DNA from: an uncultured Acidobacteriota bacterium
Lineage (GTDB): Bacteria; Acidobacteriota; Thermoanaerobaculia; Multivoradales; SZUA-115
Direction of reading: 5' to 3'
NCBI GenBank assembly: GCA_963805975.1
Contig: CAWDVR010000001.1
Coordinates: 1,248,001 to 1,312,000, forward strand
DNA: 64,000 nucleotides
Shown: positions 1 to 64,000 of the stretch, piece after piece
How the letters are laid out: each line of letters starts with the position of its first letter
Position numbering within the stretch: the stretch's first letter is position 1
Notes under the pieces: model-generated
Told to the model about the DNA's origin: nothing
Database searches by the model: none
What the model saw: the letters and a program-made list of their open reading frames with translations, nothing else
Translations under genes and position numbers: made by a program

Positions 1-1
1 C

Positions 2-187
2 GGCCGGCAGGGAGCGCTCTACGGCATCGGCCTGTCGATCGTGCTCGGCATGGTGTTCTTCGGCGTGCTGGCGCTGTTCACCGCCCTCGGCGGCGCTGCC
101 GTCCTGCCGCCGACGATCGCCGTCTGGGCACCGAGCGTGGTATTCGCGACGCTGGCGGTTTATCTCTTCCTGGGTGTTCGAAGCTGA
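2..187 (+). CDS. C-terminal fragment of LptF/LptG-family permease (partial, runs off window start)
   Basis: Frame 2 translates to GRQGALYGIGLSIVLGMVFFGVLALFTALGGAAVLPPTIAVWAPSVVFATLAVYLFLGVRS*, resembling the LptF/G C-terminal TM segment (G..LPP..AxWxP). Confidence 0.7.
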   Translation, partial: GRQGALYGIGLSIVLGMVFFGVLALFTALGGAAVLPPTIAVWAPSVVFATLAVYLFLGVRS

Positions 188-212
188 GCCGGCCACGGCC
201 TCGCGCGCAGCG

Positions 213-1442
213 TCAGAACCGCGACAGATCTCGGCCGAAGAGGCGGCTCTTGATCCAGTCGAAGAGCACCTTGACCTTGTTGGCCAGGCTCACTAGCTTG
301 GTCAGGTAGACCGAGCGCCAGAACAGCCAGGCGACCCGGCCGCTCCACTTGAATTGCGGCAGGTCGGCCAGCGCGCGGCCGCCTCCGATGTAGGCGAGCA
401 TGCCTTGCGGCCTGAAGCGAAAGGGCGGTACTTCTTCACCGACCGCGAGCCTGGGAAGCGACCGTGCCAGGTACTTGCCTTGCTGCTGTGCGACCTGGGC
501 GGTAGCCGGCAGCGGTGGCTCTGGCGAGGCGCAATCGCCGGCCGCGAAGACTCCCGGCAGGCCGGGCACTCGCAGCCAGGCATCGACGGCGAGGCGCCTG
601 CCCTCCCCCATCGGCTCGCCGAGCGTCGAGATGAAGGGTACCGGGGCGTTTCCTCCGGCCCAGATGACCAGGCCACAGTCCAAGACCTCTCCACCCTCGA
701 GCACCACCCGATCGGGCCCCACCTCCGTCACCCGCACGGAAAGCCGCAAGTCCACTCCTTCCCGCTTGAACTGGCTCTGGGTGTAGTCGGCCAAGGCCTC
801 GTCGAAGCCGCGCAGAATCCGCGTCCCGGCTTCGAGCAGGAGAACACGGGCGTAGCGGGCGAGATCGCCATAGCTGCGCCGTATCTCGTGGTCGAGCAAG
901 TCGTCGAGCTCGGCCGCCACCTCGACGCCGGTTGGACCGGCCCCGCAAACCACGAAGGTCAGGCGGCGGGCGATCTCCTGCTCGGAGATGCCGGGGACAT
1001 TGGCCTTGCCGAACTGCGCGAGCACGCGCTGGCGGATCTCTCGCGCCTGCTCCACCGAGGTAAGGGTGAGCGCGTAGGGATCGACCCCGGGAACTCCGTA
1101 GTCGGACACTGCACTGCCGACGGCGATCAACAGCACGTCGAAGGGCAGCGCGAACTCCTCTCCGGTCAGGACGCTCCGGCACCGCACCTGCCGTGAGGCG
1201 CGATCGAGGGCCAGGGCCTCGGCCTCGATCACCTTCACCCACCGCAGGCGGCGTCGGGCGGGCTCGAGGATGCTGCGGAACTCGACGGTGCCGGTGACCG
1301 CGGACGGCAGCAGCGGGGTGAAGAGGAAGTAGTTGCGCGGCGTGACCAAGACCGCATCCCAGTCACGCGCCTTGGCGCGTGACAGGAGCGAGTAGCCTGC
1401 GAACCCACAGCCGAGGACGATCAGTTTTTTCTTGGAGCTCAT
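213..1442 (-). CDS. ndh: Type II NADH:quinone oxidoreductase (NDH-2)
   Basis: GCGFAG FAD motif, FLFTPLLP, second Rossmann GAGPTGVE, ATAQVAQQQG, C-terminal WLFWRSVYL. Confidence 0.9.
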   Translation of the reverse strand: MSSKKKLIVLGCGFAGYSLLSRAKARDWDAVLVTPRNYFLFTPLLPSAVTGTVEFRSILEPARRRLRWVKVIEAEALALDRASRQVRCRSVLTGEEFALPFDVLLIAVGSAVSDYGVPGVDPYALTLTSVEQAREIRQRVLAQFGKANVPGISEQEIARRLTFVVCGAGPTGVEVAAELDDLLDHEIRRSYGDLARYARVLLLEAGTRILRGFDEALADYTQSQFKREGVDLRLSVRVTEVGPDRVVLEGGEVLDCGLVIWAGGNAPVPFISTLGEPMGEGRRLAVDAWLRVPGLPGVFAAGDCASPEPPLPATAQVAQQQGKYLARSLPRLAVGEEVPPFRFRPQGMLAYIGGGRALADLPQFKWSGRVAWLFWRSVYLTKLVSLANKVKVLFDWIKSRLFGRDLSRF

Positions 1443-1505
1443 GGCCTTGGAGGCGCATCATCCCCCGCCTGTGGCCTCCGCCGCAATGCGCCCAATCAGG
1501 CAGGC

Positions 1506-2114
1506 TCAGCGCAAACCTGCTCCACCGTCAGGACGCCTGGCGAGGAGCACTTGCCGGGTCATCGCCGTCAGGCAACGCGAGGTCAGCTTGCCGATGCTGG
1601 CCGGGCGATAGCCGAGCAGGCGAGCGACCTCGGGAGGCTCGAGACCCAGGCAGTACCGCAGGTGCAAGAGCACCCGACAGCGAGCAGAGAGGCGGCCCAG
1701 CAGCTTGGTCACATCGCACCACAGCTCGGCCCTCTCCTGGGGCGGCGGCACCCCTGCAGCGAGCCACTCGAGAACGGAGACCTCGGCCGCGTCGTAGAGC
1801 CGGCGCCTCTGCTGGCGCCAGTACACCAGGCATCCTTTGCGCAGCGTTCCGATCAACCAGGCTTCGGGCTCACGGATGCTCGCCCAGTGGTAAACCAGCG
1901 CGAGCAGAGCCTGCTGCAGGACGTCCTCGGTGTCGTCGGCCGGGATGCGGTACTGGGAGAGCACCCGCCGGAGGTGAGGGCGGACCCGGGTGAGAAAGCT
2001 CTCGAATGCGGTCGAAGATTCGGGGGAAAGAAAAAGACTGCGCGAAAAGTTCTCTCGTTCGGTAACCACCGAACCGAGGATAGCCGAAAGGCGAAACCCC
2101 GGCAAGGAGGCCAC
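1506..2114 (-). CDS. ECF-type sigma-70 factor (paralog 3)
   Basis: DTEDVLQ...AWL region-2 motif and LSARCRVLLHLRY..GL...EVARLLG region-4 HTH; start codon uncertain. Confidence 0.8.
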   Translation of the reverse strand: MASLPGFRLSAILGSVVTERENFSRSLFLSPESSTAFESFLTRVRPHLRRVLSQYRIPADDTEDVLQQALLALVYHWASIREPEAWLIGTLRKGCLVYWRQQRRRLYDAAEVSVLEWLAAGVPPPQERAELWCDVTKLLGRLSARCRVLLHLRYCLGLEPPEVARLLGYRPASIGKLTSRCLTAMTRQVLLARRPDGGAGLR

Positions 2115-2143
2115 ACGAGGCAGAGCGGAGCGGGCCCTCCCGA

Positions 2144-2686
2144 TCAGTCGAGGTCGGGAAGAAGCGTCGTCTGGCTGAAGCCTGCCTCGAGCAGCTCCCG
2201 GGTCAGCGAGGCGAGGCAGCGGCTGGTGACCTTGCGGATGCTGGACTGCCGATAGCCCATCCGCTCGGCGACCTCCGAGGAGCTACAGCCCAGCCCGTAG
2301 CGAAGGCGGAGCAAGGAGCGACAACGGGGCGGGAGCTTGCAGACCAGGCGATCGAGATCGTAGCGCAGCTCGGCCTTCTTCTGGCTGGGTGCCTCCGGCT
2401 CGGACAGCAGCTCGAGGATCGCGGTGTCCACTGCCTGGAAGAGGTGCTTCCGCTTCTTGCGCCAGTAGATCAGGCAGCGGTTGCGCAGCGTGACGATCAG
2501 CCACGCCTCCGGGTTGCGCACCACGTCCTGCTTGTGAATCAGGGTAAGAAAGGTTTCCTGGAGAACGTCGTCGGCATCCTGGGACGGGATGCGGTAACGG
2601 CCGAGAATCTGCACCAGCTTGGGCTGCACGTCTCGCAGGAGATCTTCGAAGACGACCGGCTCAGGAGCAGCGAAAGGAATGGTCAT
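2144..2686 (-). CDS. ECF-type sigma-70 factor (paralog 2)
   Basis: DADDVLQETFL, EAWL, LPPRCRSLLRLRY..EVAERMG; ATG at 2686 preceded by AGGAGG. Confidence 0.85.
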   Translation of the reverse strand: MTIPFAAPEPVVFEDLLRDVQPKLVQILGRYRIPSQDADDVLQETFLTLIHKQDVVRNPEAWLIVTLRNRCLIYWRKKRKHLFQAVDTAILELLSEPEAPSQKKAELRYDLDRLVCKLPPRCRSLLRLRYGLGCSSSEVAERMGYRQSSIRKVTSRCLASLTRELLEAGFSQTTLLPDLD

Positions 2687-2693
2687 AATCCTC

Positions 2694-3257
2694 CTAGAGC
2701 ACCGGGTCCGCAGGTTCTTCCGGCACTTCCGGCAGGAAGCCAACAGCGACCAACTGCCGGTTGAGCGCCGCCAGGCAACGGCTTGCCACCTTGCGAATGC
2801 TCGAGGCCCGGTAGCCCAGACGATCGGCGACCTCGGCCGGCTTGTATCCCAGCCCGTAACGGAGGCGAAGCAAATTCTGGCACCGCGCCGGCAGACACTC
2901 GAGCGCGCGCTCCAGATCGTGTGAAAGCTCCGACTGCGCCTGTTCCGGTGAGGCCGGTTCCGCCAGCAGCTCGAGGATCGCGGAGTCCACCGCGTCGGTC
3001 AGGCGTGAGCGCCGGCTGCGCCAATACATCAGGCAGCGCCGCTTGAGCGTGGCCAAGAGCCAAGCCTCGGCGCTGTGGATCTTCTCCCACTTGTACAAGA
3101 GGGTCAGAACGGAGTCCTGGATCAGATCCTCCGCATCCTGGGGCGGGATCTGGTAGTAACAGAGGATCCGTTCCAGCTTCGGCTGAACCTTGGGTACCAG
3201 GCGGTTCAGCGATTCCCAGGCAGAAGGGTCGTCAAGAGTCGCCATGCGAATTCCCAT
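2694..3257 (-). CDS. ECF-type sigma-70 factor (paralog 1)
   Basis: DAEDLIQD, EAWL, LPARCQNLLRLRY..EVADRLG; ATG at 3257 preceded by GGAGG (alternative ATG 3245). Confidence 0.85.
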   Translation of the reverse strand: MGIRMATLDDPSAWESLNRLVPKVQPKLERILCYYQIPPQDAEDLIQDSVLTLLYKWEKIHSAEAWLLATLKRRCLMYWRSRRSRLTDAVDSAILELLAEPASPEQAQSELSHDLERALECLPARCQNLLRLRYGLGYKPAEVADRLGYRASSIRKVASRCLAALNRQLVAVGFLPEVPEEPADPVL

Positions 3258-3407
3258 ACCCTCCGAACGTTGTCTCCCTGCCGGCTGATGGGAGATTCTA
3301 TCCCATCTCCAGCCCGAGACCTCGATCCTTTGCGCCGCTGCCGGCCATTCTCTCGGGAGATCCAGCTCATGCAACGGGGTCGCGCCGAATCATTCCCAGG
3401 TCTCTAT

Positions 3408-3436
3408 ATGCTAACACCACCGGCCGAACCTGTCTA
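3408..3436 (-). promoter_or_regulatory. Putative sigma70-like promoter for the sigma triplet
   Basis: Minus strand TAGACA-N17-TAGCAT with extended TG before the -10. Confidence 0.5.
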
Positions 3437-3575
3437 CAGTTTTTCTCAGTGCAGCACTGTTGTCGTTTCCCCGTCGGAGACTTGGCATACTCGGCGGACT
3501 AACCCAGACTTTCGCGAAAGTAGAGAAGGAGAGATGAGGCACTCTCTTTTGGGTACGGTCCCTACACGCCAGGCT

Positions 3576-4757
3576 CTATGCCCCGATACCGGCCACGACC
3601 TCGCCCGGTACTCCGGCCGCCGCCCGGATCTCTGCCGCACGGTCCGTCCGCTCCCAACTGAAACCCGATTCGGCGCGGCCGAAGTGGCCGTATGCCGCGG
3701 TCTGCCGATAGATCGGCTGCCGCAGAGCGAGGAACTCGATGATGCCGCGCGGGGAGAGCGGGAAATGCTCGCGCACCAAGCCCTCGATCCGGCGATCGTC
3801 GATGCACCCCGTGCCCCGGCTGTCGACGTGGATGGAGACCGGCTCGGCAACGCCGATCGCATAGGCGAGCTGGATCGCCACGGTGTCCGCCAGGCCGGCC
3901 GCCACCAGGTTCTTGGCAATGTGCCGGGCCATGTAGCTCGCCGAACGGTCCACCTTCGTCGGGTCTTTGCCCGAGAACGCCCCTCCCCCGTGGCTGCCCA
4001 CGCCGCCGTAGGTGTCGACGATGATCTTGCGGCCGGTCAGGCCGCAGTCTCCTTGCGGCCCGCCGATGACGAAGCGGCCGGTGGGGTTGATGTGGAAGAT
4101 GGTGTCGCCGTCGATCCACTGGCTGGGGATCACCGGGCGGATGACGCCCTCGATGACCTCCGCTTTCAGCTCGTCGAGGGGAACGTCCGGATGGTGTTGC
4201 GTGGAAACGACGACCGTGTGCACCCGGCTCGGCCGGCCGTCGGCATACTCGACGGTCACCTGGCTCTTGCCGTCCGGGCGCAACCAGCGGATCTCGCCGC
4301 TGCGCCGCGCCTCGGCCAGGCGGCGGGTCAGCTTGTGCGCCAGGGTGATCGGCAACGGCATCAGCTCGTCAGTCTCGCGGCAGGCGTAGCCGAACATGAT
4401 CCCCTGGTCGCCGGCGCCGCCGGTGTCGACGCCCATCGCGATGTCGGGCGACTGCGGGTCGATCGCCGAGATCACCGAGCAGGTATTGCCGTCGAAGCCG
4501 ATCGCGGCGTCGTCATAGCCGATGTCGAGGATCACGCCGCGCGCCACGCGCGCGAAGTCGACCCGGGCCTGCGTCGTGATCTCGCCGGCGAGGAACGCCA
4601 AGCCGGTCGTGACCAGGGACTCGCAAGCCACTCGGCTCGTGGGGTCCTGCTTCAGAACCTCGTCGAGGATGGCGTCGGAGATCTGGTCACAGACCTTGTC
4701 GGGGTGCCCCTCGGTCACCGACTCGGAGGAAAAGAGGTAGTGGTGCGCTCGGCTCAT
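3576..4757 (-). CDS. metK: S-adenosylmethionine synthetase
   Basis: [26 protein letters not shown] motifs. Confidence 0.98.
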
Positions 4758-4851
4758 CGATCTTCACCTTGAATTGACTTCGTAAATGAACTCGTTTTGG
4801 GTCGAGGAGGGAGGGTACTTCAGCGATGGTAGCAGAGCGACGCCGCCGGCG

Positions 4852-5448
4852 TCACTCCCCCGCTCTGCTCTGCAGCACCCCGTAGCAAAGAGTCGAAAGA
4901 GCGTGGAAAGTGGAGAGCGCGACGGCAGTCCGACGGGTCTCGACACCCGCCGTCACCGAGCTGATGATGCCGCCCTGGCGCCGGGTTCCGGGAATGGTGA
5001 CCCGCTCGCTGCCACCGGCGATCTCGCTCGACAGATGGCGATCGGGGAGCTGCACGGCGCCGCTCGAGCCGCAAGCTTCGCCGAGCGCGCTCGCCACCAC
5101 GCACCAGCTGCGGATGAAATAGCGAGTCCGACCGGCGACCTCGACCGGCTGCAGGCCGCCTTCGATCGCGACGTAGAAATGATAGGTGTCGCGCAGGCGA
5201 TCTCGCAGCTCGACCGCCTGCGACCTGGCCAGCTCGAGGGTGGCCTGATCGGTGATCGGCAGGCCGGCGGCCGGTTCGTCTTGCTGTTGCGGCACCACGA
5301 CCACGGAGGTGGCGCGCTGGAGGCCTTGTTGGAAATAACGCAGGAAGGCGTCGCGCACGCCCAGGAGCTTCTCCGGGGCCGCACCCGCGACGGTGACCTC
5401 GACGCCCTGTTGGAGACGGCGCCAGAACTCCTTAGGATGCTCGTTCAT
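4852..5448 (-). CDS. DUF84 / YjjX-like non-canonical purine NTP phosphatase (divergent)
   Basis: V.....PEK..GVRDAF, AIEGG, G.SGAVQLP, GIISSVTAGVETR resemble YjjX; start ATG 5448 or GTG 5454. Confidence 0.65.
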   Translation of the reverse strand: MNEHPKEFWRRLQQGVEVTVAGAAPEKLLGVRDAFLRYFQQGLQRATSVVVVPQQQDEPAAGLPITDQATLELARSQAVELRDRLRDTYHFYVAIEGGLQPVEVAGRTRYFIRSWCVVASALGEACGSSGAVQLPDRHLSSEIAGGSERVTIPGTRRQGGIISSVTAGVETRRTAVALSTFHALSTLCYGVLQSRAGE

Positions 5449-6226
5449 GATCACCAGCCGCCAGAATAGGACGCTGAAGGATATTCGCCGTCTCCGGCGA
5501 AGTAAAGGCGACTGGGTGCTGCTCGAGGGCGAGCACCTGGTCGCCGAGGCCATCGCCGGCGGCCTGCTTCTGCACGACGTGCTGGCGACACCGGAGTACC
5601 TGGCGACTCCCGCGGGACAGGCCCTCGCCCGGCGAGTTTCCTTCCCCCTGACCGAAGTGGCCGCCGAGGCCATGCGCTCGCTGGCCGACACCGATTCACC
5701 GCCAGGCGTGCTGGCGACCGCCGAGCTTCCGCGGCTGAAGGTCGAGGAGCTGCCGATGATCGAAGGCGGCGTCTACGTCTATGGCGACGGCTTGCAGGAT
5801 CCCGGCAATCTGGGCGCACTCGCCCGGGTTGCGGAGGCGAGCGGCGCCGCCGCCCTGGCCCTGGCACCCGGCGGCGCTCACCCCAACCACCCGCGGGCCC
5901 TCCGCGCCTCGGCCGGCAGCTTGCTAAGGCTGCCCACCGCAACCCAGGTCGTCCCCGAGGCACTGGCCCGTCACCTGCGACCGATCGAGCCGCGTTGGAT
6001 CTGCCTGGTCGCGGCCGGTGGCGAGAGTCTCTATGAAGCCGACCTCACCGGACCGCTGGTGGTGGCGATCGGCGCCGAGGGTCCAGGAGTGTCGAGCCCG
6101 GTGCTCGAGCGCGCCGACCGCCGCATCACCATCCCCGTCCGCCCCCCGGTCGAGTCCCTCAACGCGACCGTCGCCGCCGCTCTCACGCTCTTCGAGGCAG
6201 CAAGGCAGCGAGTCGGCCGGCTCTAG
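5447..6226 (+). CDS. TrmH/SpoU family RNA methyltransferase
   Basis: ITSRQN N-terminus, LQDPGNLG, IGAEGPG, ESLNATVA motifs. Confidence 0.92.
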   Translation: MITSRQNRTLKDIRRLRRSKGDWVLLEGEHLVAEAIAGGLLLHDVLATPEYLATPAGQALARRVSFPLTEVAAEAMRSLADTDSPPGVLATAELPRLKVEELPMIEGGVYVYGDGLQDPGNLGALARVAEASGAAALALAPGGAHPNHPRALRASAGSLLRLPTATQVVPEALARHLRPIEPRWICLVAAGGESLYEADLTGPLVVAIGAEGPGVSSPVLERADRRITIPVRPPVESLNATVAAALTLFEAARQRVGRL

Positions 6227-7206
6227 CTCTTGGCCTCGCGCACCGCCTGGGTGATCAACGGCAGCAGCTCGTGCAGGTCGCCGACGATGCCGTACCGGGC
6301 GATCTGGAAGATGGGGGCGCTCGGATCCTTGTTGATGGCGACGATGACCGACGAGCCCTTCATCCCCACCGTGTGCTGGATGGCGCCGGAGATCCCGGCC
6401 GCGATGTAGAGCCGTGGCGCCACGGTCTGGCCGCTCGAGCCGATCTGGCGGTCGCGGGGCAGCCAGCCGTTGTCGATCACCGGCCGGCTGGCCGCGATCT
6501 CGGCGCCCAGGGCCTTCGCCAGCTCCTCGATGGGGCCCAGCTTGTCGGCGCCGCCCACGCCCCGCCCGGCTGCGACGATGATTCCCGCCTTGGTGAGGTC
6601 GACCTTCTCGCCGCCCACCGCTTCGACGCCGAGGATCTCGCGGTCCGGCCGGGCCGCGTCGAGATCCACGGCCAGCGCTGCGATCGGCGCGGAGCCGCTC
6701 TCGGCCGAGTCGGCGGCGAAGGCTCCGGACTGCACGGAGAGGATCACCGTGCCCTCCCCCTTCACCCGCACCCGTGCCTCCATCTTGCCGCCCAGGATGG
6801 GCCGCTTCCACACCAAGCCCTCGGCCCCCCCCTCGAAGCCCGTGACCTCCGGCAGCAGGCCAGACCCCGTCGCCTGCGCCAGGCGGGCCATGAAGTCCAC
6901 AGACTGGTAGGTATGGGGCAGGACCACGAAGCTCGGGCGGTCGGCGGCGATCGCCGGCGCCAGGGCCGCCACGTAAGCGCCCGGCGTGTAGGCCGCGAGA
7001 TGCGGATGGTCCGCGACCCGGACGGCGCCCAACTGGTAGCCCGCCACGGTCTCGGCGAGAGAGGCGACGCCGGACCCCAGGAGGATCGCTTCCGCAGTCG
7101 CACCGATCTCCTGGGCCAGGCGCTGTCCGGCCGCGAGAGCCTCGCGAGACATGCGGTGGAGCTGGCCTTCACGCTGCTGTACGACCACCCAGACCGTGCT
7201 CGCCAT
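6223..7206 (-). CDS. etfA: Electron transfer flavoprotein alpha subunit
   Basis: [38 protein letters not shown]. Confidence 0.95.
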
Positions 7207-7207
7207 C

Positions 7208-8002
7208 TCAGATCACCCTCGCTTCTTGCTGTAGCTTGGCGACCAGCGCCTTCGCCGCCGTGGCTGGATCGCCGGTCAGGATCTCCGCTCCGGAGCCGCT
7301 CGCCGGGAAGGCCACGGAAACGATCTCCAGCCGCGAGCCGGCGGCTCCCACCTCTTCGGCGGCGAGGCCGAGATCGGCTGCCTTCACTTCGTCTACCGGC
7401 TTTTTCTTCGCCGCCATGATCCCTTTGAGCGACGGGTAGCGCGGGTGGTTGATCCCCGCCTGCACCTCGAGCACCGCGGGCAGCGCGAGGCGCAGGAGCT
7501 CGTTCATGCCGCTCTCCATCTCGCGGGTGACGCGGGCGTGCGTGCCGCTATCCTCGACCTCGATCCCCATCACCAGCCAGGCATGGGGCCAGCCGAGATG
7601 GCCGGCGATCACCGAGCCGGTGCCGCCGTAGCCGACGTCGTCGGACTGCGAGCCGGTGAGCACCAGGTCGAAGGTCTCGCGACCGATGGCGGCGGCGAGA
7701 GCTCTGCCGGTCGCCAGCGCGTCGCCGCCCGCGAAGCCGGGGTCGTTCAAGTGGACGGCGCGCGCGGCGCCCAGGGCCAGGGCCTTGCGGAGCGCGTCCT
7801 TGGCCCGCTCCGGGCCGAGCGTGAAGACGACCACCTCGCCACCCCGCTTCTCCGTCCACGCGAGCGCTTCTTCCAGCGCGTACTCGTCGCTCTCGTTGAG
7901 GACGAAGGGCAGATCGGATTCCTCGATCCATCGGCCGTCCCTCGCAACCCGGAGCCTCGCTTCCGTGTCGGGGACCTGCTTGATGCAAACAGCGATGCGC
8001 AT
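7208..8002 (-). CDS. etfB: Electron transfer flavoprotein beta subunit
   Basis: MRIAVCIKQVPD, DEYALEEAL, PRYPSLKGIMAAKKKP; AGGAG before ATG 8002. Confidence 0.95.
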   Translation of the reverse strand: MRIAVCIKQVPDTEARLRVARDGRWIEESDLPFVLNESDEYALEEALAWTEKRGGEVVVFTLGPERAKDALRKALALGAARAVHLNDPGFAGGDALATGRALAAAIGRETFDLVLTGSQSDDVGYGGTGSVIAGHLGWPHAWLVMGIEVEDSGTHARVTREMESGMNELLRLALPAVLEVQAGINHPRYPSLKGIMAAKKKPVDEVKAADLGLAAEEVGAAGSRLEIVSVAFPASGSGAEILTGDPATAAKALVAKLQQEARVI

Positions 8003-8171
8003 CGCGATATCTCCTGCGGCAGAAAGACGCGGCGAAGCCCGAAAGCGGCGGCAGGATAACACGCTGCAACGAGCCTCGGCCGGTGCTCGGCGCGTGGACA
8101 GATGCCGGCCCGCATGCTACCTTTCGCGCCGGCTCGGCGGCCATTCCGCGAGCCGGCTCGCGGGCTATCCC

Positions 8172-8921
8172 ATGCACATACCTGCCGTTCTTCCGTTCGC
8201 TCTCCTCGCCGCCGCGCAACCGCCGTCGGGCGCCGCGGGCTCGGGCCTGACGGAGTCGTTCGCGCGCTCCGGACCGATGGCGAAAGTGGTCCTCGCCATC
8301 CTAGTCGGCTTCTCGCTCGTCTCCTGGGCGATCATGATCTGGAAGGTGCTCCAGCTCCGCCAGGCCGAGCGCCAGAGCGCGCAGTTCCTCGACACCTTCC
8401 GCCACAGCAAGCGCTTCTCCGAGGTCAGCGCCATGGCGCCGCGCGTGCACTCCTCGCCGCTCTTCGGCATCTTCCAGGCCGGTTACGCCGAGATCGACAC
8501 CCAGATCAAGAGCCAGGAGCCGGCCGGTGCCAACGACCCCAAGCGCTACCGCATCCGCTCCCTGGCCTCGGTCGAGCGGAGCCTGCGCCGGGCGCTGGCG
8601 GCCGAGCTCGGAGACCTCGCCCGCGGCAGCCACTTCCTCGCCACCACCGCCGCCGCCACGCCGTTCATCGGCCTCTTCGGCACGGTGTGGGGCATCATGA
8701 GCTCCTTCCAGCAGATCGGTGCCACCGGCTCGACCTCGCTGGACGCCATCGCACCGGGCATCGCCGAGGCGCTGATCAACACCGCGGCCGGCCTGGGTGC
8801 GGCGATCCCGGCGCTCGTCGGTTACAACTTCCTCGCCCACCGCCTGCGGCGATTGCGGGCGGGAATGGAAGACTTCGTGAGCGAGTTCCTGAATCTGACG
8901 GAGAGGAATTTCACGGCATGA
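8172..8921 (+). CDS. tolQ: TolQ (MotA/TolQ/ExbB family)
   Basis: TPFIGLFGTVWGIM, APGIAEALINTAAGL; first gene of tol-pal cluster. Confidence 0.92.
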   Translation: MHIPAVLPFALLAAAQPPSGAAGSGLTESFARSGPMAKVVLAILVGFSLVSWAIMIWKVLQLRQAERQSAQFLDTFRHSKRFSEVSAMAPRVHSSPLFGIFQAGYAEIDTQIKSQEPAGANDPKRYRIRSLASVERSLRRALAAELGDLARGSHFLATTAAATPFIGLFGTVWGIMSSFQQIGATGSTSLDAIAPGIAEALINTAAGLGAAIPALVGYNFLAHRLRRLRAGMEDFVSEFLNLTERNFTA

Positions 8922-8970
8922 GTGGCACGGCATGAGTGGCACGGCATGAGCGGCACGGCATGAGCGGCAC
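8912..8970 (+). repeat. 14-bp tandem repeat x4 (CACGGCATGAGYGG) at tolQ/tolR junction
   Basis: Four consecutive units read directly at 8912, 8926, 8940, 8954. Confidence 0.95.
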
Positions 8971-8973
8971 CCG

Positions 8974-9405
8974 ATGATGAACCCGGGCGCCGATTCCGAA
9001 GACGAGGTCCTGGCCGACATCAACGTCACTCCCCTGGTGGACGTGATGCTGGTGCTGCTCATCATCTTCATGATCGCCGCGCCGATGCTGCACCAGGGCA
9101 TTCCCGTCGAGCTGCCCAAGGCGCAGGCGCAGCCACTGCCGCAAGACGTGAAAGACCCGCTCGTGCTCTCCGTCAACCGCGACGGCATCGTCTACCTCCG
9201 GGACACCCCGGTGCATCCCAGCCAGCTCGTCCAGCGCCTGCTGCCGCAGCTCCAGGCGCGCAGTGACAAGAGCGTTTTTTTAAAAGGCGACAAGGACGTG
9301 GCCTACGGCAAGGTGATCGAGGTGCTGGAGGTGCTGCGCCAGGGAGGGATCACCGACGTGGGCATGGTGACCGAACCGCTCCGACCTTCGGGCACCGCTC
9401 GCTAG
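8974..9405 (+). CDS. tolR: TolR (ExbD/TolR family)
   Basis: INVTPLVDVMLVLLIIFMI motif. Confidence 0.93.
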   Translation: MMNPGADSEDEVLADINVTPLVDVMLVLLIIFMIAAPMLHQGIPVELPKAQAQPLPQDVKDPLVLSVNRDGIVYLRDTPVHPSQLVQRLLPQLQARSDKSVFLKGDKDVAYGKVIEVLEVLRQGGITDVGMVTEPLRPSGTAR

Positions 9406-9421
9406 CGTTCCGCAACGCGCC

Positions 9422-10207
9422 ATGGCCGACCTCGTGGACCAGGTCCTTGCCGAGCGCCGGCGGCGAACCTCGAGCCGCGGTTTTCTCGGGGGCCTGATCA
9501 CCGCCTCCCTGCTCCACCTGAGCGTGCTCCTGTCCGTCGTCCTGCTGCCCACCGGGGAGCGGCAAGTGCCCACGGAATACGTCAACGTGCGCGTGGTGCC
9601 GCTGGCCGCACTCGGTACCCCGAAGCCTCCGGTCCCGCGGCCCCAACCCCCCGAGCCTCAGCCCCCCGAGCCTCAACCCGAGGCTCCGACTCCACCGGCC
9701 CCCGAACCCGAGCCAGCCACGAAGCCCAGCCCCGCCGAGCCGGAGCCAGCCCCGCGGGCAACGGCTCCGGTGCTCCCGCAGGCGAAGCCGCAGAAACCGC
9801 AGTCGGAACCGAGGGTAGCGGCACCGGCTGACGAGCCGGCCACGGACGCGGCGCCGGTGCCACCCCAGCGCGCCGGCTCGGCGCAAGGAAGCGTTGCCGG
9901 CACCTCGGCCTTCGGCACCCTGGAAGGCATCGACCCGGATTTCACCTACGATTACTACCTGGACCGGATGCTGGCGCTGATCCACGCGCAGTGGCTACGG
10001 CCGCCGGCCGAGGGAGAGGTCAAGGCCGTGGTGCGGTTCGTGGTGAGCAGGAGCGGCGAGATCACGGACCTGGAGCTCGCCGAGCCCTCCGGCTTCAACG
10101 CCTTCGACCTCGCCGCCCTGCGCGCGGTGCAGAACGCGAGCCCCTTGCCCAGGCTGCCCGCGAGCTACCGTCGCGACTCACTGCAAGTGACCCTCATCGT
10201 CCGCTAG
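9422..10207 (+). CDS. tolA: TolA/TonB-like energy transducer
   Basis: TM anchor with SxxxH, Pro-rich linker, C-terminal SGFNAFDLAALRAV..ASPLP domain; position in tol-pal cluster. Confidence 0.8.
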   Translation: MADLVDQVLAERRRRTSSRGFLGGLITASLLHLSVLLSVVLLPTGERQVPTEYVNVRVVPLAALGTPKPPVPRPQPPEPQPPEPQPEAPTPPAPEPEPATKPSPAEPEPAPRATAPVLPQAKPQKPQSEPRVAAPADEPATDAAPVPPQRAGSAQGSVAGTSAFGTLEGIDPDFTYDYYLDRMLALIHAQWLRPPAEGEVKAVVRFVVSRSGEITDLELAEPSGFNAFDLAALRAVQNASPLPRLPASYRRDSLQVTLIVR

Positions 10208-10226
10208 ACCTTCCCGAAAGGCCGAC

Positions 10227-11627
10227 ATGCGCTGCCACCGCTCTCCACGAACCGCCCTCTACGCCGCCGCCGGCTCGTGGCTCGCCGGCGTGGCGGCACT
10301 CACCGCGCTCGGCGGGCTGGCCTGGGCCTCGCCGGCGTTTGCCCAGGCTCCTCCGGCCACCACGGAACCACCGCCCGGCTCCGGCGTGGTGCTCGAGCTC
10401 TCCGGCGGCCAGGCGGCCTTGCTCAAGCTCGCCTTCCCGGACTTCGAGCGTCAAGAGAGCCTGGCCGGTGCCGCCCGAGATGCCGCGGCGGAGCTCGAGG
10501 CCACGCTCCGCGCCGACCTCGAGGAGACCCGGGTCTTCGAGATCCAGGGGCCACAGGCCCTCTCGGTGCTGACGCTCTCCGGCGACCGCGCCCGGGACTT
10601 CGAGCAGTATCGCTCCCTCGGCAACCAGCTCCTGCTCTCTGCCGCTCTGCTCCGCGAGGGCGACCGGCTGGTCTTCGAGGGCACGCTCTACAACCTGGAC
10701 GACGGCAAGTCGATCCTCGGCAAACGCTACCGCGGCGGCTTCGAGATGGCGCGCCAGATGGCGCACACCTTCGCCGACGAGATCCTGGCCTACCTGACCG
10801 GCCGCGCCGGCATCGCCCGCACCACCCTCGCCTTCTCTTCCGACCGCGACCAGCCGGGGCGCAAAGAGATCTACCTGATGGACTACGACGGCCACAACCA
10901 GCGGCGGCTGACCGCCCACCGCTCGACCTCGCTGTCGCCGGCCTGGGCGCTCGACGGCTCGGGGGTCGCCTATACCTCGTTCTTCAGCGGCACGCCGGGC
11001 ATCTACTTCGCGGAGGTCTCGAACGGCCGCAAGACCCCGATCACCAACCAGGGGCGCTTCAACGTCTCGCCCAGCCTCTCGCCGGACGGCAGGCGCGTGG
11101 TCTTCGCCCGCTCGCTGGACGGCAACGTGGAGATCTTCATCGCCAACCGGGACGGCAGCAACGCGCGCCAGCTCACCCATTCCTCCGCCATCGACACCAA
11201 CCCGAGCTGGAGCCCCAAGGGCAACGAGATCGCTTTCACCTCGAGCCGGGCCGGCAGCCCGCAGATCTACGCCATGGACCCGGAGGGGACCAGCGTGCGG
11301 CGCCTGTCTTTTGACGGCGAGTACAACGACAACGCGGCCTGGAGCCCGGACGGCACCAAGATCGCGTACTCCTCGCGTCGCAACGGCCGCTTCCAGATCG
11401 CCGTGAGCGACGTCGTGACGCTCGACACGAAGGTGCTGACCAACGGTCCCGGCAGCCAGGAGGACCCCAGCTTCTCGCCCGACGGCCGGCGCATCGCCTT
11501 CGCCAGCAAGCGCGGCGCAGGGAAGCAGATCTGGCTGATGGACGCCGAAACCGGTCAGAACCTCAAGCAGCTCACCACGGCCGGCAACAACGACTCTCCG
11601 GCCTGGTCGCCCTACCCCACGCCATGA
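10227..11627 (+). CDS. tolB: TolB beta-propeller protein
   Basis: AHTFADEI, MDYDG, repeated PSWSPDG-type PD40 repeats. Confidence 0.95.
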   Translation: MRCHRSPRTALYAAAGSWLAGVAALTALGGLAWASPAFAQAPPATTEPPPGSGVVLELSGGQAALLKLAFPDFERQESLAGAARDAAAELEATLRADLEETRVFEIQGPQALSVLTLSGDRARDFEQYRSLGNQLLLSAALLREGDRLVFEGTLYNLDDGKSILGKRYRGGFEMARQMAHTFADEILAYLTGRAGIARTTLAFSSDRDQPGRKEIYLMDYDGHNQRRLTAHRSTSLSPAWALDGSGVAYTSFFSGTPGIYFAEVSNGRKTPITNQGRFNVSPSLSPDGRRVVFARSLDGNVEIFIANRDGSNARQLTHSSAIDTNPSWSPKGNEIAFTSSRAGSPQIYAMDPEGTSVRRLSFDGEYNDNAAWSPDGTKIAYSSRRNGRFQIAVSDVVTLDTKVLTNGPGSQEDPSFSPDGRRIAFASKRGAGKQIWLMDAETGQNLKQLTTAGNNDSPAWSPYPTP

Positions 11628-11751
11628 GCGGCGCAGTGAAGACCATTGATCCGATTGATTTCACGGGGTTTTTGCCCACCGGAGGGTTGCCGCCGTGGGC
11701 ACCCGTTTGCTAGAGTCTGCTCGGAGCAGCCGCAGCCGGCGGGCAATCCCC

Positions 11752-11786
11752 CTTGCAGTTTCGTGCCACTTGCAGTTTCGTGCCAC
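11752..11786 (+). repeat. 17-bp perfect direct tandem repeat x2 (CTTGCAGTTTCGTGCCA) upstream of pal
   Basis: Two adjacent copies at 11752 and 11769. Confidence 0.9.
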
Positions 11787-11822
11787 CGGGGCTTTTCGAC
11801 GTGATGGGAGGAGTGAGGGATC

Positions 11823-12404
11823 ATGAGCCGAAAGCAGATCGCGTTTGTCCTTCTACCTTTGGTTGCCGGCCTGGTTCTGGGTTGCCCCAAGAAGAAGCCC
11901 GAGCCACCCAAAGACGAGATCAAGATGGACACCACCCGGGTCGAGCCACCACCGACCCAGGAGATCCCCACCCCGCCGCCGTCCCCGCCGGCTGACGAGA
12001 CCGAGGTCGATCCCCTGGCCTCGGAGGATCTGCGCATCGTCAACGAGGAGGCGCGCCGGCAGGGCTTCACCGCCAATATCTACTTCGAGCTCGACAAAAG
12101 CGACCTGCTCGACGCCTCGCGCGACGCGCTGGCCCGCAATGCGGACTTCCTGAAGCGGCGGCCCGAGTTCGCTCTCACCATCGAAGGCCACTGCGACGAG
12201 CGCGGCACCAACGAGTACAACCTGGCGCTCGGCGAACGGCGTGCCAACGGCGTCAAGTCCTACCTCGCCTCCCTCGGGGTCTCGGCCGACCGGGTGGTGA
12301 CCATCAGCTATGGCGAGGAGCGGCCGGTGTGCACGGCGAGCGACGAGAGCTGCTGGTCGCAGAACCGCCGCGCCCACCTGCTGATCACTGGCCGGAAGCC
12401 GTGA
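11823..12404 (+). CDS. pal: Peptidoglycan-associated lipoprotein Pal
   Basis: Lipobox LVLGC, IEGHCDERGTNEYNLALGERRA, SYGEERP, NRR. Confidence 0.96.
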   Translation: MSRKQIAFVLLPLVAGLVLGCPKKKPEPPKDEIKMDTTRVEPPPTQEIPTPPPSPPADETEVDPLASEDLRIVNEEARRQGFTANIYFELDKSDLLDASRDALARNADFLKRRPEFALTIEGHCDERGTNEYNLALGERRANGVKSYLASLGVSADRVVTISYGEERPVCTASDESCWSQNRRAHLLITGRKP

Positions 12405-12452
12405 CGCAAGGGCCGGAAGCCATGAGAGGGGGGCCGGAAGCCGTGGGAGGGA
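12390..12452 (+). repeat. 21-bp imperfect tandem repeat x3 (GGCCGGAAGCCRTG...) at pal/cpoB junction
   Basis: Units at 12390, 12411, 12432, each carrying an in-frame GTG/ATG. Confidence 0.85.
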
Positions 12453-12457
12453 TTGCG

Positions 12458-13279
12458 GTGAGCCGTTCGACTCCGTTCGCTCTCCTCACTCTGCTGGTGG
12501 CTGGAGGGCTGGCCTCCGGCTGCGTCTCGACGAAGGACATCGAGGCCATCCAGAGCCAGCTCGCGGACATTCAGCGCCAGGTCCTCCAGGTCCAGATGCA
12601 GGCGTCGAGCAAGACCGAGGTCGAAGGGCTGTCCTCCTCCATCTCGCGCCAGACCTCGACGCTCCTCAAGTCCGAGGCGGACATGCAGCTCAAGATGGAG
12701 CAGCTCTCCGCCCAGCTCGAGGAGCTCCAGGCCCGGCTCGAGGACACCAACAACCGGCTCTCCAATGTGTCGCAGCAGATCGCGACCACCAACCAGGAGC
12801 TGAAGGCCTTCCGCGAGCTGCCCCGCTTCCAGCCGCCGGTCGATCCGGCCGCTGGTGTCGTGGACCCGAATGCCCCCAGCCCTCCCCCGCCTACCCAGGC
12901 GACCGACCCGAAGGCGCTCTACGAGGCGGCTTACAGCGACTACGTGCGCGGCAGCTACGACCTGGCGATCCGGCAGTTCCAGGAGTACCTGCAGACCTTC
13001 CCGGAAACCGACCTCTCCGACAACGCCGCCTACTGGATTGGCGAGTGCTACTACCGCCAGCGCAAGTTCAAGCAGGCGATCTCGGCGTTCGACCGGGTGC
13101 TGGAGTCCTACTCGACCAGCGACAAGGTGCCGAGCGCCCTGCTCAAGAAGGGCTACTCCCACCTCGAGTTGGGAGAAAAGGCGCCCGGGCAAGCGCAGCT
13201 CCAGAAGGTGATCCGGGACTTCCCGAAGAGCGATGAAGCCAGTCTGGCGCGGCAGCGCCTGCGGGAGGCGGCGGGCTGA
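12458..13279 (+). CDS. cpoB: Tol-pal system protein CpoB/YbgF
   Basis: Lipobox LASGC, coiled coil, TPR C-terminus (AAYWIGE, KVPSALLKKG); GGAGG before GTG 12458. Confidence 0.9.
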   Translation: MSRSTPFALLTLLVAGGLASGCVSTKDIEAIQSQLADIQRQVLQVQMQASSKTEVEGLSSSISRQTSTLLKSEADMQLKMEQLSAQLEELQARLEDTNNRLSNVSQQIATTNQELKAFRELPRFQPPVDPAAGVVDPNAPSPPPPTQATDPKALYEAAYSDYVRGSYDLAIRQFQEYLQTFPETDLSDNAAYWIGECYYRQRKFKQAISAFDRVLESYSTSDKVPSALLKKGYSHLELGEKAPGQAQLQKVIRDFPKSDEASLARQRLREAAG

Positions 13280-13294
13280 GAGCGCGGCTAGCGT

Positions 13295-13324
13295 TTGACA
13301 GCAAGGGCCGCAGGTTGCTATAAA
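13295..13324 (+). promoter_or_regulatory. sigma70 promoter of rpsT
   Basis: TTGACA-N18-TATAAA with extended TG. Confidence 0.75.
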
Positions 13325-13415
13325 CCGCTGCCTGGGCCGCACCTAGCGTGCGGCCTTTTCACGTCACACCAACAGAACAGAACGTAGACCAGGACAACAG
13401 AGCTGAATCCCCGCT

Positions 13416-13682
13416 ATGGCCAACAACAAATCCGCCGAGAAGCGTGATCGCCAGTCGCTGGTGCGCCGCGATCGCAACCGCACGGTCCGCAGCAACATGC
13501 GCACCGCGATCAAAAAGCTGCGCAGCGCCGTCTCCTCAGCCGACGCCAAGGTCGCCACCGAGCTGCTGCCGGGAACCCTGAGCGTGATCGACGTCACGGC
13601 GCGCAAGAAGGTGATCGCCCGCAACACGGCAGCCCGCTACAAGTCCCGCCTGACCAAGGCGGTGGCTGCGCTCGGCGGCTAG
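13416..13682 (+). CDS. rpsT: 30S ribosomal protein S20
   Basis: MANNKSAEKR...RNR..RS.MRTAIKK...NTAARYKSRL. Confidence 0.97.
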   Translation: MANNKSAEKRDRQSLVRRDRNRTVRSNMRTAIKKLRSAVSSADAKVATELLPGTLSVIDVTARKKVIARNTAARYKSRLTKAVAALGG

Positions 13683-13684
13683 GG

Positions 13685-14233
13685 CTAGAACCCCTCCAGC
13701 AGGTCGCTCACCATCGTTTCGGCGAAGCTCTCGGCCACGTCCTCGATGGCCGCGTCCTCCTGGTCGAAATAGCCGGTCTCCGAGACCTCGACCTGGTAGT
13801 TCTCGCGGAACAAGTAGCGGTCGTTGCTCCACAGCACCGCGCCCTCCGGGCCGGTGCGCCGGAAGCTCATACGGGCGATGACCGCGATCTGGTACTCCGT
13901 GGCCCTACCCTCGGCGTCGAAGGTCACCGGCGTGACGGTGAAGCCGGTGACCGCGCCGGCCAGCACCGCGTCGGACTCCGCCTCGCTCTGCACCACCGCG
14001 AAGCGCTGTCGCGTCACCAGCTCGTCCGCGATGGCATTGGTCAGGGCCTGCTCGACCTGTGAGCGGGGAGTCTGGTTCTCGAGCGGCCGGATGAAGATCT
14101 CGCGCACGTCGGGCGGCAGGTTCGAGCCGCGGCCGACCAGGCTGTAGCCGCAGCCGACGGCGAGCATCGCCAGGGCCACGACCAGGAACCAGCCGAGCGC
14201 TCCCTGCGGCGCCTTCTGCTGTCTCTCTCTCAC
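13685..14233 (-). CDS. lptE: LPS assembly lipoprotein LptE family
   Basis: Lipobox AVGCGY followed by LP...IFIRPLEN pattern. Confidence 0.75.
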   Translation of the reverse strand: MRERQQKAPQGALGWFLVVALAMLAVGCGYSLVGRGSNLPPDVREIFIRPLENQTPRSQVEQALTNAIADELVTRQRFAVVQSEAESDAVLAGAVTGFTVTPVTFDAEGRATEYQIAVIARMSFRRTGPEGAVLWSNDRYLFRENYQVEVSETGYFDQEDAAIEDVAESFAETMVSDLLEGF

Positions 14234-14697
14234 GATCCCACCTCCCGGCTCTTGAGCCTGGCGCCACGCAGCAAGCCGTCCAGCAGGCCGTTGATGAAGC
14301 GACCCGACTGCTCGGATCCGAACTTCTTTGCCAGCTCGATCGCCTCGTCCACCACCACCAGGTCGGGCGTCTCCTGCTCGTAGAGCATCTCGTACACCGC
14401 CAGGCGCAGAATGTTGCGGTCCACGGCCGGCATCCGCTCCAGCCGCCAGTTGTCGGCCTGGGAACGAATCAGCTCGTCGATCTCGTCGCGGTGGGCGAGC
14501 GTGCCGACGAGGAGCGCCCGCGCGTAGTCGAAGGCCTCCTCCACCGTCCGCCGCCGCTCGAGGTACTCCCCCGGCGCACCCGCCAGGTAGTCCGCGCGGT
14601 CGAAGCTCGCCACCACCTGCGGCGCCGTGCTCGACCCCAGCTCGCTCTGGTACAACATCTGGACGGCCATCTCCCGGGCCATGCGCCGCTTGCCCAT
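14230..14697 (-). CDS. nusB: Transcription antitermination factor NusB
   Basis: RRMAREMAVQMLY, DRNILRLAVYE, DEAIELAKKFG, FINGLLD. Confidence 0.96.
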   Translation of the reverse strand: MGKRRMAREMAVQMLYQSELGSSTAPQVVASFDRADYLAGAPGEYLERRRTVEEAFDYARALLVGTLAHRDEIDELIRSQADNWRLERMPAVDRNILRLAVYEMLYEQETPDLVVVDEAIELAKKFGSEQSGRFINGLLDGLLRGARLKSREVGS

Positions 14698-14705
14698 GGC
14701 GGAGC

Positions 14706-15200
14706 TCAGGCCCCGCCCGCGTCCGGTTCCCGGAGCGAGGCGAAGACGTTGGCCATCTCGAGGGCTGCGAGCGCCGCCTCCCAGCCCTTGTTGCCGGCCT
14801 TGCCGCCGGAGCGCTCGGCCGCCTGCTCGCTCGAGTCGCAGGTCAGGACGCCGAAGGCCACCGGCAGCCGATGCCGCTCTGCGACGCGGGCACAGCCCTG
14901 AGTGCAGGCGGCGCAGAGGTAGTCGAAGTGCGGCGTCTCGCCGCGCACCACCACGCCGAGCGGGATGAGGCCGTCGCAGCCCCCTGCCGCGGCCAGCTCT
15001 TCGAGGGCCTGTGGGATCTCCCAGGCGCCGGGCACGCGCACCAGGTGGATGGCGCTGCGTTCCACGCCGTGCCGCACCAGCCCGTCGATCGCCCCTTCGA
15101 TCAGCGTCTCCACCAAGCGGCCGTTGAACCGCGAGGCCACGATGCCGAAACGAAGGCCTCGGCCATCGAGGCGTCCGGATGTCTGGCGGAGGTCGGTCAT
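14706..15200 (-). CDS. ribH: 6,7-dimethyl-8-ribityllumazine synthase
   Basis: SRFN, VPGAWEIP, RGETPHFDY, GKAGNKG. Confidence 0.97.
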   Translation of the reverse strand: MTDLRQTSGRLDGRGLRFGIVASRFNGRLVETLIEGAIDGLVRHGVERSAIHLVRVPGAWEIPQALEELAAAGGCDGLIPLGVVVRGETPHFDYLCAACTQGCARVAERHRLPVAFGVLTCDSSEQAAERSGGKAGNKGWEAALAALEMANVFASLREPDAGGA

Positions 15201-15252
15201 CGAGCGGTGTCGCGGGAAGGCAGGCGGATGCTAGAGGAGGACGGAGGAAAAT

Positions 15253-15329
15253 TGGTCGGGACGCCGGGATTTGAACCCGGGACCCCCTGAACCCCATTCA
15301 GGTACGCTACCAGACTGCGCCACGTCCCG
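15253..15329 (-). tRNA. tRNA-Pro (GGG)
   Basis: CGGGACG...CGTCCCG ACCA cloverleaf; anticodon arm CCTGA-ATGGGGT-TCAGG. Confidence 0.96.
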
Positions 15330-15350
15330 ACCGAAAGGGTGCTTGTCTTG

Positions 15351-15809
15351 TCAGTGCGAGTGCTCGGATCCGAGGAGCTCCAGGATTTCCCGGGCCTGCC
15401 GGAGTGCATCTCCAACGCCTTCGCGGAGCTTTTCTATCCGCTCCTCCGTGTGAGTGTCAAGGTGGCGGACGGCGGACGGGCGTGGCGGCGAGAACAGCGG
15501 CCCGCGGGCCGCCGTTGATTCCGCCTCGAGCTCGGCCACCCGGACCGCCGTCCCGCCGGAGGAAGTCTCGGCTTCCAACCGCTTCTTCGCGCCGGCGATG
15601 GTGAAACCCTCGTCGTAGAGCAGCTCCTTGATCCGCCGGATGATCCCCAGCTCGGCCTCACTGTAGACCCGCTGCCCCGACTTGCTCTTGTTGGGGGCGA
15701 GCAGCGGAAACTCGGTCTCCCAGTAGCGCAGCACGTAGGGCTGGATGTCGAGCAGCTTACAAGCCTCGCCGATCTTGTAGTAGAGGCGCTTCGGTGCGCT
15801 CACGGTCAC
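15351..15809 (-). CDS. MerR-family transcriptional regulator (ihfA-associated)
   Basis: YYKIGE, VLRYWETEFP, LLYDEGFTIAGA; conserved ihfA-merR-tRNA-Pro order. Confidence 0.92.
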   Translation of the reverse strand: MTVSAPKRLYYKIGEACKLLDIQPYVLRYWETEFPLLAPNKSKSGQRVYSEAELGIIRRIKELLYDEGFTIAGAKKRLEAETSSGGTAVRVAELEAESTAARGPLFSPPRPSAVRHLDTHTEERIEKLREGVGDALRQAREILELLGSEHSH

Positions 15810-16135
15810 TGGCCGTCCCGGCCGCGATCCGCGAGCGAGCTACGCAGGCGGCGTGCGGGACGGAAGTTCAACCCCTTGTGGGGCTCGATGAAGATCCTTT
15901 CGCCGCTCGTCGGGTCCACTCCCACTCTCCCTGGCCGTGCGGTCACTTCGAAGCTGCCGAAGTTCTTGATTCGCACCGGCCGGCCATCTCCCAGCGTCGT
16001 CTTCACGGTGTTGAAGATCGCCTCGACGATCTCGCTCGCCTCGCCCTTCGTCAGCCCGCCATGCCGCTGGTAGACCGCATCGATGAGGTCCGCCTTGGTC
16101 AGGCCCGGTCGATCGGAGACATTGCCCTTGCCCAC
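15806..16135 (-). CDS. ihfA: Integration host factor alpha / HU-family DNA-binding protein
   Basis: LTKADL, IKNFGSFEV, GVDPTSGE, FRP; synteny with merR and tRNA-Pro. Confidence 0.8.
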   Translation of the reverse strand: MGKGNVSDRPGLTKADLIDAVYQRHGGLTKGEASEIVEAIFNTVKTTLGDGRPVRIKNFGSFEVTARPGRVGVDPTSGERIFIEPHKGLNFRPARRLRSSLADRGRDGQ

Positions 16136-16241
16136 GGGATCACCCTACCGTTGGATCGACTGCAATCCGTAGATCCCGCGCTCTCTCGAACCATCGGAGC
16201 AGACTCTCTTCGCCGTGGCGCGGAGCTGAAGAAGTGGGTGA

Positions 16242-16270
16242 AGTATAGGGAATCAACCCGGCATGGGCAA
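16242..16270 (-). promoter_or_regulatory. sigma70 promoter upstream of ihfA
   Basis: Minus strand TTGCCC-N17-TATACT. Confidence 0.65.
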
Positions 16271-16286
16271 GAGATTCTGGGGCACT

Positions 16287-17591
16287 TCAGCGTTTGCGGA
16301 TCACCAGCCGGATGGGCACCCCCGGCAGCTCCAGCTCTTCCCGCAGCCGGTTCTCGAGGTAGCGCCGGTAGGGATCATGCCGCGGCAGGGTGCGGTTGGC
16401 GAACAGCATGAAGGTCGGGGGGGCGGTCGCTACCTGGGTGGCGTAGTACATCTTCCAGGGGCGTCCATGGTCGGCCGGCGGCCGGGCGCGGGTGACCGCT
16501 GCCTCGAAGAGCCGGTTGACCTCCGCCGTCCCGAGCTGGAGCTCGTGGGCCGCCAGAGCACGATCGAGAGCCGGGAAGAGCTTCTCGACGCCGCGCCCGG
16601 AGAGCGCCGAGACGTTGACCCGCTCCGGATCGGCCAGGAGCTGGGCCAGGCGCTCCCAGGATCTTTCGAGCTCCTCCCGCTTGTCGGTGGTCAGGAGGTC
16701 CCATTTGTTGATCACCACCACGGCGGCCCTGCCGAGCTCCCAGATGGAGCCCGCGATCGCCAGGTCACCCGAGGTCACGCCGTCGACGGCGTCGATCACC
16801 AGCGCCCCCACCCGGGCGCGCTCGATCTGGCGCCGGGCGAGCATCACGGCGATCCCCTCCGCCTCGCCCGAGACCTGGCTCCGCCGCCGGATCCCCGCGG
16901 TGTCGATCAGCAGGTACTCCTTGCCGCTCCGAGACAGCAGTGTGTCCACCGGGTCTCGCGTGGTGCCCGCCTGGGCGGAGACCAGCACCCGCTCGGTGCC
17001 CAGCAGCCGGTTGAGGAGCGAAGACTTGCCCACGTTCGGCCGGCCCACGATGGCGACCGCCGGCACCGCCGAGGTGGGTTCCGGGGCTTCGGGCTGGACG
17101 GGGAGGGCGAGCGCCAGGGCCTGACGCAGCTCCTCGATGCCACGGCCGTGCTCGGCCGAGACCACCAGCAGCGGCTCGATCCCCAGGGCATAGAACTCCC
17201 CCGCCTGCTCGCGCGCCTCGCGGACGTCGGCCTTGTTGACCACCAGGAACGCGGGCTTGCCGCTCCGGCGCGCACGCTCGCAGACCTCGTGGTCCGCGGG
17301 GGTCAGCCCGGCCTTGCCGTCCACCACTACCAGCAGCAGGTCGCTCTCCTCGATCGCCAGCATCACCTGCTGGTTGAGGCCGAGCACGTCCTCGACGGCG
17401 AGCAGGCCCCCGGTGTCGATCACCTCCACCCGGCGCTCGCCGTCGAGCGTCGCCTCACCCGTGATCCGGTCGCGGGTCACGCCCGGCTGGTCGTGGACGA
17501 TCGACTGCCGCCTGCGCACCAGGCGGTTGAACAGGGTCGACTTGCCGACGTTCGGGCGGCCGACGATGGCGATACGCGGCGTGACGCTCAT
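16287..17591 (-). CDS. der: Ribosome biogenesis GTPase Der (EngA)
   Basis: Two GRPNVGKS P-loops, DTGG/DTAG, NKAD/NKWD. Confidence 0.97.
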   Translation of the reverse strand: MSVTPRIAIVGRPNVGKSTLFNRLVRRRQSIVHDQPGVTRDRITGEATLDGERRVEVIDTGGLLAVEDVLGLNQQVMLAIEESDLLLVVVDGKAGLTPADHEVCERARRSGKPAFLVVNKADVREAREQAGEFYALGIEPLLVVSAEHGRGIEELRQALALALPVQPEAPEPTSAVPAVAIVGRPNVGKSSLLNRLLGTERVLVSAQAGTTRDPVDTLLSRSGKEYLLIDTAGIRRRSQVSGEAEGIAVMLARRQIERARVGALVIDAVDGVTSGDLAIAGSIWELGRAAVVVINKWDLLTTDKREELERSWERLAQLLADPERVNVSALSGRGVEKLFPALDRALAAHELQLGTAEVNRLFEAAVTRARPPADHGRPWKMYYATQVATAPPTFMLFANRTLPRHDPYRRYLENRLREELELPGVPIRLVIRKR

Positions 17592-19489
17592 CTCGTCCGG
17601 CGGCGCGGTGGCCGCTTGCCCGGAGCTCGTTTGCCTGGGGTTCGCTTACCTGGGGGCCGCTGGCCCGAGCGCTGGGGCGCCTTGCGTCTCTCCTTGCTCG
17701 GCGGCCCGGCCTGGGCGAGCCTGAAGTCGAGGCCCCGGTGGCGCTCGCTGACGCCGGCGAGCAGCACCTCGATTTCCTGCGCGAGCTGGAAGACGCGGCC
17801 GGTGCGGGCCCCAACCAGACGATGGGCCTCGGCCTCGAAGACGTAGAAGTCGTCGCCCAGCTCGCGCACCGGCAGCAGGCCGTCGACGAACAGCTCGTCG
17901 AGCTGGACGAAGCAGCCGAAGGCCGTGACCCCGGTCACCCGGCCGTGGAAGGTCTCGCCCACCCGCTCGGCCAGGAACCGCACCTTCTTCCACTGCAGGA
18001 GATCGCGCTCGGCCTGCTCGGCCCGGCGCTCGAGGAGGCTCGTCTGCTCCGCGATGGCCGGCAGGCGGAGGGCGAAGTCCTCCGCGCCACCGGGAGGCTC
18101 CTCGCTTCGCAGGAGCGCCTTGAGCACGCGGTGGACCACGAGGTCCGGATAGCGCCGGATCGGCGAGGTGAAGTGGGTGTAGGCCGGGGCGCCCAGGGCG
18201 TAGTGGCCCCGGCACTCCGGCGAGTAGAGCGCGCGGGCCACGGAACGCAGCACCAGCGACGAGACGAAGCCCGACTCCGGGCGCTCCGCGGACTGGGCCA
18301 GCACGTCCTGGAGGGCGGCCGGCGAGTGTGCCGCCAGCTCCGTGTCGAGCTTCACGCCCAGGGGGCGAAGCACCTCGGCGAGCTCTTCGAGCGCCGGCCC
18401 CGGCGGCGGATCGTGGACCCGATAGAGGCTGGGCGCAGCGCGGCGCTCGGTCTCCCCTGCCACCGCCTCGTTGGCGGCGATCATCAGCTCCTCGATCACC
18501 CGATGGGCCACGTTGCGCTCGGAGGCGCGGATGTCGATCGTGTGGCCCTCGTCGTCGAGCACCAGGTCACCGGTCGGCAGATCGAAGTCGATCGAGCCCC
18601 GTTCCACGCGCCTGCGGTTGAGGGCCCGCATCAGCCCGGCCATGTCGGTGAGCAGCGGCAGGACCTCGCCGTAGTGCGCCGCGTCGTCCTCTCGCGGCTC
18701 TTCGAGCACGCGGCGCACCTCGGTGTAGGTCAGGCGCCGCCGGCTCTGGATCACGGTCTCGGCGAAATGGCGCGCCCGGACGTTCCCCTCCGAGTCGAGA
18801 TCGAGGAACACCGAGAGGGTGAGCCGCGGCACCCCGGGCCGGAGCGAGCAGAGGCCGCTCGACAGCGCCTCGGGCAACATGGGAACGGCGCGATCGGGGA
18901 AGTAGACGCTGGTACCGCGCTCCAGGGCAGAGCGGTCGAGAGGCGTGCCCTCGACCACGTAGTGGGCCACGTCCGCGATGTGAACGCCGAGCCGAAAGCC
19001 GCCGTCGGCGCTCCGCCACAGAGAGATGGCGTCGTCGAAGTCGCGGGCGGTCTCGCCGTCGATCGTCACCACCAGCTCGCGGCGCATGTCCTCCCGGCCC
19101 CGCCAGTCCTCGGGGGTCGGGTCGGGCGGCAGCCGTTCGGCTGCGCGGAGGACGTCCTCGGGAAAACCCTCGGGGATCCCCGCGTGACGCAGGAGGACGG
19201 TGGTATCCACCCCCGGCGTCTCGGGGCGCCCCAGCACCTCGACGACATGACCGCGATGCGGGCGCCGCGGCTTGGGGTTCGGCTCGACGCGGGCCACCAC
19301 GTAGACCTTGTCCTCGAGCTCGTCGGCATCGACGAGCTCGATGTCGAGCGAGATCCGGGGATCGAAGGGCACGAGCCATCGCCGTCCGGCGCCGTCGGCC
19401 TCGATCGAGCCCACCATGAGCTGGGCCGCGGCTTCCACCGCGGCGCTGTCACCTGCAAGAGTCGCGGCGCTGTCGCCTGCAAGAGTCAT
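17588..19489 (-). CDS. rnr: Ribonuclease R (N-terminally short form)
   Basis: TIDGETARDFDDA, HIADV, HFTSPIRRYPDL, S1 domain, basic tail. Confidence 0.9.
   Translation of the reverse strand: MTLAGDSAATLAGDSAAVEAAAQLMVGSIEADGAGRRWLVPFDPRISLDIELVDADELEDKVYVVARVEPNPKPRRPHRGHVVEVLGRPETPGVDTTVLLRHAGIPEGFPEDVLRAAERLPPDPTPEDWRGREDMRRELVVTIDGETARDFDDAISLWRSADGGFRLGVHIADVAHYVVEGTPLDRSALERGTSVYFPDRAVPMLPEALSSGLCSLRPGVPRLTLSVFLDLDSEGNVRARHFAETVIQSRRRLTYTEVRRVLEEPREDDAAHYGEVLPLLTDMAGLMRALNRRRVERGSIDFDLPTGDLVLDDEGHTIDIRASERNVAHRVIEELMIAANEAVAGETERRAAPSLYRVHDPPPGPALEELAEVLRPLGVKLDTELAAHSPAALQDVLAQSAERPESGFVSSLVLRSVARALYSPECRGHYALGAPAYTHFTSPIRRYPDLVVHRVLKALLRSEEPPGGAEDFALRLPAIAEQTSLLERRAEQAERDLLQWKKVRFLAERVGETFHGRVTGVTAFGCFVQLDELFVDGLLPVRELGDDFYVFEAEAHRLVGARTGRVFQLAQEIEVLLAGVSERHRGLDFRLAQAGPPSKERRKAPQRSGQRPPGKRTPGKRAPGKRPPRRRTR
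19439..19487 (-). repeat. 24-bp tandem duplication at rnr 5' end (TLAGDSAA x2)
   Basis: CGCGGCGCTGTCRCCTGCAAGAGT twice. Confidence 0.9.
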
Positions 19490-19494
19490 ATTGT

Positions 19495-19523
19495 TTGACA
19501 CCCCTCTAGGTCTTCCCTAGAAT
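19495..19523 (+). promoter_or_regulatory. sigma70 promoter of tRNA-Leu
   Basis: TTGACA-N17-TAGAAT. Confidence 0.8.
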
Positions 19524-19545
19524 TCCCGGACCGCGAAACTGGCGG

Positions 19546-19635
<90 letters not shown>

Positions 19636-19753
19636 CTCACTCTCATCCTTCTCATCCGGTAGTAGATTCGCTGGCTGGGCGACGGTCGCGTCGCTGGGCG
19701 GCGACCGCTCGCCACCCTGACCGGGCGGCCGAGCCGGCAAGCCGAGGAGGGCT

Positions 19754-20026
19754 CTAGGAAGCGGCGACCTGCTGCTTGGAGAGCACGAAATCGGCGAGCG
19801 CGTCCACGGAAGCCAGGGCACGGGCGCCGACCTCCTCGTCCTCGACCTTGACGCCGAACTCCTGCTCGATGCCGAGCACCAGCTCCAAGGCGTCGATCGA
19901 GTCCAGCCCCAGGCCTTCTCCGAACAGCGGGGTCGTGTCGCCGATCTGCGATGGTTCGACGTCGAGCTTGAGGCGCTCGACGATGGTCTTTTTGATCCGG
20001 GCCTTTAGATCCAATACATCCGTCAT
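19754..20026 (-). CDS. Acyl carrier protein (aryl polyene/ApeE-like)
   Basis: PLFGEGLGLDSIDALEL phosphopantetheine motif. Confidence 0.88.
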   Translation of the reverse strand: MTDVLDLKARIKKTIVERLKLDVEPSQIGDTTPLFGEGLGLDSIDALELVLGIEQEFGVKVEDEEVGARALASVDALADFVLSKQQVAAS

Positions 20027-20095
20027 GCCGCGAATGCTAGCACAGGGTTCCGAGGGCTTCATGAACCCGATGGCGGGTGCGTCGGGAGCGCGGCG

Positions 20096-20175
20096 GATGG
20101 ATTCCCGCTTTCGCGGGAATGACGTAGAGGAGAGCGGCTGCCCCTCTGTCATTCCCGCGAAAGCGGGAATCCATC
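20096..20175. repeat. Inverted pair of 28-bp REP-like palindromes (GTCATTCCCGCGAAAGCGGGAATCCATC)
   Basis: Arms 20096-20123 and 20148-20175 are perfect reverse complements and each is itself a hairpin. Confidence 0.9.
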
Positions 20176-20179
20176 GACC

Positions 20180-20938
20180 TCAGGCCATGATGAGGCCGCC
20201 ATCCAGCCTCAGCACCTGCCCCGTCATGTACCCCGCCTCTTCGGACGCCAGGTACGCCACCAGCGCCGCCACCTCCTCGGGCCTTCCGATGCGCTTCAGC
20301 GGGACCTCGGCGAGGTACTGCTGGAGCTTCTGAGGCGGTACCGAGGACAGCATCTCGGTGTCGATGAAGCCGGGGGCCACGGCGTTGGCCGTCACTCCAT
20401 AGGAGGCCACCTCGCGGGCCAGCGCCTTGGTGAAGGCGATGAGGCCGCCCTTGGCCGCGCTGTAGTGCGTCTGGCCGATCTGGCCGCCCACGCCGCTGGC
20501 GCTGGCGATCGAGATCACCCTTCCCCACCGCGTCTTGAGCATGCCCTTGAGCAAGGCCTTGGTGAGCACATAGGGGCCCTTGAGGTTCACGTCCATGACC
20601 TCGTCCCAGTCCTTCTCCGGCAGGAAGGCGAGGAGCGAGTCGCGGATCAGGCCCGCGTTGTGGACCAGGACCCCGACCGCGCCGAGGTCGTCTTCCACCG
20701 CGGCCGCCACCCGTTTCACTTCCGCCGCATCCCGCAGATCCAGAGCATAGGCCCGGGCGCCGAGCTCCGCGGCCAGCCTCTGCGCAGGCTCACGCTGGCT
20801 GCGGTAGGTGATGGCTACACGGCAGCCACGGGCAGCCAGCTCCCGCGCGCACGCGGCGCCGATGCCGCCGGCCGCGCCGGTGACCAGCGCGGTGCGCACC
20901 GGGCTCACCCCGGAGTCGATCATCCGGGGCTCGATCAT
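20180..20938 (-). CDS. fabG: 3-oxoacyl-ACP reductase (FabG-like SDR)
   Basis: TGAAGGIG, NAG..RD, GQTHYSAAK, VAPGFIDT. Confidence 0.88.
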   Translation of the reverse strand: MIEPRMIDSGVSPVRTALVTGAAGGIGAACARELAARGCRVAITYRSQREPAQRLAAELGARAYALDLRDAAEVKRVAAAVEDDLGAVGVLVHNAGLIRDSLLAFLPEKDWDEVMDVNLKGPYVLTKALLKGMLKTRWGRVISIASASGVGGQIGQTHYSAAKGGLIAFTKALAREVASYGVTANAVAPGFIDTEMLSSVPPQKLQQYLAEVPLKRIGRPEEVAALVAYLASEEAGYMTGQVLRLDGGLIMA

Positions 20939-21885
20939 CCGAGGCTCGCTTCGACGCTGGGCGCCGGGACGGCGAAGGGCTCTTCCGGGAGGCGGCTCGA
21001 CGCCTCCCGGAGCGCGAGCGTCGCGGCCACGCTCTGCCAGGGCAGCGCGGCGAGCAGCGTGCGGAACCGCTCGCGATATCCGAGCCTCCCGGTCTCGTGG
21101 ACGAAGTGGGCGAGGCCCGTCAGGCGGCCGGGCGTGGGACGGCCGGAGACCTCCCACGGGTGGACCACTGCGAGCGGCAGGCCACCCCGGCGTTGCATCG
21201 ACCGCGCCGCAGCCACCACCCAGGAAGCCGGGAGGGACCGGCCCGTCCAGCTTCCGGCCGGCAGGCGCAACGGGCCGCCCAGGGGCAGCGGGGGCAGCTC
21301 GAGGAGGCTCGGTCCGGGGCCGGCGGCCCCGCGGTCCGGCCAGGTCAGGCGCGTGGGCCACCGCGGGTTGCCGAGGCTCCCGGCACCCCAATAGGGCGCG
21401 AGCGAGCTGTCGTACTCGTAGCCCAGGGCCGCCAGCTCGGCGAGGCGCGGGTTCCCGGGCTCGCGGAGCGACCACTCCGGCGCCCTGAAGCCGCGCACGG
21501 GCGCGCCGGTCAGATCCTCGAGCATGGCCTTCGAGTCCCGAGCCTGCGCGACGAAGTCCCGCACCGGGAGGTCGTTTGCCCGCAGGTGATGGAAGGAGTG
21601 GCTGCCGATCTCGTGGCCGGCGGCGGCGATCTCCCGGATGCGCCCTCCGTGCCCTGCGGCGACCTCGCCCAGCACGAAGAACGTGGCCTGTCGTCCCGCC
21701 TCAGCCAAGAGGTCGAGGAGCTCCGGCAGCAGGAAACCCAGCTCCTCCGCCAGGCCCGCGGGCCGCAGCTCGGGCCGCACGTAGGCCGGCACCAGGCAGG
21801 TGTGGTACCACTCCTCCACGTCCACCGAGAGCGCGTAGCCGAACGGCCCGCTGATCCGGGCCAGATGAGGGAGCTCAGGCCTCAT
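20935..21885 (-). CDS. Polysaccharide deacetylase (DUF3473-type)
   Basis: SVDVEEW, ATFFVLG, GHEIGSHSFHH, GFRAP, YDSS, HPWE. Confidence 0.88.
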   Translation of the reverse strand: MRPELPHLARISGPFGYALSVDVEEWYHTCLVPAYVRPELRPAGLAEELGFLLPELLDLLAEAGRQATFFVLGEVAAGHGGRIREIAAAGHEIGSHSFHHLRANDLPVRDFVAQARDSKAMLEDLTGAPVRGFRAPEWSLREPGNPRLAELAALGYEYDSSLAPYWGAGSLGNPRWPTRLTWPDRGAAGPGPSLLELPPLPLGGPLRLPAGSWTGRSLPASWVVAAARSMQRRGGLPLAVVHPWEVSGRPTPGRLTGLAHFVHETGRLGYRERFRTLLAALPWQSVAATLALREASSRLPEEPFAVPAPSVEASLG

Positions 21886-22570
21886 CGAAGACCTTGAAGT
21901 AGACCGCGGCCCAGGAGATGCGGAGTGTGTCCCGGATCGGTTGGAAATGGCTGGGAGCCCCGTCGTAGATGGTGGCGATCGGCACGTGGCCGATCTTGGC
22001 GCCGAGCGCCGCGGCCTTGAGCAGCATCTCGGACTCGATGGCATAGCCGCGGGAAGAGAGACGCAGGCGCCGCGCCAGCCTCGCCGACAGGAGCCGGTAG
22101 CCGGACTGGCTGTCCTCCAGCTCGACGCCGCTCATCCAGGTGAGGACCCGGGAGCCGATGTAGTTGGTGAAGTAGCGGGCCCGGGGAATGCACTCACTGT
22201 CCCGGAGCCGCGAGCCGATGATCAGCTCGCCCTTCCCGGCCTCCCAGGCGCCGATCAGCCCGGGAAGGTCCGCCGGTGCGTGCTGACCGTCGCCATCGAG
22301 CAGGACGATCGCTTCCGGCGAGGAGGGGGCCGCGGGCGAGCCGGCCAGCGCCAGCTCCAGGCCGCGCCGCAGGGCGGCACCCTTGCCCTGGTTGGTCGCC
22401 AGACGCTCCACCCGGGCTCCGGCGGCTTGCGCGGCCTCGGCCGTCCCGTCGCTCGAGCCGTCGTCCACCACGATCACGGTGCCCACGTGATCGAGACAGC
22501 CGGCGACCACCCGGCCGATCGTGGGAGCGCAGTTGAAGGCGGGGATGGTGGCGACCAGGTCGCGGTGCAC
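21875..22570 (-). CDS. Glycosyltransferase family 2 (DPM synthase-like)
   Basis: IPAFN, VVDDGSSD, GKGAAL, DGDGQH, DSQSGYR. Confidence 0.92.
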   Translation of the reverse strand: MHRDLVATIPAFNCAPTIGRVVAGCLDHVGTVIVVDDGSSDGTAEAAQAAGARVERLATNQGKGAALRRGLELALAGSPAAPSSPEAIVLLDGDGQHAPADLPGLIGAWEAGKGELIIGSRLRDSECIPRARYFTNYIGSRVLTWMSGVELEDSQSGYRLLSARLARRLRLSSRGYAIESEMLLKAAALGAKIGHVPIATIYDGAPSHFQPIRDTLRISWAAVYFKVFDEA

Positions 22571-22608
22571 CCATAAAGTCTAGCCCGATCCTTGCTCGCT
22601 TGCGGTCC

Positions 22609-22626
22609 TTGTGACATCGTTCACGA
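22609..22626. promoter_or_regulatory. Rex operator (Rex box) overlapping nuoA promoter
   Basis: TTGTGAC-ATCG-TTCACGA versus consensus TTGTGAA-N4-TTCACAA (2 mismatches); rex lies at the end of the same operon; TAGACT -10 at 22633-22638. Confidence 0.75.
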
Positions 22627-22646
22627 GTTCGCTAGACTTGCGCGCC

Positions 22647-23054
22647 ATGCCCCAAGACTATTACCCCGTGCTGCTGGCCCTGGGGGTCGGCATCCTGGTC
22701 GGAACCGGCATGCTCGTGGTGTCGCGTCTGCTCGGCAAACAGGTCGGGGGCCGCTCGAAGCTCACCCCCTACGAGTCCGGCGTCCCGCTCCTCGACCGCT
22801 CGCACAAGCGCCTGTCGATCGCCTTTTTTCTCGTCGCCATCGACTTCATCGTCTTCGACCTCGAGGCCGCCTTCCTCTTTCCCTGGGCTCTGGTGATGAA
22901 GGAAAAGGGCTGGCCGCTCTTCTGGCCGGTGATGGGCTTCGTGGCCCTGATCCTGGTGGGCTACGCCTACGTGTGGCGCAAGGGCGGCCTGGATATTGGC
23001 CTTAAGAGCAATGCGGGCCTCAAGAGCAGGCAAGTGGAAAGGTTGGGCGGCTGA
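22647..23054 (+). CDS. nuoA: NADH-quinone oxidoreductase subunit A
   Basis: KLTPYESG, FIVFDLEAAFLFPWA, WRKGGL. Confidence 0.92.
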   Translation: MPQDYYPVLLALGVGILVGTGMLVVSRLLGKQVGGRSKLTPYESGVPLLDRSHKRLSIAFFLVAIDFIVFDLEAAFLFPWALVMKEKGWPLFWPVMGFVALILVGYAYVWRKGGLDIGLKSNAGLKSRQVERLGG

Positions 23055-23524
23055 TGGTGCTCTCGGCCGAGGTCCGCCAGCAGATCGCCGAGGCGCGGCG
23101 CCGCTACCCCACGGAGCGGGCAGCCCTGCTGCCGGCGCTGCACATCGCGCAGGACGCCTCCGGCGGCTGGTTGCCGGACGCGGTGATCGACGCGGTGGCC
23201 GCCGAGCTGCACCTCGATCCGGCGGACGTCTACGGCGTGGTCACCTTCTACGACCTCTACCACCAGAAGCCGGTCGGCCGGCACCGCATCCGGGTGTGCA
23301 CCAACGTACCCTGCATGCTGCGCGGCTCGGACGGCATCCTGGCCACGCTCAAGGCCGAGCTCGGGGTGGACGAGGACGAGGTGACGCCCGACGGCCGCTG
23401 CTCCTACGTCCACTTCGAATGCCTGGGCTCCTGCGACACGGCGCCGATGATGATGGTCGACCAGGACTACCACGAGAACCTGACGCACGAGCAAGTGCGC
23501 GAGATCGTCAAGGGGCTTGCCTAG
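23054..23524 (+). CDS. nuoE: NADH-quinone oxidoreductase subunit E
   Basis: VVTFY, CTNVPC, ECLGSCDTAP 2Fe-2S ligands. Confidence 0.95.
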   Translation: MVLSAEVRQQIAEARRRYPTERAALLPALHIAQDASGGWLPDAVIDAVAAELHLDPADVYGVVTFYDLYHQKPVGRHRIRVCTNVPCMLRGSDGILATLKAELGVDEDEVTPDGRCSYVHFECLGSCDTAPMMMVDQDYHENLTHEQVREIVKGLA

Positions 23525-24597
23525 TGTACCGTCCTCGTAATCCGCGCAAGGATGCGGTTGTGGTTACGGACGATGCGGTGTGGGGACTTGGTCCAGACAA
23601 AGGGCGTGGGGTTGTCGTTCCAAGCTCGCAGGAAGTCCTTGATGTGGCGCATGAGAGCGGCCTTCGATGGGAAGCTCGTACGTCGCAGGCTGCGACGGGT
23701 CAGGATGCTGAAGAATCCCTCTACTTGGTTGAGCCAGGAAGCACTGGTGGGAGTGAAGTGAAAGGTGATCCGAGGGTTCTTCGTCAACCAGGCCTGGACC
23801 TCGGGTGTCTTGTGAGTGGAGGAGTTGTCCAGGACGACGTGCAATTCGCGCCGCGGAAACTCGCGCTGGAGCCGATCGAGGAAACTAAGGAAGTCCGCGC
23901 CGGTGTGAGAGTCCCGACAGTCTCCGACCACTCGGCCCGTCGCCAGTTCCAAAGCCGCGTAGAGGTCTGTGACTCCATGCCTCTTGTAGTCGTGGGTGCG
24001 CCGTTGCGGTTGCCCGGACCTCAAGGGCAGCAAAGGTTGGGTTCTCTCCAGCGCCTGAACTTGGGTCTTCTCGTCCAGACACAGCACGACAGCCTTCTCC
24101 GGCGGGTTCAGGTACAGACCCACCACGTCCTGGACCTTCTCAGCGAACCGCGGATCCTTGCTGACTTTGAAGGTCTGCTGCAGATGCGGCTTCAGGTCGT
24201 TCGCCCGAAGAATCTTATGCACGACCGTGTGCCCCAGCTTCACCCGAACCGCCAGCTGCCGAACCGACCAGTGCGAGTAGCCGGCCGGCGGCGGCTCCAT
24301 CACCGTCTTCACGATCTCGCGCACCTTCGCCTCCGAGACGTTGTTCCCGCGACCCGGCTTGGGCTGGTCCGCCAAGCCGGCCACGCCTCCACGTTCGAAG
24401 CGCTTGCGCAGGCGGCTGACCTGGGGAACCGAAAGGTGAAGACGCTTCGCGATCTCCACGCCCGAGACCCCCTCGTGGGCCAACAAAACCAGCCGAGCCC
24501 GACGCACATGGCCCGCCGGCGCTGTCGGCTGAGCCACCAAGGCTTCCAGAGCCGCCCGATCTCGGGCACTCACACGAAGAACCCTCGTCTTTCCCAT
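23521..24597 (-). CDS. IS630-family DDE transposase
   Basis: HTH N-terminus, CLDEKTQVQAL, HDYKRHG, VLDNSSTHK, FTPTSASWLNQVE, PFVWTK. Confidence 0.97.
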   Translation of the reverse strand: MGKTRVLRVSARDRAALEALVAQPTAPAGHVRRARLVLLAHEGVSGVEIAKRLHLSVPQVSRLRKRFERGGVAGLADQPKPGRGNNVSEAKVREIVKTVMEPPPAGYSHWSVRQLAVRVKLGHTVVHKILRANDLKPHLQQTFKVSKDPRFAEKVQDVVGLYLNPPEKAVVLCLDEKTQVQALERTQPLLPLRSGQPQRRTHDYKRHGVTDLYAALELATGRVVGDCRDSHTGADFLSFLDRLQREFPRRELHVVLDNSSTHKTPEVQAWLTKNPRITFHFTPTSASWLNQVEGFFSILTRRSLRRTSFPSKAALMRHIKDFLRAWNDNPTPFVWTKSPHRIVRNHNRILARITRTVH

Positions 24598-24656
24598 GCT
24601 CCTTCATACGAATCTACCTCGATCTTCGTTACACCTATTTCGAGGACGACACACTA
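23522..24656 (-). mobile_element. IS630-family insertion sequence with TA target duplication
   Basis: Ends TAGTGTACCGTCCTCGTAAT and (reverse complement) TAGTGTGTCGTCCTCGAAAT match 17/20; TA at 23522-23523 and 24655-24656 inside CTAG; lower GC than flanks. Confidence 0.95.
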
Positions 24657-24657
24657 G

Positions 24658-25944
24658 ATGGTTTCCGAGCCCGTCCTGATGCGCAACGTCGGCCACCCGG
24701 AGGCCCTGACGGTCCAGGGCTACCGGGACCGTGGCGGCTACGTGGGCCTGGCCAAGGGACTGGCCATGACGCCCGAGGCGCTGATCGAGGAAGTGAAAGC
24801 CTCGGGCCTGCGGGGCCGCGGCGGCGCCGGCTTCCCCACCGGCTCCAAGTGGAGCTTCGTTCCGAAGAGCAAGGACAAGCCGAAGTACATCGTCTGCAAC
24901 GCGGACGAGTCCGAGCCCGGCACTTTCAAGGACCGCCTGCTGATGGAGAAAGACCCCCATCAGTTGATCGAGGGCTGCGCGCTGGCCGGTTACGCCGTGG
25001 GCGCGGAGACGACCTACATCTACATCCGCGGCGAGTACACCTATGCGGCTCGCGTGCTCGACGACGCCATCCGCGAGGCCTACGCCGCCGGTTTCCTGGG
25101 CGAGAACATCTTGGGGTCCGGCTTCCGGCACGACATGTACGTCCATCGCGGCGCCGGCGCCTACATCTGCGGCGAGGAGACCGGGCTGCTCGAGTCGCTC
25201 GAGGGCAAGCGCGGCCAGCCCAGGGTGAAGCCGCCGTTCCCCGCCGTGGTCGGCGCCTTCGGCTGCCCGACGGTGATCAACAACGTCGAGACCCTGTGCT
25301 GCGTGCCGCACATCCTGGAGCGCGGCGCGGCGTGGTTCAAGGCCATCGGCACCGACGAGCGCAACACCGGCCCCAAGCTCTACGCGGTCTCCGGCCACGT
25401 GGAGCGGCCCGGCACCTACGAGCTGCCGATCGGCGTCACCTTCGACGAGCTGCTCGAGGTCTGCGGCGGCATGTGGCAGGGCCGGGCGCTCAAGGCCTAC
25501 ATCCCGGGCGGCGCCTCCGCGGCCGTGCTCACTGCCGAGGACCGCGGCTTGAAGCTCGACTTCGACACCATGGCCAAGGCCGGCAGCATGCTCGGCTCGG
25601 CGGCGGTGATGGTGCTCGACGAGACCACGGACATGGTGCGGGTGGCCTACCGCTTCGCCAAGTTCTTCAGCCACGAGTCCTGCGGCCAGTGCACGCCCTG
25701 CCGCGAGGGCACCAACTGGCAGGAGCTGATCCTCGAGCGCGTCCTCCACGGCCACGGCCGGCCGAGCGACGTGGACCTGTTGATCAACGTCAGCGACCGC
25801 ATCGGCGGCAACTCGCTCTGTGCCCTGGGTGACGCCGCCGTGGGCCCGGCGCGATCGATCGCCATGAAGTTCCGCCACGAGTTCCTGGCCAAGATGCCGG
25901 CGGCGGCCCCCGAGGCGCGCGTCGCGCTGCCCATCGCGAGCTAG
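24658..25944 (+). CDS. nuoF: NADH-quinone oxidoreductase subunit F
   Basis: GLRGRGGAGFPTG, NADESEPGTFKDR, ESCGQCTPCREG. Confidence 0.97.
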   Translation: MVSEPVLMRNVGHPEALTVQGYRDRGGYVGLAKGLAMTPEALIEEVKASGLRGRGGAGFPTGSKWSFVPKSKDKPKYIVCNADESEPGTFKDRLLMEKDPHQLIEGCALAGYAVGAETTYIYIRGEYTYAARVLDDAIREAYAAGFLGENILGSGFRHDMYVHRGAGAYICGEETGLLESLEGKRGQPRVKPPFPAVVGAFGCPTVINNVETLCCVPHILERGAAWFKAIGTDERNTGPKLYAVSGHVERPGTYELPIGVTFDELLEVCGGMWQGRALKAYIPGGASAAVLTAEDRGLKLDFDTMAKAGSMLGSAAVMVLDETTDMVRVAYRFAKFFSHESCGQCTPCREGTNWQELILERVLHGHGRPSDVDLLINVSDRIGGNSLCALGDAAVGPARSIAMKFRHEFLAKMPAAAPEARVALPIAS

Positions 25945-25983
25945 AGCGCCGCGCGAGCCACCCGAGACTGGAGCCCGGACCCG

Positions 25984-27630
25984 ATGCCCATCGTCACCAT
26001 CAACGACCGCACCGTCGAGGTGGAGGCCGGCACCAACCTGATCGAGGCGGCGGCGAAGGTCGGCGTGCAGGTGCCGCACTACTGCTACCACCCGCGGCTG
26101 TCGATCGTCGGCCAGTGCCGCATGTGCCTGGTCGCCATCCAGGGCATGCCCAAGCTCCAGGCCGGCTGCTCCACCCAGGTGATGAAAGACGGCATGGTGG
26201 TGCGCACCGACACCGCGGAGGTCGAGACCGCGCAGAAGGCGATGATGGAGTTCCTGCTCATCAACCATCCGCTGGACTGCCCGATCTGCGACCAGGCCGG
26301 TGAGTGCGGCCTCCAGGACTACTCCTTCAAGCACGGCGTGCCCTACTCCCGCTTCGAGTACGAGGACAAGCGCACCTACCCGGAGAAGGAACGCATCCCG
26401 CTCGGCCCCACGGTTCTCCTCAACATGAACCGCTGCATCCAGTGCACGCGCTGCGTGCGCTTCACGCAGGAGGTGGCGGGCACCGGGGAGCTGGGCTTCT
26501 TCAACCGCGGCGCACGGGCGGAGATCGGGGTCTTCCCCGGCAAGCCGCTCGACAACGAGCTCTCGACCTGCGTGGTCGACATCTGTCCGGTGGGCGCTCT
26601 CACCTCCACCCGGTTCCGCTTCGCCGAGCGCGTCTGGTACCTCGACAAGGAGCCCTCGATCTGCACCGGCTGCGACGTGGGTTGCAACGTCACCCTCGAG
26701 CACCGGCGGGGCCAGATCCGCCGCTACAAGCCGCGCTTCAACGCCGAGGTCAACGACTACTGGATGTGCGACCACGGCCGGACGACCTTCGAGCGCTACG
26801 GCAAGCTGCCGCGCCTCAACTCGCCGCGCTTCACCCAGAACGGCGTGGTGCAGCCGGCGAGCTGGAAGGAAGCTCTCGACCTCGTGGCGCGGCGGCTCAA
26901 GGCCCGGGACGCGGCCGGCGCCGTGGCCTTCCTGGGCTCCGGCAACCTGACCAGCGAGGAAGCCTTCCTACTCGCGGCGGTGGCGGACTGGGTGGGCTCG
27001 CCCCATCGCTCGGTAGCTTCCGGTGAAGGGCCGACGCGCAGGATCCCCAACACCCGTGGCGGCATCGCCGGCCACGAGACCACGCCGAACCGCCGCGGTG
27101 CGGAGCTCGCCGGCCTGACTCCGGGCGAGGACTCGATCGACGCCGCGGCGCTGCTCGACGGCGACGGCGCCGCGGACTGCGCGCTGCTCATCGTCGCCGA
27201 CAGCGACTTCGGGCCCGGCGCTCACGATCCGGCAGTGGTGGCGAGGCTGCGCCGGGCACAGTTCCTGGTGGTGCTGGGTTGGGCGGACACGCCGCTGGCC
27301 CGGGCCGCGGACGTGGCCCTTCCCACCGCCACGCACGCGGAAAAGGACGGCACCTTCGTCAATGTGGCGTGGCGGCTCCAGGCGTTCCGTGCCGCGTTCC
27401 CTCCTCCGGGACAAGTCAGGCCGGCGGTGGAGGTGCTCTCCGACCTCCTCGGCCGCTTCGAGGCCGCATGGGCCAACCTCGACGCCGCGCGCGCCTTCGC
27501 ACGGCTGGCCGAAGAGCGCCCGGTGTTCAACGGCCTCGACCTCGAGAGCCTGCCCGCCTCCGGCACCCAGCTCGCCATCCAGGGGCCCGGCGTGCAGGGG
27601 CCCGCGGCCCAGGGAGACGCCGCGCCTTGA
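25984..27630 (+). CDS. nuoG: NADH-quinone oxidoreductase subunit G (short form, 548 aa)
   Basis: PHYCYH, CRMCLV, HPLDCPICDQAGEC, CIQCTRC, CTGCDVGC. Confidence 0.92.
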   Translation: MPIVTINDRTVEVEAGTNLIEAAAKVGVQVPHYCYHPRLSIVGQCRMCLVAIQGMPKLQAGCSTQVMKDGMVVRTDTAEVETAQKAMMEFLLINHPLDCPICDQAGECGLQDYSFKHGVPYSRFEYEDKRTYPEKERIPLGPTVLLNMNRCIQCTRCVRFTQEVAGTGELGFFNRGARAEIGVFPGKPLDNELSTCVVDICPVGALTSTRFRFAERVWYLDKEPSICTGCDVGCNVTLEHRRGQIRRYKPRFNAEVNDYWMCDHGRTTFERYGKLPRLNSPRFTQNGVVQPASWKEALDLVARRLKARDAAGAVAFLGSGNLTSEEAFLLAAVADWVGSPHRSVASGEGPTRRIPNTRGGIAGHETTPNRRGAELAGLTPGEDSIDAAALLDGDGAADCALLIVADSDFGPGAHDPAVVARLRRAQFLVVLGWADTPLARAADVALPTATHAEKDGTFVNVAWRLQAFRAAFPPPGQVRPAVEVLSDLLGRFEAAWANLDAARAFARLAEERPVFNGLDLESLPASGTQLAIQGPGVQGPAAQGDAAP

Positions 27631-28652
27631 GCACTCCCGTGGTCGCGGTGCTGGCCAAGTACGGGATCTTCTTCCTGTTCTTTCTCGGCCTGCTGGCGCC
27701 GCTGATGGTATGGGTGGAGCGCCGCATCTGCGCCTTCATCCAGGACCGGCCGGGACCCAACCGGCTCGGCCCCTGGGGCCTGCTCCAGCCGCTCGCCGAC
27801 GCCCTCAAGTTCATGTTCAAAGAGGACGTGACGCCGACCGCGGTGGACAAGCCCCTCTACCTGCTGGCCCCGGCCCTCTCCATGGTGCCGGCGCTCACCA
27901 CCTTCATCGTCATCCCCTTCGGCCCCCCGATCCAGGTCGGCGGCGAGACCATCCGCCTGGTGCCGGCGGACGTCGACGCCGGGGTGCTGCTGCTGCTGGC
28001 CCTGGCGAGCATCGGCGTCTACTCGCTGGTGATGGCCGGCTACGCCTCCAACAACAAGTACTCGCTCCTGGGCTCGATCCGCGCCTCGGCGCAGATGATC
28101 AGCTACGAGCTGGCGCTCACCATCTCCGTGCTGGCGGTGCTGCTGCCGGTGGCCTCGTTCCGGCTCGACGTGGTGGTGGACTACCAGCGCGAGCACATCT
28201 GGAACGTTATCCCGCAAGCGATCGGCTTCCTGGTCTTCCTGATCTCCGCCTTTGCCGAGACCAACCGTCTGCCCTTCGACCTGCCGGAGGCGGAGTCCGA
28301 GCTGGTGGCCGGCTACCACACCGAGTACAGCGCCATGCGCTTCGCGGCCTTCATGGCCGCGGAGTACCTGAACATGGCGACCCTCTCGGCGCTCGCCGCC
28401 ACCCTCTACTTCGGCGGCTGGAGCCTGCCCTTCGTGCCGATGCCGGAAACCTGGTGGCTCGCGGCGCTCACCGGCTTCACCATCCTGGCGGCCAAGATCG
28501 CGGTGTTCATGGTGTTCTTCGTCTGGGTGCGCTGGACTTTCCCCCGCTTCCGCTACGACCAGCTCATGCGGCTGGGCTGGAAGGTTCTGCTGCCGCTGGC
28601 CATCCTCAACCTCATCTGGGTGGCGGTCGGCACCCTCTCCGGGTGGCTCTAG
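27627..28652 (+). CDS. nuoH: NADH-quinone oxidoreductase subunit H
   Basis: ERR..AFIQDRPGPNR, QPLADALK, AETNRLPFDLPEAESE, PRFRYDQLM; TTG start overlaps nuoG stop. Confidence 0.95.
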   Translation: MSTPVVAVLAKYGIFFLFFLGLLAPLMVWVERRICAFIQDRPGPNRLGPWGLLQPLADALKFMFKEDVTPTAVDKPLYLLAPALSMVPALTTFIVIPFGPPIQVGGETIRLVPADVDAGVLLLLALASIGVYSLVMAGYASNNKYSLLGSIRASAQMISYELALTISVLAVLLPVASFRLDVVVDYQREHIWNVIPQAIGFLVFLISAFAETNRLPFDLPEAESELVAGYHTEYSAMRFAAFMAAEYLNMATLSALAATLYFGGWSLPFVPMPETWWLAALTGFTILAAKIAVFMVFFVWVRWTFPRFRYDQLMRLGWKVLLPLAILNLIWVAVGTLSGWL

Positions 28653-29191
28653 TGGAGCTCGCCGTCTTCTTGCTGTTCGCCCTGCTGGCCCTGGCCTCGG
28701 CCCTGGTGGTGGTCACGCACAAGAACCCCGTCTACTCCACTATGAGCCTGGTGGTGACGCTGTTCTCGATCGCCGTGCTCTTCGTGCTCCTCGGCGCGCC
28801 GTTCATCGCCACGCTGCAGGTCCTGATCTACACCGGCGCCATCCTGGTGCTCTTCCTCTTCGTCATCATGCTGCTCAACGTGGGCCGTGACGACTCCGAG
28901 GCGGGCAGTGCCCGCAACGCCCAGAAGTGGGGCGCGATCATCGGTGCAGGAGTTTTCGCCGGCACCGTGGGCGCCACTCTGTGGCGGACCTACGAGGACC
29001 GCGAGCTGCAGCCCTTGACCCCGGACCTGGTGGCTCTGAAGCCGTTCGCGGCGGCGCTCTTCGACCGCTACCTGCTGGCCTTCGAGATGATCGGCGTGCT
29101 GCTCCTGGTGGCGGTGATCGCGGCCACGGTCCTGGCCCGCAAGCAGGCCGATCCGGCTGCCGCGGCGGACGCGGGGAGCGCCGAGCCATGA
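28652..29191 (+). CDS. nuoJ: NADH-quinone oxidoreductase subunit J
   Basis: NPVYS, QVLIYTGAILVLFLFVIMLL, LAFE. Confidence 0.93.
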   Translation: MELAVFLLFALLALASALVVVTHKNPVYSTMSLVVTLFSIAVLFVLLGAPFIATLQVLIYTGAILVLFLFVIMLLNVGRDDSEAGSARNAQKWGAIIGAGVFAGTVGATLWRTYEDRELQPLTPDLVALKPFAAALFDRYLLAFEMIGVLLLVAVIAATVLARKQADPAAAADAGSAEP

Positions 29192-29490
29192 TCCCCATCT
29201 CCTGGTACATGGTGCTGGCCGCGGCGCTCTTCGTCATCGGCACCATGGGCGCCCTGACGCGGAGGAACGGCATCACCATCTTCCTGTCGATCGAGCTGAT
29301 GCTCAACGCGGTGAATCTGATCCTGGTGGCCTACTCCCGCCTGCTGGGGGACACCACGGGCCAGCTCGTGGTGCTTTTCGTGATGGCGGTGGCGGCGGCG
29401 GAGGCGGCGGTGGGCCTGGCACTCTTCATCGCCATCTACCGGCACCGCCACACGCTCGACGTGAACCGCATGAATTTGATGCGCTGGTAG
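29188..29490 (+). CDS. nuoK: NADH-quinone oxidoreductase subunit K
   Basis: RRN, SIELMLNAVN, AAAEAAVGLA. Confidence 0.95.
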   Translation: MIPISWYMVLAAALFVIGTMGALTRRNGITIFLSIELMLNAVNLILVAYSRLLGDTTGQLVVLFVMAVAAAEAAVGLALFIAIYRHRHTLDVNRMNLMRW

Positions 29491-29512
29491 TTGGGACGCA
29501 CTGGTAATCGAG

Positions 29513-31480
29513 ATGGAAGCGCGCGACCTCCTCTGGCTGATTCCTGCCCTGCCCCTCCTGGGGGCGGCGCTCAACGGCGTCCTCGGGCCGCGAGCGCCGC
29601 GCTCCGCGACGACGGCGGTGGCGCTGGGGGCGCCGTTCCTCTCGCTCCTGGTGGCGCTGGTCTGCCTCTACCAGTACGTGACCGGCATCCATCCCGGGGC
29701 CGTGGAGCAGAGGCTCTACGCCTGGTCGGTGGGGCCGCTCACGGTCGACGTCGCCTTTCTGCTCGACGCGCTGTCGGCGGTGATGCTCTTCATCGTCACT
29801 TTCATCGGCTTCCTGATCCACGTCTACTCCGCGGGCTACATGAGCCACGAGAAGGGGTACCAGCGGTACTTCGTGTACCTCAACCTCTTCATGGCCGCCA
29901 TGCTGCTGCTGGTGCTCGGCAACAACTTCCTGGTGATGTTCGTGGGCTGGGAAGGCGTCGGCCTCTGCTCCTACCTGCTGATCGGCTACTACTACGAGGA
30001 GCGCGTGCCGCCCGAGGCGGGCAAGAAGGCGTTCATCGTCAACCGCATCGGTGACTTTGCCTTCCTCGCCGGCCTGCTGGCCCTGTTCGGCAAGTTCGGC
30101 ACCCTCACCTTCTCGCCGCTCTTCGACCAGATCCGCGCCAACCCGGAGGCGCTCACCGAGCCGTACCGCATGGGCCTGTCGTTCGCGAGCTTCGTGGCGC
30201 TCTGCTTCTTCATCGGCGCCATGGGCAAGAGCGCCCAGATCCCGCTCTACGTCTGGCTGCCGGACGCCATGGCCGGCCCGACCCCGGTCTCCGCGCTGAT
30301 CCATGCCGCCACCATGGTGACGGCCGGCGTCTACATGGTGGCGCGCACCAACGTCATCTACCAGCTGGCACCGGACATCTCGCTGTTCGTCGCCTCGATC
30401 GGCGCGGCCACGGCCATCTTCGCCGCCACCATCGGCCTCGCCCAGAACGACATCAAGAAGGTGCTCGCCTACTCCACCGTCTCGCAGCTCGGCTACATGT
30501 TCCTCGCCGCCGGGCTGGGTGCCTACTCGATCGCCATCTTCCACGTCGGCACGCACGCCTTCTTCAAGGCCCTGCTCTTCCTGGGCTCGGGCTCGGTGAT
30601 CCACGCCATGGGCGGCGAGCAGGACATGCGGCAGATGGGCGGCCTGCGCAAGAAGCTGCCGATCACCTTCTGGACTTTCCTGATCGCCACCCTGGCCATC
30701 GCCGGCTTCCCGTTCGTCACCGCCGGCTTCTACTCGAAGGACGCGATCCTGGCCACTGCCTGGGAGCAGCAGAAGGTTCTGTGGATCATCGGCCTGGTGA
30801 CCGCCGGCCTCACCGCCTGCTACATGTTCCGCGCCGTGTTCCTGACCTTCTACGGCAAGTTCCGGGGCACCCATGAGCAGGAGCACCACCTGCACGAGTC
30901 GCCGCCGATGATGACTGTGCCGCTCGTGATCCTGGCTGTGGGCTCGATCGCCGCCGGCTGGGTGAATTTGCCGGCCTTTCTGGGGCCGCCGATCCTGGAC
31001 TTCCTGGGCAAGCCCAACCAGTTCGACCACTTCCTCGCACCGGTGACGGCCTCGGTCCACGCCGGGGAGCACGGCGCGCACCATCTCTCCCATGCGACCG
31101 AGTGGCTGCTGACCCTGGCCGCGGTAGGGATCGCGGCGCTCGGCATCTTCATCGCCTGGCGCGTCTACGGCGGCGCCAGGGGCCTCGCTGGGGGCGCCGC
31201 CTGGGCGGCGCGCTTCCCGGCCCTCCACCGGCTGCTCGAGAACAAGTGGTACGTGGACGAGATCTACGACCGCCTGATCGTGCGGCCGCTCGCCTGGCTG
31301 GCGCGCGTCTCGTGGAAGGTGATCGACACGCTGCTCATCGAGGGCTCGATCCACGTCGGCGCCTTCCTGACCGAGCTCACCGGCGACCTCGGTCGCTTCT
31401 CGACCACCGGCAACGTGCGCAACTACGCGCTCTACTTCTTCGTGGGGTTGGTCGCCCTGTTCTGGTGGATCCTCCTCTAG
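29513..31480 (+). CDS. nuoL: NADH-quinone oxidoreductase subunit L
   Basis: GWEGVGLCSYLLIG, GKSAQIPLYVWLPDAMAGPTPVSALIHAATMV. Confidence 0.97.
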   Translation: MEARDLLWLIPALPLLGAALNGVLGPRAPRSATTAVALGAPFLSLLVALVCLYQYVTGIHPGAVEQRLYAWSVGPLTVDVAFLLDALSAVMLFIVTFIGFLIHVYSAGYMSHEKGYQRYFVYLNLFMAAMLLLVLGNNFLVMFVGWEGVGLCSYLLIGYYYEERVPPEAGKKAFIVNRIGDFAFLAGLLALFGKFGTLTFSPLFDQIRANPEALTEPYRMGLSFASFVALCFFIGAMGKSAQIPLYVWLPDAMAGPTPVSALIHAATMVTAGVYMVARTNVIYQLAPDISLFVASIGAATAIFAATIGLAQNDIKKVLAYSTVSQLGYMFLAAGLGAYSIAIFHVGTHAFFKALLFLGSGSVIHAMGGEQDMRQMGGLRKKLPITFWTFLIATLAIAGFPFVTAGFYSKDAILATAWEQQKVLWIIGLVTAGLTACYMFRAVFLTFYGKFRGTHEQEHHLHESPPMMTVPLVILAVGSIAAGWVNLPAFLGPPILDFLGKPNQFDHFLAPVTASVHAGEHGAHHLSHATEWLLTLAAVGIAALGIFIAWRVYGGARGLAGGAAWAARFPALHRLLENKWYVDEIYDRLIVRPLAWLARVSWKVIDTLLIEGSIHVGAFLTELTGDLGRFSTTGNVRNYALYFFVGLVALFWWILL

Positions 31481-31484
31481 CGCC

Positions 31485-33059
31485 ATGGAAACCTTCCTGA
31501 GCCTCTGCCTGGGCAACACCCTGACCCGGCTGGTGATGTTCCCGGTAGCGGCCTGCCTGCCCCTGCTCTTCTTCCGGCGCGGCAGCGAGCGGCCGGTGAA
31601 GATCTACCTGCTCGCCGTGTCGCTCCTCGAGGTGGCGCTCACTCTGCTCTACGTCTTCACCCACCTGGCGGCGGACGGCTCCTTCGCCTTCACCCGCGAC
31701 GGCGGCGCGCCCCTGCCGTGGATCGGGAGCTTCGGCATCTCCTACGACCTGGTGGCGGACGGTATCTCGCTGCCGCTGGCGCTCCTGGGAGTGGGCCTGC
31801 TGCCGATCGTCGTGCTCGGCTCCTGGAAGGGGATCGACAAGCACTGGCGCTCGTTCGGGGCCTCGCTGCTGCTGCTCACCACCGGGGTGCTCGGCGCCCT
31901 CTTCGCCTTCGACATGTTCCTGTTCTACATCTTCTGGGAGCTGATGCTGGTGCCGATGTACTTGATCATCGGCATCTGGGGCGGCGAGCGGCGGATCTAC
32001 GCGGCGGTGAAGTTCTTCCTCTTCACCATGGCGGGTAGTCTGCTGATGCTGGTCGCGCTGCTCTGGCTGGCCTGGACCTACCATCAGACGGCGGGCGTCT
32101 GGAGCTTCGCCTACCAGGACCTGTTGCAGCTCGACTTGCCGCTCGCGCAGCAGAAGTGGCTGTTCTGGGGCTTCGCCCTGGCTTTTCTCATCAAGGTGCC
32201 GGTGTTCCCGCTCCATACCTGGCTGCCGGACGCCCACGTCGAGGCGCCTACCGGCGGCTCGGTGCTCCTCGCCGGCATCCTGCTGAAGCTCGGCACCTAC
32301 GGCTTCCTGCGCTTCGCCATGCCGCTCTTCCCGCACGCCAGCCAGGCGGCCGAGCCGATCCTCCTGACCATGGCCGTGATCGGCATCCTCTACGGCGCCC
32401 TCGCCTCGTGGATCCAGAGCGACATGAAGAAGCTGGTGGCCTACTCGTCGGTCGCTCACCTCGGCTTCGTGATGCTCGGCCTCCTCGCCGCCGATCTCCT
32501 CGCCTGGCAGGGGGCGCTGATCCAGATGGTGAACCACGGGCTCTCGACCGGCGCCCTCTTCCTTCTGGTCGGCATGCTCTACGACCGCCGCCACACCAAG
32601 AAGTTCGAGGAGTTCGGCGGCCTTGCCAAGGTGATGCCGGTGTTCGCCTTCTTCCTGGTCTTCGCGGCGCTGGCCTCGGTGGGCCTGCCGGCGCTCAACG
32701 GCTTCGTGGGCGAGTTCATGATCCTCCTCGGCTCCTACCGCACGCTGGGCGCCTGGGCGATCGTCGCGACCTTCGGTGTGGTGCTGGCCGCGGTCTACCT
32801 GCTCAAGATGCTGCAGCTCACCCTCTGGGGGCCGCTCGAGAAGGAGGAGAACCGGAACCTGTCCGACCTCTCGGCGCGGGAGATCGCGGCACTGGTGCCG
32901 CTCGCCGTGTTCATGCTGTGGATCGGCGTCGCGCCCGCGCGCTTCGTCGAGCCCAGCCGCCCGGCGCTCGAGGCCACTTTGCGTGACTACAGCGCGCGGC
33001 TCCTCACTCCGCCGCCGTCGATCGTGGGGCTGCGGCCGGACACGGAGAGCCAGCCGTGA
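31485..33059 (+). CDS. nuoM: NADH-quinone oxidoreductase subunit M
   Basis: WELMLVPMY, PLHTWLPDAHVEAPT, YSSVAH, LNGFVGEF. Confidence 0.97.
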   Translation: METFLSLCLGNTLTRLVMFPVAACLPLLFFRRGSERPVKIYLLAVSLLEVALTLLYVFTHLAADGSFAFTRDGGAPLPWIGSFGISYDLVADGISLPLALLGVGLLPIVVLGSWKGIDKHWRSFGASLLLLTTGVLGALFAFDMFLFYIFWELMLVPMYLIIGIWGGERRIYAAVKFFLFTMAGSLLMLVALLWLAWTYHQTAGVWSFAYQDLLQLDLPLAQQKWLFWGFALAFLIKVPVFPLHTWLPDAHVEAPTGGSVLLAGILLKLGTYGFLRFAMPLFPHASQAAEPILLTMAVIGILYGALASWIQSDMKKLVAYSSVAHLGFVMLGLLAADLLAWQGALIQMVNHGLSTGALFLLVGMLYDRRHTKKFEEFGGLAKVMPVFAFFLVFAALASVGLPALNGFVGEFMILLGSYRTLGAWAIVATFGVVLAAVYLLKMLQLTLWGPLEKEENRNLSDLSAREIAALVPLAVFMLWIGVAPARFVEPSRPALEATLRDYSARLLTPPPSIVGLRPDTESQP

Positions 33060-34483
33060 GCCAGGCAGATTTCCTCGCGCTCCTGCCCGAGCTCCTGCTC
33101 ACCGCCGCGGCGACCGTGATCCTGCTCGCGGACGCCTTCGCGCCGGGCCTGCGGCGGACCTTCATGCCGCTGGGCCTGGTCGCCACCGTGGCCGCGGGCT
33201 GGGCGGCCTGGAAGCTGCCGGCCGGCACCGCCTTCGGCGGCCAGTTGGAGGCGAACGGCATCACCTTCGCCTTCACCGCCGTGGTGCTGGTCTCGACCTT
33301 TCTCGCCTTGCTCGCGTCCGAGGGCTACCTGAGGCGCGAGGGCATCCTCGCCGGCGAGTACCACGCGCTGCTCCTCTGGAGCGCCGCCGGCATGCTGCTG
33401 CTGCTCCGCGCCACGGAGCTCCTGACGCTCTTCCTGGCGCTCGAGCTGCTTTCGGTCTGCCTCTACGCCCTGGCGGCTTTCAACCGCCGCTCGCGGGTGG
33501 GCACCGAGGCGGCAATCAAGTACTTCCTGATGGGCGCCTTCGTCAGCTCGTTCGTGCTCCTCGGCCTGGCGCTGCTCTACGGCGAAACCGGTTCGACGAA
33601 CCTCGCGGCCATTCAGCAGGCGATCACGGGCGGCCCGGTCTCGATCCCCTTGGTGGCCCTGGGGCTCTTGCTGCTGGTCGCCGGCTTCGGGTTCAAGATG
33701 AGCCTGGTGCCGTTCCATGCCTGGTCCCCCGACACCTACCAGGGGGCCCCGTCGCCGTTCGTGGGCTTCCTCTCGGTTGCCCCCAAGGCGGCGAGCGCCG
33801 TGGTGCTGGCACGGCTGCTGGTGATCGCGGCGGCCAGTCCGCTGGCCGACAAGTGGACGGGCGTGGTGGCGCTCCTCGCCGTGCTCTCCATGCTGGTGGG
33901 CAACCTCCTCGCCCTGGTGCAGCGCGACATCAAGCGCATGCTGGCCTACTCCGGCATCGCGCACATGGGCTACCTGCTGCTCGCCCTGGTGAGCCCCGGC
34001 CCCGACTCCTGGAAGCCGATCCTCGTCTATCTCATGGCCTACGCGCTGATGAACGCCGGCGCCTTCGCGGTGATCACGCTCCTCTACCGCCGGGCCGGCG
34101 AGCAGCACCTGGTCTCCGATCTCGCGGGGCTGGGGTTCCGCCAGCCGGTGCTCGGAGCCTGCCTCGCGATCTCGATGCTGTCGCTCGGCGGCATCCCGCC
34201 GACGTTCGGCTTCTTCGGCAAGTACGTGGTGTTCCTGCAAGCCATCTCCAAGGGCCACGTCGGCCTGGTGATCGTCGGCGTGGTGGCGAGCCTGATCGGC
34301 GTCTTCTACTACCTGCGAGTGGTGTACACGCTCTACATGAAGCCGGAGACGCAGCCGGCGGCCGATCTCGGCACCGACGGCTGGGGGCGCCTGGCCGCGG
34401 TGCTGGCCGCCGCCGCCACGCTGCTCCTCGGCATCCTGCCCTATCGGCTGCTGGGCTGGATGATCGAAGCGATGGGCCGCTGA
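33056..34483 (+). CDS. nuoN: NADH-quinone oxidoreductase subunit N
   Basis: EAAIKYF, PFHAWSPDTYQGAP, KRMLAYSGIAH, GIPP..GFFGK. Confidence 0.96.
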   Translation: MSQADFLALLPELLLTAAATVILLADAFAPGLRRTFMPLGLVATVAAGWAAWKLPAGTAFGGQLEANGITFAFTAVVLVSTFLALLASEGYLRREGILAGEYHALLLWSAAGMLLLLRATELLTLFLALELLSVCLYALAAFNRRSRVGTEAAIKYFLMGAFVSSFVLLGLALLYGETGSTNLAAIQQAITGGPVSIPLVALGLLLLVAGFGFKMSLVPFHAWSPDTYQGAPSPFVGFLSVAPKAASAVVLARLLVIAAASPLADKWTGVVALLAVLSMLVGNLLALVQRDIKRMLAYSGIAHMGYLLLALVSPGPDSWKPILVYLMAYALMNAGAFAVITLLYRRAGEQHLVSDLAGLGFRQPVLGACLAISMLSLGGIPPTFGFFGKYVVFLQAISKGHVGLVIVGVVASLIGVFYYLRVVYTLYMKPETQPAADLGTDGWGRLAAVLAAAATLLLGILPYRLLGWMIEAMGR

Positions 34484-34509
34484 GCGGCGAGAGCGGGTGA
34501 GCCCCCGCG

Positions 34510-35137
34510 ATGCTGACCCCACACGAGATCTCCTCGCACACGGTCAACCGCCTGTCGCTGTACTTGCAGTGCCTGCGGCGGCTGCAGCAGGCCGGCGTCA
34601 AGAAGGTCTCTTCGAAGGATCTCGCCAGCCGCTTCCACCTCTCCGCGACCCAGATCCGCAAGGACCTCGCCCAGTTCGGCGAGTTCGGCATCCGCGGCGT
34701 GGGCTACGAGGTCGAGGCGCTCGCCGACCACCTCTCGGACCTTCTGGGGCTCGACCGCCGGCGGGGCCTGGTGATCGTCGGGGTCGGCAACCTGGGGAGC
34801 GCCCTCTCCCGCTACTTCGGCTTCAACCACGGCAACTTCGGGGTGGTGGCCGGCGTGGACATCGACCCCCGCGTCGTGGGCCGCCGCGTCGGCAGCTTCG
34901 TCGTCCGCCACAGCCGAGAGCTGAACGAGGTGGTGGCCGAGAGCGGCGCCGAGATCGGCGTCCTCACCGTGCCTGGCCGACGCCGCCCAGGCCAACTACA
35001 ACGCCCTGGTCAAGGCCGGCGTCAAGGCGGTGCTCAACTTCGCGCCTGCCAGGCTGAAGACAGTCCCCGAGGTGCCCCTCAAGGACGTGGATCTGCGGAT
35101 TCACCTCGAGGAGATGGCGTTTCTGCTGCGGGAGTAG
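34510..35137 (+). pseudogene. rex: Redox-sensing repressor Rex with apparent +1 frameshift near 34975
   Basis: RLSLY, QIRKDLAQFGEFG.RGVGY, GVGNLG in the first frame; the canonical tail ADAAQ...LVKAGVKAVLNFAP...VDLR..LEE.. continues in a shifted frame from 34976 to TAG 35135-35137. Confidence 0.85.
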
Positions 35138-35160
35138 GAAGGCGGGTACCTTCCAGGCCG

Positions 35161-35736
35161 TCAAGTGTCGGAGCTTGAAGCCGTATAGAAGGAAAGCCCC
35201 ACCTCCCCGTACCGCCGTTCATCCGCCCGCGCCAGCGCACCCATCTGCGCCGGCAGCTCCGTCCGAGCCTCGTGCTCTATGCACAGCTCCCCGCCCTCCG
35301 CGAGCAGCGGCGCGGCGGCGGCGATGAGCTTTTCGTAGGCGTCGAAGCGGTAGGGCGGGTCGGCGAAGACGAGGTCGAACTGGGCGGCGTGGCGAGTGGC
35401 GAAGTCGGCGAGACCGGCGGGCAGGCTGAGGCGTTTGACCGTCACGCGGCCCGGTGCCAGGCGGCGGGCGTTGGTCTCGAGGACGCGCACGGCTGCGAGG
35501 TCGCTTTCGAGGCAGGTGGCGCGCGCGGCGCCGCGGCTGATCGCCTCCAGGGCCACGGCACCGCTGCCGGCGAAGAGGTCGAGGAACCGCGCGCCTTCGA
35601 GCCGGCCCTGCCAGATGGCGAACAGGGCCTCGCGCACCCGGGCCTCGGTGGGTCGCGCCTTGCGGGGCACGTCGACCACCTGGCCACGCAGCGACCCGCC
35701 GGCGATGCGGACGGCGTTGGGGGCGGAGCGGGCCAC
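35161..35736 (-). CDS. rsmD: 16S rRNA m2G966 methyltransferase RsmD
   Basis: RIAGGSLRG, RPTEARVREALF, LDLFAGSG, DPPY. Confidence 0.93.
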   Translation of the reverse strand: MARSAPNAVRIAGGSLRGQVVDVPRKARPTEARVREALFAIWQGRLEGARFLDLFAGSGAVALEAISRGAARATCLESDLAAVRVLETNARRLAPGRVTVKRLSLPAGLADFATRHAAQFDLVFADPPYRFDAYEKLIAAAAPLLAEGGELCIEHEARTELPAQMGALARADERRYGEVGLSFYTASSSDT

Positions 35737-35744
35737 CGCGGGAG

Positions 35745-36446
35745 TCAGAGCTCGCGCCGCGAGATCAGGGCCACGAACTCGCGCTGTAGCTCGTCGAGGG
35801 TGTGGTAGAGAGTGAGCGGCTGCTCGGTGCCCGACAGCTCGACTCCCTGCTTGTCCAAGGTGTAGCCCTGGACCCGGAAGAGCTCGCCGTCCTTCCTCTT
35901 CAGCACGTCGCCGGTCTTGGGGAGATAACCGGCCGGCAGGTGCCTGTCCACCGGGCTGTCGCGCTCCACCCGCTCCCCCAGCTCACGTACTACTGTCATT
36001 ACGCGCGAAAGCGCCAGCGACAGGCTGCCGTAGCGGTCGAGGAGGAAGGTCTCGGGCGGCCTGTCGAGAAGGGTCAGGCGCAGCGTGCAGCGCTCGATCC
36101 AATCGCCCTCGGGTGACAGGGTCTCGGCGTCGGTCTCGGAGAGGTCTTCCTCGGCGAGCCGGTTGACGAAGCCTCGAAGCTCGTAGGGTGCGAGCTCGGC
36201 CAGGCGCACGCTCTTCTCCCCCAGCCCCTCGGTCCACAGCCGGATGGTGCCGTTGGCGAACAGGGAGACGGCGCGGCGGTCGATCTCGCTCCGGCAGTCG
36301 TAGTCCACCAGCAGCCGGCCGCGGAGATCCTCCTGCGAAACCGGCTCTTCGGGCTGAGCCGCCCGCGATCCCGTGGTGCTGGTGAGCACGATGGCAGCGA
36401 GCACCGCCACGAGCCCGGTTTCAGGGCGTCTGCTCTTTTTCGCCAC
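35745..36446 (-). CDS. Hypothetical exported protein
   Basis: Signal-peptide-like N-terminus, co-directional and tightly packed in the operon; no recognised motif. Confidence 0.6.
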   Translation of the reverse strand: MAKKSRRPETGLVAVLAAIVLTSTTGSRAAQPEEPVSQEDLRGRLLVDYDCRSEIDRRAVSLFANGTIRLWTEGLGEKSVRLAELAPYELRGFVNRLAEEDLSETDAETLSPEGDWIERCTLRLTLLDRPPETFLLDRYGSLSLALSRVMTVVRELGERVERDSPVDRHLPAGYLPKTGDVLKRKDGELFRVQGYTLDKQGVELSGTEQPLTLYHTLDELQREFVALISRREL

Positions 36447-37719
36447 GCAGGAACTCTAGCGCGAAGTCCAGCTCACCGGCCTCGTCGATTGCCCTGTCCA
36501 GACGCGCGTAGCGGACCGCCTTCAACGCGCGCCCCAGAGCCGCACCTGGGCGCACACCGCGGGCCAGAAGATCAGCAGCCCGCAGGCGCACCACGAGCGA
36601 CCTCATCTCGCGGAGATAGCGTTCGACCCAGGCGAGCGCGATTCCTCCCTGGCTCGCCAGCAGCAGCACTTCCTCACCCGCCAACCCGTCGAGCATCGTC
36701 GCCACGGCGTGCGGCGCTACGGCAGGGGAGCTCAGCCGGCTGCTCGCCTCGGCCACCCGTTCCGGCCCCTCGACGACCAGCCGCCGCTCCTCCCCTGCCA
36801 GGGCGAGCCGCGTGGCGATGGCTTCCCGAGCCTCCGGGCCGAGGCCGGAGACCAGCGCGGCCAGGAGCAACCGAGAACGCGACCAGGCAGGCACCGAGAG
36901 GGCCTGCGCTTCCAGTGTCCGCGCCGCCGCCAGGCTCGAGACGAGTCGCCGGGCCTGCTCCTCGGACCACACGAGAGCCGGGTGGATGCCGGCGAGCAGC
37001 CCCAGCTCGCCCAGCCTCCGCAGCACCTCGACCTCGATCCCCACCTCGCCGGCAACCAGCAGCAGCTCGGCCCGCAGACGAGAGCCCGAGAGGCGATCGA
37101 GCACGCCGGCGGCCAGTGCTTCCGCGAGCAGGGCGAGCGTTTCGGGTTGCATCGCGAAGCCCAGTCGCTTCTCGAAGCGCGCACCCCGAAAGGCGCGGGT
37201 CGGGTCATCGTGGAACGACCCAGGGTGGAGCACTCGCAGGCTCCCGCGCTCCAGGTCCGCTAGACCGCCGAGCGGGTCGATCAGCCGCGGTGGCTCATCG
37301 TCGAGCGGCATGGCCAGGGCGTTGACGCTGAAATCCCGCCGCGCGAGATCCTCCTCGAGGCTTGCCGGCTGCACCTCGGGCAGCGCGGCGGGAGCGGAAT
37401 AGCTCTCGCTGCGCGCCGTGGCCACGTCGAGGACGCTGCCGCGGGCCAGCTCGATCTCCGCGGTCAGAAAGCGTGGGTGGCGGCGCAGCCGGCCCTCCAG
37501 CTCGGCGGCGAGCGCCGCAGCGAACCTCGGGCCCTCGCCGATGACGACCAGGTCGAGGTCCCGCGTCGGACGCGCCAGCAAGAGATCGCGCACCAGGCCG
37601 CCGACGAGATAGGCGTCGACTCCTTCCCGCCGGGCCACCGCGCGGCAGGCCGCGATGCGCTCGAGGAGCGTGGGGTCGAGCGCGCCCAGGCCCTGGGACA
37701 GCCGCCCGCTGGCGTTCAT
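36421..37719 (-). CDS. Class II tRNA nucleotidyltransferase (CCA/A-adding type)
   Basis: VGGLVRD, DLD, RRDFSVNALA, FHDDPTR...RF. Confidence 0.88.
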   Translation of the reverse strand: MNASGRLSQGLGALDPTLLERIAACRAVARREGVDAYLVGGLVRDLLLARPTRDLDLVVIGEGPRFAAALAAELEGRLRRHPRFLTAEIELARGSVLDVATARSESYSAPAALPEVQPASLEEDLARRDFSVNALAMPLDDEPPRLIDPLGGLADLERGSLRVLHPGSFHDDPTRAFRGARFEKRLGFAMQPETLALLAEALAAGVLDRLSGSRLRAELLLVAGEVGIEVEVLRRLGELGLLAGIHPALVWSEEQARRLVSSLAAARTLEAQALSVPAWSRSRLLLAALVSGLGPEAREAIATRLALAGEERRLVVEGPERVAEASSRLSSPAVAPHAVATMLDGLAGEEVLLLASQGGIALAWVERYLREMRSLVVRLRAADLLARGVRPGAALGRALKAVRYARLDRAIDEAGELDFALEFLRGEKEQTP

Positions 37720-37726
37720 GGCGGAG

Positions 37727-41185
<3,459 letters not shown>

Positions 41186-41192
41186 GGTTACC

Positions 41193-41753
41193 TCAGGAAG
41201 CCTCCCGCGAGCCCGCCATGCGGTTGGCCAGCAGGATGTAGTAGAGACCCGAGGCCACGGTCAGGGCCGCGGCCGAGTAGACCAGGAACTGTTGCACGAT
41301 CTCGAGGTGAGGCGCCACCCCTGCGATGAGGGTCGCGAGCACCGCCAGCACCTGCACGGCGGTCGTCACCTTGCTGATCGTCGCCGGCGGGAAGCGCTTG
41401 ACCCCCACCGCCAGGTAGAGCACCAGCGAGACGATCACGATCACCACGTCGCGGGAGATCACCAGCACCGAGACCCAGACCGGGATCTTGGGCAGGATCG
41501 GCAGCGCGGGGATGGCGAGCGTGGCGTAGGCCGAGACCAGCAGCAGCTTGTCGGCCATGGGGTCGAGATAGGCGCCGAGCTGCGACTGCTGGCCCCAGAA
41601 GCGGGCGATCAGGCCGTCGAGCAGGTCGGTCACCCCGGCGACCAGGAAGATCACCAGGGCCTGCATCTGGCGGCCCTCGACCAGGGCGATGATGAAGAGC
41701 GGCACCAACCCCATGCGCGCCAGCGACAGCAGGTTGGGGATGGTCAGGCTCAT
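41193..41753 (-). CDS. CDP-alcohol phosphatidyltransferase (PgsA-like)
   Basis: TIPNLLS, DLLDGLIAR...G..LDPMADK signature. Confidence 0.92.
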   Translation of the reverse strand: MSLTIPNLLSLARMGLVPLFIIALVEGRQMQALVIFLVAGVTDLLDGLIARFWGQQSQLGAYLDPMADKLLLVSAYATLAIPALPILPKIPVWVSVLVISRDVVIVIVSLVLYLAVGVKRFPPATISKVTTAVQVLAVLATLIAGVAPHLEIVQQFLVYSAAALTVASGLYYILLANRMAGSREAS

Positions 41754-43126
41754 GGGCTGAGTATGACGCGGATCATCTCCACCGCCTCGGCTCCGGCCAC
41801 CGCGCCGCGCGGCAGGCAGCTCTCGGTGTCGGCGACCAGCCGGCAGCGCGCGGCGGCGGCGCAGACCTCGACCGCCGCGCTCGGGACGGCGCCAGCGGCG
41901 CACGAGCGGACCCCGCCGCGCAGCTTCGCCACCCCGAGCAGAGCACGAAGCGCCGCCAGCCGGCCGAGCCCGCCGCCGGGCGCGAACAGGTGCAAGGTGG
42001 GATCGATGTCCATCAGTCCCAGGTTCACCACCCGCGCGATCGCCTCCCGCTGCGGATGCTCCAGGATATCGCTCGCGATGCGGGCCGTGCCCGGCCGGCC
42101 GTAGCGGACCTCGGGCACCAGCCAGAAGAGGAGCGTCGCGAAGCCGGATCGGGTGAGGGTCGGCCGCCCGGCCAGGGCCTGCACCTCCGCGGGCAGCAGG
42201 GCCAGACGCCAGCGGAACTTGGCGCGCGCCAGCTTGGGCTCGAAGCGCCGCGCGTCGCCCTCCGCTGCCAGCCGCTGGTAGAGATCCACGGCCACCCCTG
42301 GGTCGCCGAGCTCGAGCTCGAGGTCGGCCCGCCGCTCGACGAGGTCCGGCCGCTCCCTGAGCCGCGACGCCAGGTGGGAGAGAGCCTGGAGCTCCGCCCG
42401 GGCGTCCCCCTGGGCCGCGGCCAGCTCGCGGGCGGCGAACCACGCGGCAGTGCCCTCCGGCTCCCAGCCCGCGAGCTGCCGCTGCTCGGCCGAGGCTTCC
42501 TCCAGGCGTCCCAGCCGCAGGGCCTCGGCGAAGCGGTTGGCCACGATCTCGACCGCACGCGGCCGCAGCTCCTCGGCCCGCGCACCGGCCGCGGGGCTGG
42601 CCTCGGCCGTCTCGCGGTAGGCCGTGTAGGCACCCACCACGTCCCCGAGCGCCTCGCGGACGCGCGCCAGGAGCAGCCTCGCCGCGCTCGACTCGGGGCC
42701 CTCTCGCACCGCCGCCTCCAGGCGCTCGGCCGCCGTCTCGTACCGTCGCCGCGCGAAATCCGCCTGCGCGGCGAGAACCGCTGCCGGCTGGAAGCGCGGG
42801 TCGACCGCCAGGAGCGCCGCGGCCGTGGCCGCCGCTTCGTCCGCGGCACCCTCGTCGAGCAGCCGGCGGAAGGCGGCCGCCACGTCCTCGGCCCGCTGGC
42901 CGTCGGAACGGAAAGAAAAGTTGGCGATCGGATCCAGCAGGAAGGGGCGGTCTTCCGTGGCTAGGGGATAGCGCTCCCCGCGGGGACTGGGAGCTTGGGG
43001 CTCGGGACTGGCCGCGCAACCGGCGGCAGCGAGCAGCGCCAGGGCCGCGAGCCCGGCAGCGCTCCTCGGCAGCCACCGCGCCGGCGGGCTACTCTCCCTG
43101 CGCCGGAGCAACGGTGGAGATGGCAT
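41750..43126 (-). CDS. TPR-like lipoprotein with C-terminal SLH-like segment
   Basis: Lipobox LAAAGC, Ala-rich helical repeats, LTR...SDI..HP..EAI..VV.LGLM...F.P; start uncertain. Confidence 0.6.
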   Translation of the reverse strand: MPSPPLLRRRESSPPARWLPRSAAGLAALALLAAAGCAASPEPQAPSPRGERYPLATEDRPFLLDPIANFSFRSDGQRAEDVAAAFRRLLDEGAADEAAATAAALLAVDPRFQPAAVLAAQADFARRRYETAAERLEAAVREGPESSAARLLLARVREALGDVVGAYTAYRETAEASPAAGARAEELRPRAVEIVANRFAEALRLGRLEEASAEQRQLAGWEPEGTAAWFAARELAAAQGDARAELQALSHLASRLRERPDLVERRADLELELGDPGVAVDLYQRLAAEGDARRFEPKLARAKFRWRLALLPAEVQALAGRPTLTRSGFATLLFWLVPEVRYGRPGTARIASDILEHPQREAIARVVNLGLMDIDPTLHLFAPGGGLGRLAALRALLGVAKLRGGVRSCAAGAVPSAAVEVCAAAARCRLVADTESCLPRGAVAGAEAVEMIRVILSP

Positions 43127-43304
43127 GCTTGTAAACGAGGATCTCCTTGCCGTCGATCTCGAGGACCACGGCGAATCGGTCGAAGCGCTTCAACCTGCCC
43201 GTGAGGCTGCGGCCGGTGATCAGCTCCATGTCCATCGGCCGGCCCTCCTTCAGGCTCTGGAACAGGTAGCCATCCTGGATGTTGATCGTGTGCTTAGTGG
43301 GCAT
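43089..43304 (-). CDS. hfq: RNA chaperone Hfq
   Basis: NIQDGYL, G..L.G....FD.F, LVYKHAIST; directly downstream of miaA. Confidence 0.93.
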   Translation of the reverse strand: MPTKHTINIQDGYLFQSLKEGRPMDMELITGRSLTGRLKRFDRFAVVLEIDGKEILVYKHAISTVAPAQGE

Positions 43305-44244
43305 TGAGGGCTCCCCTCCCGACACCTGCGCGCTGCAAATAGATAAAAATCGAGTCCGTCGTTCGGCCGAGGGACGGCCCCTCGAACCAGGTGATGCCGG
43401 GTTCCTTGCGAAACCACGTCCCCTGCCGCTTGGCAAATCGGCGTGTGGCTCGCACGATCTCGTCCAGGGCCAGATCGAGGCTCCAACCCTCGAGCAGATG
43501 GCGGCTGAGCTGGCGATAGCCGATGGCCTGAAAAGCCGGGAGCTCCGGCGAGAGACCGCTGGCGATCAGGCTTCGAACCTCCTGCAACCAACCGCTCTCC
43601 ATCATGCTATATACCCGGCCTTCGATGCGATCGTACAGGATGGCCCGAGGAACCGTCAATCCGATGCGCAACGCCGAAAAAGGCTGCTCGCCGAAGGGCT
43701 GCTGGGTGATCCAGGACGAGAGCGGCCGGCCGCTCGTGAGAGCCACCTCGAGGGCTCTCAGGGTACGCTGGGTGTCGGTGCCCGCGAGGCGCGTGGCGGT
43801 CGCCGGGTCGAGGCTGGCGAGCTCTTTCTGCAGCGGCTCGAGGCCCTCCTGCTCGAGCCTGCAGCGCAAGGCCTCCCGCACCGCCGGATCGCCCGGCGGC
43901 ACCGGGCTCAGGCCTTGAAACAGAGCGCGAAAGTAAAGGCCGCTGCCGCCGACGACGATCGGCATCCTGCCGCGGGCGAGGATCTCGGCGATCGCAGTCC
44001 GCGCGCGGCGCGCGAACTCGCCCGCCGAGTAGCGCTCGTGCGGCTCGAGCAGGTCGATCAGGTGGTGGCGTACCCGGGCGCGTTCCTCGGCACCGGGCTT
44101 GGCGGTGCCGATGTCGAAACCGCGGTAGACCTGGAGCGCGTCGCCGTTGACGATCTCGCCGCCCAGGGCCGCCGCCAGCTCGAGCGCCAGCGCGCTCTTG
44201 CCGGCAGCCGTGGGACCAACGATCGCGAGCACCGGGGGCATCAT
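43294..44244 (-). CDS. miaA: tRNA dimethylallyltransferase
   Basis: GPTAAGKS, DALQVYRGFDIGTAKP, VGGSGLY, AKRQ.TW. Confidence 0.96.
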   Translation of the reverse strand: MMPPVLAIVGPTAAGKSALALELAAALGGEIVNGDALQVYRGFDIGTAKPGAEERARVRHHLIDLLEPHERYSAGEFARRARTAIAEILARGRMPIVVGGSGLYFRALFQGLSPVPPGDPAVREALRCRLEQEGLEPLQKELASLDPATATRLAGTDTQRTLRALEVALTSGRPLSSWITQQPFGEQPFSALRIGLTVPRAILYDRIEGRVYSMMESGWLQEVRSLIASGLSPELPAFQAIGYRQLSRHLLEGWSLDLALDEIVRATRRFAKRQGTWFRKEPGITWFEGPSLGRTTDSIFIYLQRAGVGRGALNAH

Positions 44245-46502
44245 CGCCAGTCTACCCGGATGGAAGGCGGGCCCACCGCGCTGACGCGGAGCGGCCTGGC
44301 CTCGGCGAGCTCGACCCTCAGGGCCCCTAGCCGGTCGGTCCGCAGCACCTGGGCGCCGTGTGCCTGCAAGCGCTCCAGGGCTTGCGCCGCCGGATGGCCG
44401 TAGGAGTTTGCGCGCCCAGCCGAGATCAGGGCCGTGCGAGGTTCCGCCAAGGCGAGGAAGCTCCGGGTGGACGAGGTTCGGCTGCCGTGGTGAGCGACCT
44501 TGAGGAGGTCGGCCGCGAGCAACGAGCCCCAGCGCCGGCCGAGGACCGCCTCTCCCCGGCCCTCGATGTCGCCGGCCAGGAGCACGCTGCGCCCCAGGGC
44601 CTCCCCCTTGAGCACCAGGGAGGCGTCGTTGCCCTGGAACCGGTCGTCCGCGGCCGGGTGGAGCACCCGGAAGCTCCAGCGCCCTCGCCGTAGCTCGTCG
44701 CCGGCCGCGAGCCCGATCCGCCGCTCGCCCGAGCGCTGGGCGAGCTCGCTCCCACAGCCGTCCTCCGGTGATCCTGGGGCCATCCAGGCCTCGCCGATCG
44801 GCAGGTAGTCGAAGAGGTCCACGAGCCCGCGGCAATGATCGCGGTCGCCATGGCTCAGCACCACTGCATCGAGCCGGCGGACACCCTCTCCCAGGAGGGC
44901 GGGCAGGAGCACTGCCCCGGCCAGGTCGCCCTGTTCCCATCCGCCGCCGTCCACCAGCAGGGCGTGGCGCCCGTCCCGCAGCAGGATGGCGTCGCCCTGC
45001 CCCACGTCGAGCATCACCACGGTCACTCCACCGTCGCGGTTCGGCCAGAGGAGGCAGAAGATCAATGCCACTGCGAGCGCCGCGAGGCCAAGGGCTCGGG
45101 GCCTGGCGAGGATCCGGTAAAGACCGAGGGCCAGGGCCGTGGCGCCGAGCCCGCCGAGGGCCACCGGCATCGTCCACAACGGACCCCAGGCGGAAGCGGA
45201 AAGCCAGCCCACCGGCGCCGCCAGAAAGTCGAGCACCGGGACCGAGGCCCTGGCTACACCAGGTGCGAGGACGGCCAGCATCGTCCAGGCGAGCGCGGCC
45301 AGCAATGCGATGGACATCCAGGGTATGAACAGCAGGTTGGCGAGCGGTGCGGCCGGGGCCAGGAGGTGGAAGGCCGGCAAAGCCCACGGAATGGTGGCGA
45401 CCTGGGCGCCGACGGTGGCTGCGAGCGGCCGGGAAAGCCCTCGCGGCAGGCGGGTCCAGGCCGCTTCCAGCCGCGGCGCCAGGAAGACCAGGCCCGCGGT
45501 CGCGGCCACGGTGAGCTGGAACCCGAGATCCAGGACCAGCGAAGGATCCCAAGCCACCAGAACGCCGGCCGCCACCGCCAGGGAGTTGCCGCTCTGGGGC
45601 GGTCTCTCGAGCAGCAGGGCCGTGGCAGCCAACGCCGCCATCAAGGCGGAGCGCAGGATCGCCGGCGAGGGCCCGACGAGAAGGATGTAAGCGACGACGG
45701 CGGTAGCGGCCAGGGCGAGGCGGAAGCCGCGGCGCGCCCCGGTGCCGAGCACCAGCGCGGCGGCTACGACCATACCGATGTGCAGCCCGGAAACGGACAG
45801 CACGTGCGACAGCCCCCAGCGCCGCAGGCCGCGCTTCCAGGTTGCCGGCAGCGCACTGGTATCGCCCAGTGCCAGGGCTCGCGCCAGAGCCACACCCGGT
45901 CCGCTCGCCGCCGCGTCCCGATAGCCGGCGTCCACCCGCGCCCGCAGGCGAGCGGACCAGGAGGACAAGGCGCCCGCGGCCTCCTCCACCTCGATCAACC
46001 TTGTGCTCTTCACGTAGAGCCGCGTCGGGCCGGGAGGAGTGGGCCGCCGGTTCCAGAAGCCGGACGAGCGGTAGAGCTGGCCTTGCAGCCGGACCCGCGT
46101 GCCCAGCCCCGGCAGCTCAGCATCGGCTGGCGCAGAAACGATCAGCCGCCGCGGCAACGAGAAGACCTGGCCACGCTGCTGCAGGCTCTCGACCGCGAGC
46201 GTGGCGGTCGCCGTTTCACCCGCGCGACGCCAGTGACTGGCAACCCGGCCGGCCACCGCCGCGGGCCGGCCCAGGTCGACCCGCTGTCGGTGCGGCTCGG
46301 CCGGCAGCTCGCCGCGTGCGACCGGCAGCAGGAAGCCGAGGCAGACCCAGGCGAGCCAAAGAGAGGAGCGCCGGCCGAGGGCCAGGCCGGCGAGCGCCAG
46401 GCCGGCAACCAGCATGCCAGCGGCCCGCAGGTGAAAGCCGAGCGCGGCACCGGCCAGGAGGCACAGGACGGGGACGAGGGCGGGCAGGCGTGGCGGATGC
46501 AC
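44241..46502 (-). CDS. comEC: DNA internalization competence protein ComEC/Rec2
   Basis: HVLSVSGLH, GFQL, DVGQGD, SHGDRDH, KVAHHGS, NSYGHP. Confidence 0.93.
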   Translation of the reverse strand: MHPPRLPALVPVLCLLAGAALGFHLRAAGMLVAGLALAGLALGRRSSLWLAWVCLGFLLPVARGELPAEPHRQRVDLGRPAAVAGRVASHWRRAGETATATLAVESLQQRGQVFSLPRRLIVSAPADAELPGLGTRVRLQGQLYRSSGFWNRRPTPPGPTRLYVKSTRLIEVEEAAGALSSWSARLRARVDAGYRDAAASGPGVALARALALGDTSALPATWKRGLRRWGLSHVLSVSGLHIGMVVAAALVLGTGARRGFRLALAATAVVAYILLVGPSPAILRSALMAALAATALLLERPPQSGNSLAVAAGVLVAWDPSLVLDLGFQLTVAATAGLVFLAPRLEAAWTRLPRGLSRPLAATVGAQVATIPWALPAFHLLAPAAPLANLLFIPWMSIALLAALAWTMLAVLAPGVARASVPVLDFLAAPVGWLSASAWGPLWTMPVALGGLGATALALGLYRILARPRALGLAALAVALIFCLLWPNRDGGVTVVMLDVGQGDAILLRDGRHALLVDGGGWEQGDLAGAVLLPALLGEGVRRLDAVVLSHGDRDHCRGLVDLFDYLPIGEAWMAPGSPEDGCGSELAQRSGERRIGLAAGDELRRGRWSFRVLHPAADDRFQGNDASLVLKGEALGRSVLLAGDIEGRGEAVLGRRWGSLLAADLLKVAHHGSRTSSTRSFLALAEPRTALISAGRANSYGHPAAQALERLQAHGAQVLRTDRLGALRVELAEARPLRVSAVGPPSIRVDWR

Positions 46503-46533
46503 GCCCCCTAAGACGGGAACCGGCGCGGAAACC

Positions 46534-46944
46534 TTACCGCTGGCATACCTTGGCCATCGTCACCTGGCCGGAAAGGAACGCACCCTCCGCGATCACCACC
46601 CTCGAGGCAGCGATGTTGCCTTCCAACTTTGCCGAGGCGGCGAGCTCCACGAGGTCGCTGGCCACCACGTCGCCCGCGACTCGGCCGGCGATGGAGATCG
46701 TGCGGGCCGCGATCCCTCCCTCGACCTCGCCGCCCGCGGCCACCCTCACCACTCCCTCGGTCGCGACGCTGCCCACCAGGAGACCCTCGACTCGCAAGTC
46801 CGCGGCGCCGCTGACCACGCCTTCGAAGCGCGCCCCGGCGGTGATCAGCGATCCCGGCCCCGATGCTGCCGGGCCGGAGCTGGGGCGCGGCGCTGCCGCG
46901 GCGGCTCCGGGAGAGGAGAGCGGGTCACGACGGAAGATCGACAT
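46534..46944 (-). CDS. Bactofilin (polymer-forming cytoskeletal protein)
   Basis: Beta-solenoid pattern LRVEG..VG, VEGGI, VAGDV, LEGNI, IAEGAFLSG. Confidence 0.88.
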   Translation of the reverse strand: MSIFRRDPLSSPGAAAAAPRPSSGPAASGPGSLITAGARFEGVVSGAADLRVEGLLVGSVATEGVVRVAAGGEVEGGIAARTISIAGRVAGDVVASDLVELAASAKLEGNIAASRVVIAEGAFLSGQVTMAKVCQR

Positions 46945-46962
46945 CGCGGCTGGGGTTGAGTT

Positions 46963-47038
46963 TGGAGCGGGCAACGGGACTCGAACCCGCGACATCAAGC
47001 TTGGGAAGCTTGCACTCTACCAACTGAGTTATGCCCGC
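46963..47038 (-). tRNA. tRNA-Gly (CCC)
   Basis: GCGGGCA...TGCCCGC TCCA; anticodon arm CAAGC-TTCCCAA-GCTTG. Confidence 0.96.
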
Positions 47039-47133
47039 TCGCGGCGGCTAATGTAGCGGAGGCCCCGAAAGTGGTCAAGCGCGCCCCTTGCCACGGACGC
47101 GCGGTCGCTATACTTCGAGGCCAGGCAAGAGAG

Positions 47134-47418
47134 ATGTCCATCCACGACCCAAAGACCGCACGCGGCCGCTCCGACACCCTCTACTTCTTTCCGGATCAGG
47201 AGGTCACCGCGGCCGAGCTGCACGAGATCCTCGGCGGGCGTGACGTGTGGCGGCGCAACTGGGCCATCTCGCACCTGCTGCGCTACGCGCAGTGGGACGA
47301 CATCTGGATGTACGTCAGCCGCGATCAGGTGCGCGAGGTGCTCTACGACCTCGACCTGCCCGAGCGCCTGCGCTCTGCCTGGGCCCGCATGCTGAAAATG
47401 GAAGTGCCCGTCGGCTGA
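47134..47418 (+). CDS. Small hypothetical protein
   Basis: 94-aa ORF with GC3-biased codons, upstream TATACT; YFF.D...WAISHLLRYA.WDDIW motif. Confidence 0.7.
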   Translation: MSIHDPKTARGRSDTLYFFPDQEVTAAELHEILGGRDVWRRNWAISHLLRYAQWDDIWMYVSRDQVREVLYDLDLPERLRSAWARMLKMEVPVG

Positions 47419-47436
47419 GGGCCTTTCGGCTGAGAT

Positions 47437-48732
47437 CTACAGCTGGGAGGCGAAGGGTCGCGCCAGCCATTCCCTGACGCGCTCCCGCCACGGCCGCCGG
47501 CGCCAGGCCTCGAAGGTCACCTGCCGGGACTGCTTCAAGTCTGCCTCGAACACCTCGGTCATCCGCCGCGCGAACTCGGCATCGTAGAGGTTGAGGTTGG
47601 CCTCGTCGTTGAGCGCGAAGGAGCGGTTGTCGAAGTTCGTCGAGCCCACCGAGACCAGGAGCCCGTCGACCGTCAGGATCTTGCAGTGGTACATGGTCGG
47701 CCGGTACTCGTGGATCTCGGCCCCGGCGGCCAGGAGCTCCCCCCAGTCCGCCCGGGAGGCGCTGCGCACCGCCTCGACGTCGATGTGCTCTCCGGGCACG
47801 ATGACACGCACCTTGACCCCGCGGCGCACGGCGTCGAGGAGGGTCTTCCGGGTCAGCTCGTCGGGCACGAAGTAGGACGCCGCCAAGTCGATCGAGCGCT
47901 CGGCCGCGGCGATCGCCAGCAGATACATCAGCCGCATGCTCTCGCTGCCGCCGGTCGGCGAGCTCGAGAACATCTGAGCGGGCGTGTTGCCGGCGTGCTC
48001 GAGGGCTGGAAAGTAGGTCTTCTCGTCGAGCACCTCGCCGGAGACCTTCAGCCAGTTGTCGGTGAAGACCGCCTGCACCTGGGCCACGGTCGGGCCCTCG
48101 AGCCGGAAGTGCGCATCCCGCCAGTGCCCGGGATCCTGTGCGTCGCCGGTCCACCTGTCGGCAATGCCGACGCCGCCGGTGAAGCCGACCCGGCCGTCGA
48201 CCACCAAGAGCTTGCGATGTGTGCGTTGGTTGAAGCGCGACAGGTGATACCAGCGCAGGGGATGGTACTTCTCGACCTCGACACCCGCGTCCCGGAGCTC
48301 CTGGAGCAGATCGTCGTCCATCTGGCTGCTGCCGACCCAGTCCAGCAGCACGTGCACCCGCACCCCGGCCCGCGCACGCTCGGCGAGCGCCGCGGCGAAC
48401 CGCCCGCCGATGTCTCCGGACCAGTAGATGTAGGTCTCGAAGGTGATGGTCTCGCGCGCCGCGGCGATCGCGGCGAGCATCGAGGGAAAGATCTCGTCGC
48501 CATTCTCGAGGTACTCGACCTTGTTGCCTTCGAGGATGGCGGGGCCCAGCAGCACCCCCATGACGTGTCGGAACTGTGGGTCCGTGGTGCCGTAACGATG
48601 CTCGATCCGCTGCTCGATCTGCTTCTCGCGCGGCAGGAAGTTCAGCCCCACGAGAACCACGATGGCGGTGAGAGCGACTGCGATCAGGATCCAGATGAGC
48701 ATCTTTGCGCGCCCCACCACGATGGCCATCAC
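47437..48732 (-). CDS. cls: Cardiolipin synthase (phospholipase D family)
   Basis: Two HxKxxxxD motifs (HRKLLVVD, HCKILTVD), GSTNFDNRSFALNDE. Confidence 0.93.
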   Translation of the reverse strand: MMAIVVGRAKMLIWILIAVALTAIVVLVGLNFLPREKQIEQRIEHRYGTTDPQFRHVMGVLLGPAILEGNKVEYLENGDEIFPSMLAAIAAARETITFETYIYWSGDIGGRFAAALAERARAGVRVHVLLDWVGSSQMDDDLLQELRDAGVEVEKYHPLRWYHLSRFNQRTHRKLLVVDGRVGFTGGVGIADRWTGDAQDPGHWRDAHFRLEGPTVAQVQAVFTDNWLKVSGEVLDEKTYFPALEHAGNTPAQMFSSSPTGGSESMRLMYLLAIAAAERSIDLAASYFVPDELTRKTLLDAVRRGVKVRVIVPGEHIDVEAVRSASRADWGELLAAGAEIHEYRPTMYHCKILTVDGLLVSVGSTNFDNRSFALNDEANLNLYDAEFARRMTEVFEADLKQSRQVTFEAWRRRPWRERVREWLARPFASQL

Positions 48733-48781
48733 CCACGCCCTCCAGGCCGGCTACCTGTGCGGTCTCCTGCCGCCCAGCTCC

Positions 48782-49798
48782 CTAGCTACCATCCAACAGG
48801 GTCCCCAACCCACCCAGGATCGAGCCCTCGTCCCGCCGGCCGCCCAGCGGATTGCCCGGCGCCGCGGCGAAGATGCGACCGGCCAGGCGGCTGAAGGGCA
48901 GCGACTGGAGCCACACCTTGCCCGGGCCGGTCAGGGTGGCGAAGACGATCCCCTCGCCCCCGAACATCGCGGTCTTGATGCCACCCACGAACTGGATGTC
49001 GTAGTTGACTCGCGGCTCGAAAGCCACCAGGCAGCCGGTGTCGAGCCGCAACGTCTCCCCGGCCGCGAGGTCGCGCTCGACGATGGTGCCGCCGGCGTGG
49101 ATGAAAGCCAGCCCGTCCCCTTCGAGCTTCTGCAGGATGAAGCCCTCGCCGCCGAAGAGGCCGGCACCGAGCTTGCGCTGGAAGGCGATCCCCACCGCCA
49201 CGCCCTTGGCGGCGCACAGGAACGCATCCTTCTGGCAGAGCATCGTACGGCCGTGCAGCTTGAGGTCCATGGGGATGATCTTGCCGGGATAGGGCGAGGC
49301 GAAGGCGACGCTCTTCCGGCCCACGCCGGTGTTGCTGAACACGGTCATGAACAGCGACTCGCCGGTCAGCACCCGCTTGCCGGCGGAGAGCAGCTTGCCC
49401 ATCAGTCCGCCGCCCTGCGATTGCGCCGAGCCGTCGCCGAAGATGGTCTCCATCTCGATCCCCGGCTCCATGTACATGAAGGAGCCGGCCTCGGCGATGC
49501 AGGCCTCGCCCGGATCGAGCGTGACCTCGACGAACTGCATCTCCTCGCCGACGATCTTGTAGTCGATCTCGTGCGCCTGGCCGACGCCGGTCGGCGGCGG
49601 TGGCGGCACGGCGCCAGCGGCGCCGAAAGCGCCGGCAAAGGGCTCGCGGTTGGCGATGGGCGCCCAACCGTCCATGCCCTGCGTGAACACGTGGGCGCTG
49701 CGATCGACCCGCCGGGCGCGGATGCGATCGACGATCTCCGCTTCGCTCAGCGGTCCTTCCTGCTGGCCGCCCACGGCGAGGTACCAGGTATTGCTCAT
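48782..49798 (-). CDS. GYF_2 domain fused to TIGR00266/AIM24-family protein
   Basis: N-terminal WY....Q.GP.....(W/F)..GM..W (GYF_2) then AEAGSFMYM, GESLFMT, FGGEGFILQ, WLQSLP. Confidence 0.88.
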   Translation of the reverse strand: MSNTWYLAVGGQQEGPLSEAEIVDRIRARRVDRSAHVFTQGMDGWAPIANREPFAGAFGAAGAVPPPPPTGVGQAHEIDYKIVGEEMQFVEVTLDPGEACIAEAGSFMYMEPGIEMETIFGDGSAQSQGGGLMGKLLSAGKRVLTGESLFMTVFSNTGVGRKSVAFASPYPGKIIPMDLKLHGRTMLCQKDAFLCAAKGVAVGIAFQRKLGAGLFGGEGFILQKLEGDGLAFIHAGGTIVERDLAAGETLRLDTGCLVAFEPRVNYDIQFVGGIKTAMFGGEGIVFATLTGPGKVWLQSLPFSRLAGRIFAAAPGNPLGGRRDEGSILGGLGTLLDGS

Positions 49799-49821
49799 CC
49801 TCGGAGTCTCCTTGTTGGTGG

Positions 49822-50401
49822 TCAGCGGCTGCCGGGCTTCTCCGCTCCGGCAGCCTCGGCCCACGCGGGCGCAGCCTCGCCGGAGGCCGGGTCGTAGGTC
49901 GGGATGTCCAGCTTGAGCAGGGCGAAGAACGGCACCTCGAAGGGGCTCCGGCCCGTGGTGCGGTCGATGATGCCGCCCACCGCCACCACCAGAGCCCCGG
50001 CCTCGGTCGCGACCGCCGCCGCCTCGAGCGTGCTCTTGCCGGTGGTCACCGCATCCTCGACCACGGCGACGCGCTCGCCGGCCTCGAGATGGAAGCTGCG
50101 GCGCAGCTTCATCTCGCCCTTCTCCCGTTCGGTGAAACGGAAGGGCACGCCGAGCGCCGCCGCCACCTCGTGACCGATGATGACGCCGCCCAGGGCCGGC
50201 GACAGCACCGAGTCCGGCCGCAGGGGCGCCAGCCGGCGCGCCAGGGCCCTGCCCACCCGACGTGCCAGCTTGGGGTTCTCGAGCAGCCGCGCGCACTGCA
50301 CGTAGGCCGGCGAGTGCAGGCCCGAGGAGAGCACGAAGTGGCCGCGCTTCAGGGCGCCGGTCTCTTCGAGCAGGCGCTCGAGCTCGTCGGCCGGCAGGGT
50401 C

Positions 50402-50412
<11 letters not shown>
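49822..50412 (-). CDS. pyrE: Orotate phosphoribosyltransferase
   Basis: GHFVLSSGLHS..YVQ, VVEDAVTTGKS. Confidence 0.93.
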
Positions 50413-51799
<1,387 letters not shown>

Positions 51800-51962
51800 C
51801 GCGGCTTACGACCTCGGGCCCAGGTTTGGATGACGGTTGCGGCGCCCGGCGGCGCCGCCGGGCGGCAGGAGTCTAGCAGGAGGAGATGGCAGAGGGCCGC
51901 TCGACATTGCCGCGAGGCGAGCCCGTGGCTCGCTCGCGGCAGCTTCGAGGGTCGATAGGGTG

Positions 51963-53501
51963 CTACTGGGCCTGCGGGAATGAGAGCAAGGGTGGCAGCT
52001 CCTCACCCTGCGGCGAGAAGCGCCGCACGTAGAGCCGCATCCGGCCCCCCTTCTCCACGGCCTTGACCGCGGTCTCGAACTCCCGGACGGAGCCCACGTT
52101 CTTGCCGTTGACGCTGGTGATCACGGACAGAACCTCGCCGCTCCTCAAGCCGTCTTCGTACAACGGGCTGGTGGGCGACACGGTGGTGACCAGGGCACCC
52201 TCCAGATTCTCCGGCAGGTTGTGGGTCGAGCGCAGGGTAGGCGTCAGATCCTGGTAGCGCAGACCCAGCCAGTCGATGGCAGAGTCTTTCTCGGGCTCCG
52301 GCGCTTCCGCCGCCTGGCCCACCCGCACGTCGCGCTCCGCGAGCTTGAGGACGAAATCCCGGCGCTTGCCCTCGCGCAGCACGTCGAGCCGGATGCTCGC
52401 GTCCGGACCGAGGCTCGAGACGTAGTCGATCAGCTCGCGGGTGTTCTTGATCGGCCGGTCGTTGACCTCGAGGATGATGTCCTCGGGCCGCAGGCCCGCC
52501 TTGTCGGCCGGCTGGCCCGGCAGCACGTTCATCACCAGCGCGCCGCTGGTCGACTCCAGGCCGTAGGCCTCCGCGGCGTCGAAATCGAGGTTGCGGATGT
52601 TGACGCCCATGTAGCCGCGCCGCACCTTCCCGGACTCGACGAGCTGCGGCAGGATCTGCTTCAGGGTGTTGGAGGGCACCGCGAAGCCGATGTTCTCGGC
52701 CGCGAAGTTGATCGCAGTGTTGATGCCGATGACCTCCCCCGCCAGGTTCAGGAGGGGCCCACCCGAGTTGCCGAAGTTGATCGCGGCGTCGGTCTGGATG
52801 AAGTTCTCGAACGAGGTGTCGTTGATGCCGATCGAGCGTCCCTTGGCGCTGACCACGCCCACCGTCACCGAATGGCTGAGGTCGAGCGGGCTGCCCACGG
52901 CCATCACCCACTCGCCGACGCGCAGCGCGTCGCTGTCACCCAGGCGCAGGTAGGTGAGCTTGCGCGGCAGGTCGATCTTCAAGACCGCGATGTCGGTCGC
53001 CGCATCCGTGCCCTTGATGGTCGCCTTGTACTCGCGGTCCTCGAGCACCACGGTCAGGTTCTCGGCTTCACGGATCACGTGGTAGTTGGTGACCACCAAG
53101 CCGTCCTCGCTGACCACGAAGCCGCTGCCCCCGGAGTCCTGACGGAACGGCTGATCGTCCTGCTGGGGCTGCTGCTGCGGCGCGTCTTGCTGGTCGGGCC
53201 GGCGCTGGCGGGGTCCGAAGAAGAACTCGAAGGGGTTGGGGGCACTGCCGGCGGCGCTCCTCCGCTCGATGCTGGTGGCGCGGATGGTCACCACCGCCGG
53301 GTCCACGGCGGAGGCGAGGTTGGCGAAGTCCGGCAGGCCGGCCGAATACCCGGGGACCGGCCCCGAGCTCACCGCCGGGATCGCCGGCCCCGTGGCCGCC
53401 GTGGGGGTGATCTCGAGCCCACCGGCCAAGACCATGCCGAAGACGGCGGCACCGAGCACGAGAAGAGAGGTCACGAACTGGCGGCTGCGGGAGTCCCTCA
53501 T
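51963..53501 (-). CDS. degP: HtrA/DegP family serine protease with two PDZ domains
   Basis: GSGFV, TNYHV, TD, QTDAAINFGNSGGPL. Confidence 0.92.
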   Translation of the reverse strand: MRDSRSRQFVTSLLVLGAAVFGMVLAGGLEITPTAATGPAIPAVSSGPVPGYSAGLPDFANLASAVDPAVVTIRATSIERRSAAGSAPNPFEFFFGPRQRRPDQQDAPQQQPQQDDQPFRQDSGGSGFVVSEDGLVVTNYHVIREAENLTVVLEDREYKATIKGTDAATDIAVLKIDLPRKLTYLRLGDSDALRVGEWVMAVGSPLDLSHSVTVGVVSAKGRSIGINDTSFENFIQTDAAINFGNSGGPLLNLAGEVIGINTAINFAAENIGFAVPSNTLKQILPQLVESGKVRRGYMGVNIRNLDFDAAEAYGLESTSGALVMNVLPGQPADKAGLRPEDIILEVNDRPIKNTRELIDYVSSLGPDASIRLDVLREGKRRDFVLKLAERDVRVGQAAEAPEPEKDSAIDWLGLRYQDLTPTLRSTHNLPENLEGALVTTVSPTSPLYEDGLRSGEVLSVITSVNGKNVGSVREFETAVKAVEKGGRMRLYVRRFSPQGEELPPLLSFPQAQ

Positions 53502-53573
53502 AGGATTTGAATCCTCTTTCCTGTTCGTGCGCGGTGCGAGGGCCGCGTCACGTCATTGCGCCCGCGGGGCGGC

Positions 53574-53589
53574 TGCAAGCGTCCTGCCA
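53574..53589 (-). promoter_or_regulatory. sigma54 (-24/-12) promoter of degP
   Basis: Minus strand TGGCAGGACGCTTGCA with GG-N10-GC spacing, about 75 nt upstream of the start codon. Confidence 0.7.
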
Positions 53590-53799
53590 GGGGTTCCGCT
53601 TCCTTTTCCCCAACGCCGGTGGGAGCGTGACGCCATTTTGGCGCAGATCAGCCTCCAAAGGAAGAGTACTGTCCCTAGTTGTTGCCGCCAGCGGGGGCCG
53701 GAGTGAGGGTGGAAGCGTGGCCGGGAAACTGGTTGCTATGCCAGATATTGGTGTGCCAGGATTGGGGCTCCAGAAAGAAATGAGTTACCTGAGGCCATC

Positions 53800-54102
53800 A
53801 TGTCCGACGAAATCCTCCGCAGACTCGACGAGCTCAAGGCCGGCCAAGACGGGCTGAGGGCCGGCCAAGACAAGCTGAGGGCAGGTCAAGACCAGCTGAG
53901 AGCAGGCCAAGACCAGCTCAAGGCCGGCCAAGACGAGCTGAGAGCGGGCCAGGCCGCTATCCGGACCGAGGTTGGCGAACTGCGCACGGAGGTAATGAGG
54001 GCAGTGAGCGAGAGCAATGAGAGCGTGCTGAAGGCTCTTCAAGCTCTTCACAGTTCCCACCAAGAAACCCGCGCCACCGTTCGAGAGCTGAAGCGAGCCT
54101 GA
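53800..54102 (+). CDS. Small coiled-coil heptad-repeat protein
   Basis: 100-aa ORF after GAGG; six D-x-L-[KR]-A-G-Q heptads. Confidence 0.7.
   Translation: MSDEILRRLDELKAGQDGLRAGQDKLRAGQDQLRAGQDQLKAGQDELRAGQAAIRTEVGELRTEVMRAVSESNESVLKALQALHSSHQETRATVRELKRA
53827..53952 (+). repeat. 21-bp coding tandem repeat x6
   Basis: GAC-NNG-CTS-ARR-GCN-GGY-CAR units with synonymous variation. Confidence 0.9.
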
Positions 54103-54312
54103 CGCCACGAGCTTCACGACTGGAGCCGGTGCTGGGCCGGACGTTCCAGCTCCCGGTCGGCCCCCTGGTTAGGTGCGCGGCGCGAACCTAGACCACCGTC
54201 GATCCCCCGAGAGCATCAACAGGCTCTTAGGACACTACCCTGGGAAGGGCTTCATTGCGGGAAAGACGCTCCGTCCGCTATACTTGCCCGGCTTACTGAC
54301 CTCCGCTGCAAG

Positions 54313-54341
54313 GAGAGTGGGCACTATGCCCACTTTTTTTG
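54313..54341 (+). promoter_or_regulatory. rimP leader hairpin / attenuator-like terminator
   Basis: AGTGGGCA-CTA-TGCCCACT followed by a T run, downstream of TTGCGG-N18-TATACT (54255-54284) and upstream of rimP. Confidence 0.75.
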
Positions 54342-54398
54342 TTGGGGCGGATGAAGTCTGAAACCCAAAAGGAACGCTAGCGCTTGATCGGTTCGACG

Positions 54399-54890
54399 AT
54401 GGCCGTGGAGTACCCTGCTCTCACTCCGGAGATCACCCGTGAGCTGGCTGCGATCGCTGCCGGCCAGGGGTGTGAGCTGGCGCACGTCGAGTTCAAGGGC
54501 AGCATGCTGCGCCTGATCCTCGACCGGCTCGACGGCGGCGTCAACATCTCCGACTGCGAGGCCGTCGCCAAGCAGGTCTCCGCGCTGCTCGACGTGGTCG
54601 AGTTCAGCGAGAGCCGTTACACGCTCGAGGTGAGCTCTCCGGGGCTCGACCGCGAGCTTTACGGGCCGCGCGACTACGAGCGCTTCCAGGGCCGCGCCGT
54701 GCGCGTCACCTACTTGCAGCCGGAGAACGGCGCCAAGCGCACCGTGACCGGCCGGCTGACTGCCTTTCGGCCGGCCGCGGGCAGTGGGGTCGGTGGTGGC
54801 AGCATCGAGGTCGCCGCGGACGACGGCAAAGAGATTCTCGAGATCCCCTTGGACCGCATCAAGACCGCCCGGCTCGAGATCGAGCTCTAG
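54399..54890 (+). CDS. rimP: Ribosome maturation factor RimP
   Basis: DCEAV, YTLEVSSPGLDREL; alternative TTG start 54384. Confidence 0.95.
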   Translation: MAVEYPALTPEITRELAAIAAGQGCELAHVEFKGSMLRLILDRLDGGVNISDCEAVAKQVSALLDVVEFSESRYTLEVSSPGLDRELYGPRDYERFQGRAVRVTYLQPENGAKRTVTGRLTAFRPAAGSGVGGGSIEVAADDGKEILEIPLDRIKTARLEIEL

Positions 54891-54915
54891 AGTGCAGAAG
54901 CAATAGGAACGAGAA

Positions 54916-56430
54916 ATGCCGCAAGCACAAACTGCCGAGATCAACCTCTCCGAGATCATCAAACAGGTCGCCCGCGAGAAGGACATCGACGTCGGGCGCT
55001 GGACTGCCGCGCTCGAGGACGCCATGGCCTCGGCCGCCAAGAAGCAGCACCGCATCAAGGAACCTGTGCGCGCGAGGCTCGATTCGGCAACCGGCAAGTT
55101 CGAGGCCTTCATCGTCAAGCAGGTGGTCGAAGAAGTGCAGGACCCGCTCGCCGAGTGGACGGTCGAGGAAGCCCGCGACCACAAGCCCGACGCCGAGGTG
55201 GGCGACGAGATCCTGCTGCCCATCCCCACCGAGGGCCTGGGCCGCATCGCTGCCCAGTCGGCCAAGCAGGTGCTCTATCAGCGGGTGCGGGAAGCCGAGC
55301 GCGAGAACATCTACAACGAGTACGCCGGCCGCGTCGGTGAGGTGCTGAACGGCACGGTCAAGCGCTTCGAGCGCGGCGACATCATCGTCGACCTGGGGCG
55401 CACCGAGGCCATCGTGCCGAGGAGCGAGCAGGCCCGCCACGAGCGCTACAGCCAGGGCGAGCGCATCCGCGGCGTGATCGTCGACATCCATACCCAGCCC
55501 AAGGGGCCGCAGATCGTCCTCTCGCGCACCGACCCCCGTCTCCTCGTCAAGCTCTTCGAGATGGAGGTGCCGGAGATCTACGACGGCACGGTGGTGATCA
55601 AGAACGCGGTGCGGGCACCCGGCGAACGGGCCAAGGTGGCGGTGATGAGCCGCGAGCGCGACGTCGACCCGGTGGGCGCCTGCGTGGGCATGAAGGGCTC
55701 GCGCGTGCAGTCCATCATCCGCGAGCTGCGCGGCGAAAAGATCGACATCATCGAGCACAGCGACGACCTGGTGACCTTCGCCCAGAGCGCGCTGGCGCCG
55801 GCCAAGATCACCCGCGTCTCCGTCACCCACTTGGGCGAGGTCCCGCACCTCGACGTGATCGTCGAGGACGAGCAGCTCTCGCTCGCCATCGGCAAGCGCG
55901 GCCAGAACGTGCGCCTGGCCTCGGAGCTGATCGGCGCCAAGATCGACATCAAGAGCGAGACCGACGTCAAGGACGAGGTGGCCGACGCGCTCGCCAAGAT
56001 GCTGCAGACCGCCTTCGCGCAGGCCACCAGCGACGCGGCCGGGGAGGAGCTGGACCTGACCGAGGTGCCTGGCGTGACCTCGGAGATGGCCGCCGCCCTC
56101 CAGGAGGCCGGTTACGACACGGTCGACGCGCTGCTCGAGGCCGATGTCGCCGTTCTCGAGCAGATCGAGGGCGTCGACAGCCAGGCGGCGCAGGCCCTCC
56201 TCGACTGGGCGCAGGAAAGAGAAGAGACGCGCAAGGCGGACCTCGACCTGGGTCTCGGCGGGGCGGTCGAAGAGCGCTCGGCGACGATGGGCGACAGCGA
56301 CTTCATGGCCGCGCTCTCGAAGGCGTTCCAGGAGAGCGAGGCGGTCCGCACCCGGCACTCGGGTGACGACGAGGCCGAAGAAGCCGAGCCGGAGCCAGAG
56401 GCCGCGACCGAGGTCGAAGAGAAGAGTTGA
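54916..56430 (+). CDS. nusA: Transcription termination/antitermination factor NusA
   Basis: GRIAAQSAKQV, EVPEI, DPVGACVG.KGSR, AIGKRGQNVRLA. Confidence 0.97.
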   Translation: MPQAQTAEINLSEIIKQVAREKDIDVGRWTAALEDAMASAAKKQHRIKEPVRARLDSATGKFEAFIVKQVVEEVQDPLAEWTVEEARDHKPDAEVGDEILLPIPTEGLGRIAAQSAKQVLYQRVREAERENIYNEYAGRVGEVLNGTVKRFERGDIIVDLGRTEAIVPRSEQARHERYSQGERIRGVIVDIHTQPKGPQIVLSRTDPRLLVKLFEMEVPEIYDGTVVIKNAVRAPGERAKVAVMSRERDVDPVGACVGMKGSRVQSIIRELRGEKIDIIEHSDDLVTFAQSALAPAKITRVSVTHLGEVPHLDVIVEDEQLSLAIGKRGQNVRLASELIGAKIDIKSETDVKDEVADALAKMLQTAFAQATSDAAGEELDLTEVPGVTSEMAAALQEAGYDTVDALLEADVAVLEQIEGVDSQAAQALLDWAQEREETRKADLDLGLGGAVEERSATMGDSDFMAALSKAFQESEAVRTRHSGDDEAEEAEPEPEAATEVEEKS

Positions 56431-56482
56431 AGCGGGCGCATTACAGTTTTCTGCCTCAGCAGTTCTGATTTCAAGGAGCTCT

Positions 56483-59221
56483 ATGGGAAAGATTCCGGTC
56501 CAGGACCTGGCGAAGATGATGGGCATTTCGAACCAGGATCTGGTCTTCAAGCTGCGTTCGATCGGTGTCCGTGTCGAGGGTGACAACGCCCACATCGACA
56601 CCGACATCATCTCGGCGATCTTGCAGGGCAAGAAGCTGCCGCATCCGCGGGAGGTCATCCTGCGCGACGAGCAGCCTCCCGGCACCGCGGCGCAACCGCG
56701 ACGGGCGGCCCCGGTGCCGGTCCGCCGGCCACCGCCGAGCCCGCTGCGTCCCAACCGCCCGCGGACCCTGATCCAGCGGACGGACCGCATCCAGACACTG
56801 CCGATGGTCGAGCGCCCGCTGCTGCCCTCGTCGGTGCCTCATCAGGCCCAGGCCTATGCCGCCGAGCCGCAGGTGGCCGAGGTGGAGATGCCTCAGGCGC
56901 CGGTCGCCGCCGCCCCGCCCGCGGCGTCGCCCCCGCCGCTGGTCACCTCCCGCGCCGGAACTCCCAGAGCGACCATCATCAGCCGGCCGCCACCGGGGTC
57001 CACCTACCGGCCGGCGACGCCTTCCTCCAGACCGCCGGCTCCGGGCTCCAGGCCGATGTCTCCCGGCTCGCGGCCGATGTCTCCCGGCTCGCGCCCTTCC
57101 GGACCTCCGGGATCGAGGCCGCCAGGGCCGCCGGGATCGAGACCCGGCCTGCCCGGCTCTCGCCCCTCCTCCTCGGCGCCCGATCCGCGACGGGTCGAGC
57201 GGCGTGACGCGCCGGCGGCGCCGCCACCGCGGGGAGACGACAAGGACAAGAAGGGCAAGCGTCCCAAGAAGCCCGGCACTCTGCGCGCCGTTCCGGACGA
57301 GGATCTGGGCGCTTACCTGGGTTCGCTCCGGTCGATCGAGGAGGTCGAAGAGGTCGAGGACGTCGGCATCGCGTCAGGCCGCCGCCGGCGGCGCGCCGAG
57401 CGCAAGGAAGAGGCCGACCGCGGCAACGGCAAGGTGCTGCAGTTCCGCGAGGCGGCTCCTTCCGGCCCGGTGATGATCTCCGAGGGCATGACCGTCCGCG
57501 ACTTCGCCGAGAAGCTCGGGGTCAAGACCAAGGATCTGATCAAGGCCCTGTTCCAGCGCGGCATCCTGGCCAACATCAACCACGTCCTCGATGCCGAGCT
57601 CGCGCAGCAGCTCGGCTCCGAGCTGGGCATCGAGACGATGGTGGTGAGCTTCGAGGAGGAAGTGCAGCTCAAGAAGGAGCTCGCCACCGGGCAGGAGCTC
57701 GCCAACCGCGTGACGCGGGCTCCGGTGGTCACCATCATGGGTCACGTCGACCATGGCAAGACCTCTCTCCTCGACGCCATCCGCTCGTCGAAGGTCGCCG
57801 AGGGCGAGCACGGCGGCATCACCCAGCACATTGGCGCCTACCAGGTGCGGGTGGGCGAACGCTCGGTGGTCTTCCTCGACACGCCGGGCCACGAGGCCTT
57901 CACCATGATGCGCGCCCGTGGCGCCCGTGCCACCGACATCGTGGTCCTGGTGGTGGCGGCCGACGACGGCGTGATGCCGCAGACGCTGGAAGCCATCAAC
58001 CACGCCCGCGCCGCCAAGGTGCCGATTGTGGTGGCGCTCAACAAGATCGACAAGGACAACGCCAACCCGGACCGGGTCAAGAAGCAGCTCTCCGACAACG
58101 GGCTGCTGATCGAGGAATGGGGCGGCGAGACCGTGCTGGTACCTCTCTCGGCGACCAAGAAGGAAGGCATCACCGCGCTCCTGGAGATGATCCTGCTGAC
58201 CGCCGACCTGCGCGATCTCAAGGCGAGCCCGGAGATCCCGGCCCAGGGCACGGTGCTCGAGGCGCGCAAGGACATCGGCCGCGGCATCGTCGCCACCGTG
58301 CTGGTGCAGAACGGTACGCTGTCGGTGGGCGACCTCTTCGTCTCCGGCGCCACCTGGGGACGGGTCCGCGCCATGGCCGACGACCTCGGCAAGCGCATTC
58401 CGCAGGTCGGCCCTTCGACGCCGGTCGAGGTGACGGGCTTCGGCGAGCTGCCGGAGGCCGGTGATCTCTTCCAGGTGGTCGAGGACGAGGCCAAGGCGAG
58501 GAGCATCGCGGATTTCCGCCGCCAGGAGCAACGGCGGCGCGATCTCGCCCCCTCGGCCGGCCGGCTGTCTCTCGAGCAGCTCTTCAACCGCATCGAAGAG
58601 GGCGAGATCAAAGAGCTGCCGGTGATCGTCAAGGCCGACGTGCAGGGCTCGGTCGAGGTGCTCAAGGACACTATCGAGAAAGCCTCGGGCGACAAGGTCA
58701 AGGTACGGGTCATCATGGCTTCCGCTGGTGCCATCTCCACCAACGACGTGCTCCTGGCCTCGGCCTCGGGCGCGATCATCATCGGTTTCAACGTGCGCCC
58801 GGAGAGAAATGCGTCCGAGCTCGCGGACAAGGAAGGCGTGGACATCCGCCTCCACACCGTGATCTACGAGCTGACCGACGAGCTGCGCAAGGCCATGGTC
58901 GGCCTGCTCGAGCCCACCTGGGAGGAGTCGGTCAAGGGACGGGCCGAGGTGCGCGAGATCTTCAAGGTACCCAAGGCGGGCATGGTGGCCGGCTGTCACG
59001 TGGTCGAGGGCGTGGTGCCGCGCAACGCCCAGGTGCGCCTGCTGCGCGACAACGTGGTGGTCTACGACGGCCGCATCTCTTCTCTCAAGCGCTTCAAGGA
59101 CGACGCCTCGGAGGTGCGTGCTGGCTTCGACTGCGGCATCTCGCTGGACCGCTTCCAGGACGTCAAGCCCGGCGACATCATCGAGGCCTACATCAAGAGC
59201 GAGGTCGCAGCGACCCTCTAA
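56483..59221 (+). CDS. infB: Translation initiation factor IF-2
   Basis: [20 protein letters not shown]; AAGGAG before ATG 56483; Pro-rich PGSRP repeats in the N-domain. Confidence 0.97.
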
Positions 59222-59276
59222 CGGGGTCGCCCGAGGAACAGCCCGCCGCGCGCCGCCGCGCGGCGGCCCTCCCACC

Positions 59277-59570
59277 ATGGTCGTCGGTATCTCCATCTGT
59301 GAGCTCCACCTGCCCCACGCGCACAGCCTCAAGGACAAGCGCCGGGTAGTGAAGTCGCTGGTCGAGCGCATCCACCAGCGCTTCCGGGTCTCGGTGGCCG
59401 AGACCGCGTTCCACGACCTGCACCAGCGGGCGGAGATCTCGATCGCCGTCGTGGCCCAGGCCGAAGGTGAGGTCGAGAGCCTGATGCAGAAGATCCGCGG
59501 CCTCTTCGACGACGAGGTGGAGGCCTATGTCACCTCGTGGGAGCCGCAGTTCCTGGAGAGCGGAGCATGA
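59277..59570 (+). CDS. DUF503 (YlxP) family protein
   Basis: SLKDKRRVVKS, FRVSVAE, D.HQ; conserved position between infB and rbfA. Confidence 0.9.
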   Translation: MVVGISICELHLPHAHSLKDKRRVVKSLVERIHQRFRVSVAETAFHDLHQRAEISIAVVAQAEGEVESLMQKIRGLFDDEVEAYVTSWEPQFLESGA

Positions 59571-59920
59571 GCCGGCGCACCGACCGGGTGGCGGACGTGG
59601 TGCGGGCGGAGCTGGCGGAGATCCTGCGCCGCGACCTGTCCGACCCGCGGCTTTCGCTCGCCACAGTGAGCGAGGTCGACCTCTCCCCCGACCTGCATCT
59701 CGCCCGGGTGCGCGTTTCGGTTCTGGGGAACGAAGAGGCACGAGAGCAGGCGATCGCCGCCCTGCGCCGTGCCGCCGGTTTCGTGCGCCGTCAGCTCGGC
59801 CGGCGCCTGAAGCAAAGAGTCACTCCGGAGCTCGCCTTCGAGCTCGACCACAGCGCGGAGTACAGCCAGCAGATGTCGGACCTTCTGGAGGAGCTGCACC
59901 GTGACGATCACCATTCCTGA
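59567..59920 (+). CDS. rbfA: Ribosome-binding factor A
   Basis: R.DRV, DPR, DL..A, AAGFVR, PELAF..D.S. Confidence 0.95.
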   Translation: MSRRTDRVADVVRAELAEILRRDLSDPRLSLATVSEVDLSPDLHLARVRVSVLGNEEAREQAIAALRRAAGFVRRQLGRRLKQRVTPELAFELDHSAEYSQQMSDLLEELHRDDHHS

Positions 59921-60875
59921 AGAGCTGCTGCGCCGGCTCCGCACCGGCAACCGCTTCCTGCTCACCAGCCATGCCAACCCGGACGGCGACGCCATCGGCT
60001 CGGAGATCGGCCTCGCCCGCATCCTGCGCGGCCTGGGCAAGAGCGTGACCATCTGGAACCGCGACCCGGTGCCGGCGATCTACCGCGCCCTGCCCGGAAG
60101 CGACCGCATCCACACCGGCACCGAGCCGCCCACCGGGTTCCCCGACGCCTTCGACCTGACGGTGGTTCTCGAGTGCCCGAGCCTCGACCGCACCGGACTC
60201 GAGGACCACCTCGACGGCACCTCGCTGATCAACATCGACCACCACCTCGGCAACCAGCACTATGGCGGGGTCAACTGGGTCGATCCGGCGGCGCCGGCCG
60301 CGGGCGAGCTGATCTACCGCCTCGCCCAGGGGCTCAAGGTCCGGCTCGACCGCGAGACCGCGACCGCCCTCTACCTGACGCTGGTCACCGATACCGGCGG
60401 CTTCCGCTACTCGAATGCCAACCCGGCCGCCTTCGAGGCCGCCGCGGCCCTGGTGCGCGAGGGAGCGCGGCCGGAACAGGTCTCGGAGTGGCTGTACGAG
60501 AGCTATCCGCTCGCCATGATGAAGCTCCTGGGCGAGATGCTGCCCACGCTCGAGATCGCGGCCGACGGGCGCGTGGCCTCGGCCGTCGTCACCCTCGACA
60601 TGATGACGCGGGCAGGCGCCGCTCCCGGGGACACCGAAGGCTTGACCGACTACCCGCGCTCGATCGCCGGGGTGGCGGCCGCCGCCCTGCTGCGCGAGAA
60701 GGAGCCGGGCCGGTTCAAGGTCTCGCTGCGCAGCCGCGGCGAGATCGACGTCGAGAAGGTGGCCAGCCGTCACGGCGGCGGAGGCCACCGGAATGCCGCG
60801 GGCTGCGAGCTCTCGGGATCGGCGGACGAGGTCCGGAAACAGATCGTGACCGAGCTCGCGACTGCCGTCGCCTGA
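59901..60875 (+). CDS. nrnA: DHH-family oligoribonuclease/pAp phosphatase NrnA
   Basis: HANPDGDAIGS, IDHH, DTGGF, GGGGH. Confidence 0.92.
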   Translation: MTITIPEELLRRLRTGNRFLLTSHANPDGDAIGSEIGLARILRGLGKSVTIWNRDPVPAIYRALPGSDRIHTGTEPPTGFPDAFDLTVVLECPSLDRTGLEDHLDGTSLINIDHHLGNQHYGGVNWVDPAAPAAGELIYRLAQGLKVRLDRETATALYLTLVTDTGGFRYSNANPAAFEAAAALVREGARPEQVSEWLYESYPLAMMKLLGEMLPTLEIAADGRVASAVVTLDMMTRAGAAPGDTEGLTDYPRSIAGVAAAALLREKEPGRFKVSLRSRGEIDVEKVASRHGGGGHRNAAGCELSGSADEVRKQIVTELATAVA

Positions 60876-60876
60876 G

Positions 60877-61818
60877 ATGATCGCCGGAGCCTCCAACGTG
60901 ACCGAAGAGCTGCGCCACGGCGTCCTGCTGATCGACAAGCAGCCCGAGTGGACCTCGCACGACGTGGTGCAAAAGGTCCGGCGGCTGATCCAGGAGAAGA
61001 AGGTCGGCCACTGCGGCACCCTCGACCCCGCGGCCACCGGACTCCTGGTGGTCACGGTGGGCCGCGCCACGCGCCTCACCCGCTTCCTGATCCGGGCTCC
61101 CAAGGTCTACGAGGGCACGGCGCGGCTGGGCATCGCCACCGACAGCTACGATGCCGAGGGCAAGGTGATGGCGGAGCGGCCCGTCGAGGGCGTGACCCTC
61201 GAGCGCGTGTCGGCGACCATGAAGGGTTTCGAAGGCGCCTTCGAGCAGCTTCCGCCGCCCTTCTCGGCGAAGAAGGTCGGCGGCGTCAAGCTCTACGAGC
61301 TGGCGCGTCGTGGCGAGGAAGTGCCGCAGGAGGCGAAGACCGTCACCGTGTTCGAGTTCGCCTCCACGAGCGAGCTCGAAGGGGAGAGCGTCGGCTTCCG
61401 GCTCGCCTGTTCCTCGGGCACCTACGCCCGCGCCCTGGTCCACGACCTGGGCACGCGGCTGGGCTGCGGCGCGCACCTCTCGGCGCTCCGCCGGCTCTCC
61501 GTCGGACCGTTTCAGGTGGGCGATGCGCTGACCCTTCCCGAGCTGGCGGCGAAGCTCGATGCCGGCCTCGAGCTGGGCACGGCCTGGCGGCCCTTCGACG
61601 AGGTTGCCCTGCCGTTCGCGGAAGTAACCATCGACGCCCAGCAGGAGCAGCGCATCCAGCACGGCCAGACCGTCCTGGTCCGCGATCTCCAGGGCGGTGA
61701 AGGAGACTGGGTGAAGCTGATCAACCTGCGGCGGCAGTTCGTCGCCGTCGGCACCGTGACCGAGCGCATCGGTAGCGCCGGGGTGGGTGTGGTGCAGCCC
61801 AAGGTCGTGTTCAAGTAA
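60877..61818 (+). CDS. truB: tRNA pseudouridine(55) synthase
   Basis: TSHDVV, GHCGTLDP, CSSGTY.R; start may be GTG 60898. Confidence 0.96.
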   Translation: MIAGASNVTEELRHGVLLIDKQPEWTSHDVVQKVRRLIQEKKVGHCGTLDPAATGLLVVTVGRATRLTRFLIRAPKVYEGTARLGIATDSYDAEGKVMAERPVEGVTLERVSATMKGFEGAFEQLPPPFSAKKVGGVKLYELARRGEEVPQEAKTVTVFEFASTSELEGESVGFRLACSSGTYARALVHDLGTRLGCGAHLSALRRLSVGPFQVGDALTLPELAAKLDAGLELGTAWRPFDEVALPFAEVTIDAQQEQRIQHGQTVLVRDLQGGEGDWVKLINLRRQFVAVGTVTERIGSAGVGVVQPKVVFK

Positions 61819-61873
61819 TCCGCTGTGGTAGGATCCACCGCGTTCCAGCAGGCCCGTTTTTAGGGAGGAATTC

Positions 61874-62146
61874 GTGTTGTCTCAGAGCATAGAAGCCAAA
61901 GCCAAGATCATTCAGGACTTCCGGCGCCACGACCACGACTCGGGCTCCCCCGAGGTGCAGGTGGCGCTCCTGACCGGCCGCATCACCGAGCTCACCGATC
62001 ACTTCAAGACTCATCCCAAGGATCATCACAGCCGTCGCGGACTGTTGAAGATCGTCGGTCAGCGCCGCCGCCTGCTCGACTATCTCAAGAAGAAAGATCT
62101 CGAGCGCTACCGCTCGACCATCGAGCGTCTCGGTATTCGCAAGTAG
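61874..62146 (+). CDS. rpsO: 30S ribosomal protein S15
   Basis: [31 protein letters not shown]. Confidence 0.97.
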
Positions 62147-62263
62147 CCGCGGACCGCCGCGCCCGCACTCTCGCAGCCCGAGCGCGGTTCACCGAAAATC
62201 AGCAACGTCGAAGGCCCGGCTCTCGCGATCGCGAAGGGCCGGCCTGCACACCAAGGAACCCTC

Positions 62264-64000
<1,737 letters not shown>

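Follow-up and report, generated by a model that had tools for sequence, protein, structure and literature searches.

What controls a row of three ECF sigma factor genes that have no anti-sigma gene beside them? This question is raised by one end of the window, the 64-kb stretch of DNA analysed here from an uncultured Acidobacteriota bacterium, in which an initial annotation had described a tightly spaced operon of three diverged orphan sigma factors with conserved cysteines. In this report, we argue that the three sigma factors probably form the common output of a peptide-signalling network that has not been described before. They would be held inactive by anti-sigma proteins encoded at distant loci, designated ZAS-TPR proteins below, and would be freed once small secreted peptides, taken up again by the cell, have bound to the TPR part of these proteins. 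We assign this reading a probability of about one half.

The three genes are co-directional, as had been annotated, and occupy the minus strand, with metK as their upstream and an NDH-2 gene as their downstream neighbour (Pfam scan of the window): S1 (2694..3257, 187 aa; open frame 3257-2694), S2 (2144..2686, 180 aa; open frame 2686-2144), and S3, whose open frame runs from 2114 to 1506. The S3 protein probably starts at GTG 2069 (1506..2069, 187 aa), behind a promoter-like element of its own, TTGCCG-17-TATCCT (2077..2105, minus strand), which lies directly before this start and is matched in a genome of the same genus; this element was recognized by eye in the two genomes and carries no statistic. 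The contig of a close relative has a 1-nt deletion at window position 2113. The 29-nt gap before S3 had been counted from the longest open frame, and where S1 and S2 are 7 nt apart here, the genome of the same genus has about 90 nt, so the description as a tightly spaced operon was right in part only.

Sigma70_r2 exceeds the Pfam cut-off in each protein, the region-4 match does so in S1 and S2 and stays below it in S3 (20.8 vs 25.7 bits), and the ECF superfamily model TIGR02937 is passed by all three; each has sigma regions 2 and 4. With sigma2 and sigma4 as their only domains, a length of about 180 aa, and the ECF fold, they are ECF (group 4) sigma factors; a predicted model of S1 (pLDDT 87) matches solved ECF sigmas in a structure search. 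The acidic DAED motif, through which a sigma factor binds core polymerase, reads DAED, DADD, and DTED in the three proteins, is intact in S1, and keeps its first Asp in 114 of the 122 family copies sampled. None of the best 25 NCBIfam subfamily models for each protein reached its cut-off, and an Rfam scan of window positions 1-12000 gave no match. The shared motifs and the three invariant cysteines quoted in the initial annotation are present in the S1-S3 alignment, and pairwise identities are 55, 42, and 47%. That annotation was right in seeing an undescribed multi-sigma module that is no recent duplication: this is an old ECF module of several paralogs. The genes are intact and under purifying selection: relative to the same-genus genome, dN/dS is 0.036 for S1, 0.069 for S2, and 0.142 for S3, against 0.152 for the NDH-2 control, and thus none of the three looks degenerate. 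A contig of 1020 nt from a soil RNA library spans 2331-3350; such a contig is not proof of transcription, and its non-coverage of S3 is uninformative.

The sigma family is confined to one order. With S2 as the query (E<1e-30), 43 of the 61 genomes of the order gave a match, and in a sample of the phylum only 4 of 201 genomes did, all four from this order; among named records, the nearest are assemblies assigned to Thermoanaerobaculia or Acidobacteriota. The string “Thermoanaerobacul” has no occurrence in the accessible part of the ECF classification supplement (PMC7826278). We surveyed 60 loci, chosen as best hits and including kin that are not independent, and found tandem arrays at 35 of them (11 pairs, 22 triples, and 2 of four); all counts omit one locus that duplicates the array of another, and the set of 122 copies omits those below 150 bits. 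Among the eight genomes of the bacterium's own family, S1 and S2 each have an orthologue in all eight, and the S1-S2 pair is kept in 8/8, whereas a close orthologue of S3 was seen in the same genus only. In other words, tandem arrays are widespread and the pair is conserved, but the exact triplet (2/8) is genus-specific. In a tree built by a quick method, many forks are open, and positional orthologues stay together within families. S1 groups with partner-coupled copies at an SH-aLRT of only 92, and no claim of descent is therefore made.

The genome encodes a fourth full-length sigma of the family outside the window (C1:1331276-1331953, also L079:6277-6951, minus strand). The gene directly downstream of it encodes a protein of 726 aa that ends in a BTAD/SARP-like domain, a layout repeated in G004 and G023. 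A gene of about 271 aa without a Pfam match also recurs near sigma arrays of three genomes (L052:1385-2200, L054:6342-7157, and L063), on the opposite strand at L052 and L054.

The evidence for a partner comes from relatives of this bacterium. The reported lack of an anti-sigma gene holds for the window, in which no ZAS-TPR gene was found over 64 kb, but not for the genome, which has 14 ZAS-TPR genes (one frameshifted) and two truncated ones, all outside the window. In 37 of the 122 sampled family copies, a gene of this kind follows the sigma gene within 60 nt. It encodes a soluble protein of about 450 aa (382-481 aa) with a zinc anti-sigma (ZAS) N-terminus and a TPR body that resembles Rap and NprR (TPR_12 in 51 of 52 proteins). 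The zinc motif H-x3/4-C-x2-C is found in 32 of the 35 coupled partners and 39 of the 52 aligned proteins, and in 7 of the 14 encoded by the genome under study; the other seven lack it and may signal otherwise. A search of the N-terminal profile against 177,635 PDB sequences returned DdvA (1e-5), ChrR (6e-4), and RslA (3e-3); the N-terminus thus fits the ZAS anti-sigma class, with the zinc motif set in a three-helix bundle homologous to these proteins. A predicted structure of the protein (pLDDT 91.9, pTM 0.79) gave its best TM-scores with the CSF-bound Rap protein 4gyo (0.55) and with NprR and LGN (0.51); it should be mentioned that ranking by E-value places the eukaryotic LGN first, that TPR folds are generic, and that the sequence has no significant match to Rap (E 0.3). 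An Asn of the groove type is conserved at two positions in 45 of the 52 proteins.

ZAS-TPR proteins are present in 49 of the 61 genomes of the order, including all 43 that bear the sigma family (kin are not independent); the 12 genomes without ZAS-TPR all lack the sigma family, and six of the 61 have ZAS-TPR without a detected sigma. Among the 35 arrays, 19 contain a ZAS-TPR gene and 16 are partner-free. The latter come from three families, that of the window among them, whose genomes carry from 10 to at least 27 ZAS-TPR matches elsewhere, and no full-length array sigma in the window's family is coupled to a ZAS-TPR gene. In this family, an ancestral cassette of peptide, sigma, and sensor would have been split into a hub of four sigmas and 14 dispersed sensors.

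Several ZAS-TPR loci have individual features. A stand-alone ZAS protein of 99 aa without TPR (L257:1150-1446, G059), encoded behind the TGTC motif described below, is a possible signal-blind anti-sigma. One ZAS-TPR gene is in two frames, by frameshift or assembly error (C2:839130-840602, L179), and stands behind an intact pro-peptide gene with three repeats. At L174:3465-4439 and L177:3898-4680, related genes, guessed from their sequences to encode DNA-binding proteins, are convergent with zinc-less ZAS-TPR paralogues, which may signal via a non-sigma partner.

A candidate for the signal is found next to the sensors. Reading by eye, we recognized a pro-peptide gene with a signal-like start upstream of 11 of the 14 ZAS-TPR genes of this genome; it adjoins the ZAS-TPR gene in 10 of the 14, and one more lies across a sigma2-only gene. 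The predicted products, of roughly 90-130 aa in this reading, begin with a signal-like segment, contain a stretch rich in Trp and Phe, and carry one to four motifs of the type G-x-x-x-[DLG]P[ND]G. Among the remaining three ZAS-TPR genes, two have short motif-bearing open frames without a signal and one has none. The pro-peptides measure about 73-137 aa, compared with the 10-100 aa of the RRNPP criterion, with signal peptides assigned by heuristic only. A strict scan, which missed several genes recognized by eye, retained five motif-bearing frames among 1159 signal-like ones, and all five are beside a ZAS-TPR gene. The same kind of pro-peptide gene occurs inside the sigma arrays of relatives, and the genome has two SBP_bac_5 genes. 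By analogy with Rap and NprR, we slightly favour the idea that the ligand of the TPR body would be a G-x-x-x-DP[ND]G peptide released by processing.

The same genes suggest what the freed sigmas may transcribe. In other genomes, a pattern of TGTC[CT], 15-17 nt, and [CG][GT]G[CT]A[AC]C[CT] stands before 15 of the 17 pro-peptide genes examined. The motif was seeded by eye and trained on those genomes, with the sites of the genome under study held out; five of these 13 held-out sites scored above the 95th background percentile, where about 0.65 would be expected, and three above the 99th, while eight were at background. The two best sites belong to units of a sigma2-only gene and a ZAS-TPR gene. 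Candidate promoters of this type in the genome under study lie at C5:44871 (plus strand), C5:626885 (minus strand), and C2:574937 (plus strand). Across ten whole genomes the pattern has 57 matches, five of them directly before ZAS-TPR or peptide genes, and chance matches also occur in genomes without the sigma family. No genome-wide regulon is claimed, because no enrichment was seen over reversed controls (74 vs 96, 18 vs 23, and 4 vs 2). We regard TGTC[CT]-~20 nt-AC, placed upstream of peptide and ZAS-TPR genes, as a candidate target promoter, and transcription from it by freed sigma, which would close a feedback loop, seems to us rather probable. ECF41 was considered as a reader of TGTC and rejected, the rejection covering ECF41 only: its published motif, TGTCACA-n16-CGTC (PMC3426412), differs, and no gene of the genome passes the SigJ cut-off. 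If the AC is kept at a fixed distance, the -10 part of the motif comes in two forms, G[CT]AAC and GCAC; different paralogues might read them. The proposal that the sigmas share a -35 element and differ in -10 specificity is supported to the extent that two -10 flavours stand behind one -35, although no flavour was matched to a paralogue. Two homologous genes without a Pfam family, L253:3-1367 (G023) and L276:21-1400 (G059), each stand behind a candidate TGTC promoter and are a possible conserved member of the regulon.

The main objection to our reading concerns the nature of the signal. The distant ZAS-TPR proteins may well hold the sigmas and yet respond to redox or metal at the zinc site, as ChrR and RsrA do, or to a protein bound by the TPR, with the peptides as mere output of the regulon. 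The homology of the ZAS domain to ChrR and RslA fits this, as does the candidate target promoter carried by the peptide genes themselves; moreover, an Acidobacteriota host has two membranes, and a re-imported peptide would need to cross both. On the contrary, a distinct peptide gene accompanies 11 of the 14 sensors, zinc-less ones included, the groove-type Asn residues are widely conserved, and the repeated core motifs would fit processed signals. We therefore regard a non-peptide signal as unlikely.

Another proposal is that the trio no longer answers to any anti-sigma; a disulfide or a metal at its own cysteines would then act as the switch, or the three sigmas would form a cascade or hetero-oligomer. 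The cysteines are kept in 118, 107, and 113 of the 122 copies, and all three together in 103. The position of Cys75 in region 2 is Ala in 8 and Cys in 4 of 24 other ECFs, whereas Cys126 and Cys161 in region 4 are family-specific, the position of the latter being Cys in 0 of the 34 other sigmas of the genome. These two residues may be structural or redox-active; Cys161 is lost in nine copies, eight of which also lack Cys126, and a cysteine switch would suit the partner-free arrays. However, the three cysteines are invariant in all 37 partner-coupled copies, so that they do not mark orphans, and their losses fall in the most divergent copies. Control of the ECF238 (CorE) type, whose hallmark is a Cys-rich C-terminal extension (PMC7826278), was rejected, as S1-S3 have no Cys after region 4.2. 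A cascade is argued against by the sigma genes themselves, which lack the candidate target motif (above 10 bits in 1 of 122 upstream regions). Taken together, control without an anti-sigma appears quite improbable.

Phosphorylation of the conserved Ser in region 4.2, another early suggestion, found no support. This Ser aligns with Thr in 22 of the 36 other sigmas of the genome, the position of T169 in E. coli sigmaE, a DNA-contacting Thr (PMC1540707). In phospho-activated ECF43, the DAED is replaced by an S/T motif and a Ser/Thr kinase is adjacent (PMC8999054); unlike ECF43, the trio keeps its DAED motif, and no kinase cluster was seen among the scanned neighbours, so activation of this type was rejected.

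The sigma genes have promoter-like sites of a different, housekeeping-like kind. A site with an extended -10, TAGACA-17-TAGCAT (3408..3436, minus strand), stands about 150 nt before S1, and its motif recurs before 70-77 of the 122 family genes. The pattern T[AG]GAC-N-16/18-TAnnnT accounts for 77 of them, against a mean of 1.1 and a maximum of 4 in shuffled sequence. Auto-regulation by the family through T[AG]GACA-TGnTAnnnT, a reading of a housekeeping-like promoter, would agree with the A or G at position -34 in 70 of 70 sites and with the finding that, of 20 matches across five whole genomes, 12 precede family sigmas. It is disfavoured, and in our view very improbable, as the motif is found before mraZ or tolQ also in four genomes with no copy of the family and its -10 equals that of TTGACA promoters. 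Because of those mraZ and tolQ sites, the primary sigma is the most likely reader. Quite probably, the sigmas would be expressed from housekeeping promoters, and their control would come after translation, when ZAS-TPR proteins bind them in trans. Inside the window, a similar site, TGGACA-17-TACCTT (8095-8123, plus strand), lies before tolQ/exbB; throughout the order, tolQ and mraZ have such a site upstream, and its position -34 is in all cases a purine.

The genome also has four family-derived genes that retain region 2 only, two of them directly upstream of ZAS-TPR genes. One coupled pair of a sigma2-only and a ZAS-TPR gene is found in six genomes of the family, and one stand-alone sigma2-only gene, with a dN/dS of 0.13-0.20, is likewise found in six. 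These proteins are 80-100 aa long, and their frames end 1-22 residues past sigma2. The second Asp of the DAED motif, which contacts the beta-prime subunit (PMC8999054), is lost in 15 of the 15 aligned sigma2-only proteins and kept in 118 of the 122 full-length copies. We infer that they are candidate decoys that would bind the anti-sigma and not the polymerase; that they occupy ZAS-TPR proteins without engaging polymerase and so tune the threshold is a tentative proposal. A more elaborate scheme is many-channel peptide quorum sensing: at least a dozen anti-sigma receptors, each specific for a peptide, would converge on three or four sigmas with a common -35 and differing -10 elements, with sigma2 decoys setting the thresholds; we consider this scheme doubtful.

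Known systems, as described in the accessible parts of the papers cited here, share single features with this one. In ECF11 (sigmaE/ChrR), ECF270, and ECF271, a soluble ZAS anti-sigma is encoded in position +1 (PMC7826278). The relatives studied here likewise have a soluble zinc anti-sigma gene in +1, and the profile matches ChrR residues 4-89, but the sensor is a 350-aa TPR instead of a cupin or nothing, the partners number at least 14 per genome and are uncoupled from the sigma array, and the taxa described differ. RRNPP systems (Rap-Phr, NprR-NprX, PlcR-PapR, and AimR-AimP) have receptors of 250-500 aa with TPRs and occur in Firmicutes or their mobile elements (PMC10075063). ZAS-TPR proteins fall within the size range and TPR content of these receptors, their best TM-score is with a peptide-bound Rap, and a gene for a small, putatively secreted pro-peptide lies beside the gene for a cytoplasmic TPR protein; unlike RRNPP, the host belongs to Thermoanaerobaculia (Acidobacteriota) and has two membranes, the effector is an anti-sigma, and the precursors are somewhat longer. 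DdvA, from the DdvA-DdvS system of Myxococcus xanthus, also combines a zinc anti-sigma N-terminus with TPR and is the best PDB match of the N-terminal profile. However, DdvA is transmembrane, has a periplasmic TPR-CHAT part, and works by proteolysis (PMC11506125), whereas the ZAS-TPR model has neither a transmembrane part nor a periplasmic TPR-CHAT. As in PhyR-NepR-EcfG (PMC8999054), a sigma-like protein would titrate the anti-sigma, but the sigma2 domain here stands alone, without a receiver domain or kinase. A literature search, largely without subscription papers, found no description of a system of sigma, ZAS-TPR, and peptide.

Descriptions of intracellular peptide quorum sensing come from Firmicutes, where its outputs act as phosphatases or bind DNA. 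If the more elaborate scheme above is true, peptide sensing, anti-sigma control, and sigma mimicry are combined in one circuit of a two-membrane bacterium. The parts of the proposed system are small and soluble and its ligands and promoter are predicted, which makes it testable in E. coli and a possible source of orthogonal peptide-controlled switches. The locus is also a caution: the anti-sigma of an “orphan” ECF can be encoded in trans. With a version of peptide sensing in soil Acidobacteriota whose output is a sigma factor, cell-cell signalling would reach into a phylum that has received little study.
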